A stretch of DNA of 64,000 bases from the NCBI GenBank assembly GCA_050943735.1, contig JBMNPT010000004.1, positions 66,108-130,107 on the forward strand, read 5' to 3'. Made by a program: the position numbers and the translations under genes. The notes beneath the pieces are model-generated. The model made no database searches and was not told the origin of the DNA. It saw only the letters and a list, made by a program, of their open reading frames with translations. Source of the stretch: Eubacteriales bacterium (lineage in GTDB: Bacteria; Bacillota; Clostridia; Oscillospirales; RGIG577). Each line of letters begins with the position of its first letter. The stretch's first letter is position 1. Of this stretch, positions 1 through 64,000 are shown one piece after another.

Positions 1-3000
1 ATCCGGTCAACCTGGGCGCGTACACCGTTACCGCTGCTTTGAAGGCTGACGCTCAGGGCAAGTTTGCCAACTATCAAATTGAGCCTGTTACCGGTACGGT
101 GACCATTGTACAGAACAGCGCCAAATTGAATGTAAACATCGACCATCAGGAGACCCTGACCTACACCGGTCTTGGCGTGGATCCCATTGTGAGCATCCAG
201 GTGCAGGGCGGGACTGATCTGCTGGGCGAAAATGACTACACCATTGGCTTTGCACTGCAGGCTGACGGCCCCTATGATCTCACCCGCAGTGAACTGCCCT
301 CCCATATCAAGGACGCTGGGAATTACACCATTTACTGGCAGGTGCAGACCACCAATTACGGCAGCAAAACCGGTTCTTTCCAGTTTCTCATTGACCGGGC
401 TCCCCTGGTGATCAACCGTACAGTGAATGAAACCAAATCCTATGACGGCACTGTCGAAGCCAAGACTCAAATCTCCCAAATCAGTTTGTCCGGCCTGCAA
501 AATCTGGAGCAAATTCAGGTGGAATGCACCAGCGCACAGTACAACAATCCAACGGTTTCAGCCGATCAGATCACAGTCACCTATACCCTCACCGCTCTGA
601 GCGACACCAAGCTGGACAATTACACCGTTCAGGCGGGCAGCTCCACAGAAAATAACCTGACAGGAGCCAACGGTACCATCACCGAAACCACAGACGGTAC
701 CATTCAACCCGCCCAAGCCACCGTTTCCATCCAGGACCAGTCCGCCGTTTATGATGGAACAACCCCCACACCCAACCAGAACGGGTACACCGTTTCCGGC
801 ATGGTACACAACGAAACCGGCGAAGACCTGAATCTCACCTTCTCGCTGTTCAACGGAAACAGTGACGCAGGCACCTATGCCATCACCGGCCAAGCGGCCA
901 ACCCCAACTACCAGGTTACCTTCACCGGAAACTGGAGCCAGGCGGGCACCTATCAGGGAAAAGCGGGTATTTTCACCATTACAACCCGTTCCATCTCGGT
1001 GGGAATTGGCACCGCCCAGGGAAATTATGGCGATCTGCCCAATCTGAAAAATGTTGTCCTGGACTATCAGCCAACTGACGGCGACGAGGGCCTTGCTCCC
1101 TCTCAAACCCAGCTGGATGGCATTGTTCTGCAGGCAATGACCGCATTGGATGGCACCCCCGTAGACAACCAAACTCCTGTGGGAACCTATCTCATCACCG
1201 GCACCGATCAAAACCACAACTATGACATCACCTTCACTCCGGGCAGCTACCAAATCAATCAGCGGCCGGTGACAGTCACCCTCTATGATCAGGAGAGCTT
1301 CTACGGAGAGAACCTTGCCCAGCTGACCTGGGATGTCACCAACGGCACCATGGCCAACGGAGAATCCCTGGGGATGCAGCTGGAAACCGCTGCCTCTCCA
1401 GACAGTGCAGCCGGCACCTATGCCATTGTGGAGAAATCCCGGGATGACAGAGTCGCCGCCAATTATCAGGTCACCGTTGAAGGAGAAACCCCTTATAACG
1501 GCAACCCACAGCAGGCCACTTACACCATCAAACCCGCGGCTCTCTCCATCCGGTTTGCCAGTCCGTCGGTCAACGTATCCATTGACGGTACGGTGCAAAA
1601 TCCTCTGCAATACACCAACACCAACAGCGGCGCCACATTTACCGACAAACCGGAAGGCGTATCCATCGAATATACCTCTCAACAGCCGGATGTGGCCAGC
1701 GTGGATCCATCCACCGGCGCTGTGACCATTCACCGCTCCGGTGACGCCACCATCACAGCCGTTGTAACCGACGGCGGCACCAACTACAACAGCGGCGCCA
1801 GCGCCACCTATATCCTGCATGTGTCCACGGCGGGCGCCGGAATCCAGGTGAGCGTACAGCCCAAAGAACTGACATACAACGGCAATCCCCAGGAGCTGGT
1901 CACCGCATCGGTAAAAACTCCGGTGGGCGCCACCCTGCAGTTCCGTCTGAGTGAGGCGGATCCCTGGTCGGAGCACATTCCCACCGGCCTTGACGCAGGC
2001 ACCTATACCGTCTATTGGCAGGCCAGCCATCCCGGATATACCACCATTTCCGACAGTGTGGCCGTAAAGATTCAAAAGGCCAATCCTTCTACTGGATTCA
2101 GCCACTCCGACGTGCTTACCACCTATGCCCAGGGAAAGATCTTTGACAGCACCGGCGAAACCACTCTGCAGATCAACCCCCTGTACCAGCAGGAGGCCGG
2201 ATGCAGTATTCTCTACCTGAGCAACAATACCCAGGTGGCCCGTGTGGATGGCAACAATCTGCAAACCATCGCCCTGCTGAGTACCGGAAGAGCACGGATC
2301 AGCGCTGAATTCGCCGAGACAGCCAATTTCCACGCTCAGACTGTATTTTTCAATCTCACTGTAAACGACGCTACCACTACCATTGATTTCTCGGCCGATT
2401 CTTACAACACCGAGTACGATGGTCTGCCCCACGGGAGCCGGATTACCGTCCACTCCCCCCAGAATTACACCATCCGCTACAGCGGCAATCAGGGCAGCAG
2501 CTATGATTTGGAAGAGTCCCCCACTGTCACCAATGTGAATGACAGCCCTCTGACCATCTATTTCCAGGTTCAGGCGCCGGGATATCCCAGCCGGGAAGGA
2601 ACTCAGACGGTACGCATTACCCCCAAAGAACTCAGTCCCACCATGATCTCTGGTGTGGGCAGCAGCTATACCTATACCGGTCAGCAAATTACCATTCCCA
2701 ACCTGACAGTGACGGACGGCAGTACCCTGCTGGCAGAGAATACCGACTATAAGGTAGAGTACGGCACAAACACCCATGTGGGTGAAAGCGACGAGCCTTC
2801 GCTGGCCAATGGCGGCGGATATGTAAAAATCACCGGGCTTGGCAACTACACCGGTGAAATCACCCAATACTTTGCCATTACCTCGGTGGACGCCACCTAT
2901 CTCCAGGCCTCTCTGGACCGCTATTTCGGCCATTACAGCGACAGTGCCACCAATCATGCCACCGTCACAGTGCAGCATGGACAGCATGACGTGGACGCCA

Positions 3001-5462
3001 GCGAAATTTCTTTGGACGTATCTTACACCAATGGCACCACAACCATCCCTGATGCACTGGCCGAAGGGTACGCGCAGCAGCAGGATTTGACCCTCACCTT
3101 CCAACAGGCGGGAATTTACACCATCATGGTGCATGTAGATGGGACCCACAAGGGTGCCTTCACTCTCTACTACACCCTGCTGCCCCAAAACGAGACCGGA
3201 GAGTTCACCATTTCTGGTCTGGATCATAACACAGTTGTGTACGACGCTCAAAATCATGCGTTTGTTCCCGACGTTTCTGTCGACCAGAATTCCCTGACCC
3301 AGGGTGTGGATTACCAACTCTCTTACAGCTACACACCCTTTGCCGGTACTCCTGTTCCTTCACAGGAATACGATCCCGCTCAGACCCAGTTGGTGGAAGC
3401 TGGCTTGTATGAAATCACTGTCACAGGTATCAACAACTACAGCGGCACTGGTAGAGTCTATTTACTGATTTGCCAGCGGAATCTTGCCGACGGCTCCATT
3501 GACGTTCAATTTTCTGACGATTCTCTCATCTATAACGGCAAGGCTCAAACCCCTGGGCTCACACTGATATATGAAGGTAGTTCCATCGATCATTTGAGCG
3601 CTACCCAATATTTCAACAACAGCAATGCGGGTTCGGCCCAGGCGGTGAGCAGTACCACAGATGACAACAACAACTTCACTGGTACTCGGGTAGATTCCTT
3701 CACCATTGCACCAAAATCTCTGCTGGACCCCACCATTTCGGCCATAGCAAATCCCGAGGAATATGCCTACACCGGTACCATTGTCACTCCGCTGGTAACC
3801 GTTACGGACCAGGAAACCGGAAAAACACTGTCTCCCGGTGTGGATTACACGGTGACTTCTCAAGCCCGTGAACCTGGCAGCCATCAGGCCGAAGTACAGG
3901 GCAACGGCAACTACACCAATCAGCTTTCGGTCAGCTTCATCATCAGCAGCAGTCCCTCTCCTGTAACGGGAATGAAACTGCAAGTCACTCCGGATGAATG
4001 GACCTACGGAACCACTGTTCCCTCTGTCAGTGTGACTTTCAATGAAGTGGAGATGAGCAGTGGCTATACCCTGTCGGTGATGCGGGACGGTGTTGAAATT
4101 GTCTCCCAGCAAGACAAGGATGCGGTCATCGCCGCATTGAAAGAGCCGGGTGATTACACCATCACAGCCAATGGCACCGGTGCTTATGCGGGAGCCAGCG
4201 ACACTGCAACTGTTACCATTCACAAGATTCTTCCCACACTGAAAATCACAGCCAGCCCCACCAGTCTTTCCGGCGGAGGGAAGGTCACCTTGACTCTCCA
4301 TGGCAGTAACCTGCCGGCGAGTACCGATCTGACCCAGCTTCTCTCGGTACAGACTGCCAACGGCACCGCCTTGGACCTGAGTCAGCTTACCTGGAAGACA
4401 GAAAACGATGGACTTACATCCAGTTTTACAGCGGCCAACGCCAACGAAACCTATACCTTTACACTGGTCTTTGCTGGGGATCAGCACCATGATTCCGCTC
4501 GGGCCACCACCCAGGTGGTCACCGCCCGTCAAAGCGGCGGCGGTGGCGGCGGCGGTGGAAGCACCACCTACACCATCACCGCCAGCGCGGGCGAAAATGG
4601 CTCCATCAGTCCCAGTGGAAAGGTCTCTGTCGTCAGCGGCCAGGATTCGTCCTTTGTTTTCACACCTTCCGCAGGTTATAAAGTAGCCGAGGTATTGGTG
4701 GACAATCAAAGTGTGGGCGCTCCCAGCAGTTATACCTTCACCAATGTCACTGCCAACCACACCATCTCTGTCACCTTCGAAAAAGGCAGTGAAGTCGCAG
4801 ATCCCAATGACACAGGGGTAGCAGATTGGCTGATTACTGGAGAACACATCCAATACCTCAGTGGTTACGGGGAAAATCAGTTCGGCCCCACCGACAATAT
4901 GACCCGCGCGCAGGCAGCCCAAATGTTCTACAATTTGCTGCTGAACAAAAATGTACCCATCACCGTCCAGTTCACAGATGTACCTGCTGATACCTGGTAT
5001 GCACAGGCGGTTCATACCCTGGCCTCTCTGGGCATTGTGGAAGGCGTGGGCAACCATGAGTTCGCGCCAAATCGCTCCATCACCCGGGCTGAATTTACAG
5101 CAATCGCCATGCGATTTGCCCATTTGGACGTACAGGGAAGCGATATTTTCCCAGATGTAAGCGAAACTGACTGGTTCTATCATCAGGTAACCACCGCAGT
5201 TACCTACGGCTGGATCAATGGCTATGCGGATGGAACCTTCTGTCCTCACAATACCATCACCCGGGCAGAGGTCACAGCCATCACCAACCGGATGCTGGGC
5301 CGTACAGCGGATCAGGCATTTGTGGAAAAACACATGGATGAATTGACGCAGTTTGCAGATGTAAGCCGATACTATTGGGCCTATTATGACATCATGGAAG
5401 CCACCAACTTCCACACCCACTCCAATGAAAACGGCGTAGAAAACTGGACTGCACTACAGTAA
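1..5462 (+). CDS. Giant cell-surface repeat protein, 5'-truncated by the window edge. It has an MBG/Ig-like repeat array, an InlB-B-repeat-like module and three C-terminal SLH domains.
   Basis: The frame is open from nt 3 ([13 protein letters not shown] precedes the TTG at 39), so the gene starts upstream of the window. There are many ~75-90 aa modules with YDGT and NYxVTF..G..TI signatures, plus YTGxxxTP...DY.V.Y...GNYTG Ig-like modules. One module is Big_2-like ([35 protein letters not shown]). A poly-Gly run is followed by [17 protein letters not shown]...[11 protein letters not shown]. Three SLH repeats are present ([42 protein letters not shown]). Confidence 0.85.
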
Positions 5463-5469
5463 ACACCTA

Positions 5470-5517
5470 AAAACATTGGGGGAAGGGACGAAAGTCCCTT
5501 CCCCCAATGTTTTTTCT
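5470..5517. terminator. Bidirectional rho-independent terminator between the convergent SLH-protein gene and dgoD
   Basis: Perfect 16-bp stem cattgggggaagggac (5475-5490) / gtcccttcccccaatg (5495-5510) with a gaaa loop. An A-run lies 5' and a T6 run lies 3'. Confidence 0.8.
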
Positions 5518-5581
5518 TTTACACCTCTTATGCCCACGAAATCGTGGTAAAATGCCCTGCTGCCATGGTTTTTTCACAGGA

Positions 5582-6730
5582 TTACCACTCTGCCACTGTT
5601 CCGTCAAAGTTGCGCCACACCGGATTTTTCCACGCATGACCGATGCGGTCTTCCTCCTGCAGTTTTTCCTCGTTGACCGTCACACCCAGCCCCGGCGCAG
5701 TGGGAATAGTGATAAAGCCTTCCCGGTAATCAAACACTTCTGGATTGAGAATATAATCCAGCAAATCACTTCCCTTGTTGTAGTGAATCCCCAGCGACTG
5801 CTCCTGGATGAACGCATTGGGTACACAGCTATCCAGCTGCACGCACGCAGCCAGCGCCACCGGTCCCAGCGGGCAATGGGGCGCCACTGCCACATCATAC
5901 GCCTCCGCCATGGCGGCAATTTTCTTCACCTCGGTGATGCCGCCCGCATGGGACAAATCAGGCTGAATGATATCCACATACCCCGCCTCAAAAATCTTTT
6001 TGAAATCCCATCGGCTGAAGGCACGCTCTCCGGTGGAAATAGGAGTAGAGGTATGGGCCACAATATCCCGCAGCGCTTCCAAGTTTTCATGCAGCACCGG
6101 CTCTTCGAGAAACATCAGCTTGTAAGGGTCCAATTCTTTTGCCAGCACCTTGGCCATGGGTTTGTGCACCCGCCCATGAAAATCCACCGCGATGTCCATG
6201 TCATAGCCAAAGTGATCCCGAATGGCTGCCACCCGTTCCACCACTTGCTGTACCTTTTTGAAATTGTCGATGTAATGCATCTCTTCGGTGGCGTTCATCT
6301 TCACCGCAGTGATGCCAGCATCAAATTTTTCCTGTGCGGCTGTCACCACATCAGAGGGACGGTCCCCGCCAATCCAACTGTACATTTTCAATTTGCTGCG
6401 GCATTTACCCCCCAGCAGATTGTATACCGGCGTACCAAAAAATTTGCCCTTGATGTCCCACAATGCCTGATCAATCCCGGCAATGGCGCTCATCAGTACA
6501 GGGCCTCCCCGGTAAAACGCAGCCCGATACAGTACCTGCCAGATGTCCTCAATCTCCATTGGGTCCCGTCCGATGAGATACTCCCGGCACTCTTCCACCG
6601 CGGTGCGCACCGTAGCCGCATGACCCTCAATGACAGGTTCTCCCCATCCATCGATGCCTCCATCTGTTTCAATCTTCAAAAAACACCATCTGGGACGGGC
6701 CAGGTACAATTTCATATCTGTGATCTTCAT
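5582..6730 (-). CDS. dgoD: D-galactonate dehydratase (enolase superfamily)
   Basis: Near-collinear with E. coli DgoD as I remember it (MKIT...PRW.FLKIETD.G..GWGEPVIEG, ...AGIDQALWDIKGK, ...LQPDLSHAGGITE, ...APHCPLGPVALAAC, ending VAEW). GAAAGG sits 9 nt before the ATG at 6730. The ATG at 6739 is an alternative start. Confidence 0.9.
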   Translation of the reverse strand: MKITDMKLYLARPRWCFLKIETDGGIDGWGEPVIEGHAATVRTAVEECREYLIGRDPMEIEDIWQVLYRAAFYRGGPVLMSAIAGIDQALWDIKGKFFGTPVYNLLGGKCRSKLKMYSWIGGDRPSDVVTAAQEKFDAGITAVKMNATEEMHYIDNFKKVQQVVERVAAIRDHFGYDMDIAVDFHGRVHKPMAKVLAKELDPYKLMFLEEPVLHENLEALRDIVAHTSTPISTGERAFSRWDFKKIFEAGYVDIIQPDLSHAGGITEVKKIAAMAEAYDVAVAPHCPLGPVALAACVQLDSCVPNAFIQEQSLGIHYNKGSDLLDYILNPEVFDYREGFITIPTAPGLGVTVNEEKLQEEDRIGHAWKNPVWRNFDGTVAEW

Positions 6731-6918
6731 ACCATTCATCCTTTCAAAACCTGTATTACAGCATACAACTTATGCTGTCAGTATACCCTCACCCATTGTC
6801 TGCGTCAAGGGCTTTTCCTCCGGCATCCTTCACAAATTCCACCCAAATCCTTTGTCTTTCTCCCCCTTTACCTGTCATACAGTTTTTCGTATAATAAAAC
6901 TAAGAAAGGAGGGTCTGC

Positions 6919-7650
6919 ATGGACTATCCCATCTCTCCCATTCCCAAAACCAAAGTCAGCGATCAGGTACTGCAGCAGCTGCGCTCCAACATCCTGCAGG
7001 GCGTATGGCCTGCAGGCACCCGCCTGCCCTCCGAAAACAAGCTGTGTCAGCTGTTTGGCGTAAGCCGGGTATCGGTGCGGACCGCTTTGAATAAACTCAA
7101 TGCACTGGGTCTCACCCATACCGTCAATGGCGGAGGGACCTACGTCAATGAGCTGCAGGTATCCGATCTGGTGGGCAACATGATGCGCTGTCTGGCAGCC
7201 GATGGACAGGACTTCATCGAAATGCTGGAACTGCGGCAGATCATTGAGAGCTACACCTGCCGTCGAGCCATCGAATACTGCACGCCCCAGGATTTACAGC
7301 AGCTGGAAAACCTGCTGCAGGCCATGGAAAAAAGCGCTGGTGATGGCCAAATGGAAGTCTATACCCGGCAGGACGTGCAATTTCACAAGCAGCTGGTGCA
7401 AATGTCCCGTCATCGATTGCTCATCACCCTCAGCGATATCCTCTTTGAATGGATTTACCCGCAAATGCTAACCATGAACACCACAATGGGTGTACAAATC
7501 GGCATGGAAGGACATCAGGCTGTGCTGGAAGCCATCTGGCAAAAGGATGGAAACCGCTGTGCCCAACTGCTGTCCGATTCTTTCCAAACCAGCATCGATG
7601 TCATTCGCAGCCAATATTCTCCCACTTCTACAGAAAGGAGTCTGCCATGA
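6919..7650 (+). CDS. GntR-family transcriptional regulator with a FadR/FCD-type C-terminal domain
   Basis: N-terminal winged HTH (LPSENKLCQLFGVSRVSVRTALNKLNALGL). The helical C-terminal half has the His-containing FCD pattern. AAGGAGGG RBS lies 6 nt upstream. The gene is divergent from dgoD. Confidence 0.85.
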   Translation: MDYPISPIPKTKVSDQVLQQLRSNILQGVWPAGTRLPSENKLCQLFGVSRVSVRTALNKLNALGLTHTVNGGGTYVNELQVSDLVGNMMRCLAADGQDFIEMLELRQIIESYTCRRAIEYCTPQDLQQLENLLQAMEKSAGDGQMEVYTRQDVQFHKQLVQMSRHRLLITLSDILFEWIYPQMLTMNTTMGVQIGMEGHQAVLEAIWQKDGNRCAQLLSDSFQTSIDVIRSQYSPTSTERSLP

Positions 7651-8579
7651 AATCCACCTCTTCCAAGCCCCTTTTCTGGGGATACCTGCTCACTCTGTGC
7701 GGAGGATTTTTCTGGGCAGTGGGCGGCATTTGCGGCCAGCTGCTCTTCCAGAAAAATGAAATGACCTCCAACTGGCTGGTGCCCGTCCGTCTGACCATAT
7801 CAGGTCTAATTTTGCTGGCAGCCGCTCTGATCACCCGGCGGGATATCACCAGTGTCTGGCGCCAAAAACGGGACCGGCTGGAAATCCTGCTTTTTGGCCT
7901 GCTGGGTTCCGCCCTCTGCCAATACAGCTATTACACCTCCATCCAGTATTCCAACGCCGCCTTTGCCACCATTTTGGCCTATACCTCACCGGTTCTGATT
8001 CTGGCCTATACTGCGTTTCGCAGCCGCCGGGCCCCCCGGCTCTATGAGCTGCTGTGTGTGGTGCTGGTGGTGCTGGGAGCAGTGGTGTGTTCCACCCATC
8101 TGAATTTTCAAATGCTCAGTGTCTCTCCTGTGGCGCTCTTCTGGGGCGTGGTATGCTCGGTGGGCATGACCATCTACACCCTGGAACCCCGAAGGCTGCT
8201 GCAACATCATGATCTTCTCTCAGTAGTAGGATGGGGCATGGTCATCGGCGGTATTGCACTGATTCCCCTCTGCCGCCCCTGGGAAGAAACCGTCCAGGTG
8301 GACACTCATCTATACATCATGCTGGCCGCTGTCATCCTGCTGGGGACTGTTTTTTCCTTCTGCATGTATCAGGCGGGTGTGAGCATCGTGGGCGGTCTGG
8401 CCGGCAGTGTTCTCTCCTCTGTAGAGCCAGTGGGATCGGTCATTCTTTCTGTTTTGTTTTTGAATATCCAGTTTTCTCCACTGGATTTTTTGGGATTTGC
8501 CATGATTCTGATCACCATCCCCATCATCGCCTACTATCAGGGGAAAGAGCAAAAGGAAACGGTAAACACTTCTTCCTGA
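7647..8579 (+). CDS. EamA/DMT-family transporter (10-TM type)
   Basis: Hydrophobic protein starting MKSTSSKPLFWGYLLTLCGGFFWAVGG, which is a typical EamA repeat pattern. Its ATG overlaps the GntR stop (ATGA at 7647-7650). The upstream part of the 7449 ORF is out-of-context read-through. Confidence 0.8.
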   Translation: MKSTSSKPLFWGYLLTLCGGFFWAVGGICGQLLFQKNEMTSNWLVPVRLTISGLILLAAALITRRDITSVWRQKRDRLEILLFGLLGSALCQYSYYTSIQYSNAAFATILAYTSPVLILAYTAFRSRRAPRLYELLCVVLVVLGAVVCSTHLNFQMLSVSPVALFWGVVCSVGMTIYTLEPRRLLQHHDLLSVVGWGMVIGGIALIPLCRPWEETVQVDTHLYIMLAAVILLGTVFSFCMYQAGVSIVGGLAGSVLSSVEPVGSVILSVLFLNIQFSPLDFLGFAMILITIPIIAYYQGKEQKETVNTSS

Positions 8580-8588
8580 AAATCGTTG

Positions 8589-8625
8589 AAAAACGGCCCT
8601 ATCGTATAGATAGGGCCGTTTTTTT
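8589..8625 (+). terminator. Rho-independent terminator after the EamA gene
   Basis: Stem acggccctatc (8593-8603) / gatagggccgt (8609-8619) followed by a T7 run. Confidence 0.7.
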
Positions 8626-8632
8626 GCGCAAC

Positions 8633-8660
8633 AAAAAAGCGATGCCTTGGCATCGCTTTT
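8633..8660 (-). terminator. Rho-independent terminator after rpmE
   Basis: Stem gcgatgcc (8639-8646) / ggcatcgc (8649-8656). The A6 run at 8633-8638 gives a U-tract on the minus-strand transcript. Confidence 0.6.
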
Positions 8661-8671
8661 CATGCTTGTCT

Positions 8672-8875
8672 TTACTTGTCCAGACCGAACTTCTTCTTGA
8701 ATCTGTCCACACGGCCGCCTGCGTCCACCAGCTTCTGCTTACCGGTGTAGAAGGGATGGCACTTGGAGCAAACTTCCACCTTGATGTCCTGCTTGGTAGA
8801 GGAAGTCTCGATCACAGCACCACAGGCACACTTGATGGTGGTGGGCTGATAGTTGGGGTGGATTCCTTCTTTCAT
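8672..8875 (-). CDS. rpmE: 50S ribosomal protein L31 (Zn-ribbon type, CxC...CxxC retained)
   Basis: [64 protein letters not shown] is the canonical L31 sequence. The start was moved to the internal ATG at 8875. Confidence 0.95.
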
Positions 8876-8916
8876 TTTGTTCACCTGCCTTTTCCTTGCG
8901 CAACGCTCATAAAAAC

Positions 8917-8945
8917 ATAATATCATAAAGCACTGTTCATTGCAA
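8917..8945 (-). promoter_or_regulatory. Putative SigA-type promoter of rpmE
   Basis: On the minus strand: TTGCAA (8945-8940), 17 nt, TATTAT (8922-8917). This lies about 40 nt upstream of the rpmE start. Confidence 0.45.
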
Positions 8946-8962
8946 GTCTTTTTTTACGAAGC

Positions 8963-9211
8963 TTACTTGTCCTCGCTGTCTGCAGATTCGGCCTCTTTTT
9001 GAGCTGCTTCCAGCTGTTCATTGAGCTGCTGAATCTGATGGTTCAAGTCTGCGATTTCCTGCTGCATCTCTTCAATGCGGGCAGTGACTCCCTCTTCGGT
9101 CAAATATTGATACCGGGGTTCCACCAACAGCTTCAAAGTAAGCAAATAGGAAACGCAAAAGAAAATGATAATGGCCGCAATGCCTGCGATGATATATTTT
9201 GCTTTGTTCAT
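8963..9211 (-). CDS. Small single-pass membrane protein with a coiled-coil, acidic tail (unknown function)
   Basis: 82 aa. The N-terminal TM helix is IIAGIAAIIIFFCVSYLLTL. It is followed by the heptad-like stretch EEMQQEIADLNHQIQQLNEQLEAAQKE. The gene sits directly downstream of addA on the same strand. Confidence 0.5.
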   Translation of the reverse strand: MNKAKYIIAGIAAIIIFFCVSYLLTLKLLVEPRYQYLTEEGVTARIEEMQQEIADLNHQIQQLNEQLEAAQKEAESADSEDK

Positions 9212-9253
9212 GCATTGTCTCCTGTGTTCTGGTTGGAATTCGTGTACGTATTA

Positions 9254-12200
9254 TTATATCCCTTCCGCCGGCATTTGACAAGGGGCGGGACAAAGTTTCA
9301 GCGTTCGACCCGAATGAAACAGATACAGATAACATTCTTCCACCGCAAAACCGTAAATTTCCCAAATGGCCCGGGCATACAAATCCATCTGTACCTGATA
9401 CCTGCGCTTCAACTCTTCCGCGTCATCTGTCCGGTCGGTTTTGAAATCCAGCAGCACTGCCTTTTCTCCCTCCAGAAAGAAGCAGTCAATCACTCCCTGA
9501 ATCAGCAGAGGCGCCTGCCGTTCCTGGGGATTCAACGTCTGATACAGCTGCCAAGCAGGCACCATCAAATTGAACTTTTCCTCCCGGAACACCTGCCGGC
9601 TGCGCAGCATCCGCTGTCCCAGCTCACTGTGGAAAAAACCGGCAATTCGAGCGGGATCACACGCCTGCGCCTGCTGGGCGGTCAGCAGCTCCTGGGCCAC
9701 CATTCTCTCCAGTTCCTGCCGTACCTGCTCCTCATTGCTGCCCTGTTCCAATCGAATAAACTGCATGGCACAATGCAGGGCCGTTCCCCGCTGCGCAGCG
9801 TTCAGTCCATGATCCTGCTCAATGAACCGCGGTGTGTCGAATAACTCCTTTTTAGTGGTCATGGAGGGAGTATCTTCCGCCACTTCCGCATCCAATGCCC
9901 GGCCTTTGAGCTCGGTTACCGACAATTTGGAAGACACTTCCCGCAAATGGGGCTGGTCGTATTCCCCCGCCAGATGTGCTCCAATAACCTCCAGTGAAAT
10001 TTCCTCTGTTTTTTCCGATTCTTCCGCTGGCGCCTGAGAGAGATCCTCCAGCGACCGGCAAATGCGTACTTGCACGCCCGCCGGCTCTCCCGGAACGGGC
10101 CAGGGAATGTCCGGCAGTAAATCCCGTAAGGGCTGTCCTTCCGGAGAGAGCAGCAGGGCTGCCGTAATCCATTCCAGATAGCTGGCGCTGCGGCTGAGCA
10201 AATGGCTGTCCAAGCTCTCTCCACTAATGCGGGAAGCTGCCCTGGCCACCAATTTTTCCGCTGAATCACAGCAGCCCACCATGATCAGCCTGTCCTTGGC
10301 CCGGGTGAGTGCCACATACAATACCCGTTCTTCCTCAGACATCATCTCTTGCCGCAAGGTCAGCGCAATCGCCTCCTTGGCAATGGTGGGCCATGTGCGG
10401 CTGGTTTCCCGGTCCACATACTGGGGCCCCGCCAACAGACGGCCATGCAGCAACAAAGGCCCCTGCAAATCCAGCAGATTGAATCCCTTTCCACAGTTTG
10501 CCACAAAACAGATGGGAAATTCCAACCCCTTGGATTTATGAATGGTGAGGATTTGTACCCCACCGTCACCACTGGACTGAGCCGGTGCCAGTTCTCCCTG
10601 CACTTCCATCAAATGATCGATGTAGTGGATGAAGTGAAACAGGCCTTTGTAACTGCTCTGCTCATACTGCTGGGCATAGAGGTACAGCATTTTGAGGTTT
10701 TCTGCCCGATGCTGCCCGCCGGGCATAGCCTGTACAGAATACCGGTACCCCGTTTCCTCGTACAGCTCCCACAGCAGCACATCAATGGTGACCTCCCGGG
10801 CCCGCACCCGATACCGGGCCAATCGCTCCAGAAATTCCTGGCAGCAGCTCTCTCCCTGCTCAGCGGCCTGGACCACCGCGTCGTAATACAGACCATGGGG
10901 CCGCACCAGACGGACCCGCAGCAGGGTGTCCTCCGACCAGCCAAACAGCGGACTGCGCAGCACAGTGATCAGCGGAATGTCCTGCCTGGGGTTATCCACC
11001 ACCCGCAGCAAGGCCAGCATGACCATCACTTCCACCGAGGTGAGAGCATTTTCCCCCTCCTCGCTGTGGCAGGGAATTCCATAGGAATGCAGTACCTGCT
11101 CATACAACAGTGCCCGGTTTTTCTGAGAACGGAGCAAAATGGCCACATCTTCATAGTTCGCAGGCCGGTCCCGCCCCAGTTTGGAGTCGTATACCGGCTG
11201 GTCCATCAGCTGCAAAATCCGCTGGGCTATAACGTGGGCCTCCAATACCGCATCCGACTCCTCCTGGGAAGAAAGCTCTTCCTGCAGAGCGGTTTTTTCC
11301 ACTAAAAGCAGCTCCGGGCTGCGCTTGGGATCAGGGGGATAGTCCGCCCGGGGGTCCAACTGCTGATCCCTGTCGTACACGATCTCTCCCAACTGCCGGC
11401 TCATAATCCGCCGAAACAGCACATTGACCCACTCCAATATGGTTCCGCGGCTGCGGTAATTCCCCGAAAAGACAATGCGAGTATCGCCCTGACACCGCAT
11501 CTGTTCCACCGGTACCTGGCCGAAGGTATCCAGCTTGTGAATGAAAATCTCCGGCTGTGCCTGGCGGAATTTGTAAATGCTCTGCTTCACATCGCCCACC
11601 ATAAAGAGATTGTCCCGGGCAATTGCTTCAAAAATGGCGCTCTGGATCTGGTTGGTGTCCTGGTATTCGTCCACCAGGATTTCCCGGTACCGCCCCGCCA
11701 ATTCCCGAGCCGTATCAGTGGGACACAGTTGTCCATCCTTTTCTTCCCACAGCAGCTGAATGGCATAGTGCTCCATATCGTTGAAGGTGAGCAGATTTTT
11801 GTCCAGCTTGGCCTGACGGTACCGCCGGGCAAACTCCAACGTCACCTCGGCCAGACCCCGCATGGCCGGTGCCAACTCCCGCAGATCCTCCCCAAACTGC
11901 TTTCCTTCCATATAGAAATAACGGTCCCGCAGCTGAGTGAGCTCCTCTTTGTAGCCGTCCCGCACACTTTTGGTCCAGGCCAGAAATCCTTTGTCATATC
12001 CACGAATGGAGGGCATTCGGTCAAAGGTCAGTCCGTTCAACGCACGCACCAGCGCATCAAAGCCCTGCCCGGCCTGCTCCCGCAGCCTCGCAATGGCCTC
12101 CGCCTCCCGGATAAACAGCTGCCGCCGGCTCTCCAACTGGGGATCTTCACAGGCCTCGGCTCCCTGCAACGCTCTGCGCTGTGCGCTTTCCAGCACCCGA

Positions 12201-12862
12201 CGAGCGTGCTCCATCACCACTTCTCCCCAGATTGTATCCTGTATTTCAACATTTTCTCCCACTTCAAATGATTTTTTTACACTTTTAATCCATTTTTCTG
12301 GGAATAGTTGACTTTCTGCCATACGGTACAGCTGAAGCGCTACCCGCACCAAATCCTCATCGCTGCGGTCGCCGGCAAACAAAGCCGCAAAGGCTTCAAA
12401 ATCCTGCTGCCCCTCTTCCTCAAACCGCTCTTCCAGCAGCTCCTCCGTGGTGTCCCGCCGAAGCAGCACATCCTCATTTTCATCGCTCACCCGATACTGA
12501 TAGGGTATACCCAGCTGGTGGAAGTGGCTGCGGATGATCTCTCCGCAAAATCCATGCACAGTATTGATGGAGGCCTTGTGCAGCAATGTCAGCTGACGGG
12601 TCAATTGAGTCCTCCCCTGTTGGATTTCCTTGCGAATACGGGCTGCCAAGCGGGTCCGCATCTCACTGGCAGCCGCCCGGGTAAAGGTGACCAGCAAAAA
12701 CTGATCCACATCACAGGGGTCCTGCTCATCCAGCAGACGGGATACAATCCGCTCCACCAGTACAAAAGTCTTGCCGCTGCCTGCCGCGGCGGACACCAGA
12801 ATATTGCCGCCGCGCAGCCCCACACCCTGGCGCTGCTGGGGCGACAGAGAAAGTTCAGCCAT
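9254..12862 (-). CDS. addA: ATP-dependent helicase/nuclease subunit A (AddA)
   Basis: UvrD/Rep-type helicase motifs (VSAAAGSGKT, DEYQDTN, VGDVKQSIYKFR). The C-terminal RecB-type nuclease motif is GVIDCFF...LLDFKTD. The ATG at 12862 is preceded by GGAGGTGG and overlaps the addB end by 8 nt. Confidence 0.9.
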   Translation of the reverse strand: MAELSLSPQQRQGVGLRGGNILVSAAAGSGKTFVLVERIVSRLLDEQDPCDVDQFLLVTFTRAAASEMRTRLAARIRKEIQQGRTQLTRQLTLLHKASINTVHGFCGEIIRSHFHQLGIPYQYRVSDENEDVLLRRDTTEELLEERFEEEGQQDFEAFAALFAGDRSDEDLVRVALQLYRMAESQLFPEKWIKSVKKSFEVGENVEIQDTIWGEVVMEHARRVLESAQRRALQGAEACEDPQLESRRQLFIREAEAIARLREQAGQGFDALVRALNGLTFDRMPSIRGYDKGFLAWTKSVRDGYKEELTQLRDRYFYMEGKQFGEDLRELAPAMRGLAEVTLEFARRYRQAKLDKNLLTFNDMEHYAIQLLWEEKDGQLCPTDTARELAGRYREILVDEYQDTNQIQSAIFEAIARDNLFMVGDVKQSIYKFRQAQPEIFIHKLDTFGQVPVEQMRCQGDTRIVFSGNYRSRGTILEWVNVLFRRIMSRQLGEIVYDRDQQLDPRADYPPDPKRSPELLLVEKTALQEELSSQEESDAVLEAHVIAQRILQLMDQPVYDSKLGRDRPANYEDVAILLRSQKNRALLYEQVLHSYGIPCHSEEGENALTSVEVMVMLALLRVVDNPRQDIPLITVLRSPLFGWSEDTLLRVRLVRPHGLYYDAVVQAAEQGESCCQEFLERLARYRVRAREVTIDVLLWELYEETGYRYSVQAMPGGQHRAENLKMLYLYAQQYEQSSYKGLFHFIHYIDHLMEVQGELAPAQSSGDGGVQILTIHKSKGLEFPICFVANCGKGFNLLDLQGPLLLHGRLLAGPQYVDRETSRTWPTIAKEAIALTLRQEMMSEEERVLYVALTRAKDRLIMVGCCDSAEKLVARAASRISGESLDSHLLSRSASYLEWITAALLLSPEGQPLRDLLPDIPWPVPGEPAGVQVRICRSLEDLSQAPAEESEKTEEISLEVIGAHLAGEYDQPHLREVSSKLSVTELKGRALDAEVAEDTPSMTTKKELFDTPRFIEQDHGLNAAQRGTALHCAMQFIRLEQGSNEEQVRQELERMVAQELLTAQQAQACDPARIAGFFHSELGQRMLRSRQVFREEKFNLMVPAWQLYQTLNPQERQAPLLIQGVIDCFFLEGEKAVLLDFKTDRTDDAEELKRRYQVQMDLYARAIWEIYGFAVEECYLYLFHSGRTLKLCPAPCQMPAEGI

Positions 12863-15800
12863 CTTCTTCCACCTCCTCTTGCACTTTTTCCCAGAAGGTA
12901 TTGGCATCCATGGCAGTCAGCACACGGCACTCCTCCCGATTGCCCTCAAACATACAGGCACTGGCATAGGGACAGTAGTCACAGGGCCGCTGCCCCTTTT
13001 TCCAGTAGGGACGGGCTTCAATCCGTCCGGCTTCCAGCTCATCCGCCATCTGCCGGATGAGTTTTTCCATATACCGCTCCAATTTCCGGAATTTCTCCAA
13101 CGTGGCAGTATTGCCCTTGAGTCCATCCCGCCCGGCCGTCACTGGAACGTAAATTCGCTTTCCGTCTTCGCTGGCCTCCATGGCTTCGATAATCTCCTCA
13201 TCCTCCAGCACCAGCCCGCTCATCTTATACTGTTTGCGGATCTCCTGTTCCACCTGCTGCGGGCTGTCGGTGCGACGGCATTCAATCAACGGCTGAAACG
13301 CCCGGAAATACAGCATCCCACCCGGCTGTACCGGCTGCCCGAAAAGTTTCTGACCATTTTCCCAGAGAGAAAACAGATAGATCAGCATCTGCACCGACAG
13401 ACCACTGTACACATCTGAAAAATCAAAGGTCTTTTTCCCAGTTTTGTAGTCCACAATCCGCACAAATAGCTGTCCATCCCGCTGGTATCCATCCACCCGG
13501 TCCACTTTGCCCACAATCCGCAGCCGATGCCCCAGCGCTGTCTCATATTCCAGCGGCGGCACCTGATCCTCGCCCCGGCCCAGCACCAATTCAAACCGAA
13601 TGGGCTCAAAATCACTGCGGGAAAATTCTTCTATCAGCTGCCGAATCACCGCGTAAATGGTGGCGGTAATGCGCTTGAACAGATACTTGGCCCGGCTGGA
13701 CTGGGCTTCCAGATGAATGTCCTCCTGCTCCAAAAACTCCCGCACACACTGCGCCGCCAGACGCCGGCCTTCCACTGGCTCCAACTCCCGCAGAGAACGT
13801 CCCTGCTGTTTCAGGCAGTCAAAAAATCTCTCCAGTACAAAATGGACAAAACTGCCCATCTCCACCGGGGAAAACACCACCCGATCCCGGGGATTGGCCC
13901 GCAGGGCATACTGCATGAAATAGGAAAACGGACAGCTCTGATACCGCTCCACCCGGGAGGCACTTTTCTCCATCACTTCCCCAAAGGCGGCGGTGATCAA
14001 AGAGGTATCCCGGATCATGGGCCGGCCCACCTGGTGCTGTGCCGCCCGCAGCGCCGGCTCCAATGCAGGCTGGGTCTGCTCCAGATACTCCGCCAGCTGC
14101 TGCCCGCCGGGTGTCTGCTCCCAGGCAGCCAGATCCGCTAATTTTCTGGGAAGAAAAATCTGCATGGGGTCCGCCATGCGCTGAACAGCATCCACAGTTT
14201 CCACCGAGGGAACAATCTCCCGCAGCCGCTGAATCACAGACGCTGGCGCACGGCTTCCGCCCTTTCCGTCTGACGTGGCATAAAAAGCATAGAGATGCCG
14301 GGTGGAAAAGGTCACCGCGCTGTACAGGTAGGACATCTCCTGGAAAATCCGCTCCCGGGCGCCCATGCTGGTGTGAATACCCGCCTGGCGCAGTGTTTCC
14401 TTCTCCGCGTCGGAAAACAATCCCTCTTCCTGCTGAGATAAGGGAAACACCCCTTCATTGACCCCCAGCAGCATCACACAGGGCACATGGGGACTGCGCA
14501 CCCGATCACAACCCGCCGCGCTCACCTCGTCCAATGAGGTGGGAATCAACCCCACATCGTAGGTGGAAAGACCACCCCGGAAAATTTCATAAAAATCCCC
14601 CAGCGACAGGTATTCCTCTCCCAACACCTCCACCAGCTGGTCCAGCACCCCCATGAGGATGTCCCACAACATGCGATATTCCTGGGCCGCGGCCAGTTCC
14701 CCCAGCTGCTCACAGCGCTGTGCCTGCAGGGTGATGTTGTGGGGCAATTCCACCCGCACCAGCCACTGATAGAGCGCAGTGGCCCGCTGCCGGACCGTTT
14801 TCCGGCCTGACATCCCCTCTCGCAGCTCCAGCAATGGTCTCACCAGCCGCAGACGCAGTGACTCTAACTTTTCCAGTTCCGCCTGCTGCTCCTCCTCTGT
14901 CATACGCTCGCTGCGCTGTGCAGGCGGCAGGTGAAAGGGCTGCAGCCATTTATTTCCCCGCAGATTCCATTTGATAGCGTAATTTTCCAGTCGGTCCACC
15001 TCATCCTGGGTAAGGCCCGAAAGCCCTGTTTTCAGATAGGCAAACACAGTGTCATACCGAAAACGGCTGGTGAGGATCTCCACCGCACTGAGCACCGCCA
15101 TCAGCACCGGCTTGGTGAGAATGGCGGTTTTATGGTCCATAAACACCGGAATCCCATGGCGGCGGAATACCGCCTCTATGGTGTCGCTGTAATCCGAAAT
15201 CTGCCGGGCAATCAATAGAATATCCCGATGGTGCAGGCCCTCCTGGGTCACCAACCGGCGAATCTCATTGGCGGCACACTCCACTTCCTGATAAGGGTCC
15301 CCACACTGAAAAATCTTGACCTCCTGGCAGTCCCCCTGCCAAACTTCAGGCCGCAATGCAAATAAATTGCCCTCCAGATGGTCCATCAGCGGCGTGCGCC
15401 CATGCCGGGTGCCGAGGGTCACCTGACGGGTTTCCACTCCCAGTCCCTGGGCCAGCTGCTGCAGCTGCCGCAAAGTCCCCTGGGTATGCAAAAAAATCCC
15501 CTCCGGATCGGGACGGTCGTCCATGCACAGGGTGATGCCCACCTCCGGACAGTAAAGCATCAATTTTTCCACAATGCGCAGCTCCTGAGGCGTGAACCCC
15601 GAAAAGCCATCCAGCCACACCCGCCGTCCCTGTAAATAGCTGCAGCCATCCATCTTCTCAGCCAGACGGGTGAGGTCATCCCGGGGGTCTTTGTAACCCC
15701 GGGATAAAATTTGATTGTACTCATTATACAGCGTGGCCACATCCAGCAGCTTCAGCCGAAAATTCCCCTCCTGGCTCAGAGCATATTCCCCCAGCTGCTC

Positions 15801-16211
15801 CGCTGTGACATTGTAATATTTGAGCTCCGTCATCAGGGACAACAACTGCTCTACTGCATCTTGCCGTTTGCCGATGCGGCGCAACAGAGTGAGCTCTTCC
15901 TCGGTACGGCTGATAGCCGCCGCCATGGCCAGAGAAGCAGTGGTCTGATCGGCGTATTGTCCGGCGGCACCGCCCATCTCCGCAAATACCCGGTTGGCCA
16001 GTCGCTTAAAAGACAGCACTTCCACACAGGCGGAAGCGCGATTGCCCAGCTGGATCAGCATTTCCCGCTCGCTCATCAAAGTAAACTGTTCCGGCACCAG
16101 CAAAATGTCCTTGGGCTGTCCCGGCTGCCAATGCTCCATCCGCTGCCGTACCTGCTGCCGAATCCAGCTGGTTTTCCCGCTGCCGCTGGGGCCTGTGATC
16201 CAGATGACCAC
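12855..16211 (-). CDS. addB: ATP-dependent helicase/nuclease subunit B (AddB)
   Basis: N-terminal Walker A (ITGPSGSGKT). The C-terminal nuclease/Fe-S module has Cys residues (…C…CDYCPYASAC). The gene lies immediately upstream of addA. Confidence 0.9.
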   Translation of the reverse strand: MVIWITGPSGSGKTSWIRQQVRQRMEHWQPGQPKDILLVPEQFTLMSEREMLIQLGNRASACVEVLSFKRLANRVFAEMGGAAGQYADQTTASLAMAAAISRTEEELTLLRRIGKRQDAVEQLLSLMTELKYYNVTAEQLGEYALSQEGNFRLKLLDVATLYNEYNQILSRGYKDPRDDLTRLAEKMDGCSYLQGRRVWLDGFSGFTPQELRIVEKLMLYCPEVGITLCMDDRPDPEGIFLHTQGTLRQLQQLAQGLGVETRQVTLGTRHGRTPLMDHLEGNLFALRPEVWQGDCQEVKIFQCGDPYQEVECAANEIRRLVTQEGLHHRDILLIARQISDYSDTIEAVFRRHGIPVFMDHKTAILTKPVLMAVLSAVEILTSRFRYDTVFAYLKTGLSGLTQDEVDRLENYAIKWNLRGNKWLQPFHLPPAQRSERMTEEEQQAELEKLESLRLRLVRPLLELREGMSGRKTVRQRATALYQWLVRVELPHNITLQAQRCEQLGELAAAQEYRMLWDILMGVLDQLVEVLGEEYLSLGDFYEIFRGGLSTYDVGLIPTSLDEVSAAGCDRVRSPHVPCVMLLGVNEGVFPLSQQEEGLFSDAEKETLRQAGIHTSMGARERIFQEMSYLYSAVTFSTRHLYAFYATSDGKGGSRAPASVIQRLREIVPSVETVDAVQRMADPMQIFLPRKLADLAAWEQTPGGQQLAEYLEQTQPALEPALRAAQHQVGRPMIRDTSLITAAFGEVMEKSASRVERYQSCPFSYFMQYALRANPRDRVVFSPVEMGSFVHFVLERFFDCLKQQGRSLRELEPVEGRRLAAQCVREFLEQEDIHLEAQSSRAKYLFKRITATIYAVIRQLIEEFSRSDFEPIRFELVLGRGEDQVPPLEYETALGHRLRIVGKVDRVDGYQRDGQLFVRIVDYKTGKKTFDFSDVYSGLSVQMLIYLFSLWENGQKLFGQPVQPGGMLYFRAFQPLIECRRTDSPQQVEQEIRKQYKMSGLVLEDEEIIEAMEASEDGKRIYVPVTAGRDGLKGNTATLEKFRKLERYMEKLIRQMADELEAGRIEARPYWKKGQRPCDYCPYASACMFEGNREECRVLTAMDANTFWEKVQEEVEEDG

Positions 16212-16231
16212 TGCATTCTCCTCCTTTCCTC

Positions 16232-16897
16232 TTACTGTTCCTTCAACTCATCAATGGCCTTTCTAACCTCCCACAGGGTAGGTACCACCCGGTCCGCTCC
16301 CTCCGCCAGCAATCGCTGTGCCGGCAGAGAGTATTCCACGCACACGCAAGGCATCCCGGCCGCTTTTGCGGCACGCACCCCTGCCAACGCATCCTCCACC
16401 ACAATGCACCGGTGGGGCTCCACCCCCACCTTTTGGGCACACAACAGGAATATCTCCGGGGAAGGTTTGGCCTGTGTCACGTCCTCTCCACACACAAATC
16501 CGTCAAACAGCTCCTCAATGGACAGTCCGCTGGCGGAAAAATTGGCCCTGGCTTTGCTGCGGACCGTACTGGTGCCCAGCACCAGTGTAAAGCCCTCCTT
16601 TCGCAGCTGACGCAGCAGCTCCTCTGCTCCCTCAAAGGCGCGCACATGATCCGGTGCCACCCGGGTATATTCCTCAAAAATCCACTTAGAAATGGAGGGG
16701 TCGTACTCGCAGCCCCCCAACTGGCACAGGTATTTGAAAAACTCACTTTCATGCATCCCATACAAATGGGAATAGTCGGTGTGGATGGCATCCACCTGCA
16801 CGCCCCGCTGGTCAAAATAGTGCTGCGCCGCCACGCGCAGAGCCGGACGGGAATTGATCAGCGTCATATCCATGTCAAATAAAATGGTGTCTCTCAT
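16232..16897 (-). CDS. HAD-superfamily hydrolase (beta-phosphoglucomutase/phosphatase-like subfamily IA)
   Basis: DxDxT motif (LFDMDMTLINS), GTST, K...EDALAGVRAAKAAG. Confidence 0.8.
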   Translation of the reverse strand: MRDTILFDMDMTLINSRPALRVAAQHYFDQRGVQVDAIHTDYSHLYGMHESEFFKYLCQLGGCEYDPSISKWIFEEYTRVAPDHVRAFEGAEELLRQLRKEGFTLVLGTSTVRSKARANFSASGLSIEELFDGFVCGEDVTQAKPSPEIFLLCAQKVGVEPHRCIVVEDALAGVRAAKAAGMPCVCVEYSLPAQRLLAEGADRVVPTLWEVRKAIDELKEQ

Positions 16898-16977
16898 GAT
16901 ATCCCTCTTTCAGCAATCTCTTTGCCTCTCATTATACCACAGCCCACTCGTCAAAAAAAGACAAGTCACCGCCCAAT

Positions 16978-17009
16978 AAAAAAGGGACACAGGAAAATTC
17001 CTGTGTCCC
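16978..17009 (-). terminator. Rho-independent terminator after rplT
   Basis: Stem gggacacagg (16984-16993) / cctgtgtccc (17000-17009). The A6 run at 16978-16983 gives a U-tract on the minus strand. Confidence 0.75.
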
Positions 17010-17022
17010 TGAAGCGCATCTC

Positions 17023-17376
17023 TTACAGAGCGGCCTTGGCCTTTTCCACCAGTGCGGTGAAAGCAGCGGCGTCTGCGATGGCAATCTCGGAGAGCATCTT
17101 GCGGTTCATCTCGATACCAGCCTTCTTCAGACCGTTGATGAAACGAGAATAGTTGATGTCGTTGAGCTTGCAGGCTGCGGAAATACGGGTGATCCACAGT
17201 CTTCTCATATCTCTCTTCTTCAGCTTTCTGCCGGTGTAGGCATAGGTGAGAGACTTCATCACAGCCTGATTGGCAGTGCGGAACAGTCTGCTCTTACCGC
17301 CGAAGTAGCCCTTGGCCATCTTCAGAACCTTTTTTCTTCTCTTTCTGGTGCTCATAGCACCCTTCACTCTTGCCAT
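17023..17376 (-). CDS. rplT: 50S ribosomal protein L20
   Basis: [47 protein letters not shown]... is the canonical L20 sequence. Confidence 0.97.
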
Positions 17377-17425
17377 TTCAAAAACCTCCTCTTACGTCAA
17401 CAAACAGTTCCAAACCGGGTGCAAA

Positions 17426-17632
17426 TCAGCACTTGTAGGGGATCAGAGACTTGATGGTCGCCTCGTTGGCGGGGGTCAGGTACTCGGCCTGACGCAGACC
17501 TCTCTTCCGCTTGGTGGACTTCTTGGTCAGAATGTGGCTTCTGAAGGCGTGGCTTCTCTTTACCTTGCCATTCTTGCTGACGGAAAATCTCTTCTTTGCA
17601 CTGGACTTGGTTTTGATCTTGGTGGTAGCCAT
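17426..17632 (-). CDS. rpmI: 50S ribosomal protein L35
   Basis: MATTKIKTKSSAKKRFSVSKNGKVKRSHAFRSHILTKKSTKRKRGLRQ carries the L35 signature KRSHA..SH. The start was moved to the internal ATG at 17632. Confidence 0.93.
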   Translation of the reverse strand: MATTKIKTKSSAKKRFSVSKNGKVKRSHAFRSHILTKKSTKRKRGLRQAEYLTPANEATIKSLIPYKC

Positions 17633-17705
17633 TTGCGTTTTCTCCTCTCTATGCTGTGGCAGTCTTCCCTGAGAAAGACGCACAGGTATGATCTACTATG
17701 TGAAC

Positions 17706-18218
17706 TTATTTAACAGCCGCAATGAACATGGACATATTTCTGCCCTCCAGCTTGGGCTTCCGCTCCACCACAGCGCAATCCTTCACAGCCTCGGCAAATT
17801 TCTCCAGCAATTCCACACCCACCTGGGTACGGGACAGCTCACGCATACGGAAATTCACAGTGACTTTGACCTTATCGCCTTCTTTGATGATACGGGTGGC
17901 CTGTTTCACCTTGGTCTGGAAGTCATGTTCACCGATTACCAGCGACATACGCACTTCCTTGATGCTCACGGTGTGCTGATTTTTTCTTGCTTCCTTCTCC
18001 TTTTTGGCCTGATCGAACTTGTACTTGCCATAGTCCATGATCTTGCACACAGGAGGAGTCGATTTCGGCGCGATCTTCACAAGGTCCAGATTTTTGGTTG
18101 TAGCGATCTCCTGCGCCTCTTTTGCGGACATCACGCCCAGCTGGGAGCCATCCGGCCCAATCACACGCACCTCGCGGTCGCGGATTTCCTCGTTGATCTG
18201 TAAATCTTTGCTGCTAAT
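17706..18218 (-). CDS. infC: Translation initiation factor IF-3, initiating at a non-canonical ATT codon
   Basis: ISSKDLQINEEIRDREVRVIGPDGSQLGV... aligns residue for residue with the Bacillus IF-3 N-terminus (MISKD..NE.IR.REVR.IG). The GGGGGTG Shine-Dalgarno lies about 9 nt upstream of the ATT at 18218-18216. The in-frame ATG at 18263 lies inside a terminator hairpin. Confidence 0.88.
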   Translation of the reverse strand: MSSKDLQINEEIRDREVRVIGPDGSQLGVMSAKEAQEIATTKNLDLVKIAPKSTPPVCKIMDYGKYKFDQAKKEKEARKNQHTVSIKEVRMSLVIGEHDFQTKVKQATRIIKEGDKVKVTVNFRMRELSRTQVGVELLEKFAEAVKDCAVVERKPKLEGRNMSMFIAAVK

Positions 18219-18423
18219 AAGTATACACCCCCAAAAATAAAATTGAATGAAAAAAGCGGACATACATTATGTCCGCCTGCAACCTGAATCAAACCCACCT
18301 CCCATGGGAAGGTGTGTGTTTCCTGTTGACCCTGCTGACCTGTGGCGCAAGGTGAGAGCGGACAACGCCCTACTTTGTTGTACTCAAATAGTATATCAGC
18401 ATCCTTCTGGATTGTCAATGCTT
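18219..18423 (-). promoter_or_regulatory. infC-rpmI-rplT leader; probable L20-responsive attenuator (L20-leader-like)
   Basis: 205-nt untranslated gap between obg and infC. It ends in an intrinsic terminator on the minus strand: GCGGACAT-AATGT-ATGTCCGC (18276-18256) followed by TTTTTT (18255-18250), just 5' of the infC RBS. Position and design match the Firmicute L20 leader. The covariance model was not run. Confidence 0.55.
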
Positions 18424-19689
18424 TTACGGCACAAAATCGAATTCCAGATCGTAGATGACCACCGTATCGCCTTCCTGCACACCGGCCTCTTCCAGTTTTT
18501 CGATCACACCGGTATTGCGCAGGGTACGCTGAAAATACTGCAAGGATTCCCGGTCGCTGAAGTTGACGCTGCCCAGCAGCTGCAGCAGCCAGGCGCCCTC
18601 CACAAAGTACACCCCGTCTTCCACCCGGATGGTGACTTCCCGGCTGTTGTCCGGTACAATTTCCGGCAAGGGTTCACTCTCATACACCGTCACAGGAGGC
18701 AGCTGACTGAGCCGCTGCACCACCTGTTTCATCAACTCCTCCACACCGCTGCGGGTGGCCGCCGAAATGGTGAAGTAGTCGTAGCCCTGCTCTTCCACCC
18801 ACTTCTGGAACCGCTGGGCCATCTCGGGATCGGTGACGATGTCCGATTTGTTGCCCACCACAATTTGCGGGCGGCTGGACAACTCTTCGCTGTAAGCGGC
18901 CATCTCCTCATTGATGATGCGGAAATCCTCCATGGGGTCGCGGCCTTCCACGCCGGAAATGTCCACCACATGCAGCAGCAGCCGGCAGCGGTCCACATGA
19001 CGCAGGAAATCGTGGCCCAAGCCCACGCCCTCGCTGGCGCCTTCAATGATGCCAGGGATGTCCGCCATCACAAAGCTCTCTCCCGCGGCCGACACCACAC
19101 CCAGATTGGGACTCAACGTGGTAAAATGATAGTTGGCGATTTTGGGCTGCGCCGCGCTCACCATGGAGAGCAGCGTGGATTTTCCCACATTGGGGAAACC
19201 CACCAGTCCCACATCCGCCAGCAGCTTCAGCTCCAGCGTCAGCTCCCGCTCCTGCCCCGGTGTACCAGGTTTTGCAAAGCGGGGCACCTGACGGGTGGGC
19301 GTGGCAAAATGGGTGTTTCCCCAACCGCCCCGGCCGCCCCGGCAGCACACGAAAGGTTCTCCGTCACTCATGTCCTTGAGCAGACGGCCGCTTTCCCGGT
19401 CCTTGATCAGCGTGCCCCGAGGCACCTTGATCACCACATCCTTGCCGTCCTTGCCAAAGCACTTTTTGCCCGAACCGGGTTCGCCATTGGCGGCCACGTA
19501 CTTGCGCTTGTAACGGAAGTCCAGCAAGGTGCTCATGTGGTCATCCACCACAAACACCACATCGCCGCCCTTGCCGCCGTCGCCGCCATCGGGGCCGCCA
19601 GCCGCAATGTACTTCTGCCGGTGGAAGGACACCGCGCCATTGCCGCCATCCCCCGCCTTTACATAAATTTTTGCAATATCCACGAACAT
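18424..19689 (-). CDS. obg: GTPase Obg/CgtA
   Basis: Gly-rich Obg fold (MFVDIAKIYVKAGDGGNGAVSFHRQKYIAAGGPDGGDGGKGGDVVF), G domain (GFPNVGKST, DIPGIIEGA, NKSD) and a C-terminal OCT domain. Confidence 0.96.
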   Translation of the reverse strand: MFVDIAKIYVKAGDGGNGAVSFHRQKYIAAGGPDGGDGGKGGDVVFVVDDHMSTLLDFRYKRKYVAANGEPGSGKKCFGKDGKDVVIKVPRGTLIKDRESGRLLKDMSDGEPFVCCRGGRGGWGNTHFATPTRQVPRFAKPGTPGQERELTLELKLLADVGLVGFPNVGKSTLLSMVSAAQPKIANYHFTTLSPNLGVVSAAGESFVMADIPGIIEGASEGVGLGHDFLRHVDRCRLLLHVVDISGVEGRDPMEDFRIINEEMAAYSEELSSRPQIVVGNKSDIVTDPEMAQRFQKWVEEQGYDYFTISAATRSGVEELMKQVVQRLSQLPPVTVYESEPLPEIVPDNSREVTIRVEDGVYFVEGAWLLQLLGSVNFSDRESLQYFQRTLRNTGVIEKLEEAGVQEGDTVVIYDLEFDFVP

Positions 19690-19759
19690 GACAGACCCTC
19701 CTTTTTCATGGCGTCGTAACCCCTATCTCATTTTCTTCCAGTTTTCGGGGTTTCATTCA

Positions 19760-19796
19760 CAAAAAAATCTCAGATGGAATGCATCTGAGATTTTTG
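19760..19796 (-). terminator. Rho-independent terminator after rpmA
   Basis: Stem atctcagatg (19767-19776) / catctgagat (19782-19791). The A7 run at 19761-19767 gives a U-tract on the minus strand, and there is also a T5 run on the plus strand. Confidence 0.65.
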
Positions 19797-19822
19797 CATC
19801 TGTATTGGTTTTCTCCGGCAGA

Positions 19823-20107
19823 TTACTGCTCGACGGCATACACAGAAACTTTCTTTCTGTCCTTGCCCACTCTCTCGAACTTCACCTTGCCGTCTGCCAT
19901 AGCGAACAGAGTGTCATCACTGCCCTTGCCCACATTGGTGCCGGGGTAGATCTTAGTGCCTCTCTGACGCACCAGGATGTTGCCAGCCAGCACGAACTGA
20001 CCGTCCGCTCTCTTGGCGCCCAGACGCTTGGATTCGCTGTCACGGCCGTTCTTGGTAGAACCTACGCCCTTTTTGTGTGCGAAAAACTGCATGCTGATCC
20101 GAATCAT
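19823..20107 (-). CDS. rpmA: 50S ribosomal protein L27 with a Firmicute N-terminal propeptide
   Basis: MIRISMQFF|[30 protein letters not shown]... is an L27 core preceded by a 9-aa extension ending in the Prp cleavage motif. The ATG at 20107 overlaps the prp stop (ATGA). Confidence 0.95.
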
Positions 20108-20442
20108 GATTGCGCACCTCCTTGTATTTGTACTGATACATACTCTTGAAATTCTTCCCCCAGAGCTTCCATATGCATCTGAAACGCCTTGAGCAGCGCC
20201 AGACATACAGAGTCCTGCAGGAATGGCTCGTCCAAACGGAAATGAATCAGGGCTTTTTCCTCCTCCACCTCAAAGGTGCCGGTGGCTTTGGCCACATAAA
20301 ACACTCCGTTGATCACGAGCATCACGGCCGAAGAAATACTGGCGCATACAATATCGCCGCCTGCTTCGCCGTACCCCGAATGGCCTTCCACATGAAAACC
20401 AACGGGATTTCCGTTTTCACAAAACAGTGTAACGGTGGTCAT
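20104..20442 (-). CDS. prp: Ribosomal-processing cysteine protease Prp (DUF464/YsxB family)
   Basis: 112 aa lying between rplU and rpmA. The conserved His/Cys dyad context is present ([20 protein letters not shown]). Confidence 0.85.
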
Positions 20443-20444
20443 TT

Positions 20445-20756
20445 TTATGCCTTGATAGCACCGATGGTCACCTTGGTGTAGGGCTGTCTGTGGCCCTGAC
20501 GCCGTCTGTAACCCTTCTTGGGCTTCATCTTGAAGATATGAATCTTCTTACCCTTGCCATTCTTCTCTACGGTTGCTTCCACAGCAGCGCCTTCCACTAC
20601 GGGAGTGCCGATGGTCATACCGTTTTCAGTGCCTACTGCCAGCACCTGATCGAATGTCACCTTGTCGCCTTCTGCGGCCTCCAGCTTTTCGATGTAGATG
20701 ACGTCGCCTTCCTGCACCTTGTACTGCTTACCGCCAGTCACGATGATTGCGTACAT
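20445..20756 (-). CDS. rplU: 50S ribosomal protein L21
   Basis: [25 protein letters not shown]...[10 protein letters not shown] is the canonical L21 sequence. The start was moved to the ATG at 20756. Confidence 0.95.
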
Positions 20757-20851
20757 TACAAGTGCACCTCTCTTTCTTTCTAAGACTCGCTGCGTCAGGG
20801 TAGCGGGAAAAATCCACACATTTACACAACCCTACACATGCGGCATGAAAT

Positions 20852-20880
20852 ATTTTATCATACTTCCAGGTCCCTGTCAA
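20852..20880 (-). promoter_or_regulatory. Putative extended -10 SigA promoter of rplU-prp-rpmA, followed by a ~90-nt leader
   Basis: On the minus strand: TTGACA (20880-20875), 17 nt, TAAAAT (20857-20852), with TG one base upstream of the -10. The leader at 20757-20845 could be an L21-leader-type element, but this was not verified. Confidence 0.5.
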
Positions 20881-20895
20881 CCGGATTTTCCCGCT

Positions 20896-21627
20896 TTACA
20901 CCACAAATCCGCCGTTTACCCCCAACACCTGACCGGTGATGAAGGACGCCTGAGGAGAGCAGAGAAACCAGGCAGCTTGGGCCACTTCCTGGGGCGTCCC
21001 GATGCGGGACAGAGGGGTTTCTTCTGCCAGGGCCGCCATGGTTTCCGGCGAGTGCTCTCCATTCATCTGGGTGTCAATCACACCAGGCGCGATGCAGTTG
21101 ACCCGGATGCCCGAAGGCCCCACCTCCTGAGCCAATGCCCGGGTAAAACCGATCACACCCGCCTTGCTGGCCGAATAGGCCACCTCACAGGAAGCGCCGG
21201 TCTGTCCCCACATGGAGGAAATGTTGAGAATCGCACCCCGGTGCTGACGAATCATTTCCGGTAGCACCGCCCGGCTGCACAAAAAACATCCGGTGAGATT
21301 GATCCCCATCAACCGGTCCCACTGCCCGACGGTCATGTCCTGCAGCAGTCCAGTGTGTGCCACACCGGCGTTGTTGATGAGAACATCCACAAAGCCCAAA
21401 GCCTTCTGTGCCTCTTCCATCATGGACTGAACCTGTTCTTCCCGGGATACATCCGCCTGCAAGGGCAATACAGTGGTCCATTTTTCCAGCCTGCGGCACA
21501 GCTCCAGCGCCTCATCCCGGCTCCGGCTGAAATTGACACCTACCTGCCAGCCCTCCCGGGCAAAACGCTCGGCGATGGCCGCGCCAATTCCCCGGGACGC
21601 ACCGGTGATCAAAACCGCGGGACTCAT
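20896..21627 (-). CDS. Classical SDR-family oxidoreductase (FabG-like)
   Basis: TGASRGIGAAIA, NNAG and YSASK motifs. The start overlaps the folD stop (ATGA). Confidence 0.85.
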   Translation of the reverse strand: MSPAVLITGASRGIGAAIAERFAREGWQVGVNFSRSRDEALELCRRLEKWTTVLPLQADVSREEQVQSMMEEAQKALGFVDVLINNAGVAHTGLLQDMTVGQWDRLMGINLTGCFLCSRAVLPEMIRQHRGAILNISSMWGQTGASCEVAYSASKAGVIGFTRALAQEVGPSGIRVNCIAPGVIDTQMNGEHSPETMAALAEETPLSRIGTPQEVAQAAWFLCSPQASFITGQVLGVNGGFVV

Positions 21628-22475
21628 GGCCGTTCCAGCCGCATCTGAGCGGCCCGCAGGGTGTTCTGCATCAACGTGGTAATGGTCATGGGGCCCACAC
21701 CTCCCGGCACGGGAGTGATATAAGAAGCCTTGGGTTCTACTTCCCCAAAGTCCACATCCCCTACCAGCTTTCCATCCACCCGGTTCATGCCCACATCCAC
21801 CACTACGGCTCCTGTGCGGACCATATCGGCCTTGACAAAACGGGCTTTGCCCACCGCGGCGATGAGAATGTCCGCCTGGTGACAGATGGAGCGCAAATCC
21901 TTGGTTTTGGAGTGGCAGATAGTCACAGTGGCGTTTTTGTGCAGCATCAGCATGGCCATAGGTTTACCCACAATGTTGCTTCTCCCGATCACCACACACC
22001 GCTTTCCAGCGGGGTCAATGTGATAATAGGAAAGCATCTCCATGATCCCAGCAGGGGTGCAGGGCAGAAAATCAAACTCCCCGATCATCAGTTTGCCCAC
22101 ATTCACCGGATGGAAGCAGTCCACGTCCTTGTCAGGCCGAATGGCGTTGAGCACCGCTTTTTCATCAATGTGAGAGGGCAGCGGCAGTTGGGTGAGGATT
22201 CCATGAATGCGGTCATCGTTATTGAGCCGCTCCACCAGTGCCAGCAATTCCTCCTGGGTGGTTTCCTGGGGCAGCGCATACTTTTCAGAATAGAATCCCA
22301 CCTCCTGGCAAGCCAGTTCCTTGTTGCGCACATAGACCTGGGAAGCCGGATCGTCTCCCACAATGATGACCGCCAGCCCGGGCTGGATTCCCTTGCGGAC
22401 CAGTTCCTCGGTTTCCCGCCGAATCCGTCCGCGCACACTGGTGCTGACTTCTTTTCCACTCATCAACTGTGCCAT
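21624..22475 (-). CDS. folD: Bifunctional methylenetetrahydrofolate dehydrogenase/methenyl-THF cyclohydrolase
   Basis: 283 aa with typical FolD blocks (VGDDPASQVYVRNK, LLQLPLP, DVDCFHP.NVG, VVIGRSNIVGKP, GGVGPMT). Confidence 0.95.
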   Translation of the reverse strand: MAQLMSGKEVSTSVRGRIRRETEELVRKGIQPGLAVIIVGDDPASQVYVRNKELACQEVGFYSEKYALPQETTQEELLALVERLNNDDRIHGILTQLPLPSHIDEKAVLNAIRPDKDVDCFHPVNVGKLMIGEFDFLPCTPAGIMEMLSYYHIDPAGKRCVVIGRSNIVGKPMAMLMLHKNATVTICHSKTKDLRSICHQADILIAAVGKARFVKADMVRTGAVVVDVGMNRVDGKLVGDVDFGEVEPKASYITPVPGGVGPMTITTLMQNTLRAAQMRLERP

Positions 22476-23443
22476 TACGACTCCTCCTTTGACTGATCTG
22501 CCTGCTGTGCTTCCCGTTCCGCCTGTTCCATCTCGTCAGCCAGCTGTTCCAGCGCACTGCGTTCCCGCTGGATCTCAGGCTGTGCCGGCTGTTCTTCCAC
22601 CGGCTGAGCAGCCAGCGCGGGTTCCCATTTTTCCCAGGGCAGCCCCTTGCCCTGTGTCAGCCGGCGCCGCAGCCAAATCAACAGTGCCAGTCCGGCAACC
22701 ACCGACAACGCCGCCACCAGCTGAGATACCCGCAGACCAGTGCCAAAGAAATACAGACTGTCAGTGCGCAATCCTTCAATGAAAAACCGCCCGAATCCGT
22801 ACCACACTGCATAGAGCAGGGCCACTTCCCCGTCGTATTTGCGCTTGTCGTAGTACTTGTGCAGCAGCAGAAACCCAATGAGATTCCACAGCGATTCGTA
22901 GAGGAAGGTGGGATGAACCATGGTACGCTGGCCATCCACAGTGATCTCCATCCCCCAGGGCAGGCTAGTGGTGCTGCCAAAAGCCTCCCGGTTGATGAAG
23001 TTGCCCCAGCGGCCAATGCACTGGCCGATCATAAAGCCCAGCGCCACCAGGTCAAACATCTTAAACAGCGGCACCTTTTTTCTCCGGCACATCCAGGTGC
23101 CAAACAAGAAAGCACCAATGATGCCACCGTAAATGGCCAAGCCTCCATGCCATACCGCAATCACGTCGTACAGACTGTGGTACAGACTGGGGTAAAAAAT
23201 CACATAATACAGCCGGGCACACACCAGCGCTACGGGAGTGGTCCACAGCACCACATCCAGCATAGCGTCAATGTCCATCTTTTCCTTTTTAGCCCGCCAC
23301 ACCGCGTATGTAAGGCCCAGCAGGAACCCCACTGCTATGATGATTCCATACCAGTAGATGTCCTTGCCCAGCACCGAAAAAGCCACCCGGCTGGGATTGA
23401 AACTGAGTCCCAGCCCGGGGAAGGCGATCACATTGCTTTCCAT
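22475..23443 (-). CDS. lgt: Prolipoprotein diacylglyceryl transferase with a ~65-aa acidic C-terminal tail
   Basis: IYWYGIIIAVGFLLG, GGLAIYGGIIGA, GRWGNFINREAFG. The ATG at 23443 (MESNVIAFPG) follows the upstream stop at 23463. The stop shares 1 nt with the folD ATG. Confidence 0.9.
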   Translation of the reverse strand: MESNVIAFPGLGLSFNPSRVAFSVLGKDIYWYGIIIAVGFLLGLTYAVWRAKKEKMDIDAMLDVVLWTTPVALVCARLYYVIFYPSLYHSLYDVIAVWHGGLAIYGGIIGAFLFGTWMCRRKKVPLFKMFDLVALGFMIGQCIGRWGNFINREAFGSTTSLPWGMEITVDGQRTMVHPTFLYESLWNLIGFLLLHKYYDKRKYDGEVALLYAVWYGFGRFFIEGLRTDSLYFFGTGLRVSQLVAALSVVAGLALLIWLRRRLTQGKGLPWEKWEPALAAQPVEEQPAQPEIQRERSALEQLADEMEQAEREAQQADQSKEES

Positions 23444-23462
23444 TTCATTCACATCCTTTGCT

Positions 23463-24734
23463 TCACACCGGCCGGATGACCGACAGCGCCATCTTGCTTT
23501 CCACAAACAGTTCCCGCATCAGGGCCATACATTCTTCATACTGAATGTCATCAAATACATCCACAAAATCAAAGAGAGAGGCTCCCAGCAAATGATAGGT
23601 GACAAACAAATTGGCAATGTTGTCCACCGAGTTGAATTGCCGCACCGCCAAAGCATACAGCGATTTTTTGCAGCGCTGGAACAGCGCGTGGTTATCCGCC
23701 TGCATCATGCGCTGCAGCTCTTGCATCACCCGCGCCTGCACTGCCTGAGGGTCACGACTTTCGCCCCCCAGCATAGCCACGCCGAATCCTCGACCTGCCA
23801 TATATTCGCTTTCAAAGCCACTGTTCACCAGGCCGTCCTGATACAGAGATTCATAGAGAGAGCTGGCCTTCCCCGCCAGCATTTCCAGCAGGATGTTGAC
23901 CATCCACTCCCGCTTGACAGCTTCCCTGCCCTGCCACACACAACCGGTATCCTTAAAGCCCAACCGGAACAGCGGAGTGGACACAGGAAGAGCCTGTTCC
24001 ACCAGCGGCCGGGAGATCTCCTCCGGTTCCTGCCAGTCTTTGCATTCCACTTCCAGTTTGGGGGCGGGTTTGAGCACCTTGTCGCACACCGCCAGCACAT
24101 CCTGAGCCTGTACGTCCCCCACCACACACAGCACCATGTTGTGCAGGTTGTAAAAGGTGTGGTAACAGTCATACAGCGTTTCATGGGTGATATGGGAAAT
24201 GCTCTCCACTGTACCTGCAATGTCAATGGCCACAGGATTTTTCTGATACAGAGCTCCCAGCAGGTTGAACATTACCCGCCATTCTCCATCGTCATCATAC
24301 ATACGGATTTCCTGGCCGATGATCCCCTGCTCTTTTGCCACACTTTCGGCGGTGAAATAGGGACGGGACACAAAATCCACCAGAATTTCCAGACTTTCCA
24401 TCACCTGATCGGTGGCGGAAAACAGATAGGCCGTCTTGTCAAAGCCGGTGAAGGCATTGGCGCTGGCACCGGTGGCCGCGTACTTTTCAAAAGCATTGCC
24501 ATCCTCATTGTCAAACAGCTTGTGTTCCAGGAAATGAGCAATCCCGTCAGGAATCTGCCGGTACTCCTTTTCTCCCGCCAGACGGAAGGCATTGTCCACA
24601 CTGCCAAAACGGGTGGCAAACATGGCATAAGTTTTGTTGTATCCCTTCTTGGGGATCACCGCCACCGTCAGTCCGCTCTTGTGCTGATACAGCTGAATCT
24701 CCTCACCCAGCCGTTCATTGGTCAACTTTTGCAT
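23463..24734 (-). CDS. M16-family (pitrilysin/insulinase) zinc peptidase, catalytic-type subunit
   Basis: Inverted zinc motif HxxEH present (GIAHFLEHKLF). 423 aa. Resembles the YmfH/AlbE-like family. Confidence 0.85.
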   Translation of the reverse strand: MQKLTNERLGEEIQLYQHKSGLTVAVIPKKGYNKTYAMFATRFGSVDNAFRLAGEKEYRQIPDGIAHFLEHKLFDNEDGNAFEKYAATGASANAFTGFDKTAYLFSATDQVMESLEILVDFVSRPYFTAESVAKEQGIIGQEIRMYDDDGEWRVMFNLLGALYQKNPVAIDIAGTVESISHITHETLYDCYHTFYNLHNMVLCVVGDVQAQDVLAVCDKVLKPAPKLEVECKDWQEPEEISRPLVEQALPVSTPLFRLGFKDTGCVWQGREAVKREWMVNILLEMLAGKASSLYESLYQDGLVNSGFESEYMAGRGFGVAMLGGESRDPQAVQARVMQELQRMMQADNHALFQRCKKSLYALAVRQFNSVDNIANLFVTYHLLGASLFDFVDVFDDIQYEECMALMRELFVESKMALSVIRPV

Positions 24735-26011
24735 CAGTGGTTCGCCTCCTCTCCCTGCAACACATGGGTGATCTGCAGCTGAATGTGGGCGGCTGCCTGA
24801 ACCGCCTGCTCCCGGGTGACCTGCATCACCCGCCCGATATACTCCTGCTCATCCAGCGGATGGCTGGCCATCTGTTCACTGAGCAAAAACTCTTCCAGAT
24901 GCGCCGGGCTGTCCTGCTGGGAACGAAGAGCATTGACCACACTCTTCTGGGCCGCCAGGAATTCTTCTTCTGTCACCTGTCCCTGCTGCAGCTGTTCCAG
25001 CTGATGCAGAATTTCGGCGGTGGCCACTTCCAAGTTGGCCTGCTCAATGCCGCTGTATACCAAAATCTGGCCGTTGGCTTTGGAGTACCGGGCCGCGGCG
25101 TAATAACACAGAGACATTTTTTCCCGCACATTCATAAACAGCTTAGAAGTGGGACCGCCGCCATATACCGCCACAGCCATCAGCATGGGAAAGTACAGTG
25201 GATCGTCCACAGTGATTCCGGTGGTCATACCCATGGTCACCTTACACTGTGCCAATGCCATGGTTTCGGTCACCTGTCCCTTTTGCCCCTGGCTCACATC
25301 CACCGGCTGGGCCTTCATTTCCAATTCCACACTGTGCAGGTCGCCAAATCGGGCCTCCAGCTGTTTTGCCATCTCCTCAGGCTCCATACTGCCCACATAC
25401 ACCACTTCAATCCTGGATTGGGTGAGCCACTTCCGATAGTGCCGGTATAGATTGTCCGGAGAGATGACTTCTCTCTCCAGCACCTCCGCCTCGCCCAATT
25501 CACTGAGCGCCCAAGGTGTTCCCTGTGCCATCAACGCAGTGCAACGATCTACGCCGTACAGCATCTTGTCGTTTACTCGAGAGAGGATCTTCTCCCGCAG
25601 GTTGTTTTTCTCCAATCCTAAAATGGTGGGGTCAAATCCCTCTCCCTGAGTCATGGGATCCAGCAACACATTCCGCAGCACATCCAAGCAGCGTCCACTG
25701 ATGTCCTCTCCTTCCAGCGCAAACCGATTTTTGAGAAAACTCAGGGTAAAGCCAGTGGATTGATAGGCTCCACGCTTACGCACCGAAGGCTGCAGCCGGG
25801 CGCCATATAATTCCTCCAACGCCATGTTGAGCCCCTTTTGTCCGCCATAGGTGCGGCAGCCCGCCGCCAATACATAGGGCAACAGAGCATTCTGGGTGTT
25901 TTCTTCCGCCCGCAGAGGCCGGGTCATGGAAATGCTGAGAAACTCGGTTTTGAACCGGTCACCGGGAATGACATGCAGATGAATTCCGTTGTTGAGCTGA
26001 ATGGATGGCAA
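24734..26011 (-). CDS. M16-family peptidase-like protein, non-catalytic-type partner (no HxxEH seen)
   Basis: Same fold length and pattern as the downstream gene, but the HxxEH position is absent. The stop overlaps the partner ATG by 1 nt. Confidence 0.78.
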   Translation of the reverse strand: MPSIQLNNGIHLHVIPGDRFKTEFLSISMTRPLRAEENTQNALLPYVLAAGCRTYGGQKGLNMALEELYGARLQPSVRKRGAYQSTGFTLSFLKNRFALEGEDISGRCLDVLRNVLLDPMTQGEGFDPTILGLEKNNLREKILSRVNDKMLYGVDRCTALMAQGTPWALSELGEAEVLEREVISPDNLYRHYRKWLTQSRIEVVYVGSMEPEEMAKQLEARFGDLHSVELEMKAQPVDVSQGQKGQVTETMALAQCKVTMGMTTGITVDDPLYFPMLMAVAVYGGGPTSKLFMNVREKMSLCYYAAARYSKANGQILVYSGIEQANLEVATAEILHQLEQLQQGQVTEEEFLAAQKSVVNALRSQQDSPAHLEEFLLSEQMASHPLDEQEYIGRVMQVTREQAVQAAAHIQLQITHVLQGEEANH

Positions 26012-26024
26012 TGCAGATTCCTCC

Positions 26025-27209
26025 TCACTTATCCAGATTGACGGTAATTTTCACCAGATTGTTGTCGGTTTTGAAGTTTTCGCAATTGTAAATAAACAGT
26101 ACATCGGTACAGCCGCTCTGGTCAATGAGCTGCCGGGCATCCCCGTTGAAATACCGCATATCCAGCATATAAATATCCTGGTAATGGTTGGCCAGGAAGG
26201 GCACCAGCGCGTGGGCATAGGAATCCTTGATGACAAACAGCTTTTTCCCATTCTGATTGGAAGAAGCAATGTGCACGTAGGAGTGGTTGCCGTCCAAAAA
26301 CACGCTGTACTTGTCCTTGGTTTCCAGCTTATCCATGGCATACAGCCCCTCCATGGAACCGCCTTCTCCCAGGAATTCCACTGTGTAGTTCATCTGCTCC
26401 TTGGGTATATACGCTTCAATGGTATCAGCCGGGAAACTGGGCAGAGTAGCTTTGCTCCACAGAGTACCGTAGAATTCATCGCTCAGTTTCTCCACCTGGA
26501 AATCGTCCATTTCATAAGGTGTAAAGCCCAGGGCATCCCCCAACTGGGTATAGGCCAGATAAGCGCCATAGGTAGTCCAGTGATGGTCGGTACGGTAGTA
26601 TACCTGCTGCTCCTCCTTGTGAGCCCGCAGTTCTTCGGTAGGATCAATCACCGTCACTCCGCTGCCGTCCAGTCCCTCTTTGACCCGCTGCATCAGCTGC
26701 AGCTGCTGATCGGTGTACGCATGGTCGGGCAATTTGTCCTGCATGATTTCAAACGAAGTGGGAGCCAACAGGAAATCCACCTGATAGGTCCCCAGTTCAG
26801 CCAGCTTCCGAATAGCCTCGATGTTGTTCTTTTCCACCTGGGGATTAAAGGTGGAGGGATCCGCCACTTCCGCCGGAATCTGAATCAGATAATTGTCCTT
26901 GCCGAAATAAGTACCTTTATTCTCTGTTTTGAACAGCGCTTTTTCCATTACGGCCTTGAGGGAAATAAAAGTGTCCCGCATCAGGAATTGATCGGAGATG
27001 TACTTGTCAATCTTCTCCCCATATTTGCCCTCCAAAAACTCGTCCATTTTGAATTCGGGCATCTGCTGCAAGGTACGGTTTTCATTTTCCGAAAATTCCT
27101 TGGAGGGAGTGAGGGCATTGACAGTGCTCACCGCCACCAGACCCACACAAAACGCAGTGGTAATTACACGGTTGGCCAGCCGGTGGCTGGGCTTCTTTTC
27201 TCTTCTCAT
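26025..27209 (-). CDS. DHHW-motif protein (AlgX/AlgJ/PatB-like SGNH-type O-acyltransferase partner), membrane-anchored and extracytoplasmic
   Basis: N-terminal anchor VITTAFCVGLVAVSTV. Literal motif YYRTDHHWTTYGAY. Lies directly downstream of an MBOAT gene. Confidence 0.75.
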   Translation of the reverse strand: MRREKKPSHRLANRVITTAFCVGLVAVSTVNALTPSKEFSENENRTLQQMPEFKMDEFLEGKYGEKIDKYISDQFLMRDTFISLKAVMEKALFKTENKGTYFGKDNYLIQIPAEVADPSTFNPQVEKNNIEAIRKLAELGTYQVDFLLAPTSFEIMQDKLPDHAYTDQQLQLMQRVKEGLDGSGVTVIDPTEELRAHKEEQQVYYRTDHHWTTYGAYLAYTQLGDALGFTPYEMDDFQVEKLSDEFYGTLWSKATLPSFPADTIEAYIPKEQMNYTVEFLGEGGSMEGLYAMDKLETKDKYSVFLDGNHSYVHIASSNQNGKKLFVIKDSYAHALVPFLANHYQDIYMLDMRYFNGDARQLIDQSGCTDVLFIYNCENFKTDNNLVKITVNLDK

Positions 27210-27230
27210 ACAAGGTTCCTCTCTTTCATG

Positions 27231-28631
27231 TCAAAAACGGAAATACAAAAACGGATTGTAGGCGGAGTCCACCAGATAGGCCACACAGGCCACAAACAGC
27301 ACCACCGACAAAAGCGGCCGGAGCACATACAGACTGCGCTGGGTATAGGCCCGGAAAATCTCGCGGGGCCAGGGCAGACTGGCCACAATAAGAATGACCA
27401 GCATCACCAGATTGCCACTGATATAATAGAGGAAGCGATCATCCACCAGCGGCGCGCCACTCAGGCCAAACATCACCTGCAGATAGGAGAGCAGGACATT
27501 TAGATCCTCGATGGCAAAAATAGCCCAGCCCACAATGACAAAAAACATGGTATAAATCCCGGATACAAAACCGGGCAGTTTTTTGAGAATGGGCAACAGG
27601 AATGTTTTTTCAATGACCAGCAGCACACAGTAATACAGTCCCCACAGTACAAAATTCCAGCTGGCGCCGTGCCACAGACCGGTGAGAAACCATACTACAA
27701 AAATGTTGAAATACATACGGGGCAGCTTTACCCGATTGCCACCCAGGGGTATGTACACATACTCCCGGAACCAGGTGCCCAGCGAAATGTGCCATCTGCG
27801 CCAAAACTCGGTAATGGAACGGCTGATATAGGGGTAATTGAAGTTCTCCAAAAATTCAAAGCCGAACATTTTACCCAGGCCAATGGCCATATCGCTGTAC
27901 CCAGAAAAGTCAAAGTAAATCTGGAAAGTAAAGGCCACCGCTCCCAGCCAGGCCGTCGCCACTGAAAGCTCTCCCCCATCCATCAGCTTAATGGCATCCC
28001 ATACATAGCCGATGTTGTTGGCCAGCAGTACCTTTTTGCCCAAACCTGCCATAAAACGCAGCAGACCCTCGGCAAATTTGTCGCAATTCTCCTCCCGCTC
28101 ATTGAGCTGCAGGGCAATGGTGTTATACCGTACAATAGGGCCTGCAATCAGCTGAGGGAACAGCGCCACATAGGTACCAAAGTCGATGACATTGCGCTGA
28201 ATAGGAGCCTCCCCCCGATATACATCGATGGTATAGCTCATGGTTTGGAAGGTGTAGAAGGAAATACCGATGGGCAACGCCAAATTCAACAGCGGAATGG
28301 AGGTGCCCAGCAGCGCATTGAGATTGGTGAGAATAAAATCGGTATACTTAAAAAAGCACATGATGGCCAGATTGCCCACCACCGATACCGCTACCACCGC
28401 TTTCTGCTTTCCTCGCTGCCCTTGGTATCGCTCCAACAGCAACCCATTGCAGTAATCAAAAAAGGTGGAAAACAACATGATAAATACGTACACCGGCTCG
28501 CCCCAGGCATAAAATACCAAACTCATCACAAAGAGGACGAGATTTTTCATGCGGGTACCGCGGGCCAGGAAATACAGCACCAGCACCACCGGCAGGAAAT
28601 AAAACAGGAACAGCAAACTTGAAAAGACCAT
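27231..28631 (-). CDS. MBOAT-family membrane O-acyltransferase (AlgI/DltB/PatA-like)
   Basis: Polytopic, 466 aa. Starts MVFSSLLFLFYFLPVVL. Conserved His block FWRRWHISLGTWFREYVYIPLGG. Confidence 0.87.
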   Translation of the reverse strand: MVFSSLLFLFYFLPVVLVLYFLARGTRMKNLVLFVMSLVFYAWGEPVYVFIMLFSTFFDYCNGLLLERYQGQRGKQKAVVAVSVVGNLAIMCFFKYTDFILTNLNALLGTSIPLLNLALPIGISFYTFQTMSYTIDVYRGEAPIQRNVIDFGTYVALFPQLIAGPIVRYNTIALQLNEREENCDKFAEGLLRFMAGLGKKVLLANNIGYVWDAIKLMDGGELSVATAWLGAVAFTFQIYFDFSGYSDMAIGLGKMFGFEFLENFNYPYISRSITEFWRRWHISLGTWFREYVYIPLGGNRVKLPRMYFNIFVVWFLTGLWHGASWNFVLWGLYYCVLLVIEKTFLLPILKKLPGFVSGIYTMFFVIVGWAIFAIEDLNVLLSYLQVMFGLSGAPLVDDRFLYYISGNLVMLVILIVASLPWPREIFRAYTQRSLYVLRPLLSVVLFVACVAYLVDSAYNPFLYFRF

Positions 28632-28724
28632 CTACCTTTACTCTCTCCTTTTATGTATAGGGTCCTGCTTTGCCCTTTGAGGGCAAAGCCACCCATATTA
28701 ATCACAATAGTTGTATTGTACACC

Positions 28725-29303
28725 TTACATACTCAGGCTGTCAAAAGCTTTTTCGGCTTCTGCGGCATTTTCTGCCACAATGAGCACTGCGTAATCACCT
28801 TTGGTCTTCACCACAGCGCTCTGTACTCGTTTGAGTTGTGTTTCATCTCCTTTCCATTTCTCCTCCAATTGCTTTTTACGGTTTTCCAAATCGGTTACTG
28901 CTTCCTGCAAATTTGCCTCATCCTTGGCGCGGATGAGAATGATTTCCCGGGCTTCACTGCCATCTGGAGCGGCCTTTACTGCCACCTCTTCATACTTGTT
29001 GGCATCAATGCCGTAATCATCCTTCCACATGCTCTCTTCCACATCGGTCAGCGATTGAGCCTCATCACCCACGCCCATCAAAATTCCTGCCATACCATCG
29101 GCTACACCTTTGATGGCTTCACCCGCTCCCTGAGTGATGTCCTCCACCATATTTTCAGCGTCGTCCATCATATTTTCACCGGGAGTGGTGGTCTGAGAGG
29201 GGCTGTTGGATGGGTCGGTTGTGGAACTGTTGTCATTGCCACAGGCGGTGAGCATCGTTCCGCACAGAACCAATGTCAAAAGAATTGCTGCTGCTTTTTT
29301 CAT
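28725..29303 (-). CDS. Lipoprotein, DUF4358-like, first gene of the MBOAT cluster
   Basis: MKKAAAILLTLVLCGTMLTACGNDNS carries a lipobox (LTAC). AGGAGGAA RBS lies upstream of the ATG at 29303. The family call is from memory of the usual MBOAT/DHHW neighbour and was not searched. Confidence 0.6.
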   Translation of the reverse strand: MKKAAAILLTLVLCGTMLTACGNDNSSTTDPSNSPSQTTTPGENMMDDAENMVEDITQGAGEAIKGVADGMAGILMGVGDEAQSLTDVEESMWKDDYGIDANKYEEVAVKAAPDGSEAREIILIRAKDEANLQEAVTDLENRKKQLEEKWKGDETQLKRVQSAVVKTKGDYAVLIVAENAAEAEKAFDSLSM

Positions 29304-29432
29304 TGTGGATTTCCTCCTGTTACTATAGACGTTTCGGCCTGGGAATAGTTCCCTGTCAAACCGTCCTTTTTTTCTGTGCCTAGTATGTGTCAGACCGCTT
29401 TCATCCATGCAGGGAAAAATTCCCGCACATTA

Positions 29433-29463
29433 TAAAAAGGCGGCGAACACTCTGTTCGCCGCC
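29433..29463 (-). terminator. Rho-independent terminator after dnaJ
   Basis: Stem ggcggcgaaca (29439-29449) / tgttcgccgcc (29453-29463). The A5 run at 29434-29438 gives a U-tract on the minus strand. Confidence 0.75.
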
Positions 29464-29474
29464 TGCATTGCGGA

Positions 29475-30644
29475 TTATTTTTTATTATTCTGATTAAAAG
29501 CCTCTTTGATTTTGTCAAAAAAACTCTTTTGACCAGTGTACTTGCCCTCTGCGGACTTGTCAAATTCCCGCAGTTTTTCCTTTTGTTCGGGAGTGAGATT
29601 GCGGGGTACTTCCACAATGACCTTCACATACTGATCTCCGCGTCCCCGTCCCTGCAAATGGGGAATGCCCTTGCCGCGAATCCGGAAAACGGTGTGGGAC
29701 TGGGTTCCTTCCGGCACCCGATACTTCACCTTGCCGTCAATGGTAGGCACTTCCAGCTCCGCGCCCAGCGCTGCCTGTACAAAGGTAATGGGGAACTCGC
29801 ACATCACATCCACGCCGTCCCGCTCAAAAATGGGATGAGGACGTACACGAATGGTCACCAGCAGGTCACCCCGAGGGCCATTGTTGGCACCCACATTGCC
29901 CTGGCCGCGCAACGAAATGGTCTGACCATCATCAATGCCGGCAGGAATGTTGACCTGCAGTTTTTTGGTCCGCCGCACACGTCCCTGACCGCCACATTTG
30001 CTGCAGGGCGTTTTGATAATCTTGCCCTTACCACCGCAGGCGTCACAGGTTCTCATGGTAGCCATGGTGCCAAAGGGAGTTCGCTGCTGATACCGCACCT
30101 GTCCTGTGCCGCCGCAGCGACTGCAGGTTTCCGTCTGGGTTCCCTTGGCTGCGCCAGTGCCCTGGCACTCGTCACAGCTGTCCACAATCTGCGCCTCAAT
30201 TTCTTTGGTCACGCCAAAAGCCGCTTCCTCAAAGGAAATGGTCACATTGGTATTCACATTGGCGCCGCGCTGGGGAGCATTGGCCCGCTGGCTGGTACTG
30301 CCAAACCCGCCGCCAAAGCCGCCACCGAAAAAGCTGCCAAAAATATCTCCCAGATCACCCATATCGCCAAAGCCGGAGAAGCCACCGCCAAAGCCGCCGC
30401 CCGCGCCAAAATTGGGGTCCACCCCCGCATGGCCGAACTGATCATATTTGGCCCGTTTTTCGCTGTTGCTCAATACTTCATAGGCTTCATTGACCTCTTT
30501 GAACTTTGCCTCGGCCTCTTTATCTCCCGGATTGCGATCTGGGTGATATTTCATTGCCAATTTACGGTATGCTTTTTTCAGTTCTGCGTCCGTAGCTCCT
30601 TTGGCCACGCCCAGAACCTCATAATAATCTCTTTTTTCTGCCAT
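29475..30644 (-). CDS. dnaJ: Molecular chaperone DnaJ
   Basis: J domain (DYYEVLGV...HPDRN), G/F region and four CxxCxGxG zinc-finger repeats. Confidence 0.97.
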
Positions 30645-30673
30645 TCAATCACCCTTTTCTGCCTGTATCTCAT

Positions 30674-30744
30674 AAAAAGGGGCCCTTGTCAGCGCCCCCT
30701 TTTCTCCATAATATCCGAAGCAGCCTAATGCCGCTTCGGATATT
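30674..30744 (-). promoter_or_regulatory. Two stem-loops in the dnaK-dnaJ spacer (possible partial terminator or processing site)
   Basis: On the minus strand the first hairpin is aatatccgaagc...gcttcggatatt (30744-30710). The second is a GC-rich hairpin aaaaggggc/gcccctttt (30704-30674) followed by a U-run, 30 nt before the dnaJ RBS. Confidence 0.4.
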
Positions 30745-30819
30745 ATATCATATTTCGCACTCCTTGGGAGACGAATCCTCACAGGGAATCGGCTCATTGC
30801 TTGTGCAATGTGACAGTTA

Positions 30820-32694
<1,875 letters not shown>

Positions 32695-32737
32695 CTATAT
32701 TACATGTTGATATGATACAATGTTATTTTTTTACGGC

Positions 32738-33313
32738 TCAGTTGGCCACCTTGACCATTGCATGCCGCACGATTTTATCGCCGATGCGATACCCTTTCTG
32801 GAAGACTTCCACAATGGAGTTTTCCTCCAGGCCTTCTTCTTCCACATGCATTACCGCATTGTGAATGGTGGGGTCAAAAATTTCGCCCTGCTGGCCAAAG
32901 GGTTCCACACCCAAAGCTGCCAATGCATCTGTGCACTGCCGCAGCAGCATTTCCAAGCCCTCCCGTACGGGACCTTCTTCCTGCTGTCCGATGGCAATGC
33001 CCAAATTGTCCAGGATGGGGAGCATGCCCTTGACACTCACCGCTTTGACTTCCACTGTCAGGCTTTCCTTTTCCTTTTGGGTGCGGCGCTTGTAGTTGTC
33101 AAACTCCGCAGCTTGACGGAGGTATTTGTCTTTCATGGCCGCCACATCCTGGGTTGCCTGCTCCAGTGCCGCCTTCAGACCTGCAATTTCCGCTTCAGGA
33201 GTCATTTCCTCCTGCGGCTCCTGGCTTTCGGCCTGTTCCGCAGTTTCCTGCTGCACTTCCAGTTCTTCTTCGGGCTGCTGTGCGTCCTGCCGGTTTGTTT
33301 CCCTATCCGCCAT
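32738..33313 (-). CDS. grpE: Nucleotide exchange factor GrpE
   Basis: Acidic N-terminus, coiled coil (DKYLRQAAEFDNYKRRTQKE) and a C-terminal beta domain. Lies between hrcA and dnaK. Confidence 0.95.
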   Translation of the reverse strand: MADRETNRQDAQQPEEELEVQQETAEQAESQEPQEEMTPEAEIAGLKAALEQATQDVAAMKDKYLRQAAEFDNYKRRTQKEKESLTVEVKAVSVKGMLPILDNLGIAIGQQEEGPVREGLEMLLRQCTDALAALGVEPFGQQGEIFDPTIHNAVMHVEEEGLEENSIVEVFQKGYRIGDKIVRHAMVKVAN

Positions 33314-34364
33314 CTTGCTCCTCCTTATCTTCCTGGGCAGGTGCGCCCAGCTGTCTGTTCAAATTCTTTACAAAGTACTCCAAACTGGTGATGGCCTTGG
33401 CGTAATCCATTCGTGTGGGGCCAATGATTCCGATAAATCCATCGGAGTGCTGACCCGTATTGTATTTACACACGATGATGCTGGCATCCTTGGTTTGCAG
33501 TACTCTGCTTTCGTCACCAATGAGTACCGTAGTTTCCTGCTCTGGCGCGGCGTCTTCAAACAGATCGCCCAACAGCCGTTTGTCTTCCATCAGACTCAGG
33601 AAATCCCGCACCTTATCCACATCCTGATATTCCGGATACTGGAGCATCTTGCGCACACCGGCCAGATGAATGTTGTCGGTGTCCATCTCATTGATGGCAT
33701 CCGCGGCAAACCGCAGAATGGGCATGACCACATCCTTGTTTTCTCCCATGGCGGTTTCCAGAGAGAGAATGCTCTCCATGGAAATGGCATTGGCCGGTTT
33801 ATCGGTGATTGTCAGGTTGAGGAAGTGGCGCAGCATGGAGAGATTGTCAGGCTTCATGCCTTTTTCCACCCGGAACATCCGGTTTTTGGTAGCGCCTTCG
33901 CTGGTGACAATGACCAACAGGAAGTTGTGTTCATCCACCGGAACGATCTCCACTTTTTTGATGACGCTTTTGTTCACCGCCGTGGAAACCGCTACAGAAG
34001 TGTAGCCAGTAAACTGAGACACGCAACCCGCTGCATAGGAAATGATGCGGTCCAGCTCATTGAACTTCACCCGCATGGCCTCTTTCATGGCCTCCATCTC
34101 CCGCATGGAGAGCTGGTATTGCTTCATTAAGGTATCCACGTAAAAACGATATCCCAGATGAGAGGGAATCCGCCCCGCCGAAGTGTGAGGCTGTTCCAGC
34201 AATCCCATTTCTTCCAAATCCGCCATTTCATTGCGAATGGTAGCAGGAGAAAGATCCAATTCTTTGTGCTTGGAAATGGTTCTGCTTCCCACTGGCTCGG
34301 CATTTTCAATGTACGACTCAATGATGGTGCTCAGAATTTTTTTCTTCCGATCGCTCAGTTCCAT
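33303..34364 (-). CDS. hrcA: Heat-inducible transcriptional repressor HrcA
   Basis: MELSDRKKKILSTIIESYIENAEPVGSRTISK... is the typical HrcA N-terminal wHTH. The start was moved to the ATG at 34364, just downstream of CIRCE. Confidence 0.93.
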   Translation of the reverse strand: MELSDRKKKILSTIIESYIENAEPVGSRTISKHKELDLSPATIRNEMADLEEMGLLEQPHTSAGRIPSHLGYRFYVDTLMKQYQLSMREMEAMKEAMRVKFNELDRIISYAAGCVSQFTGYTSVAVSTAVNKSVIKKVEIVPVDEHNFLLVIVTSEGATKNRMFRVEKGMKPDNLSMLRHFLNLTITDKPANAISMESILSLETAMGENKDVVMPILRFAADAINEMDTDNIHLAGVRKMLQYPEYQDVDKVRDFLSLMEDKRLLGDLFEDAAPEQETTVLIGDESRVLQTKDASIIVCKYNTGQHSDGFIGIIGPTRMDYAKAITSLEYFVKNLNRQLGAPAQEDKEEQDGG

Positions 34365-34384
34365 TTCCTCACTTCCTTTCTGTG

Positions 34385-34411
34385 TTAGCACTCTAACACA
34401 CCGAGTGCTAA
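34385..34411 (-). promoter_or_regulatory. CIRCE operator (HrcA binding site)
   Basis: Perfect consensus TTAGCACTC-N9-GAGTGCTAA at 34385-34393 / 34403-34411, about 20 nt upstream of the hrcA start. Confidence 0.92.
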
Positions 34412-34418
34412 CAATATT

Positions 34419-34447
34419 AAAGTACCACTCGTTACCCATTTTGTCAA
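34419..34447 (-). promoter_or_regulatory. Putative SigA promoter of hrcA-grpE-dnaK-dnaJ
   Basis: On the minus strand: TTGACA (34447-34442), 17 nt, TACTTT preceded by TGg (extended -10-like). The -10 is weak, so the assignment is tentative. Confidence 0.35.
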
Positions 34448-34497
34448 GATTTTAAGTGTAAATACTTTATGAATAAAAGTTGCAGGATTTATGAACG

Positions 34498-34530
34498 AAA
34501 AAAAGAACACAGCGGGTAACTGTGTTCTTT
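34498..34530 (-). terminator. Rho-independent terminator after the small Cys-rich gene
   Basis: Stem agaacacag (34504-34512) / ctgtgttct (34520-34528). The A-run at 34498-34503 gives a U-tract on the minus strand. Confidence 0.6.
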
Positions 34531-34536
34531 ATGTTT

Positions 34537-34734
34537 TCATTTTTTCAGCCCCCGGTCCCGGAAAAAAGTTTCAAAGTCCCGTTTCCACAAAGCCTCTCCT
34601 TCCTTGGTAAAAAAGCATCCGGGTACACCACCCTTGTCTCGGTGATGTGCCACACAGGCACAACAAACACCATGGTTTTTGCATTCCACATTGGTACAGG
34701 TGCAGGGTCGTTTATTCAGGCATCCCATATTCAT
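34537..34734 (-). CDS. Small cysteine-rich protein (65 aa; DUF6485-like, putative metal-binding)
   Basis: The first ~43 residues contain nine Cys and three His: MNMGCLNKRPCTCTNVECKNHGVCCACVAHHRDKGGVPGCFF. The gene has its own terminator. The family name is from memory only. Confidence 0.55.
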   Translation of the reverse strand: MNMGCLNKRPCTCTNVECKNHGVCCACVAHHRDKGGVPGCFFTKEGEALWKRDFETFFRDRGLKK

Positions 34735-34816
34735 CCCTCGCTTTTTCTTTTAGTATAGCAAAATTTTCTCACATTTTCCAGTCCTTGTAAAAAATCATTT
34801 TTTATGAAAAAAAGTG

Positions 34817-34845
34817 TTGACAAATCTCTCCATTCTTCGTATAAT
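34817..34845 (+). promoter_or_regulatory. Consensus SigA promoter driving tRNA-Leu
   Basis: TTGACA (34817-34822), exactly 17 nt, TATAAT (34840-34845), about 40 nt upstream of the tRNA 5' end. Confidence 0.75.
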
Positions 34846-34886
34846 AAATAGCGTTGACGGCACAAATCCTCAACCAAATCAAATAC

Positions 34887-34973
34887 GCGGATGTGGCGGA
34901 ATTGGCAGACGCGCTAGCTTCAGGTGCTAGTGGTGGCAACATCGTGGGGGTTCAAGTCCCTTCATCCGCACCA
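34887..34973 (+). tRNA. tRNA-Leu (anticodon CAG), class II with a long variable arm and encoded CCA
   Basis: Acceptor GCGGATG/CATCCGC. Anticodon stem CTAGC/GCTAG with loop TTCAGGT, giving anticodon CAG. Variable arm TGGTGGCAACATCGT. T-loop GTTCAAGTC. 3' end ACCA. Confidence 0.9.
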
Positions 34974-35009
34974 ATCACTGTGGACAAAATGTCCACAGTG
35001 ATTTTTTTA
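34974..35009 (+). terminator. Rho-independent terminator immediately after tRNA-Leu
   Basis: Stem atcactgtggaca / tgtccacagtgat with loop aaa, followed by a T7 run (35002-35008). Confidence 0.85.
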
Positions 35010-35049
35010 TGTCTAAATTTCCCTACACATTGATGCTCCAACTTTTCTC

Positions 35050-36069
35050 CTATGCATTGTTGCCAAAAAATTCTTCCCCCCATTGCTGCTCCATACCCCA
35101 TTGCCGGGCCGCCAAACGAATCCTTTCTTTTTCCTTTTCATTTACAGGGGTTTCAAATACTCGAGCATGTGCCTGTGTCAGATTTTTCAAAATGGTTTCT
35201 TCTTCTTCCTTCATCCACTGTACACTGATTTGCGCAGTCTGCTGCAACGCCTGTCTGATACACTCCTGCTGCTCTTCCGGCAGAGAATACAAAAAACCGT
35301 AATTGACAACCCCCATTTTCATTTCTGGTGTATCCCATGTCATATAGAGATTGCTTTCTTTTCCTGCAATTCCGCCATAATATGCATCAAACAGACTCAC
35401 ATGAAAAATTTTTTCTTTGGGATCAATGCTCACATTCCATAAATCATTGTAGGGAAACTCCCGCACCGTATGGCCTTGCATCTGCCAATACTCATTAACT
35501 GGAGCATTTTGTATGGAGTACACTTCCATATTTTCAGGCAACTGCACAGTGGCCCTCTGATTGGAAACAATCATATCCCAACAATCCACCCAGAGGCCAA
35601 TACACTCCAACCCTCGTTCTTCCAAAGGCTGAGAGAGCCACTGTTTGTTGTTTTCCCAGAAAGTTTGGATTTCTTTTTCGGACTGAAACTCGTATGGGCA
35701 GAAAAACCCCCGATAAGCAGGTACGATTTCAGTAAGTGAGCGAGAGAAAATCCCCATTTCAATGGTTCCCATCTCCACACCACTTAAAAATTCCTCTTCT
35801 GTCCCCATGCTGCTCTCCGGATATAACTCCACCTTCAAATTGGCGCAGTCCTTTTCTACCTGTGGGCAAAACACTTCCAGCAGTGCCTTATGCTGCGGAT
35901 GATAAGAGGGATATTCATACGCCACTTTTAATATGGAAAACTCCTGCTGCATGGAAAGATACTGATACTGTTCTGTACTGGGCAACTCCTCTGTTTTCCA
36001 CGAAGAGGACGAGCAACCCACACACAGCAATGCAAGAGCTCCCACATTCATTTTCAACCATTTTGTCAT
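35050..36069 (-). CDS. Orphan DctP-like (TRAP-type) solute-binding lipoprotein, translationally coupled to the upstream regulator
   Basis: MTKWLKMNVGALALLCVGCSSSS is a signal peptide with a Cys. The body follows the DctP pattern (LKVELYPESSMGTEEEFLSGVEMGTIEMGI ... ). The ATG at 36069 forms ATGA with the regulator stop at 36066. No permease genes lie on this strand. Confidence 0.62.
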   Translation of the reverse strand: MTKWLKMNVGALALLCVGCSSSSWKTEELPSTEQYQYLSMQQEFSILKVAYEYPSYHPQHKALLEVFCPQVEKDCANLKVELYPESSMGTEEEFLSGVEMGTIEMGIFSRSLTEIVPAYRGFFCPYEFQSEKEIQTFWENNKQWLSQPLEERGLECIGLWVDCWDMIVSNQRATVQLPENMEVYSIQNAPVNEYWQMQGHTVREFPYNDLWNVSIDPKEKIFHVSLFDAYYGGIAGKESNLYMTWDTPEMKMGVVNYGFLYSLPEEQQECIRQALQQTAQISVQWMKEEEETILKNLTQAHARVFETPVNEKEKERIRLAARQWGMEQQWGEEFFGNNA

Positions 36070-38285
36070 TTCTGCTGCAACTCCCTGTATTGACCCGGTG
36101 TAATTCCTTCCATTTTTTTGAACGCACGGGAAAAGGTCTGTACGCTGTTGAATCCCACAAGTCCTGCAATCTCTGCCAGTCCTTTTTCGTTGTCCCGCAG
36201 CAATCTCTTGGCTTTTTCCACTCTGAGCCGATTGCAATATTCCATTACATTGCAACCCATGGCGTCCTTAAAAATTTTACCACCATACGAAACACTGATT
36301 TCCGCCGCATCTGTCACATCCTGCAGAGAAAAATCCTTGTCCAAATGATTTTTCATAAATTCAATCATCATCTCAATCTTTCGAGTGTTTTTCCCCTGCA
36401 AATAGTCCGACATGGATTGAGCATATCTATGAATCAACTGTTCTCCCAAGAAAACAGCCGTCTGCCACTTCTCTGTATGAGAAAGATCTTGTAAAAGTTC
36501 TTCCTCTTTCTGACGATTTTGGCCATCAGTGGCATACAAACCATAGACTCCATCCAATTCCTTCATAAAAGAAACCCACTCCTGCAGATTACGTTGGTCA
36601 TCGGGTTGTGCCTGCAGCCAATTGGCATAATCCTCCATGGCTCCATGCAGCTCTTTCTGACTCCGGCTTTTCATCCATTTCATGATCTCCTGTTTCCGTT
36701 TTTCATCCCAATAGCACTCAGATTCCTCCCATAGCATTGCTGTGCTGGCTTCCTCCACATTCCCATCGGCTTCGCGCCGCAGCATTTTTCGCATCAGTGA
36801 TAGATAGGCCTTCCGAATACCATCCCAACCGCTGCAAGGACCCGTAATCCACAGAAAACCAATCTCTTCCCCAACGTTTTCCCGTACCCAGATTTTCAGT
36901 TCCTTCTCCTCGATCTGAGCAGAACCATTTTCTTTTTTGCGGACCACACCAGCCACCACATTTTCACTGACTGCGCACCAACTCATCTCTGTGCACCATG
37001 ACCTGCCTGCGTTGTATAAATTTTCCTGTCCTTTTTCTGCGCGTCCCGGCGTTACACACAGTACCACCCACGCCGGATTTTTGCCTCTGCCATCCATCCA
37101 GCTCAATGAGCTTTCCCCCACCGATACATTGGGAACCCCTCTGAGAATCTTTCGCAGCAAAAACGCATCCTTATAATTTTGCAGTTCATGATTGGCTCTT
37201 CTCAAATTTTTATTGTCCTGCAAAAGTCGATCGTACGTCTGATCCAAAATGTGATATTCTTCCAACAGAATTTTTCTGGTGGACTTGGTCTGCCCTGGCA
37301 TATCCACACCGATGCCTTTGATCATATTTGCCAGAGGCGTATACAAATAGGAAGCAATCACGTACATGCCCAAGGACAACACCAAAAAGGCCATGCTGGC
37401 CACAAAGCCGGCTAACACCGCAACTTTGCGGGTTTTATTTTGTACCACTCCTTCTGGTACAGCATAGACAAACTTACAACCTGAATACGGGGAGGTAACA
37501 TATGTAAAAACTTTTTTATCCCCCTCATAAGGGCCAGTCCACTGCCCTTCGGTAGACATGAGAGGAATTTGTTCCTGTAATGCCTCTGCCTGAGCAGGTC
37601 CGGCCAGCAATTCTCCATACCGATTAAAAATCCAGATTTCTCCCTCCTGATACTGCATATGGTTGATCAGTTTCTGGTAAATTTCATCCACAGAATAATT
37701 GACCACAATGGCCGCTGACTGATCCCACGTGGTATAGGGAACCCGGCACAACACAGTAAAATAACGTCTCGTCCCCAGTTGAGGATGAATCACCTCTCTG
37801 GCATAGTCAAAATATTTCACACCCAATGGAACCTGCTGTAGTGCTTCCATCCAGTCAACATCATAAAAGGCGTCCGCTGCATACAGCTCTCCCGCCGAAG
37901 AAATGATGAGATTTTTACGCTGATTGTAATAATAGACATTGGACACATAGGGGGTGGTCACGGCGAATTCATACAATTCCTTTACCATGGGCTGTGTGGT
38001 GTCCAGTGCTCCGTCCACATCAATTTCCAATCCAGTGTTATACGTCATGTGAATGAGGGAAGATTCACGGCTCAACTGCTGAAGCTGTTTTTGGCTCTGG
38101 CTGATAAAGCTGTCGTGGAGCTGTACGGCTTTTTGCAAAATATACAGATTGTGTTGGTGGTTCTGTTCCCCAATGCTGCGGGTAGATGCTTGATATACAA
38201 TGAGAAAGGCTGCTACAAATGGCACAAATGCCGTCACAATAATGATGGCCCAAATTTTGTACAAGCCTTTTCTTTTTTTCATCAT
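36066..38285 (-). CDS. Membrane-anchored AraC-family transcriptional regulator (TM, extracytoplasmic Cache-like sensor, TM, cytoplasmic region, AraC HTH)
   Basis: TM1 is IWAIIIVTAFVPFVAAFLIVY and TM2 is VAVLAGFVASMAFLVLSLGMYVIASYLY, flanking about 270 aa. The C-terminal AraC HTH pair reads FSLQDVTDAAEISVSYGGKIFK...LAEIAGLVGFNSVQTFSRAFKKMEGITPGQY. No receiver or kinase motifs were recognised. Confidence 0.75.
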   Translation of the reverse strand: MMKKRKGLYKIWAIIIVTAFVPFVAAFLIVYQASTRSIGEQNHQHNLYILQKAVQLHDSFISQSQKQLQQLSRESSLIHMTYNTGLEIDVDGALDTTQPMVKELYEFAVTTPYVSNVYYYNQRKNLIISSAGELYAADAFYDVDWMEALQQVPLGVKYFDYAREVIHPQLGTRRYFTVLCRVPYTTWDQSAAIVVNYSVDEIYQKLINHMQYQEGEIWIFNRYGELLAGPAQAEALQEQIPLMSTEGQWTGPYEGDKKVFTYVTSPYSGCKFVYAVPEGVVQNKTRKVAVLAGFVASMAFLVLSLGMYVIASYLYTPLANMIKGIGVDMPGQTKSTRKILLEEYHILDQTYDRLLQDNKNLRRANHELQNYKDAFLLRKILRGVPNVSVGESSLSWMDGRGKNPAWVVLCVTPGRAEKGQENLYNAGRSWCTEMSWCAVSENVVAGVVRKKENGSAQIEEKELKIWVRENVGEEIGFLWITGPCSGWDGIRKAYLSLMRKMLRREADGNVEEASTAMLWEESECYWDEKRKQEIMKWMKSRSQKELHGAMEDYANWLQAQPDDQRNLQEWVSFMKELDGVYGLYATDGQNRQKEEELLQDLSHTEKWQTAVFLGEQLIHRYAQSMSDYLQGKNTRKIEMMIEFMKNHLDKDFSLQDVTDAAEISVSYGGKIFKDAMGCNVMEYCNRLRVEKAKRLLRDNEKGLAEIAGLVGFNSVQTFSRAFKKMEGITPGQYRELQQK

Positions 38286-38551
38286 TTTCACTTCACCACC
38301 AAATCTGCCAGTCATTTTTGCATTTTTCTCACAACAAAAAGTGTAAAACATTCAAAAAAAGCATATTTTTGATTTGCCAATCTCTCTCAAGATTCACCAA
38401 AACCAAGATTGCCCATTTACTTTTTTCCATGCAAATTCTACAATGAACCTGTATTCCGGATACCAGTGAAACGCATCTGTCGCTTTCCTGTTGTACTTCA
38501 AGTGTAATCCATTTGTCCGCATTTGTAAAATGTGAAAAAGGAGAATTTGTT

Positions 38552-39598
38552 ATGAAAAAGGAATTTACCCGCAAGATGATCGCTTGTGCCCTTACACTTT
38601 CTCTTGCAGCACTGACCATAACTTCCGGTTGCAGTTCTACTGACCAAAATAATACAGATCCCTCTTCTTCCACCTCTACTTCTTCTTCGGGGGAAAATAT
38701 CAAACTTCGACTGGGCCATATCCAGCCAGTGGAACATTTGAACCACATCGCCACTACTTATATGTCCGATCTGGTGAAAGAGCGCACCAATGGCTCTGTC
38801 ATCATTGAAATCTATCCCGCTGAAACACTGGGCGTGGAAAAAGAAATGGCCGATGCCATTTCCATCGGCGGATTGGACATGTTCTGCTGTTCCGCTTCCC
38901 AATTCACCTTGAAATATGAACCCATGTCCATTTTCGAAGGCCCCTATATCTTCCGGGACCGGGAACATGTAAAAAAGGTATATGAAAGTGAGATTATGGA
39001 CGAGCTGAACGAAGGATTGGCCAAGACCTGCAATGTACGCAGCATTGCCCAGCTCTACTACGGAACACGTCACACCACCACTTCCACTGTAGCAGCCAAA
39101 ACACCGGCTGATTTCAATGGCGTGAAACTGCGTGCCCCCAACACTCCCATTTTCATGGACACCGTCAACGCCATGGGCGCTGTGGCCACTCCGCTGGCTT
39201 ACGCGGAAACCTACCTGGCCCTCCAGCAGGGTGTGGTAGATGGTCAGGAAAATCCCGCATCTGCCATTGCCAGCATGAAATTTGACGAGGTGCAAAAATA
39301 TCTGATTTTGACCGCGCACATGATTCAAATCAACCATATTTTCCTGGGTGAATTGACCCGTCAGCAGCTTTCCGACGAGGTAGTGGACATCATCGAAACA
39401 GCTGCCACCGAAGCCACTGAAAAGTACAATGACGAAGCCTATAAAATTGAAGATGATCTTTTGGCCCAGCTGGGCGAAACCATGACCATTGTGGAGCCCG
39501 ACCTGGATGCATTCCGGGAAGCCTGTTCCTCCGTATATGAAAAATATGAAGATGCCTGGGGCGAAGGCATGGTTGAAAGAATTCAAGCAATTCAGTAA
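38552..39598 (+). CDS. TRAP transporter substrate-binding lipoprotein (DctP family)
   Basis: MKKEFTRKMIACALTLSLAALTITSGCSS carries a lipobox. LRLGHIQPVEHLNH..., IEIYPAETLG.EKEM..., LALQQGVVDGQENP are typical of DctP. GGAGAA RBS lies before the ATG at 38552. Confidence 0.87.
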   Translation: MKKEFTRKMIACALTLSLAALTITSGCSSTDQNNTDPSSSTSTSSSGENIKLRLGHIQPVEHLNHIATTYMSDLVKERTNGSVIIEIYPAETLGVEKEMADAISIGGLDMFCCSASQFTLKYEPMSIFEGPYIFRDREHVKKVYESEIMDELNEGLAKTCNVRSIAQLYYGTRHTTTSTVAAKTPADFNGVKLRAPNTPIFMDTVNAMGAVATPLAYAETYLALQQGVVDGQENPASAIASMKFDEVQKYLILTAHMIQINHIFLGELTRQQLSDEVVDIIETAATEATEKYNDEAYKIEDDLLAQLGETMTIVEPDLDAFREACSSVYEKYEDAWGEGMVERIQAIQ

Positions 39599-39676
39599 TA
39601 CTTTTCCTCCTGGAAGCTCGCCGTCTGCCATCAGATGGCGGGCTTCTTCCTCAACACAATCTTGGAGGTGCTCTTT

Positions 39677-40177
39677 ATGAATTTCATTAAAAAAATTTCC
39701 GATCTCTATTTGACCATTTTGAAATACTTTTTGGAAATTGTCTTTGGCGGAATGGTTTTGCTGGTATTTGCCCAGGTGGTGGCACGCTTCCTTTTCAACC
39801 GTCCCTTTGGCTGGTCTGATGAACTGGCCTGCCACATGCAAACCATCATCCTATTTGCCGGCCTGGCCTACTGCGTATACAAAAAAAGCCACACAGAAAT
39901 GGTCATGTTTTACAATCTCATGCCATCCTGGGGGCAAATTCTCTGTTCCATTGTGGGAAATGCCATTATGCTATACTGCATGATCGTTTTCACACAGGCG
40001 TCTTTCACCTTTATGCAGCAGCAGCATGTCCCCTCTCCTAGCATGGATTGGCTGATGCTTCATTGGATTTACAGCATCATTCCCTTTGGCTCCATCACCT
40101 GTTGCCTGTATATCGCCGGTGACTTGATTCGCAGCATCTGTCGGCTTTTCAAAAAGGGGGAACATAAATCATGTTGA
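39677..40177 (+). CDS. TRAP transporter small permease (DctQ family)
   Basis: About 166 aa with 4 predicted TM helices. GGAGGTG RBS lies before the ATG at 39677. Lies between the DctP and DctM genes. Confidence 0.8.
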   Translation: MNFIKKISDLYLTILKYFLEIVFGGMVLLVFAQVVARFLFNRPFGWSDELACHMQTIILFAGLAYCVYKKSHTEMVMFYNLMPSWGQILCSIVGNAIMLYCMIVFTQASFTFMQQQHVPSPSMDWLMLHWIYSIIPFGSITCCLYIAGDLIRSICRLFKKGEHKSC

Positions 40178-41442
40178 CATTTTTCCTCAGCTTTTTCATT
40201 TTTATGATCATTAAAATCCCCATCGGATTTGCCATGCTATGCAGTAGCTGTCTGTACATGCTGGCCAATCAGGAGAGTATGATGATCATGGTACAGCGCG
40301 TATTGGCCGCCCCCAATTCCTTCACCATGCTGGCGGTTGGATTCTTCATCCTCACCGGCAACCTGATGAACACCGGTGGTATCACCTCCCGGATTTTTGA
40401 CTTTGCACAAAAGCTGGTGGGGCATCTCACTGGCGGTATCGGTCATGCCATCGTGGTGGCCAGTATCATTTTTTCCGGCATGTCAGGTTCGGCCGTAGCG
40501 GAAGCCGGCGGACTGGGACTGATTGAACTGAAAGCCATGAAGGACAACGGCTACGATGAGGATTTTTCTCTGGCTCTCACCGCTTCGTCTTCCATCATTG
40601 GGCCCATCATTCCTCCTTCGGTCCCGGCGGTGATTTTTGGCGTAGCTTCCGGCGTATCCATCGGACGGCTGTTTTTAGGCGGTGTGGTCCCCGGATTGCT
40701 CATGGGACTCACACTTTCCATCATGGTGTATCTGTTTGCCAAGAAGCACAAATATCCCCGGCCCCCTCGTCCCGCCCTTTCTGAAATGTGGAAATCCTTC
40801 TGCAACGCTTTTTTGCCTCTGATGACCCCTATCATCATCATTGGCGGTATGATGTTCTCCATTTTCACTCCCACTGAGGCTTCGGTGGTAGCGGTGGTAT
40901 ATGCTCTGATTTTGGGGCTTTTGTCCCGAGAATTGACCTTCTCTGATATTCCGGACATTCTGGCTGAGAGCATTGAAGCCACGGTCAGCATCCTTTTCAT
41001 GGTAGGCTGTTCCAATATTTTTGGCTGGGTCATCGCCACCACCCAAATGGCTCAGGCTTTGGCCAGCTGGTTCAGCACCTATATCAGCAGCCCTATTGTG
41101 GCCTTGCTTTTGATCAACCTCTTCCTTGTCATTCTGGGCTGCTTTATGGAAACTTTGTCCGCCCTGGTGATTCTGGTGCCCATTTTGATGCCCATTATCA
41201 CCCCTCTGAACATCGACCCTGTCCACTTTGGCATTGTGGTCATTCTGAACCTGATGATCGGACTTATGACCCCACCTGTCGGCATGGTTCTCTATGTACT
41301 GTCCAACATTTCCGGCGTCCCCTTTGAACGGATTGGAAAGGCCTGTATTCCCTTTATCGGTGTCATGTTCCTGCTGTTGCTGGTGATTACCCTCTGCCCG
41401 CCTCTTTCCACCGCTCTGCCCAATCTATTCTTCAACACATAA
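40171..41442 (+). CDS. TRAP transporter large permease (DctM family)
   Basis: 423 aa polytopic protein with typical DctM blocks (FSGMSGSAVAEAGGLG, IPPSVP.VIFG). The start overlaps the dctQ end. Confidence 0.9.
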   Translation: MLTFFLSFFIFMIIKIPIGFAMLCSSCLYMLANQESMMIMVQRVLAAPNSFTMLAVGFFILTGNLMNTGGITSRIFDFAQKLVGHLTGGIGHAIVVASIIFSGMSGSAVAEAGGLGLIELKAMKDNGYDEDFSLALTASSSIIGPIIPPSVPAVIFGVASGVSIGRLFLGGVVPGLLMGLTLSIMVYLFAKKHKYPRPPRPALSEMWKSFCNAFLPLMTPIIIIGGMMFSIFTPTEASVVAVVYALILGLLSRELTFSDIPDILAESIEATVSILFMVGCSNIFGWVIATTQMAQALASWFSTYISSPIVALLLINLFLVILGCFMETLSALVILVPILMPIITPLNIDPVHFGIVVILNLMIGLMTPPVGMVLYVLSNISGVPFERIGKACIPFIGVMFLLLLVITLCPPLSTALPNLFFNT

Positions 41443-41459
41443 CAGAGGAGGATTTTCCT

Positions 41460-42602
41460 ATGAAACTGGACATCATTTTGCGAAACGGGACTCTGTTTAC
41501 CGGAGATTCCCAGCCTCTCTTCCGGGCCGATCTGGGAATTGCCGGCCGTTACATTGAATCCATTGGCGATCTTTCGAATGAACATGCGCCCATTGAAATC
41601 GACTGTTCTGATTTTGTGATTACCCCGGGCCTGATTGATTTTCACATTCATCTGTTTGACGAGGGCTCCGATCACGGTACCCGGCCCGATGTGGTGCTTC
41701 TTCCTTCAGGCGTCACTTCCGCTGTGGAAGGCGGAACCTGCGGCGTATGTACCTATCGTTCCTTCCACAAATTCATCATTCCCAACACCTTTGCCTCTAT
41801 CAAGAGCTATCTCAACGTGTCCTCTACCGGAATTCTCACCTACATGTTCCATGAAAATCCATCACCTCAATACTATGAGGAAGAAAAAATTTTGGACATG
41901 GTGGCACAATATCCAGAAATTATCGCCTTAAAGCTTCGGCTCAGTCTGGATCTGGATCCCCATATGACAGCGGAACCGCTGGAGCGCTCTCTTCGTATGG
42001 CGGAAAAGGCAAAGGTTCCCCTGGTGGTTCATGTAACCAATCCCCCCATCCCCTCAGAGGACATCCTGTCCCTGTTGCGGCCGGGAGATGTGTTCTGTCA
42101 CTGCTTCCATGGAAAGGGAAACACCTTGCTCAATGAGCGTGGCACTTTGAAAGAAGCCGCATGGGCGGCTCGGAAACGGGGTGTCATCTTTGACGCATGC
42201 AATGGCCAGGCCAATTACAGCCACCAAGTTGCTCAGGCAGCCATTGCCGAGGGATTTTATCCCGATGTAATCAGTACCGATATGAGCCGTATCCCTCATA
42301 CCATTTACAAAGAACCCGCCATTTCTCTGCCCCATATTCTCTCCAAATACCTGGCATTGGGTATGGAACTGCCGGATGTTCTGCATCGTGCCACCACCGC
42401 ACCGGCGTCTTTGGCAAAGTGGACCGATCGGGGCAAATTGCAGCCGCATATGCTGGCGGATATCAGTGTCTTCCAGCTGGTCAATCGGCCTGTACAATTC
42501 TATGACTTTGCCAACAATGTTCTTAGCGGAGAGCAACTGCTGGTACCCCAGGTCACCATCAAAGAAGGGACCATTTACTACCGTCAGCTGACAACTTTTT
42601 AA
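41460..42602 (+). CDS. Amidohydrolase-superfamily metallohydrolase (deacylase/dihydroorotase-like)
   Basis: N-terminal beta-sandwich followed by an HxH metal motif (ITPGLIDFHIHLF). 380 aa. Last gene of the TRAP operon. Confidence 0.8.
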   Translation: MKLDIILRNGTLFTGDSQPLFRADLGIAGRYIESIGDLSNEHAPIEIDCSDFVITPGLIDFHIHLFDEGSDHGTRPDVVLLPSGVTSAVEGGTCGVCTYRSFHKFIIPNTFASIKSYLNVSSTGILTYMFHENPSPQYYEEEKILDMVAQYPEIIALKLRLSLDLDPHMTAEPLERSLRMAEKAKVPLVVHVTNPPIPSEDILSLLRPGDVFCHCFHGKGNTLLNERGTLKEAAWAARKRGVIFDACNGQANYSHQVAQAAIAEGFYPDVISTDMSRIPHTIYKEPAISLPHILSKYLALGMELPDVLHRATTAPASLAKWTDRGKLQPHMLADISVFQLVNRPVQFYDFANNVLSGEQLLVPQVTIKEGTIYYRQLTTF

Positions 42603-42610
42603 GTGCATAC

Positions 42611-42648
42611 CGCAAACAGCCGGACCTTATGGTCCGGCTGTTTCTGTT
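42611..42648. terminator. Bidirectional terminator shared by the convergent amidohydrolase and GTPase-NYN genes
   Basis: 13-bp stem aaacagccggacc (42614-42626) / ggtccggctgttt (42631-42643) with loop ttat. The stop codon of the minus-strand ORF lies in the loop. Confidence 0.75.
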
Positions 42649-45245
42649 TCTTTGGAACGAATGATGGCCCGACTGCCCAGTCGGTTCATGGAACTGCCCT
42701 TCTGATTGTTTTGATGAATCAATTCCGCAATTTGACCGCTGGTCTGCTCCACTTCTTCCCGGAAGGCCTGAGCGGAAACCCGCATGGCACCATGCCCCAG
42801 AATAATCAGCTGTTCCAGATTATCTGAGGTGGCCACCCGCACTCGATGCTTTTTGCCCAATTCATAGGTGGCTTTTTCAATATAGGCATCCGCGGTTTCC
42901 GCCTCTTTGGTGAAAACCACATGGATATTGTGATACTGCATCACCTCGCCTACCCCTCTGGGCACTTTGTATGCGTCAAATACCAAAATCACCCGGCACT
43001 TGCGAAACCCCTGGTAATTGCACAAAATATCCATCAGCATTTGTCGGGCAGAAGCCACATCCTGCTGAGCGATTGCCCGCAGATCCTCCCAGGCAAACAA
43101 AAGATTATATCCATCCACCAGCAGATACTCCGGCCCTTTGGGCTCCCAATTGTGAGGCGACTGTGCCTGCTCCCTCTCCGGGCTGGGCGGCGCCTGAAAA
43201 TCCCGCCGTTTCACCGGTCCATAGGTTCTTTCAAAAATAGCCTGCAATTCCGCCTCTTCTCCGCCCCAGTTCCGGGAACGCGCGGGAGCTGGCGCAGTGT
43301 GTGATGGCAATGGCTCTTCCTCTTGGGATTTCCAGGCCCACTCCAGATGCATATGCTCCTCCACCTGATCCCATGGAACCACATACCCCGCTCCATGGGA
43401 ACAAAATACAGAATCAGCCGGATTGTCCACATCCCGATCACAGTCATAGCCCAACGCTTCTATCACCTCATCGGCATTGTGGCAAGAAGCATATCCCTCC
43501 ACCGTACAGGAAAGGCGCCCCCTTCCTTGGGTATAGGCTGCCACCTCTCTGGAATATTCCCGCATGGTGGCCACTGGGGCCCTTCCTTTCAAAACAGACC
43601 GTTCTCCCTGCACCTGCGGCGGCTGCATCTCTCCGCCCATCCGCTGAATGTCCGTCATGGCCCGGCCCACACATTCCTGAGGGACATCCAATGAAAAGGC
43701 ATACCAGGGCTCCAGCAGCAGGCTTTCCGTCCGGCGCAATCCTTGCCGCACTGCCCGATAGGTGGCCTGCCGAAAATCGCCTCCCTCTGTGTGTTTGGTA
43801 TGGGCCCGTCCGGTGAGTAGCGTAATTTTCACATCGGTGAGAGGGGAACCGGTGAGTACACCTACATGGGTCTTCTCAGCCAGATGGGTCAGAATCAGCC
43901 GCTGCCAGTTCCGATCCAGCACATCCTCACTGCACCGGCTGGACAGCCGAATGCCACTGCCCCGCTTTCCCGGCTCCAGCAGCACATGTACCTCCGCATA
44001 ATGCCGCAACGGTTCAAAATGCCCCACCCCTTCCACCGGCTGTGTGATGGTTTCCCGATACAAAATCCCTCCGGCGCCAAAGGTGATGTCCCAACTGAAC
44101 CGCTCCCGCACCATCCGCTGCAGCACTTCCATCTGCACCTCGCCCATGGGCTGCAGATGAATTTCCCGCAGGGTTTCATTCCATACCAGGTGCAGCTGTG
44201 GATCTTCCTCTTCCAGCTGCCGCAGCTGTTTCCATGCGGTATGAGATTCCACCCCCTGGGGTAGCTGTACCTGATAGTGCAACACCGGTTCCAACACCGG
44301 CGGTACCGAGGAGAGTTCTGCGCCCAACCCCTGCCCGGGCCAACTGTGTTCCAGGCCTGTGACTGCGCACACCATCCCCGCCGGCACCTCCTGTGCCAAC
44401 TGAAATTTACTCCCGGAATACAAACGGAGCTGATCTGCTTTTTCCTCTCCCTCCGGTCCTGCCAGTACATCCTTCACTCGCAGGACTCCTCCGGTCACTT
44501 TGAGATGGGTGAGACGTGCTCCCTGGCTGTCCCGGGAAATTTTATACACCCGGGCGCCAAAGGTCTCCGGCCAACAGGGCTGGGGAGCATACTGTCCCAA
44601 TCCGTCCAACAGGGCCTCTACCCCTTCCAGCCGCAGCGCCGACCCAAAATAACAGGGAAAGACCTTTCTCTGGCTCACCAGCCGCCGCACTTCCGCCTCC
44701 GGCAGGCTTCCATCCGCCAGATAGTGCTCCAACGCCGCCTCATCCCCCATGGCGGCGGCTTCCTGCCAGTCTGCTCCGTCCATGGCAACACAGCCATCTC
44801 CCAGCTGCTCATGCAGCTCTTCCATCACCCGCGCCCGGTCGGCCCCCGGCAAATCCATCTTGTTGACAAAGAGAAATACGGGGATTTGATAGCGCTCCAA
44901 CAGCTTCCACAAAGTCAGCGTATGCCCCTGCACTCCATCGGTGCCGCTCACCACCAGAATGGCCAGATCCAACACTTGCAGAGTTCTTTCCATCTCAGCG
45001 GAAAAATCCACATGTCCAGGCGTGTCCAGCAATTGAACCTCCAAATCTTTCCATCCAAAAGCCGCCTGTTTGGCAAAAATGGTAATGCCCCGTTCCCGCT
45101 CCATGGCGTCGGTATCCAGATAGGCATTCTGATGGTCCACCCGTCCCAATTTGCGGATGCGGCCGCTGAGGTACAAGATTCCTTCGCTCAATGTGGTTTT
45201 GCCCGCATCCACATGGGCCAATATGCCAACTGTTAATCGCTTCAT
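42627..45245 (-). CDS. Fusion protein: TetM/EF-G-like translational GTPase (about 640 aa), linker, and a Rae1/YacP-type NYN ribonuclease domain (about 170 aa)
   Basis: G1-G5 motifs are visible (AHVDAGKT, RGITI, DTPGH, NKMD, GSAL), and the layout is collinear with TetM/EF-G domains I-V. The C-terminus matches B. subtilis YacP block by block (LLVDGYN, VFDAY, FTKEAETAD, ATSDNLEQ). It is one uninterrupted 872-codon ORF. Confidence 0.85.
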   Translation of the reverse strand: MKRLTVGILAHVDAGKTTLSEGILYLSGRIRKLGRVDHQNAYLDTDAMERERGITIFAKQAAFGWKDLEVQLLDTPGHVDFSAEMERTLQVLDLAILVVSGTDGVQGHTLTLWKLLERYQIPVFLFVNKMDLPGADRARVMEELHEQLGDGCVAMDGADWQEAAAMGDEAALEHYLADGSLPEAEVRRLVSQRKVFPCYFGSALRLEGVEALLDGLGQYAPQPCWPETFGARVYKISRDSQGARLTHLKVTGGVLRVKDVLAGPEGEEKADQLRLYSGSKFQLAQEVPAGMVCAVTGLEHSWPGQGLGAELSSVPPVLEPVLHYQVQLPQGVESHTAWKQLRQLEEEDPQLHLVWNETLREIHLQPMGEVQMEVLQRMVRERFSWDITFGAGGILYRETITQPVEGVGHFEPLRHYAEVHVLLEPGKRGSGIRLSSRCSEDVLDRNWQRLILTHLAEKTHVGVLTGSPLTDVKITLLTGRAHTKHTEGGDFRQATYRAVRQGLRRTESLLLEPWYAFSLDVPQECVGRAMTDIQRMGGEMQPPQVQGERSVLKGRAPVATMREYSREVAAYTQGRGRLSCTVEGYASCHNADEVIEALGYDCDRDVDNPADSVFCSHGAGYVVPWDQVEEHMHLEWAWKSQEEEPLPSHTAPAPARSRNWGGEEAELQAIFERTYGPVKRRDFQAPPSPEREQAQSPHNWEPKGPEYLLVDGYNLLFAWEDLRAIAQQDVASARQMLMDILCNYQGFRKCRVILVFDAYKVPRGVGEVMQYHNIHVVFTKEAETADAYIEKATYELGKKHRVRVATSDNLEQLIILGHGAMRVSAQAFREEVEQTSGQIAELIHQNNQKGSSMNRLGSRAIIRSKETETAGP

Positions 45246-45359
45246 ACCCTACTCCCTGCCTGTCTGTTTGATCTTGCCCTTTATTGTACCACATTTCCCC
45301 CTTTGTGAAAACCTACGTTGCCTTCCTTGCCCACTCATGCTACACTGAAAGAAAAAAGT

Positions 45360-45386
45360 TGTAACCTTTTTCCTCACAATCCGTCT
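45360..45386 (+). promoter_or_regulatory. Putative ECF-type (autoregulated) promoter
   Basis: TGTAAC (45360-45365), 16 nt, CGTC (45382-45385). This is the AAC/CGT signature of many ECF-dependent promoters and lies about 25 nt upstream of the sigma gene start. Confidence 0.4.
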
Positions 45387-45410
45387 GTCACAGTGAAAGG
45401 AGGAATTGCC

Positions 45411-45971
45411 ATGACCGATGAAAGCATTGTGGCACTGTATTGGGCAAGAGATGAACAAGCATTGGTGGAAACCGACCGCCAGTACGGAAGCTATTGCCGT
45501 TCCATCGCCTATCACATCCTCTATGATTCGGAAGATGCAGATGAATGTGTCAATGACACCTGGATGCGAGCCTGGAACGCCATGCCTCCTCAGCGTCCCA
45601 ATCGTCTGTCTGCTTTTTTGGGGCGCATCACCCGCAATCTCTCACTGGACCGATATCGGGCACGCCATGCGCAAAAACGCGTCTCCAATGAATTTCCGCT
45701 GATCCTGGAGGAGCTGGAAGGCTGTGCCCCCGCTCCACTGGATACCGAACATATGGCGGAAGACAGAGAGCTGGCTGCCTCCATCAATGATTTTTTGCGG
45801 GAGCTTCCTGTCCGGGAATGCAATCTTTTTCTGGCCCGGTACTGGAACGGGCTGTCCATTGCGGAAATTTCCCGCCACTATGGTCTGACCCAGAGCCACG
45901 TGAAAACCATACTGTTTCGCTGCCGCAACCGGCTGCGCAGCCATTTGGAAAAGGAGGGGATCACACTGTGA
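45411..45971 (+). CDS. ECF-type sigma-70 family RNA polymerase sigma factor
   Basis: About 186 aa. Region 2 reads AEDADECVNDTWMRAW and region 4 reads ECNLFLARYWNGLSIAEISRHYGLTQSHVKTILFRCRNRL. GGAGGAA RBS lies before the ATG at 45411. Confidence 0.85.
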   Translation: MTDESIVALYWARDEQALVETDRQYGSYCRSIAYHILYDSEDADECVNDTWMRAWNAMPPQRPNRLSAFLGRITRNLSLDRYRARHAQKRVSNEFPLILEELEGCAPAPLDTEHMAEDRELAASINDFLRELPVRECNLFLARYWNGLSIAEISRHYGLTQSHVKTILFRCRNRLRSHLEKEGITL

Positions 45972-46918
45972 AAGGAGAACGGCTGTTCACCGCCATTGGC
46001 CAGGCGGATGAAGAACTATTGGACCGTTATCATCGTTCCCTGGCCCGACAGGTACACCCCTGGCGCCGCTGGGCAGCCATGGCTGCCTGTGCGTGCCTGT
46101 TGATTGCCACTGTCCAACTGCTGCCATCCATGATGTCAGGAGGTTCAACTTCCAGTGATTGCAACATGCAGCAATCCACCACATCTGGCGGCGGAAGCGA
46201 CAGCGGCTCCTCTCCCTCTTCCGGGGAACAAGGAAACGACACGTCCGGAGAAACCAACCCCGGCGATGGCTCCACCTCCAATGGCTCTGAAATCCCCCGT
46301 TGGGAAGACCGGAGTCTGACAGAGCGCTTCTCGCAGCTGGAATGGGAGGGCAAGACCTACACCAGCGATGAAGCCACATTGGAGAAAGCACAATTGGGCG
46401 AAACACTGGGCCATGCCACCTTAACCGGGTATGATCCTTACACCCAGCAAACCTACCAATGGGAAGCGAAATTGTATGCCATCCAGGGAATCAACCCCCA
46501 GTGTGCAGTGGCGGTGTGGTTGGAGGGAGAAGACGCACCTCATCCTTACATCAACAGCTCCTATCGTCCAGAAACCTTAGGGGAGTTCTGTGAAGCACTT
46601 TCCCTGCACACAAACCTGGAATTCGGTAGAGTTTGGAAAGATTCCTCCACCCTCGTGCAGGAGGACGCTGATGATGAAGCCATCTGGGCTTTGCTGGACC
46701 AGTGGACGGAAGCCCCCAATGAATGGGATGACGCCGATCCACGTTTCTATCCGCTGGCTGTGGACATCGGAGTGGATTTGCCTCTATTGGGCATCCACAA
46801 TGTCTCCATGGGTGTCACCACCAATGGGTATCTCACCACCAATCTGCTGGCCACCGGAAAGGGATTTTTCATCGGACCGGAAGCCGCAGAGGAACTGATT
46901 CAGTTGCTGCTGGATTGA
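45968..46918 (+). CDS. Putative anti-sigma factor or sigma-associated single-pass membrane protein
   Basis: The GTG start overlaps the sigma stop (GTGA). A short cytoplasmic N-terminus (ERLFTAIGQADEELLDRY) is followed by a TM helix (WAAMAACACLLIATVQLL), an S/G/T-rich linker and a ~200-aa extracytoplasmic domain. Confidence 0.5.
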   Translation: MKGERLFTAIGQADEELLDRYHRSLARQVHPWRRWAAMAACACLLIATVQLLPSMMSGGSTSSDCNMQQSTTSGGGSDSGSSPSSGEQGNDTSGETNPGDGSTSNGSEIPRWEDRSLTERFSQLEWEGKTYTSDEATLEKAQLGETLGHATLTGYDPYTQQTYQWEAKLYAIQGINPQCAVAVWLEGEDAPHPYINSSYRPETLGEFCEALSLHTNLEFGRVWKDSSTLVQEDADDEAIWALLDQWTEAPNEWDDADPRFYPLAVDIGVDLPLLGIHNVSMGVTTNGYLTTNLLATGKGFFIGPEAAEELIQLLLD

Positions 46919-46927
46919 AACAACAAT

Positions 46928-46962
46928 AAAAAGCCGTCCCATCTGAGATGGGACGGCTTTTT
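46928..46962. terminator. Bidirectional rho-independent terminator
   Basis: 13-bp stem aagccgtcccatc (46931-46943) / gatgggacggctt (46947-46959), flanked by A and T runs. Lies between convergent genes. Confidence 0.8.
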
Positions 46963-46977
46963 GAATGAGCTTTGAAA

Positions 46978-47643
46978 TCAGAACACCATGGCCACCGCTC
47001 TGGTGGGTGCGCCCGTAAAGCCCTTGAGCTTCAGTGGGAACGCCATGAGATAGCAGGTGTCATACTCCATCAATTCATCCGGAATATTGAGCTCTTCCAG
47101 CAGCCACACTTCTGCTGCCAGCAACACTTCATGGCAGGGTCTACCGGTACCTTCGTACCAACCACCCATGCTGAAGCCATCAATGCCAACACCTTTTACC
47201 TTCTTGTTCAGCAGCCATTTGGCTCCTTCTTCATTGAGATACGGCCAATCTTTATAGTACTCGTCGGTAAAGGCCCGCTTTTGACCCCAACCGGTACAAA
47301 GCACTACAATGCTGCCTTCTCCAATGCGATCCGCATAGGGTTCCAGCTGTTCCGGGCCAATGCCCTGCGCGGGAGCCAGCTTCCCTCGGAGATCCACCAA
47401 CACCGCTTCTCCCTGGTACAGATCTACCGGGAATTGATCAATGGTTTTTCCGGTGGGGAAAAAGTGGAAGGGGGCATCCAGATGAGTGCCAGTGTGTACA
47501 TTCATCTTAATCTGTTCCGCAGTGAATTTATCAGTGGGATACAGCGCCTCATACACCACATCAGTCATCTCATAGGTGGGCCAGCCAGGGCACTTGTCAT
47601 ACACCGGCTGCGACAGATCGTACATCTTTTTGAATGGTACCAT
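46978..47643 (-). CDS. Cyclase-family protein (kynurenine formamidase-like fold)
   Basis: The HTGTHLDAPFH motif (HxGTHxDxPxH) and the D/E-rich C-terminal half are typical of the putative-cyclase family. GGGAG lies about 11 nt before the ATG at 47643. The TTG at 47682 is less likely as a start. Confidence 0.8.
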   Translation of the reverse strand: MVPFKKMYDLSQPVYDKCPGWPTYEMTDVVYEALYPTDKFTAEQIKMNVHTGTHLDAPFHFFPTGKTIDQFPVDLYQGEAVLVDLRGKLAPAQGIGPEQLEPYADRIGEGSIVVLCTGWGQKRAFTDEYYKDWPYLNEEGAKWLLNKKVKGVGIDGFSMGGWYEGTGRPCHEVLLAAEVWLLEELNIPDELMEYDTCYLMAFPLKLKGFTGAPTRAVAMVF

Positions 47644-47685
47644 TGCTATATCGCTCCCTGCTGTTATGTTGTGAATTGACAAAAA

Positions 47686-48702
47686 TTATTCCTGAACCAT
47701 AACGGTATCCAAACCGCCGTTGCTCTCCAGTTCTTCGATGTTGTCCTTGGTCACCAGCAGAGTATTTACGCTGATTTCCTTCTCTACGGTTTCGCCATTC
47801 ATCAGCTTATTGATCTGCTCTGCTGCCAACTGACCCATCAGTACAGGCTGCTGTGCTGCGGCACATGCCATCTGGCCGCTCTTGAGAGCTTCAGGATATT
47901 CACTCTGGAAGTCAAATGCAGCGATCATCACATCGGTTCTGCCAGCAGAAGCCAATGCGGTCACAGCGCCCATGGAGGGGTCATCTGCCTGCACAAAAAT
48001 GCACTTCAGGTCGGGGTAAGCAGTAATCAGGTCCTGAGTAAAGGTTTCGCCTTCCTGACGGTTGTGCTTTTCCATCTGACGGAAGTCCACCTGCTCCAGA
48101 TTGTTCTTTGCAATACCTTCCTCAAAACCGGCTTTTCTCAGCTGTCCGTTGATACGGGCCTGGTTCAGAGTAATCTGTGCCACCTTGTCGCCGGGCTGCA
48201 GCAGAGATGCCACATACTCGCCCAGTTCCTTGGCGCCGCCCTTGTTGTCGGTGATGATAAACGAAGCGTATGTACCAGAGTCAGTACCTACGTCACAAAT
48301 TACCACAGGCACACCATTTTCTTCGGCCAGAGACAGAACAGCCGGGCAGGATGCGCTATCTACAGGAGAGATGACAATGGCGTCTGTTTCCTTTACAATG
48401 GCGTCCTGTGCGTTCTTCAGCTGGGTATCGGCACTATCCTTAGAATCATACACCTGTACTTCCGCATCGGGAGCCAGTTCCTTGGTCTTTTCCTCAATAC
48501 CGGTAGCCATGTAGCGCCAGAAGGGAATATCCATGGAAGGAGTCAGGTATGCAACCTTGTATGCACTTTTTGCTTCGCCGCCTCCATCGCTGGTACTGGT
48601 ATCTGTGCTGGTACTGGTGCTGGTATTGCTGTCTCCGCCGCAGCCTGCCAAAATGGACAGGGAGAGCAGTGCTGACAATGCCACAGATGCAAATTTTTTC
48701 AT
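47686..48702 (-). CDS. Sugar ABC transporter substrate-binding lipoprotein (RbsB/PBP1 type)
   Basis: MKKFASVALSALLSLSILAGCGG carries a lipobox, followed by an S/T-rich linker. The PBP type-1 pattern is present (KVAYLTPSMDIPFWRYM...). Confidence 0.85.
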   Translation of the reverse strand: MKKFASVALSALLSLSILAGCGGDSNTSTSTSTDTSTSDGGGEAKSAYKVAYLTPSMDIPFWRYMATGIEEKTKELAPDAEVQVYDSKDSADTQLKNAQDAIVKETDAIVISPVDSASCPAVLSLAEENGVPVVICDVGTDSGTYASFIITDNKGGAKELGEYVASLLQPGDKVAQITLNQARINGQLRKAGFEEGIAKNNLEQVDFRQMEKHNRQEGETFTQDLITAYPDLKCIFVQADDPSMGAVTALASAGRTDVMIAAFDFQSEYPEALKSGQMACAAAQQPVLMGQLAAEQINKLMNGETVEKEISVNTLLVTKDNIEELESNGGLDTVMVQE

Positions 48703-48771
48703 GTTTCTTCCTCCTTTAATCCTTATAGAGTCTCCTTTTCTCCTGTATAGTAAACCTTTCGGTTACAGGCT

Positions 48772-49755
48772 TTATTTGGCCCGCTTGCTGGAAAGCCGTT
48801 CGATCAGCACAGCGATGATGATAACCGCGCCTACCGCACTGCCCTGCCAGAAAGGATTGAGACCAATCAGGTTCAGCGCATTACGCAGGAAGCCCACCAG
48901 GAATACACCAATCAAGGTACCCCACAGGGTGCCCTTACCACCCATCATACTGGTGCCGCCGATGACCACTGCTGCGATGGCGTCCATTTCCATATCCTTG
49001 CCATAGGTGGGGTCTACTGCCATTAGACGGGAAGTCATCAGCCAGCCGGAAGTGGCGGAGAGCAGTCCACAGAACACATAGGCCATCATGGTGTTGAATT
49101 TGATGTTGATACCAGATACCCGTGCCGCTTCAGGATTGGAACCAATGGCGTACAGATACCGACCGAATTTGGTTTTCGCCATCACAAAAATGAAAATGGC
49201 AAACAGCAACAAAATGAATACCTGGTAGACCGAAATTTGTCCGATCAGTTTTCCCTTGCCCAAAAAACCAAATGCCTCTGGGAAACCAGAACAGGAGTTA
49301 CCATCCGAAATTACGTAACCCAAGCTGCGGCAAATCTGCATCATGCCCAGCGTTACAATAAAGGCAGGCATTTCCATATATCCCACCAACACGCCGTTGA
49401 TCAGACCCACTACCAGGCCGATGGCCAGCATAACGCAAATACTCAGCGTGACATTCTGAGTAGATTGTAGCACCATACCACCTACCATAGCGGACAAGCC
49501 CAACGTAGCGCCCACCGACAGGTCAATACCGGCGGTTACAATAACCAGAGTCATACCAATGGCAATGATGGCGTTGTTGGACACCTGACTCATTACATTC
49601 ATCAAATTCTTGGGGGTAAAGAAATACTCGTTGGCAAAGCTCATCACCACAAAAAAGAGAATGAAAATCAGCAGCATAGAAAGCTCTGTCTTAAATTCTC
49701 TGGCAGTACGCTGCAACGGTGTGGAAAGTCTTGCCTGTTTTTGTTCTACATTCAT
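48772..49755 (-). CDS. Sugar ABC transporter permease (RbsC/AraH family)
   Basis: Polytopic protein with typical blocks (GIDLSVGA, GG.S..GG.G...G...G). The ATG at 49755 follows the ATPase stop at 49760. Confidence 0.85.
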   Translation of the reverse strand: MNVEQKQARLSTPLQRTAREFKTELSMLLIFILFFVVMSFANEYFFTPKNLMNVMSQVSNNAIIAIGMTLVIVTAGIDLSVGATLGLSAMVGGMVLQSTQNVTLSICVMLAIGLVVGLINGVLVGYMEMPAFIVTLGMMQICRSLGYVISDGNSCSGFPEAFGFLGKGKLIGQISVYQVFILLLFAIFIFVMAKTKFGRYLYAIGSNPEAARVSGINIKFNTMMAYVFCGLLSATSGWLMTSRLMAVDPTYGKDMEMDAIAAVVIGGTSMMGGKGTLWGTLIGVFLVGFLRNALNLIGLNPFWQGSAVGAVIIIAVLIERLSSKRAK

Positions 49756-49759
49756 AAAA

Positions 49760-51304
49760 TTATGCCCCCTCCTTGATTGTTTCCTGTTCCTGCGCGCCGA
49801 TGGTAGAATAATATCCAATCTTCTCCTCCGTCGCTTCTTCAATGTCCAATTCCTTGATCAGCCGTCCATCCCGCATCACCAATACTCGATCACTGATGCC
49901 CAGAATTTCAGGAATTTCAGAGGAAACCATTACAACGGCAATTCCATTGCTGGCCAACTCTTTGAGGATTGCATAGATTTCCGACTTGGCGGCAATGTCA
50001 ATGCCTCGAGTGGGCTCATCCACAAACAGCACTTTGGGATTGCACAGAAGCCACTTGGCCAACAACACCTTTTGCTGATTGCCACCACTGAGGCTTCTCA
50101 CTGGATTGTCAATGTTTGACACTTTGATGTTGAGCTTGTCTATCATTCCCAAGCAACGCTGGTCATCTCCTCGCTGGCTAATCAAAACGCTCTTTGCGGC
50201 GGAGAGGAAAGTCAAACAGGTATTTTTCACAATGCTCAAATCCTGCAGCAGACCTTCCTGCTTGCGATCTTCGGAAACAAAGCCCATTTGTGCCTTTATG
50301 GATGCGTGAATGTTGTTGGGAGGAAGCAGTTTGCCTTCCAGATATACTTCACCGCGTCCCCGGCGGTCAATACCAAAAATATTGCGAATCAACTCTGTAC
50401 GCCCAGCGCCTACCAAGCCACTGATGCCCAAAATCTCTCCCGCATGAACCTGAAAACTCACATCCTGTACGAAATTTCGGGTATCGCTCACGCCTTTTAC
50501 ATCCAGCACCACCGGATTGTTCCGCACCTGCTGGCTGGAGTGGGTGCGCTTGCCATACAAATCGTTCACTTCCCGGCCCACCATGGCCTTAATCAGTTCA
50601 TTCTGGGGCAAAGAAGCAGTTTCAGCGCCCAACAGAATCAGCTTGCCATCCCGCAACACCGTAATGCGATCCGAAATTTCATAAATCTCATTGATTCGGT
50701 GAGATACAATGATGAATCCCACCCCTTCCGCCTTCAACTGGCGAACCACTCTGAACAATCCTTCCACTTCGTTGGGAGAAAGCGTAGCAGTTGGCTCGTC
50801 CAGGATGATCACCTTGGCGTGCGTGGATACTGCCTTGAGAATCTCAATGATCTGCATCTGTGCCACAGACAAATTAGAAACTTTTTCATATGGATCAATG
50901 AAGCTATCCATATTGAAAATCTTCAGCAGTTCCGTGGACTTTTCCACCATGGCTTTTTTATCAATCAGTCCACCATGAAAAAAACTGTTGTCAGTCAAAA
51001 ACATGTTTTCGGCTACCGAAAGATGCGGCAGCAGATTGAACTCCTGAAACACCATGGAAATCCCTTTGGCACTGGCCTGGCGGGTGTTGTCAAAATGGAC
51101 TTCTTCACCTTCCAGAAACACCTTTCCCTCTGTGGGAGAGTGAATGCCCACGATCACCTTGGCCAGCGTGGATTTTCCCGCGCCGTTTTCTCCCATGAGA
51201 GCGTGGACCTCACCCTTGCGCAACTCGAAATTCACCTGGTCCAATGCTGTCACACCGCTGAACTTTTTGGTGATCCCTGTTGCTTTTAATAATAATTCAT
51301 CCAT
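49760..51304 (-). CDS. Sugar ABC transporter ATP-binding protein, duplicated ATPase (RbsA/MglA type)
   Basis: Two NBDs. Walker A is GENGAGKST, with LSVAQMQ and LSGGNQQK signatures and ILDEPT/VDEPT Walker B motifs. Confidence 0.9.
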   Translation of the reverse strand: MDELLLKATGITKKFSGVTALDQVNFELRKGEVHALMGENGAGKSTLAKVIVGIHSPTEGKVFLEGEEVHFDNTRQASAKGISMVFQEFNLLPHLSVAENMFLTDNSFFHGGLIDKKAMVEKSTELLKIFNMDSFIDPYEKVSNLSVAQMQIIEILKAVSTHAKVIILDEPTATLSPNEVEGLFRVVRQLKAEGVGFIIVSHRINEIYEISDRITVLRDGKLILLGAETASLPQNELIKAMVGREVNDLYGKRTHSSQQVRNNPVVLDVKGVSDTRNFVQDVSFQVHAGEILGISGLVGAGRTELIRNIFGIDRRGRGEVYLEGKLLPPNNIHASIKAQMGFVSEDRKQEGLLQDLSIVKNTCLTFLSAAKSVLISQRGDDQRCLGMIDKLNIKVSNIDNPVRSLSGGNQQKVLLAKWLLCNPKVLFVDEPTRGIDIAAKSEIYAILKELASNGIAVVMVSSEIPEILGISDRVLVMRDGRLIKELDIEEATEEKIGYYSTIGAQEQETIKEGA

Positions 51305-51488
51305 CCTTATTCACCTTCTTGTGCAATATGACGATCCCTTTTAATTGTTTTTATTATAGCACTGGTTTCCCTTACTGGAAACCGTCAACCTGTCCCAATG
51401 TGCGTGACAATTTTATCTACATCTTACAAATTAGTTGCAGCATTGACACAATTTCGAACAACGGTATTGTAATACTGTTACAAAAACT

Positions 51489-52406
51489 CTATAGAAAAAA
51501 GGATAACAGCGGCACTGTAAAAAGAGACAGCACTGTTGTCATGAATACGCATTTTGAACCAAAAATATGATCTGCTCCATATTTTTCCGCCAATAGTGCA
51601 GATGTAGTCCCCACCGGCATACCCGTAAGTAACACCGCCACACCCGTTAAGGTTTGTCCTGCATGTAAGGCTTTCATCACCAGCAGAACAGCCACCGGGA
51701 GTGCGATCAGCCGTACAAAACACAGCCTCAGTACTCCCTTATCCACCACTGTTCGAATGTCAATATCCGCCAAAATAGAGCCAATCACCACCATGGAAAT
51801 AGATGTGGTGGTAGAACCCAAGCTGGTAACAGCGGTTTCCAACACTGGATGAATGGGAATTTGAAACAGCATGCGAATCAAGCCCAGTTCCACCGCGATG
51901 ATTCCAGGATTTAGCAATACATTTTTCACCCGGGTTTTCCAATCAGCTCGGGTAAACAGGGAAATTCCCGAGGACCACATGAAAATACGCGTGGGGATGA
52001 TATAAATAGACGCATAAAACAATCCCATCTGTCCATAGGCACTCTCGGTGATGGGCAGCCCGGCAAATCCACAATTGCTGATCAATGTGCCGTAGCGTAG
52101 TACGCTTTGCCGTTCAAAGGGGAAATCTCGATACAAGATCTTTCCCAGCACCATGGATACCAAACATACCCCAAACGCCACTGCCAAAGCCACTGCAGCT
52201 TCTTTCCAACGCTCAGGAGTCAACTCTTGGTTGAAAGAATGAAAAACCATACATGGCAGCGCAATTTCCAACAAAAATGTAATAAACCCCTGCCGTTCCC
52301 GATCACCCAAAAGTTTGCGTTTCCGAGCATATATACCTACCAGTATGTATACGAGCAATACAGACTGAATTTCAGCCATTTTAATAAATTGTTCCACAAA
52401 ACCCAA
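51489..52406 (-). CDS. AEC-family (auxin efflux carrier-like) transporter
   Basis: About 300 aa, polytopic, with the typical AEC two-halves pattern. The start is ambiguous (TTG 52406, GTG 52397 or ATG 52379). Confidence 0.75.
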   Translation of the reverse strand: MGFVEQFIKMAEIQSVLLVYILVGIYARKRKLLGDRERQGFITFLLEIALPCMVFHSFNQELTPERWKEAAVALAVAFGVCLVSMVLGKILYRDFPFERQSVLRYGTLISNCGFAGLPITESAYGQMGLFYASIYIIPTRIFMWSSGISLFTRADWKTRVKNVLLNPGIIAVELGLIRMLFQIPIHPVLETAVTSLGSTTTSISMVVIGSILADIDIRTVVDKGVLRLCFVRLIALPVAVLLVMKALHAGQTLTGVAVLLTGMPVGTTSALLAEKYGADHIFGSKCVFMTTVLSLFTVPLLSFFL

Positions 52407-52529
52407 CTCCCTTTATCAATATTGTGGCATAATCTTTAATCTTTGTCAATTATATTTGTTTATTCTAACAGAATTGATTGCCATCAAACTGACTAAACGC
52501 CTAAATATAACCTCCTTTTCTCAGTGGCA

Positions 52530-52558
52530 TTGACAAAACATGGGATTTGCGGTATATT
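52530..52558 (+). promoter_or_regulatory. Putative SigA promoter of the SDR/isomerase operon
   Basis: TTGACA (52530-52535), 17 nt, TATATT (52553-52558), about 45 nt upstream of the ATG at 52604. Confidence 0.55.
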
Positions 52559-52603
52559 TGATATAACGTTAAATCAAAATTTTTAAGAAAGAGGGTAACG
52601 ATT

Positions 52604-53365
52604 ATGTCTGGTATTTTAACACTGGCTGGCAGAACCGCTGTGGTTACTGGTTCCGCACAGGGCATTGGCTTTGCCATCGCCAAAATGATGTGCGAAAACG
52701 GCATGAAAGTAGCCATTGTGGACCTGAACGGCGAAAAGGCAGAAGCATCTGCACAGGGTCTGCGGGACGCTGGTGGACAGGCCATGAGCGTAGCATGCAA
52801 TGTATCGGATGAAAAAGAACTGGAAGCCATGATGGCCAAGGTTGCAGAGCACTTTGGCGGCATCGATGTGCTGGTAAACGCGGCCGGTATTCTGGGCAAA
52901 CATAAAAATATCGCGGAGATGGAACGGTCCGAGTGGGACGCTGTGCTGGGTGTCAACCTGTCCGGTGCCTTCTTCGGCATCCAAAAGGCCCTGCCCTACC
53001 TGGAGAAGAGCAAGGCTGGCCGTATCATCAACATTTCTTCTCTGGCCGGCCGGATGGGCGGCTTTGAAACCGCTCAGTGCTATACCGCTTCCAAGGGCGG
53101 CATCAACGCCATCACCTATGGCATTGCCCGTCAGCTGGCCCCCAAGGGTATTACCGTTAACTCGGTGTGCCCCGGTACCACTGCTACCGACATCATCAAG
53201 GCCTGGACTCCTGAAGCCATTGCGGGACTGGAAGCCAAGATCCCCATGGGCCGTCTGGGACAGCCGGAAGACATCGCCGCTGCTGTTTGCTATCTGGCCA
53301 GTGAGGAAGCCGGCTTTGTCACCGGTGTGCTGCTGGATGTAAATGGTGGTATGTTCATGGGCTGA
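52604..53365 (+). CDS. SDR-family oxidoreductase (FabG / gluconate 5-dehydrogenase-like)
   Basis: TGSAQGIGFAIA, NAAG, YTASKGG, PGTTATD. Confidence 0.85.
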   Translation: MSGILTLAGRTAVVTGSAQGIGFAIAKMMCENGMKVAIVDLNGEKAEASAQGLRDAGGQAMSVACNVSDEKELEAMMAKVAEHFGGIDVLVNAAGILGKHKNIAEMERSEWDAVLGVNLSGAFFGIQKALPYLEKSKAGRIINISSLAGRMGGFETAQCYTASKGGINAITYGIARQLAPKGITVNSVCPGTTATDIIKAWTPEAIAGLEAKIPMGRLGQPEDIAAAVCYLASEEAGFVTGVLLDVNGGMFMG

Positions 53366-53384
53366 GCCCGGAAAGGAGTCAATC

Positions 53385-54248
53385 ATGGCAAATATGTTTC
53401 ATTACGGCGTAGCCTGCTCTCTCAATGACGCCAGTGTAGAAGCCCCCATCACTCTGCGCGGACCCATCGAACAGCTGTGTACCGAAGCCAAGGAAATTGG
53501 CTATGAAGGTCTGGAAATTCAGCTCCATGATCCCCAGGATTGGGACTGGAAAGCACTGCGCAAAACGACCGAAAGTTATGGTCTGCAGCTGGTGGCCTTC
53601 GCTACCGGTCGTGAGATGATGTATGGCCACAATCTGATCAGTGATGATCCCAAGGTGCGTCGTGGCGCCATCGATAAGCTGAAGCTGCACATCGACGCCG
53701 CACAGGATGCAGGCACTATGGTGATCGTGGGCTCTCTGCGTACCAAAATCACCGACTGGAGCAAAGCTGACCTGTACATGGGCTATCACAAGGAAGCGGT
53801 GTGCGAGCTGGCCGACTACGCCAAGAGCAAAGGTGTGGACATCGTCATCGAAAACATCCTCAGTTACATCAGCAACTACCTCAACACCATGAAGCAGGTA
53901 GCTGATTTTGTGCGGGAAGTTCGTGCGGAAGGTCACGACAATGTGGGCATCCATCTGGATACCTACAGCATGAATATGGAAGACAACGACATCGCCCGGG
54001 CTGTGGCGTACTGCGGCAAGGAACTGGAATACGTCCACTTCTCTGATACCGCCCGTCTGTATCCCGGTGGCGGCAATGTGGATTTCAAGGCCCACATGAA
54101 TGCTCTGCTGGATCTGGGCTACAAGGGCTGGGTGGTCACTGAATGTGTACCTCTGCCCACTGCCTATGATTGTGCCAAAAACGGCTTTGATTACATGAAG
54201 GCCATGGAAACCATCGTTCGCATTGAACGAGGCTCCTGCCGTTTCTGA
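53385..54248 (+). CDS. Sugar phosphate isomerase/epimerase (xylose isomerase-like TIM barrel)
   Basis: About 287 aa. Typical pattern GYEGLEIQ..., ...ENI..., HLDTYSMNMED, H.SD. AAGGAG RBS lies before the ATG at 53385. Confidence 0.8.
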   Translation: MANMFHYGVACSLNDASVEAPITLRGPIEQLCTEAKEIGYEGLEIQLHDPQDWDWKALRKTTESYGLQLVAFATGREMMYGHNLISDDPKVRRGAIDKLKLHIDAAQDAGTMVIVGSLRTKITDWSKADLYMGYHKEAVCELADYAKSKGVDIVIENILSYISNYLNTMKQVADFVREVRAEGHDNVGIHLDTYSMNMEDNDIARAVAYCGKELEYVHFSDTARLYPGGGNVDFKAHMNALLDLGYKGWVVTECVPLPTAYDCAKNGFDYMKAMETIVRIERGSCRF

Positions 54249-54261
54249 TTTTCCGTCAATC

Positions 54262-54296
54262 AAAAAGCCCTTCTTATTACAAGAAGGGCTTTTTCT
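54262..54296 (+). terminator. Rho-independent terminator after the isomerase gene
   Basis: Stem aagcccttctt (54265-54275) / aagaagggctt (54281-54291) followed by a T-run. Confidence 0.75.
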
Positions 54297-54312
54297 TATA
54301 TTGCTGCCATAT

Positions 54313-54346
54313 AAAAAAAGCCGCTGTCATACGACAGCGGCTTTTG
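54313..54346 (-). terminator. Rho-independent terminator after lplA
   Basis: Stem aagccgctgtc (54318-54328) / gacagcggctt (54333-54343). The A7 run at 54313-54319 gives a U-tract on the minus strand. Confidence 0.75.
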
Positions 54347-54351
54347 ATTTG

Positions 54352-55344
54352 TCAGAAATTCTTTTCCATCAAAAATGTACACAGAGCATCGGTAAGAGAT
54401 TGTTTCTCCTCGCCGAAATACGCCTTCAGTGCCTGGCACAATGCTTCACTGTGAAAATCAGCACCCAGCAAGGCCTTCTCCACGCCTTCCACAAACTCCG
54501 TATCCAGCGCGTCAGAATACACTTTGCACTGCTGCACCTTTCCCTTCACCACATCCGCATGAATGTGAATCTGGTACAAGGTAGCCCTTCCCTGCAATTC
54601 CACATTGAAGGCTGGTGTAGCGCCGAACAGGAACTCAGGACTGCTGTACTCCTGGTACAACTGCTCCAATTCCTCCTGATTCAGCTCTTCCACACTGCCT
54701 GCCGTACAAGGCACATTGTACACTTTCTGGAAAGAATCCACCAGGCGGGGTTTAATCCCCTCCACTGTGATGTCCGGATTGAGCTCATGCAGATTGATCA
54801 CCCGACTGCGTACCGACTTGACTCCTTTGGACTGCAATTTTTCCAGGGATACCTGCAGGTAATCCGCCATGCAGCTCATATCAGTCTGAATCAGCAGTGT
54901 ACCGTGATGGCACGCCACCTCTTCCTTGAAGGTAAACGCATTGCCGCTGAACTTTCTGCCATCCACCACCATGTCATTGCGTCCGGTGATCTCCCCCTGC
55001 AGGCCATAGCTTTGCAGAGTATCCAGTATCACCGAGGCCTGACGCTGGTAATCATAGTCCTCCCGGGGCACCACAAAGGTGAAACACAGATTTTGTTTAT
55101 CGTGGTATACGGCTCCTCCGCCTGTTTTCCGACGTGCCAGAAAAACACCATCCTGTTCCATTTTGCCGGTACGGCACTCCTGAAACGGATTTTGATTTTT
55201 ACCGATCACGATGGTCCGGTCATTTTGCCAGAGATAGAACACCGCTGTTTCCGGTTCCAGATGCCGCAGGAAATACTCCTCCAGCGCCAGATTCCGATGC
55301 GGGTCAAAACTCTTGCTGATGTAAATACGGGCACGTCGAATCAT
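54352..55344 (-). CDS. lplA: Lipoate-protein ligase A
   Basis: 330 aa. NLALEEYFL, LWQNDRTIVIGKNQN, RR.TGGGAVYHD and GRK.SG.A are the hallmark LplA blocks. Confidence 0.9.
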   Translation of the reverse strand: MIRRARIYISKSFDPHRNLALEEYFLRHLEPETAVFYLWQNDRTIVIGKNQNPFQECRTGKMEQDGVFLARRKTGGGAVYHDKQNLCFTFVVPREDYDYQRQASVILDTLQSYGLQGEITGRNDMVVDGRKFSGNAFTFKEEVACHHGTLLIQTDMSCMADYLQVSLEKLQSKGVKSVRSRVINLHELNPDITVEGIKPRLVDSFQKVYNVPCTAGSVEELNQEELEQLYQEYSSPEFLFGATPAFNVELQGRATLYQIHIHADVVKGKVQQCKVYSDALDTEFVEGVEKALLGADFHSEALCQALKAYFGEEKQSLTDALCTFLMEKNF

Positions 55345-55381
55345 ACAGGGGAAACCGCCTTTCTCTCTTCAGGCGACTGAA

Positions 55382-57856
55382 TTAAACGCCTTCTCTTTCC
55401 TTACGCAGCTGCTCGGTGCGGGTGAAGTTGTTGGTAGCCACATGGCCGGGCAGAGGCATAATCTTCTCGTGAATGGCATCGATGATCCAGCTTGCCTGCG
55501 GGAAGTACATCTTCTCCAGTTCGGGGCAGGGGCTGATCCAGTTCTTGGCGCCCACCACAGCGGGAGGTGCATCCAGGTAATCGAAGGCCAGGTCGGTGAT
55601 GTTGCGGGCGATGTCGCTCAGATGGCTGCCTCTCTCGCAAGCGTCGGAAGCCAGCACAATCTTGCCGGTCTTCTCCACAGACTTCAGCACCAGATCGTAA
55701 TCGAAGGGAACCAGAGTACGGCCGTCGATCACTTCTGCCTCAATGCCATACTTCTCCTTCAGTTCGTCAGCAGCCTTAATGGCTTCGTACAGAGTAGCAC
55801 CAAAGGTCAGAATGGTAACGTCCTTACCCTCTCTCTTGATGTCGGGCTTGCCGATTTCCACTTCGTAGTACTCTTCAGGCACACCGTTGGGAGCGAACTT
55901 CTCGCCGATGTCGTACAGCTTCTGGCTCTCGAAGAACACCACAGGGTCGGTACCAGCCAGGGCGGCGTTCATCAGGCCCTTGGCATCGTAAGGAGTTGCG
56001 GGGAATACAACCTTCAGGCCCGGGATGTGAGCGGTCAGAGCGGTCCAGTCCTGAGAGTGCTGTGCACCGTACTTGGCGCCCACAGACACACGCAGAATCA
56101 GAGGCATCTTCAGCTGGCCGGCACTCATGGACTGCCACTTAGCCATCTGGTTGAACACTTCGTCGCCGGAACGGCCGATAAAGTCACAGTACATCAGCTC
56201 AGCCACCACACGGCCGCCGGCCATGCAGTAACCAACAGCGCTGGCTACGATAGCAGACTCGGAAATGGGAGAGTTGAAGTATCTGTGGTAAGGCAGGGAC
56301 ATGGTCATGCCCTGGTATACGCCGTAAGCGCCGCCCCAGTCACGCACGTCTTCACCATAGGTGATGAGGGTGGGATCCACATAGAACTTGTTGAACACTG
56401 CTTCAAAGATGGCGTCTCTGTAGGAGAAGGCCTTCAGCTTGGAAACTTCCTTGCCGTCGATGATGCCTCTTCTCTCCTTCTTAGCCAGCTTCTGCACTCT
56501 CTCGTTTTCTTCGTAGGGAGTGGTCACGTCGCAGGGACGATCTTCCATCTTTTCAATGTGCTGGTTGGAGAACATGTACTTGGAAATGCCCTCGGGATCC
56601 TTCACCAGGTCGATACGGGGAGACAGCTCATCGTTGATGGCAACCTTCAGCACGTTGGTGATGGTATCCTTGATATCAGCATCGATCTTGTCCAGATCAG
56701 CATCGGTAGCAACGCCTGCCTTCTTCAGCTCTTCACGGAACAGCTGGATGCAGTCATATTCATGCCACTCGTCGATCTCCTCCTTGGTCCGATAAGAGTT
56801 CTGGTCGGAAGTGGAGTGACCGCAGAAACGATAGGTCAGCACATCCAGCAGGCAGGGACCCTTGCCTTCTCTCAGCAGGGGCAGCTTGCGGCTGTAGGCT
56901 TCGATCACAGCCAGAGGATTCAGGCCGTCCACTCTTTCGGAGTGCATCTGATCGGGGTTGATGCCGGCGCCCACTCTGGCCAGAATTCCATAAGCCATGG
57001 TTTCGCCGTTGGTCTGACCGCCCATGCCGTAACCGTTGTTCATGAAGTTGAACATTACAGGCAGGCCGCCCTTGTAGTCGTCTTCCCACAGCTGGGTCAG
57101 CTGGTCCATAGCGGCAAAGTTGAAGCCTTCCCATACAGGACCGCAGCCCAGAGAGCCGTCGCCGGCGTTGGCGATGCAGATACCAGCCTTCTTGTTCACC
57201 TTCTTGAACAGAGCGGCACCTGCAGCCACACAGGCACTGCCGCCTACGATGGCGTTGTTGGGGTAAATACCGAAGGGAATGAAGAACAGGTGCATGGAGT
57301 TGCCCAGGCCCTTGGCAAAGCCGTTGTCACGGCCGAACAGCTCGCACATCAGACCGTACATGAAGAAACGGGTAGCCATTTCCTTCACATCGTTGGTGCC
57401 GTAGTTCTCCTTAATTACCTTGAAGGGTTCGCCATGGAAGAACTCTTCCATAATGGTCATCAGTTCTTCATCGCTCATCTTGCGGATGCAGCTGAGGCCC
57501 TTGGCGATAACTTCACCATGGCTTCTGTGGTTGCCGAAGATGAAGTCGTTCTTGTCCAGCAGATAGCTCTGGCCAACGGCGCTGGCTTCCTGACCCAGAT
57601 ACAGGTGAGCAGGTCCAACATATACATAGTCGATGCCGTTGTAGTGCTTGGTCAGACGCACATTCATCAGCATGGTTTCAAACTCACGGATGTACTCCAT
57701 GTCGTGATAGATGTTGATGAGGTCTTCCTTGGTGTAAGTACCGGCCTTCAGTTCGTCAGCAGCGGTCTTGTCGTACTGATTCAGGGGGATGTCCTTGAAG
57801 GACAGAGTTCCCTTCTTTCTCAGTTCTGTGGGATGATAATATTGGCTCTTTGGCAT
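55382..57856 (-). CDS. 2-oxoacid dehydrogenase E1 component, fused alpha+beta subunits (TPP-dependent; pyruvate/acetoin type)
   Basis: 824 aa. The N-terminal half is an E1-alpha TPP-binding fold (GDGS...N, NNGYGMGG). The C-terminal half is an E1-beta transketolase-like pyrimidine-binding and C-terminal domain (SESAIVASAVGYCMAGGR, FPATPYDAKGL). Confidence 0.85.
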   Translation of the reverse strand: MPKSQYYHPTELRKKGTLSFKDIPLNQYDKTAADELKAGTYTKEDLINIYHDMEYIREFETMLMNVRLTKHYNGIDYVYVGPAHLYLGQEASAVGQSYLLDKNDFIFGNHRSHGEVIAKGLSCIRKMSDEELMTIMEEFFHGEPFKVIKENYGTNDVKEMATRFFMYGLMCELFGRDNGFAKGLGNSMHLFFIPFGIYPNNAIVGGSACVAAGAALFKKVNKKAGICIANAGDGSLGCGPVWEGFNFAAMDQLTQLWEDDYKGGLPVMFNFMNNGYGMGGQTNGETMAYGILARVGAGINPDQMHSERVDGLNPLAVIEAYSRKLPLLREGKGPCLLDVLTYRFCGHSTSDQNSYRTKEEIDEWHEYDCIQLFREELKKAGVATDADLDKIDADIKDTITNVLKVAINDELSPRIDLVKDPEGISKYMFSNQHIEKMEDRPCDVTTPYEENERVQKLAKKERRGIIDGKEVSKLKAFSYRDAIFEAVFNKFYVDPTLITYGEDVRDWGGAYGVYQGMTMSLPYHRYFNSPISESAIVASAVGYCMAGGRVVAELMYCDFIGRSGDEVFNQMAKWQSMSAGQLKMPLILRVSVGAKYGAQHSQDWTALTAHIPGLKVVFPATPYDAKGLMNAALAGTDPVVFFESQKLYDIGEKFAPNGVPEEYYEVEIGKPDIKREGKDVTILTFGATLYEAIKAADELKEKYGIEAEVIDGRTLVPFDYDLVLKSVEKTGKIVLASDACERGSHLSDIARNITDLAFDYLDAPPAVVGAKNWISPCPELEKMYFPQASWIIDAIHEKIMPLPGHVATNNFTRTEQLRKEREGV

Positions 57857-57901
57857 TTGAATCTTCCTCTCCTTAAAATTCTTATGCGTTTATGAACTTA
57901 C

Positions 57902-59266
57902 TCAGTGAAACAAACCTTCCCGAACGATCTCGCATACGGTGGGATGCGGGAAGATGAATTCCTTGCACTGGTCGATGGTCATTTCCGATTCCACCATCAT
58001 CACACAGGACATGATGAATTCCGAAGCGGGGTTACCCAGGATATGAGCGCCGATCAGGGTGTTGTACTTGGTATTGATGATGAACTTGGCGATGCCGTCG
58101 CCGCCTTCATTTTCCGCAATGTAACGGCCGCTGTAAGACATGGGCAGCTTCACTACGCGGTAGGGGATACCTCTTTCCTTAGCGGTATCTTCGGTAATAC
58201 CTACAGAGCCCACTTCAGGATTGGTGTAGATGACGCCGGGTACAGCGTTGTAACGCATGTGGTCCTTCTTGCCCAGGATGTTGTTGATGGCCACTTCCGC
58301 ACCGCGATATGCGCTGTGGGCCAGCATGGACTTACCGGTGCAGTCGCCGATGGCGTACACGCCAGGCACATTGGTCTGCATCTTGCTGTCCACCACAATG
58401 CCGGGACGATCGGTCATCACATGGATGTTCTCCAGGCCAAAGCCCTGGGTCACTGCACGACGGCCAATGGACAGCAGCACCTTGTCGCACTTCTTAACAA
58501 CCACTTTGCCGTCCTTTTCATAGGTCACTCCGCCGTCCTTTACAGCGGTTACCTTTGCACTCAGCTCAAAAGTGATGCCCTTCTTTTCATAGTTCTTCTG
58601 CAGCAGAGCGGAAATTTCCCGGTCATTGGGGCCGGCAATCTTGTCCAGCATCTCCACTACGGTCACCTTGCTGCCCACACTATTATAATAGGAAGCCATT
58701 TCCAGGCCGATCACGCCGCCGCCGATAACAACCAGCTCATTGGGGATTTCCCGCAGATCGAGAATTTCCCGGTTGGTCATGGCGAAGCCGGATTTCAGAG
58801 AATCCTGTGCGCCATCGATGGGGGGTACAAACGCGGTAGAACCGGTGGCAATGATCAGGTTCTTGCCCACGTAGCTCTCGCCGCCTGCCACAATTTCAAA
58901 GCCCTCTGCGGTACGACCCTTGATCATGCCTTCAGCCTTCACCACAGTGACCTTGTTGGCCTTCATGGTCATCTCCACGCCGCTTACCAGGGTCTTAACC
59001 ACCTTGTTCTTGCGGTCGATGACAAAGTTTTGATCGATCTTGGCGTTTTCGCTGGACACGCCATACTTTTTGCTGTAGCCCTTGGCATAGTCATACAGCT
59101 TGGCGCTCTGCAGCAGGGTCTTGGAGGGAATGCATCCCTCGTTGAGGCACACGCCACCCAGCGCGCGCTTCTCGATTACCGCAGCCTTCAGACCAGCCTG
59201 ACCGGCACGTTCCGCAGCCAGATAGCCGCCGGGGCCGCCGCCCAGTACGATTACATCAAATACCAT
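57902..59266 (-). CDS. lpdA: Dihydrolipoyl dehydrogenase (E3)
   Basis: GGGPGGY FAD motif, redox-active CLNEGCIPSK, a second GGGVIGLE motif, and a C-terminal HPT interface motif (FPHPT). Confidence 0.93.
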   Translation of the reverse strand: MVFDVIVLGGGPGGYLAAERAGQAGLKAAVIEKRALGGVCLNEGCIPSKTLLQSAKLYDYAKGYSKKYGVSSENAKIDQNFVIDRKNKVVKTLVSGVEMTMKANKVTVVKAEGMIKGRTAEGFEIVAGGESYVGKNLIIATGSTAFVPPIDGAQDSLKSGFAMTNREILDLREIPNELVVIGGGVIGLEMASYYNSVGSKVTVVEMLDKIAGPNDREISALLQKNYEKKGITFELSAKVTAVKDGGVTYEKDGKVVVKKCDKVLLSIGRRAVTQGFGLENIHVMTDRPGIVVDSKMQTNVPGVYAIGDCTGKSMLAHSAYRGAEVAINNILGKKDHMRYNAVPGVIYTNPEVGSVGITEDTAKERGIPYRVVKLPMSYSGRYIAENEGGDGIAKFIINTKYNTLIGAHILGNPASEFIMSCVMMVESEMTIDQCKEFIFPHPTVCEIVREGLFH

Positions 59267-59284
59267 TTTATGTATGCCTCCTTT

Positions 59285-60985
59285 TTACTTAGCAAGGAAC
59301 AGTGTAAAGTTTTCCAGATTCTTCACCACAGTCTGCAGGAAACGTGCTGCATCAGCGCCGTCCAGGGCTCTGTGGTCGAAGGTGATGGAGAGAGTCATGG
59401 CCTTGTAAGGCACCATCTCGCCGTTGACCACCTTCACACGGTCATGCAGGCAGTTGACGCCCAGAATACCAGTCTGGGGAGGATTGATAACAGGAGTGAA
59501 GTGCTCGATGCCCAGACCGCCCAGGTTGCTCACAGTGAAGCTGGCGCCGCTGAGTACATCGGGAGTGGCCTTGCCATCCTTGCACATCTGGCCCAGACGC
59601 TTGGACTCGGCGCTGATCTCTGCCAGAGAGAGCTTGTTGGCATTGCGGATGGTGGGAACCAGCAGACCCTTGGGGGTATCTACAGCCATGCCCAGGTGCG
59701 CATTCTTGAAGATCTTCATTTCCTTGTCGTTGTAGTGTGCATTCAGGCAGGGATGATCCATCACAGAACGAGCCACCACATACAGCAGGATGTCGTTCAT
59801 GGTCAGCTTGGGCAGACCCATCTTCTCGCCCTTGGCCTTGACAGTTTCGCGGAACTTGATCACTTCGGTCATATCGGCAGTGGCATTCAGAGTCAGCTGA
59901 GCCATGTCGGCCAGAGAAGCATGCATGTTCTTGGCAATGGCCTTCCGAATGCTGCTGTTCTTCACGATTTCAAATTCAGGCTCTTCTGCAGCCACAGCGG
60001 CAGCAGCAGGAGCAGCAGCTGCAGCAGGAGCGGCAGCGGGAACGGTGCGGCCTTCCACATCAGCGGTGGTCACAGCGCCGCCAATACCAGTGCCGGTTAC
60101 GCCGGCAGTTGCCAGGCCTCTGGCAGCAGCAGTCACCAGAATGCCTGCTTCCACAGCCTTCAATACGTCAGCCTCAATGATCCGGCCTTCGGGACCGGTA
60201 CCAGGCACACGGGTGATGTCCACATTCTTCTTCTCTGCCAGGTTCTTGGCCCGGGGAGAAATGCGGATGAAGTCGCGCTCTACCACAGGAGCAGCAACAG
60301 CGGCAGGTGCAGGAGCAGCGGCAGCGGCGGGAGCGGCTGCAGGAGCGGCCTCAGCAGCAGGAGCAGCGGCGGGAGCGCCGGTCACAACGACCTGTCCCTC
60401 TTCACCGATGGCACAAATGGGAGTCTTAATGGCAATCTCGTCGCCTTCTTCACCCATCAGAGCCAGCACAGTGCCTTCGAATTCACTTTCCACATCAAAA
60501 GTAGCCTTGCCGGTTTCGATGGCGCACAGAATGTCGCCCACCTTCACCTTGTCGCCCACCTTCACATTCCAGCTGGAAAGGATGGCGCTTTCTTCGCTCA
60601 GGCCCTTCTGAGGCATCAGCACCAGATTGGCGGCATTTTCGGGGGCCACAGCGGGAGCGGCAGCCGGAGCCGGTGCAACAGCAGGTGCAGCTACGGGAGC
60701 TGCCTCAGCGGCAGGAGCAGCAGCGCTGGGAGCGGCTACTGTTTCACCAGGCTGGCCGATGGCACATACAGGAGCCTGGATGGGCAGTTCATCTCCTTCT
60801 TCTCCGAACAGTTCCAGCACAGTGCCTTCGAATTCGCTTTCCACATCGAAGGTAGCCTTACCGGTTTCAATGGAGAAGAGGATATCTCCTACCTTTACAC
60901 TGTCACCTTTTTTCACGTTCCAGGAAGAAATGACAGCACTTTCTTCCGACAGACCCTTCTGCGGCATCAATACCATTTGAGCCAT
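59285..60985 (-). CDS. Dihydrolipoamide acyltransferase (E2) with two tandem lipoyl domains
   Basis: Two lipoyl domains, each with an IETGKA motif carrying the lipoyl-Lys. Ala/Pro linkers. A peripheral subunit-binding domain (ISPRAKNLAEKKNVDITRVPGTGPEGRI). Catalytic DHRALDG. AGGAGG RBS lies before the ATG at 60985. Confidence 0.9.
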   Translation of the reverse strand: MAQMVLMPQKGLSEESAVISSWNVKKGDSVKVGDILFSIETGKATFDVESEFEGTVLELFGEEGDELPIQAPVCAIGQPGETVAAPSAAAPAAEAAPVAAPAVAPAPAAAPAVAPENAANLVLMPQKGLSEESAILSSWNVKVGDKVKVGDILCAIETGKATFDVESEFEGTVLALMGEEGDEIAIKTPICAIGEEGQVVVTGAPAAAPAAEAAPAAAPAAAAAPAPAAVAAPVVERDFIRISPRAKNLAEKKNVDITRVPGTGPEGRIIEADVLKAVEAGILVTAAARGLATAGVTGTGIGGAVTTADVEGRTVPAAAPAAAAAPAAAAVAAEEPEFEIVKNSSIRKAIAKNMHASLADMAQLTLNATADMTEVIKFRETVKAKGEKMGLPKLTMNDILLYVVARSVMDHPCLNAHYNDKEMKIFKNAHLGMAVDTPKGLLVPTIRNANKLSLAEISAESKRLGQMCKDGKATPDVLSGASFTVSNLGGLGIEHFTPVINPPQTGILGVNCLHDRVKVVNGEMVPYKAMTLSITFDHRALDGADAARFLQTVVKNLENFTLFLAK

Positions 60986-61228
60986 TCTACGCAACCTCCT
61001 ATACAAAAATTTGGTTTACCCGTTGAATGTTAACATGGAACAATTTGAAATGTTCTTTATGTTTATATTAACATCTACCCCCCAGTACGTCAATGTTTTT
61101 TTGCCCAATTATTCATTTTTTTGTTGGTTACCTTGAACAATCATCCTTAACCTTTTCATTTTAACAGTCTTTTTACACAAAACTTGTTCAATTCATTGCC
61201 TATTTCACACAAAAATGTTCATTTGGTG

Positions 61229-61257
61229 TTGATTTTTTCTTTCCTATATAGTATTAT
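61229..61257 (+). promoter_or_regulatory. Possible promoter of the DeoR-MBL-Cof operon
   Basis: TTGATT (61229-61234), 17 nt, TATTAT (61252-61257). TATAAT also occurs at 61255-61260. The call is weak. Confidence 0.3.
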
Positions 61258-61307
61258 AATGATAATTCAATCGATTTACCGCTATCCACCGTTCTTTTCA
61301 GAAAGGA

Positions 61308-62075
61308 ATGTTTGTTTTGAATGAACGACGTGAACGAATCAAAGATTACATCTATCAAAACGGAGACGTAAAGGTGAGCAAGCTCATCGAGATCTTCCCC
61401 GAGGTCACCCCCATGACCATCCGTCGGGATTTGACCTATCTGGAAGAGCAAAAGGTGATTCTGCGCTCCCATGGCAGCGCCCGCAAACCTGATTTTCTCT
61501 CTCCTCTCAGCGAGGATCTGTACATCAACCGGGAATCCATCAACAGCAGTTCCAAAGACATCATTGCGCAAAAGGCAGAGGCTTTTGTGGAGGAACGGCG
61601 CAGTCTGTTTCTGGACAGCGGTACCACCATCATGTCGCTGGTCAAACGCATTCCGGACCACAAACTGACCATCTTCACCACCGGGCCCAACATTGGGATG
61701 GAGATTGCCCGCACCACCACCAAACCGCAGATCACGCTGCTGGGCGGCAATCTCAGCCGCAACACCTTCTCCACCTCCGGCTACAGCTGTTTGGACGCCA
61801 TTCATTCCATCAACATCGATGTGGCGTTCATTGTTCCCTCGGCCTATTCTCTCAACTTTGGCTTTTCGGTGGGGAATCAGTATGAATGCGAGGTCAAACG
61901 AGCCATTCTCAAAAAGGCACAGACCCGGATTCTGCTCATTGACAGCTCCAAATTTGACAAAAATATGCCCTACACCTTTGCCACCATGGCAGACATTGAC
62001 TATTTCATCAGTGACGACAAAGTGCCCACCGAAATCCAGGAGGAAGCCGCGCAGCACCACGTCACCATTCTGTGA
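61308..62075 (+). CDS. DeoR-family transcriptional regulator
   Basis: N-terminal HTH (ERRERIKDYIYQNGDVKVSKLIEIFPEVTPMTIRRDLTYLEEQ) and a C-terminal DeoR sugar-phosphate sensor domain. The TTG at 61317 has better RBS spacing than the ATG at 61308. Confidence 0.85.
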   Translation: MFVLNERRERIKDYIYQNGDVKVSKLIEIFPEVTPMTIRRDLTYLEEQKVILRSHGSARKPDFLSPLSEDLYINRESINSSSKDIIAQKAEAFVEERRSLFLDSGTTIMSLVKRIPDHKLTIFTTGPNIGMEIARTTTKPQITLLGGNLSRNTFSTSGYSCLDAIHSINIDVAFIVPSAYSLNFGFSVGNQYECEVKRAILKKAQTRILLIDSSKFDKNMPYTFATMADIDYFISDDKVPTEIQEEAAQHHVTIL

Positions 62076-62084
62076 GGAGGCACC

Positions 62085-62936
62085 ATGGCCAGCAAATACG
62101 CCACCCCGCCGGGGTACTTCCGCAATCTCTATGAACATCCCGCCGACTACTACTGCAAACCCTTCCGCATCTTCGGCAACCTGTGGTATGTGGGCAATAC
62201 AGTGGTGAGCTGTCACCTCATTGACACCGGCGACGGACTCATCCTCATTGACACCGCCTTTTCCCAGACCACTGCCCTGCTCATTCAGGCCATCTGGGAA
62301 GCCGGTTTTTCTCCCTATGACATCCGATACATTCTTCACACCCATGGACATATGGACCATTTTGGCGGCACCGTCTTTTTGAAAAAACTCACCCGGGCCA
62401 CCACCTTTCTTCCCCGCAAAGACGCGGAAATGTTCCGCACCCGGCCCGAGCTCTCCTTTGTGCAGGACTGCCAGCCGGGATACACTGAACTGTTCACTCC
62501 TGATGTGCTGTTGGAGGACGGCGATACGGTCACACTGGGCAATACGACGGTGCGCTGCGTGGAAACCCCCGGTCATTCCCCAGGCGTGATGAGCTTTTTC
62601 TTCTCAGTTACCGATGGTCAGCAGAGTCTGTCCGCCGGTCTGCTGGGAGGCGGAGGGCTCAACACCCTCAACGCCGACTTTTTCCGTCAGTTTTCGCTGG
62701 ACGGAGCTTCTATTCGTGCCCAATATGTGGCGGGGATGGCCCGTCTGCGACAGGAAAGTCCCTGCATTGCCCTGGGCGGACACCCCTATTACAACAAAAC
62801 CCTGCACAAGCGCCAACAGATGCTGCATCATCCCGAGGTGGGCAATCTCTTTGTCAATCCCAAAGAGTGGCCCCAGATGATCGACCGGCTGGAAGCAGAC
62901 TTTCAGCGTATGGTGCGGGAAGAACAGGAATTCTGA
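62085..62936 (+). CDS. MBL-fold metallohydrolase, subclass-B3-like motif set, no signal peptide
   Basis: HTHGHMDHFGG (HxHxDH), ETPGHSPG and GGHPYY. The N-terminus MASKYATPPGYF has no hydrophobic leader. Confidence 0.8.
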   Translation: MASKYATPPGYFRNLYEHPADYYCKPFRIFGNLWYVGNTVVSCHLIDTGDGLILIDTAFSQTTALLIQAIWEAGFSPYDIRYILHTHGHMDHFGGTVFLKKLTRATTFLPRKDAEMFRTRPELSFVQDCQPGYTELFTPDVLLEDGDTVTLGNTTVRCVETPGHSPGVMSFFFSVTDGQQSLSAGLLGGGGLNTLNADFFRQFSLDGASIRAQYVAGMARLRQESPCIALGGHPYYNKTLHKRQQMLHHPEVGNLFVNPKEWPQMIDRLEADFQRMVREEQEF

Positions 62937-62953
62937 GCCCGAAAGGAGGGCCT

Positions 62954-63781
62954 ATGAACCGATTTCAAGACTGGCTGCTGGTGAGTGACATGGATCGCTC
63001 CCTGCTGGATGACAACAAAGAAATTCCGCCTCGCAATCTGGAGGCGCTGCAATATTTTTTATCGGAAGGCGGGCACTTCACAGTAGCCACCGGCCGTACT
63101 CCCACTTCCATCGCCCGGTATCTGGACATCCTACCTCTCAATGCGCCGGTGATTTGCAACAATGGCAGCGGCCTGTATGATTTTCAACGGCAGCGCTATA
63201 CCTGGCATCTCTCGCTGGATGTTACTGCGGTACAGACGGTGGTGGACGATGTGATGCAGCGTTTTCCCCACATCGGCGTGGAAGTCTATGAGCCGGAGCG
63301 TATTTGTATTCCGGTGCGCAACATCCACACCGACCGTCATATGGAGCTGGAATCCATGGGATTCACTGAGGGAACCTACAAACATCCGCCCTATACCTGG
63401 TTGAAAGTGGTTTTCACCCAGGACCACAGCCAGCTGGAGGTTCTGCGCCGCCATGTGGAAGCCATGGGGTACGCGGAACAATTTCCGTCCATTCGTTTTG
63501 TATACTCGGAGCCCCAGTACTTTGAGCTGCTGAGCGTAGAGGGCAACAAGGGCACCGGACTCACCATGCTGGCCAAACAGCTGGGCATCCGGCCAGATCA
63601 CACCGCTGCCCTGGGAGACAATTACAACGATTTGGAGCTGATCCAGGCGGCAGGCCGAGGGTACACAGTGGCCAACGCAGTACCGGAGCTCCGTGCCATC
63701 AGCTGCCAAACAGTATGCGATAACAACGCCGGTGGACTGGCGGATGTCATTCAGCTGCTGGAACAGGAAACCACTTCCTGA
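62954..63781 (+). CDS. Cof-type HAD-IIB phosphatase
   Basis: LLVSDMDRSLLD (DxD), TGR, GDNYNDLELI. GGAGGG RBS lies before the ATG at 62954. Confidence 0.85.
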   Translation: MNRFQDWLLVSDMDRSLLDDNKEIPPRNLEALQYFLSEGGHFTVATGRTPTSIARYLDILPLNAPVICNNGSGLYDFQRQRYTWHLSLDVTAVQTVVDDVMQRFPHIGVEVYEPERICIPVRNIHTDRHMELESMGFTEGTYKHPPYTWLKVVFTQDHSQLEVLRRHVEAMGYAEQFPSIRFVYSEPQYFELLSVEGNKGTGLTMLAKQLGIRPDHTAALGDNYNDLELIQAAGRGYTVANAVPELRAISCQTVCDNNAGGLADVIQLLEQETTS

Positions 63782-63789
63782 CACATAAC

Positions 63790-63829
63790 AAAAAGCTGTT
63801 CTGCAAAAGCAGAACAGCTTTTCTTTTTT
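63790..63829. terminator. Bidirectional rho-independent terminator
   Basis: 14-bp stem aaaagctgttctgc (63791-63804) / gcagaacagctttt (63809-63822) with loop aaaa, flanked by A and T runs. Confidence 0.8.
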
Positions 63830-63830
63830 G

Positions 63831-64000
63831 TTAAGAGGTGTGTTTCAAGTCTTCTTTGTCTGTTGACCCAGACACACCGCTTCCCACAATTTCTCCGTTT
63901 TTCAGAGTGTAAAAATACACAGACGCAGGCTCATCCTGATAGACCACCCGAACCACCCACTCATCATAGGAAAGGAGTATGCTCATAAAAGAATGGCTCA
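63831..64000 (-). CDS. 3' end of an unidentified gene entering from the right window edge
   Basis: The minus-strand frame is open from the window edge to the TAA at 63833-63831 (…SYDEWVVRVVYQDEPASVYFYTLKNGEIVGSGVSGSTDKEDLKHTS*). It ends just before the bidirectional terminator. Too short to assign a function. Confidence 0.3.
   Translation of the reverse strand, partial: SHSFMSILLSYDEWVVRVVYQDEPASVYFYTLKNGEIVGSGVSGSTDKEDLKHTS

Follow-up and report, generated by a model that had tools for sequence, protein, structure and literature searches.

Organization of the locus

The window, a stretch of 64,000 nucleotides from the Eubacteriales bacterium contig JBMNPT010000004.1 (assembly GCA_050943735.1), carries on its reverse strand a single uninterrupted ORF of 872 codons (Table 1), as the ORF listing shows and as a preliminary description of this DNA had stated. 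A database entry identical to the encoded protein is named 'MAG: NYN domain-containing protein [Eubacteriales bacterium]'. No second NYN or trGTPase gene was found within the window. The gene possesses its own promoter-like site and ribosome-binding site, and is flanked by a convergent amidohydrolase gene downstream and a divergent ECF sigma gene, a layout that supports the monocistronic organization proposed earlier. The bidirectional terminator proposed along with it is retained in part: the hairpin is present, but a clear T-tract follows it on the forward strand only. The leader is short, and neither a leader peptide nor an attenuator of the tet(M) type was found in it.

Profile searches recovered GTP_EFTU, EFG_III, EFG_IV, EFG_C and NYN_YacP at values well outside chance expectation, and thus both halves that had been named in the preliminary description. 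An assembly or frameshift artefact joining two separate genes was considered and rejected: 77 of 80 loci from other genomes contain both halves in one uninterrupted ORF, and the remaining three are interrupted by contig ends, so that the halves are in frame in all 77 complete loci, isolates included. These data support a true fusion, in frame, between a translational GTPase and a Rae1-type NYN nuclease that is predicted to be catalytically intact, and a ribosome-targeted RNA-cutting function would be the natural reading of such a fusion.

Table 1. Features of the fusion gene and its surroundings (positions in the window; residues of the 872-aa protein)
Feature	Residues	Position	Strand	Basis or remark
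Promoter-like site TTTTCA-17-TACAAT with TG extension (TGnTACAAT)		45283..45311	-	
RBS AGGGAG		45252-45257	-	
Whole ORF, ATG-to-stop	872 aa	42627..45245	-	trGTPase, C-terminal mini-domain, flexible linker, NYN endoribonuclease
G domain	3-221	44583..45239	-	Pfam GTP_EFTU, E 1.6e-52
Domain II	231-299	44349..44555	-	Pfam EF-G_D2, weak; AlphaFold2 beta-barrel, pLDDT ~86-92
Domain III	319-390	44076..44291	-	Pfam EFG_III, 27.2 bits (cut-off 27)
Domain IV	394-505	43731..44066	-	Pfam EFG_IV, E 4.5e-18; pLDDT ~85-94 (59-sequence-alignment model)
Domain-IV loop I signature GVGHFEPLRHYAEVH	406-420	43986..44030	-	Alignment; near-invariant
Domain-IV tip signature GRAHTKHTEGGDFRQATYRAVRQGL	479-503	43737..43811	-	Alignments; in place of the TetM YSPVS loop
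Domain V	510-590	43476..43718	-	Pfam EFG_C, E 1e-19
Clade-specific C-terminal mini-domain	591-640	43326..43475	-	Helix, beta-hairpin, helix; core DSVFCxHGAGxxVxW; pLDDT 85-91
Flexible charged Pro-rich tether	641-705	43131..43325	-	pLDDT <50 for 642-664 and 675-702
Conserved short helix motif ELQAIFERTYG	666-676	43218..43250	-	Helix 661-675, pLDDT ~55
Rae1/YacP-type NYN endoribonuclease domain	706-854	42684..43130	-	Pfam NYN_YacP (PF05991); PDB 5MQ8/5MQ9
GC-rich hairpin, 13 bp		42614..42643	.	Common to the convergent amidohydrolase gene; ORF stop codon in loop

The GTPase half

The GTPase body adopts an overall EF-G-like fold in an AlphaFold2 model built on a 59-sequence alignment. An earlier AlphaFold2 model, from a shallow alignment, rendered domain IV poorly. 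All of the G motifs reported in the preliminary description are visible in the translation, namely G1 AHVDAGKT, G2 RGITI, G3 DTPGH with the catalytic His78, G4 NKMD and G5 GSAL, and they are invariant across our alignments, including 28 relatives at 40-58% identity. The collinearity with TetM, TetO and EF-G, which had been drawn up to residue ~640, extends to residue ~585-590 and does not include residues 591-640. These residues form a mini-domain that is missing from TetM, TetW, TetB(P) and EF-G and also occurs in the unfused relatives described below; the C-terminus has no detectable similarity to that of TetM, and a PDB sequence search with residues 575-692 gave no match.

The best-conserved blocks of the whole protein are loops I and III of domain IV, which argues for a specific contact with the decoding centre. 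Loop I is four residues shorter than its EF-G counterpart and differs from the Tet sequence HIEVPPNPFWASIG. The tip, the most conserved block of all and near-invariant, reads GRAHTKHTEGGDFRQ here, as compared with YYSPVSTPADFR in TetM/TetW and SYHDVDSNEMAFK in EF-G. Its loop III, which also differs from that of EF-G, has AHTKHTEGGD where the Tet proteins have YYSPVSTPAD, in line with the earlier remark that a YSPVS-type loop is lacking. In the Tet proteins, the Y-S-P-V-S motif of this loop dislodges tetracycline.

In a neighbour-joining tree, the GTPase forms a separate clade, sister to TetM/W/B(P). The best NCBIfam match is tet_protect, at 406 bits far under the curated threshold of 775; the dedicated Tet(M), Tet(Q) and Otr(A) models also score far under their cut-offs, and the EF-G equivalog TIGR00484 reaches 288.6 bits where 659.4 are required. 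The identity is 29-30% to Tet(M/O/W), and 27-28% to EF-G. Judged by tree and profiles, the GTPase stands beside the TetM/TetO ribosomal protection proteins as a sister group and is not one of them, and the earlier view that this is no plain tet gene is borne out by the tet_protect score and by the lack of a YSPVS loop and of a Tet-type helix at the C-terminus. HMM scores and the tree both place Tet(M), Tet(O), Tet(W) and TetB(P), at 29-33% identity, as its nearest named family. These proteins share the five-domain EF-G-like GTPase, but they differ in the domain-IV loops and the C-terminus; the mini-domain, tether and nuclease are extras of the fusion protein, and the fusion gene is without their leader peptide or mobile-element context.

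Orthologues of the GTPase that lack the fusion are found across the Lactobacillaceae (L. salivarius pMP118 LSL_RS10690, Companilactobacillus, Levilactobacillus). With ~48% identity to the GTPase half, they share its domain-IV signatures and the mini-domain, but they stop right past the latter (~640-660 aa) and have neither tether nor NYN domain.

The nuclease half and its tether

The NYN_YacP profile matches residues 708-854 with an E value of 1.5e-48 (165.3 bits; gathering cut-off 24.6), and the sequences of the B. subtilis Rae1/YacP crystal structures 5MQ8/5MQ9 match this half with an E value of 8e-25. The blocks LLVDGYN, VFDAY, ETAD and ATSD are all kept, so that the block-for-block correspondence to Rae1 described earlier is upheld. 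D711, D757, E783, D786 and D808 correspond to D7, D53, E78, D81 and D104 of B. subtilis Rae1, respectively. The retention of the acidic active-site residues, previously suggested by eye, is confirmed in that D711, D757, D786 and D808 are invariant among relatives at 40-58% identity. D7N D81N is a published inactive catalytic mutant of Rae1 (PMC10351889).

The fused domain and Rae1 belong to the same NYN_YacP fold family (~40% identity), with all of the catalytic acidic residues kept in the fusion. Their settings differ. B. subtilis Rae1 is a free protein of ~170 aa, encoded in the rlmB-yacP-sigH region, that binds the ribosome transiently (PMC13622287), while the NYN domain described here is permanently tethered to a predicted ribosome-binding GTPase and encoded in an unrelated context (amidohydrolase, ECF sigma); it is neither a stand-alone ~170-aa form nor part of an rlmB-yacP-sigH or gltX-cysS operon.

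The linker noticed in the preliminary description (nt 43134-43325, residues ~641-704) coincides with the low-confidence stretch 642-702 of the AlphaFold2 model. Since the linker is predicted to be disordered and the pTM is 0.56, this model gives no interpretable placement of the NYN domain against the GTPase body. Across the family, the tether is rich in E, R, A, K, P and S, and the distance from the extension core to LLVDGYN ranges from 74 to 206 residues (median 92). A motif of the ELQAIFERTYG type, ~33 residues ahead of the NYN domain, is present in 301 of 369 family members. A tether that always measures at least 74 residues would seem to fit the reaching of a distant site better than delivery beside domain IV.

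Distribution and genomic context

A survey of the phyletic spread, as had been recommended, showed that the fusion is not restricted to the source genome: it was recovered from at least 572 species-level genomes of Faecalibacterium, Oscillospiraceae and Lachnospiraceae, in more than 150 clusters at 50% identity, with full-length relatives of the present protein at 62-66% identity. The novelty of the architecture implied in the preliminary description was overstated. Tet-like trGTPase/NYN_YacP fusions in Clostridia were reported by computation by Atkinson in 2015 (PMC4342817) and by Matelska et al. in 2017 (PMC5499597), with about ten species known and the function left open. They share the architecture GTP_EFTU, EFG_III, EFG_IV, EFG_C, NYN_YacP, and nothing essential differs, so that, by its domain content, the protein is one more member of this known Clostridia family. 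What is new is the extent of the family, its own GTPase clade with a tip signature and a private mini-domain, the unfused orthologues, and the minimum tether length. Full-text literature searches found no experimental study of any member of the fusion family.

Within Faecalibacterium, the gene is near-universal and the synteny of its locus is conserved, but no gene neighbourhood is conserved across lineages. MatE and AraC genes recur near the fusion in Lachnospiraceae, the MatE efflux gene being found near 12 Lachnospiraceae-type loci. The divergent ECF sigma gene, considered as a conserved partner, is not kept in the other loci, and no tmRNA, SmpB or rescue-factor gene is a conserved neighbour. 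No stand-alone yacP was found near the fusion in 1.28 Mb of fetched loci. Carriage by mobile elements or phages was rejected: two "plasmid" matches are large non-mobilizable replicons, and two "phage" matches are bacterial-looking contigs. The fusion family behaves like a chromosomal core gene and is on no true mobile element.

Discussion

The interpretation of the fusion depends on where Rae1 is thought to act. The docking model of 2017, as recounted in PMC12407103, put Rae1 in the A site, a premise which the proposing group has since withdrawn, and a preprint of 2026 places Rae1 on collided ribosomes, where it feeds tmRNA (PMC13622287). Rae1 is active only with translating ribosomes; it cuts at the tail of the stalled ribosome and, on collisions, produces substrates for tmRNA (PMC12407103, PMC13622287). 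A structure of ribosome-bound Rae1 is lacking because the binding is transient, and how stalled or collided ribosomes are recognized is an open question (PMC13622287).

We propose that the fusion protein is a nuclease anchored by its GTPase half, which cleaves mRNA at the ribosome edge and thereby rescues stalled or collided ribosomes, and we give this reading a probability of about one half. The GTPase half, in its GTP-bound form, would dock at the factor-binding site of a blocked ribosome, which may be either one that has stalled with a free A site or the trailing one blocked in a collision. The strongly conserved domain-IV tip would read the decoding centre, while the NYN domain would stay outside the A site and cut the mRNA at the ribosome edge or at the interface between collided ribosomes. 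The truncated mRNA would then enter tmRNA-mediated rescue, and GTP hydrolysis would free the factor from the ribosome. The NYN domain could instead act on rRNA or tRNA. The role proposed here, mRNA cutting at stalled or collided ribosomes for rescue, matches that of the collision-dependent mRNA endonucleases SmrB of E. coli and Cue2 of yeast and the one proposed in the literature for Rae1 (PMC12407103, PMC13622287). SmrB and Cue2 possess an unrelated nuclease fold (SMR), have no GTPase module, and recognize the disome interface directly.

The preliminary description had assumed that Rae1 cuts in the A site and that the fusion delivers the nuclease to the decoding centre. Taken literally, domain IV would guide the NYN domain into the A site and the A-site codon would be cut under GTP control, as by RelE. 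Both domains are intact, as such a model needs, and the docking of 2017 had placed Rae1 in that position. However, the established structures of ribosome-bound EF-G and TetM reveal that domain IV itself fills the 30S A site. A tethered NYN domain could then hardly sit there simultaneously, as both would require the same space, and the conserved tether is longer than such delivery would need. With the premise about Rae1 withdrawn as well, A-site delivery is a weak reading; mRNA cleavage by the fused protein within the A site is unlikely, and we regard the RelE-like mechanism as improbable. A role in which the GTPase tests the ribosome or its precursor, and the NYN domain cuts rRNA for the maturation or destruction of defective ribosomes, strikes us as somewhat less improbable, but still unlikely. 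Such a division of labour has a eukaryotic parallel in the PIN nuclease Nob1, which acts with the help of the GTPase eIF5B. The gene for YacP shares an operon with mrnC and rlmB, and the initial prediction for the enzyme was a part in rRNA or tRNA processing (PMC4342817, PMC5499597); one fusion locus lies between an rsmH-like methyltransferase gene and gltX, and unfused orthologues adjoin an S14 paralogue or RsgA. These neighbours are anecdotal and not conserved, however, and the Rae1 substrates shown by experiment are all mRNAs, cleaved in a translation-dependent manner (PMC12407103, PMC10351889).

The kinship with the Tet proteins could also indicate an antibiotic-response or resistance factor, which would protect against tetracycline or another drug with a contribution from the RNase, as suggested by Atkinson in 2015 (PMC4342817). 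The tet_protect match, the position of the clade in the tree and the MatE genes near the Lachnospiraceae-type loci point in this direction, as do the ties of Rae1 to the mRNA of the multidrug transporter bmrCD and, in PMC13622287, to erythromycin-induced collisions. On the other hand, the tet_protect score falls far under its cut-off, the identity to Tet proteins is low and barely above that to EF-G, neither the YSPVS loop nor a Tet-type C-terminal helix is present, no leader peptide or attenuator is present, in contrast to tet(M), and the gene is chromosomal, core-like and off mobile elements; we therefore think such a factor improbable. The least credible to us is an effector of anti-phage abortive translation, or a toxin, which had been among the earlier suggestions. 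The pairing of a nuclease with an NTPase is frequent in defence systems, and the Rae1 preprint speculates on phage mRNAs as targets (PMC13622287). However, no PADLOC family matched at E <= 0.01, no defence-island neighbours or cognate antitoxin-like partner were found in the window or the other loci, and the near-universal, syntenic inheritance within Faecalibacterium speaks against it.

A further, quite tentative proposal is that the family supplies the main collision/stall endonuclease in those Clostridia that dominate the human gut (Faecalibacterium, Lachnospiraceae, Oscillospiraceae). Rae1 would be hard-wired to a dedicated sensor GTPase whose invariant domain-IV tip detects the state of the decoding centre, the cut at the ribosome boundary would be licensed or timed by GTP hydrolysis, and the Lactobacillaceae GTPase would cooperate in trans with a free Rae1. 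No yacP is adjacent to the unfused Lactobacillaceae orthologues. A separate NYN_YacP gene is present in Latilactobacillus curvatus, of a genus related to the bearers of the unfused GTPase, and together with the unfused orthologues this gives a hint, in the Rosetta-stone style, that the two activities cooperate. The existence of the unfused form also implies an independent role for the GTPase, one that might have nothing to do with mRNA cleavage.

On this more tentative reading, the GTPase would be a ribosome-rescue factor that had escaped recognition, and would point to itself as the origin of the Tet protection proteins. A covalently tethered nuclease, which might be trapped on ribosomes by mutation of His78 or by a GTP analogue that resists hydrolysis, could provide a handle on the recognition of ribosomes by Rae1. 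As the carriers include very abundant human gut commensals, the family may also bear on translation stress and on the response to ribosome-targeting antibiotics. The names "TetM/TetW/TetO/TetS tetracycline resistance protein" and "elongation factor G" are in wide use for the fusions and for their unfused relatives from Lactobacillaceae. Neither is supported by the sequence evidence, and the mislabelling of these genes can inflate resistome counts.

The fusion gene and its product

The fusion gene is a single ORF without interruption, and its translation contains all five G motifs of the GTPase half, as the preliminary description had reported. The Pfam matches, together with the alignment of the NYN half to the B. 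subtilis Rae1/YacP crystal-structure sequences 5MQ8 and 5MQ9 (E 8e-25), bear out its assignment as a one-ORF GTPase–NYN fusion. In this alignment the LLVDGYN, VFDAY, ETAD and ATSD blocks are kept, and D711, D757, E783, D786 and D808 occupy the positions of Rae1 D7, D53, E78, D81 and D104. Rae1 D7N D81N is a published catalytic mutant (PMC10351889).

The gene was also rightly described as a single-gene unit: it has its own promoter-like site, ribosome-binding site and terminator hairpin, and lies between an amidohydrolase gene that converges on it and an ECF sigma gene that diverges from it. Its short leader encodes no leader peptide. Since the TAA stop codon lies in the hairpin loop, the last four codons form part of a stem shared with the amidohydrolase gene. 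The ORF that follows the ECF sigma gene has no Pfam match; judging from its hydrophobic segment and Ser/Gly/Thr-rich region, it probably encodes an anti-sigma factor. The ECF sigma pair is not a recurrent or conserved neighbour of the fusion gene in the other loci compared.

Features of the fusion gene, its product and related loci
Feature	Position	Strand	Details
Fusion gene	window 42627–45245	−	872 codons
Promoter-like site	window 45311–45283	−	TTTTCA-17-TGnTACAAT
Ribosome-binding site	6 nt before ATG		AGGGAG
Terminator hairpin	window 42614–42643		13 bp
ECF sigma gene and following ORF	window 45411–46918	+	sigma 45411–45971; ORF of 316 aa
GTP_EFTU	residues 3–221		Pfam, E 1.6e-52
EF-G domain II	residues 231–299		Pfam, weak
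EFG_III	residues 319–390		Pfam
EFG_IV	residues 394–505		Pfam
EFG_C	residues 510–590		Pfam
Cys588, Cys615, His617	window ~43395–43484		PCHN, FCxHGAG motifs
Tether, low-confidence stretches	residues 642–664, 675–702		AlphaFold2 pLDDT <50
Tether helix	residues 661–675		AlphaFold2 pLDDT ~55
NYN_YacP	residues 708–854		Pfam, E 1.5e-48
EF-G paralogue, Pseudoflavonifractor	L001 634–2712	−	
Unfused GTPase locus, L. salivarius pMP118	L084 5529–7920		
Unfused GTPase locus, Levilactobacillus	L094 6001–9309		
Full-length fusion gene, MT835563.1	L091 1934–4561		beside NAD(P)H-hydrate dehydratase, Sir2
Full-length fusion gene, MT835514.1	L092 1835–4444		beside rsmH-like methyltransferase, gltX
Loci with MatE gene nearby	L004, L022, L040, L043, L053, L060, L061, L064, L072, L074, L077, L081		

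A distinct clade of translational GTPases

The GTPase half scored 406 bits against the NCBIfam tet_protect model (cut-off 775) and 289 bits against the EF-G model (cut-off 659), and shares 33% identity with TetB(P), 30% with Tet(W) and Tet(O), 29% with Tet(M) and 27–28% with EF-G. The reference alignment shows GxGHFEPLRHYAEVH for the clade at domain-IV loop I, where the Tet proteins carry HIEVPPNPFWASIG and EF-G carries RQSGGRGQYGHV; at the tip the clade has GRAHxKHTEGGDFRQATYRAVRQGL, as opposed to YYSPVSTPADFR in Tet proteins and SYHDVDSNEMAFK in EF-G. These two blocks are the most highly conserved in the whole fusion protein. The sub-threshold score, the low identity and the non-Tet loops argue against a Tet protection protein, in agreement with the earlier view that this is not a plain tet gene. 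A rough neighbour-joining tree, with poorly resolved internal branches, makes TetM/W/B(P) the sister group of the clade and keeps EF-G apart.

The first five predicted domains superpose on EF-G structures. Domain V is followed by a mini-domain of ~50 residues (core DSVFCxHGAGxxVxW), for which neither the Tet nor the EF-G sequences in the alignment have an equivalent and the PDB gives no sequence match; it is confidently predicted to form a helix–hairpin–helix (AlphaFold2, 59-sequence alignment, pLDDT 85–91). Cys588, Cys615 and His617 do not vary among relatives at 54–66% identity, a possible sign of a small metal-binding site or of residues paired for structure, although the most divergent family members do not keep them all. 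In Pseudoflavonifractor, an EF-G paralogue lies ~7 kb from the fusion gene, adjoining an ECF sigma/zf-HC2 anti-sigma pair; its G1 motif is altered (GHGASGKT) and DTPGY replaces DTPGH, so that it is without the catalytic His.

A widespread family with unfused orthologues

The novelty that the preliminary description implied for this architecture was overstated: a TetM–NYN_YacP fusion in some Clostridia has been noted, with its role left open (Matelska et al. 2017, PMC5499597). The full-text literature, of which our coverage was incomplete, yielded no experimental work on it, which is absence of evidence only. The window gene is thus one more member of a known, very widespread family described by computation. 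To that description the present analysis adds the signatures of the clade, its mini-domain, the rule on tether length and the orthologues in Lactobacillaceae.

When one genome per species was scanned with the stretch from domain V to the NYN domain, relatives covering this junction were found in at least 572 genomes, so the fusion is not rare. Nor is it an artefact, since all 77 loci unbroken by a contig end among the best 80 have one continuous ORF over both halves. They include isolates such as Faecalibacterium prausnitzii ATCC 27768 and F. prausnitzii UT1, Oliverpabstia, Faecalicatena, Diplocloster and Anaerotaenia as well as many Oscillospiraceae and Lachnospiraceae; a profile search added Anaerostipes and Blautia members. 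Among the representatives of a library clustered at 50% identity, one per cluster, the top 150 hits are nearly all of 830–1000 aa, with identity as low as 41%, and the E-value at rank 150 is still 1e-197, indicating a family of more than 150 such clusters. Some representatives within this GTPase clade have differing or longer C-terminal parts (P0237, 873 aa; P0185, 914 aa; P0171, 1156 aa; P0157, 1069 aa), which may reflect further fusions or errors of gene calling; the P0237 C-terminus resembles a class IV aminotransferase.

Lactobacillaceae widely encode unfused orthologues of 640–660 aa (Ligilactobacillus salivarius, Companilactobacillus, Levilactobacillus, Paucilactobacillus, Pediococcus), under names that vary between EF-G, TetM and GTP-binding protein. 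They share the domain-IV loops and the mini-domain, directly after which they stop, and none has yacP beside it in the Lactobacillaceae loci examined. This marks the GTPase as a distinct entity, to which, within this family, an NYN domain is found added only in the Clostridia members. On L. salivarius pMP118 the unfused gene is divergent from a second S14 gene (rpsN) and a 'putative metal homeostasis protein' gene; in Levilactobacillus a gene for an RsgA-type ribosome-biogenesis GTPase follows directly downstream of it.

Tether and proposed mechanism

At least 74 residues separate the mini-domain core from LLVDGYN in every one of 369 family members (median 92, maximum 206). The tether is rich in E, R, A, K, P and S, and 301 of these members carry the motif ELxxI[FY]ERT[YF]G ~33 residues ahead of the NYN domain.

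When EF-G-type factors bind the 50S GTPase centre, their domain IV occupies the 30S A site. Rae1 requires translating ribosomes, and its earlier A-site model has been revised by its own authors (PMC12407103); a 2026 preprint shows that tmRNA tagging depends on Rae1 where ribosomes have collided (PMC13622287). The preliminary description had the NYN domain delivered into the A site, and so relied on the superseded model. Literal A-site delivery is disfavoured, because that premise has changed, a single site would have to take both domain IV and the NYN domain, and a long tether is a conserved feature of the family. Combining EF-G-type binding, the Rae1 literature and the anatomy of the fusion, we propose, as the likeliest reading, that the protein works as an mRNA cutter at the ribosome edge or disome interface, with the GTPase as its anchor. 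The GTPase half would hold the protein on a ribosome unable to proceed, the domain-IV tip would read the decoding centre, and the NYN domain, tied to the rest by ~60–90 residues, would cut the mRNA outside the A site. The cut mRNA would become a substrate for tmRNA, and GTP hydrolysis would release the factor. In an attractive variant that we infer, it would bind the trailing ribosome of a collision, whose mRNA entrance would face the tail of the stalled one. The family is a good experimental target, as it could make Rae1–ribosome recognition tractable.

Genomic context and alternative roles

No neighbour of the fusion gene is conserved across lineages in the loci compared. A MatE multidrug-efflux gene occurs within 5 kb in 12 loci, mostly of Lachnospiraceae, and lies downstream on the same strand in nine. 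These neighbours, the sister relationship to Tet proteins and the link of Rae1 to antibiotics would suit a response to, or protection from, drugs, which is nevertheless improbable given that the Tet determinants are absent. A role in rRNA processing or ribosome quality control is also unlikely: it is suggested by the operon in which yacP lies and, anecdotally, by the neighbours rsmH, gltX, RsgA and S14, but every Rae1 substrate shown so far is an mRNA. Anti-phage defence, raised earlier as an option, finds no support, and PADLOC returned no match.

The fusion gene instead behaves as a vertically inherited chromosomal gene, unlike a mobile resistance or defence gene. In Faecalibacterium it is syntenic within the genus, together with an NAD(P)H-hydrate dehydratase gene, and the two plasmid records with a full-length fusion are large non-mobilizable replicons. 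Two records from human faecal viromes labelled 'UNVERIFIED: Bacteriophage sp.' in GenBank (L091, L092) otherwise carry ordinary bacterial genes and look like bacterial DNA in phage bins. An AraC-type regulator gene lies near the fusion gene in nine loci, and six have a nearby gene for a small protein whose C-terminal domain is that of GreA/GreB.
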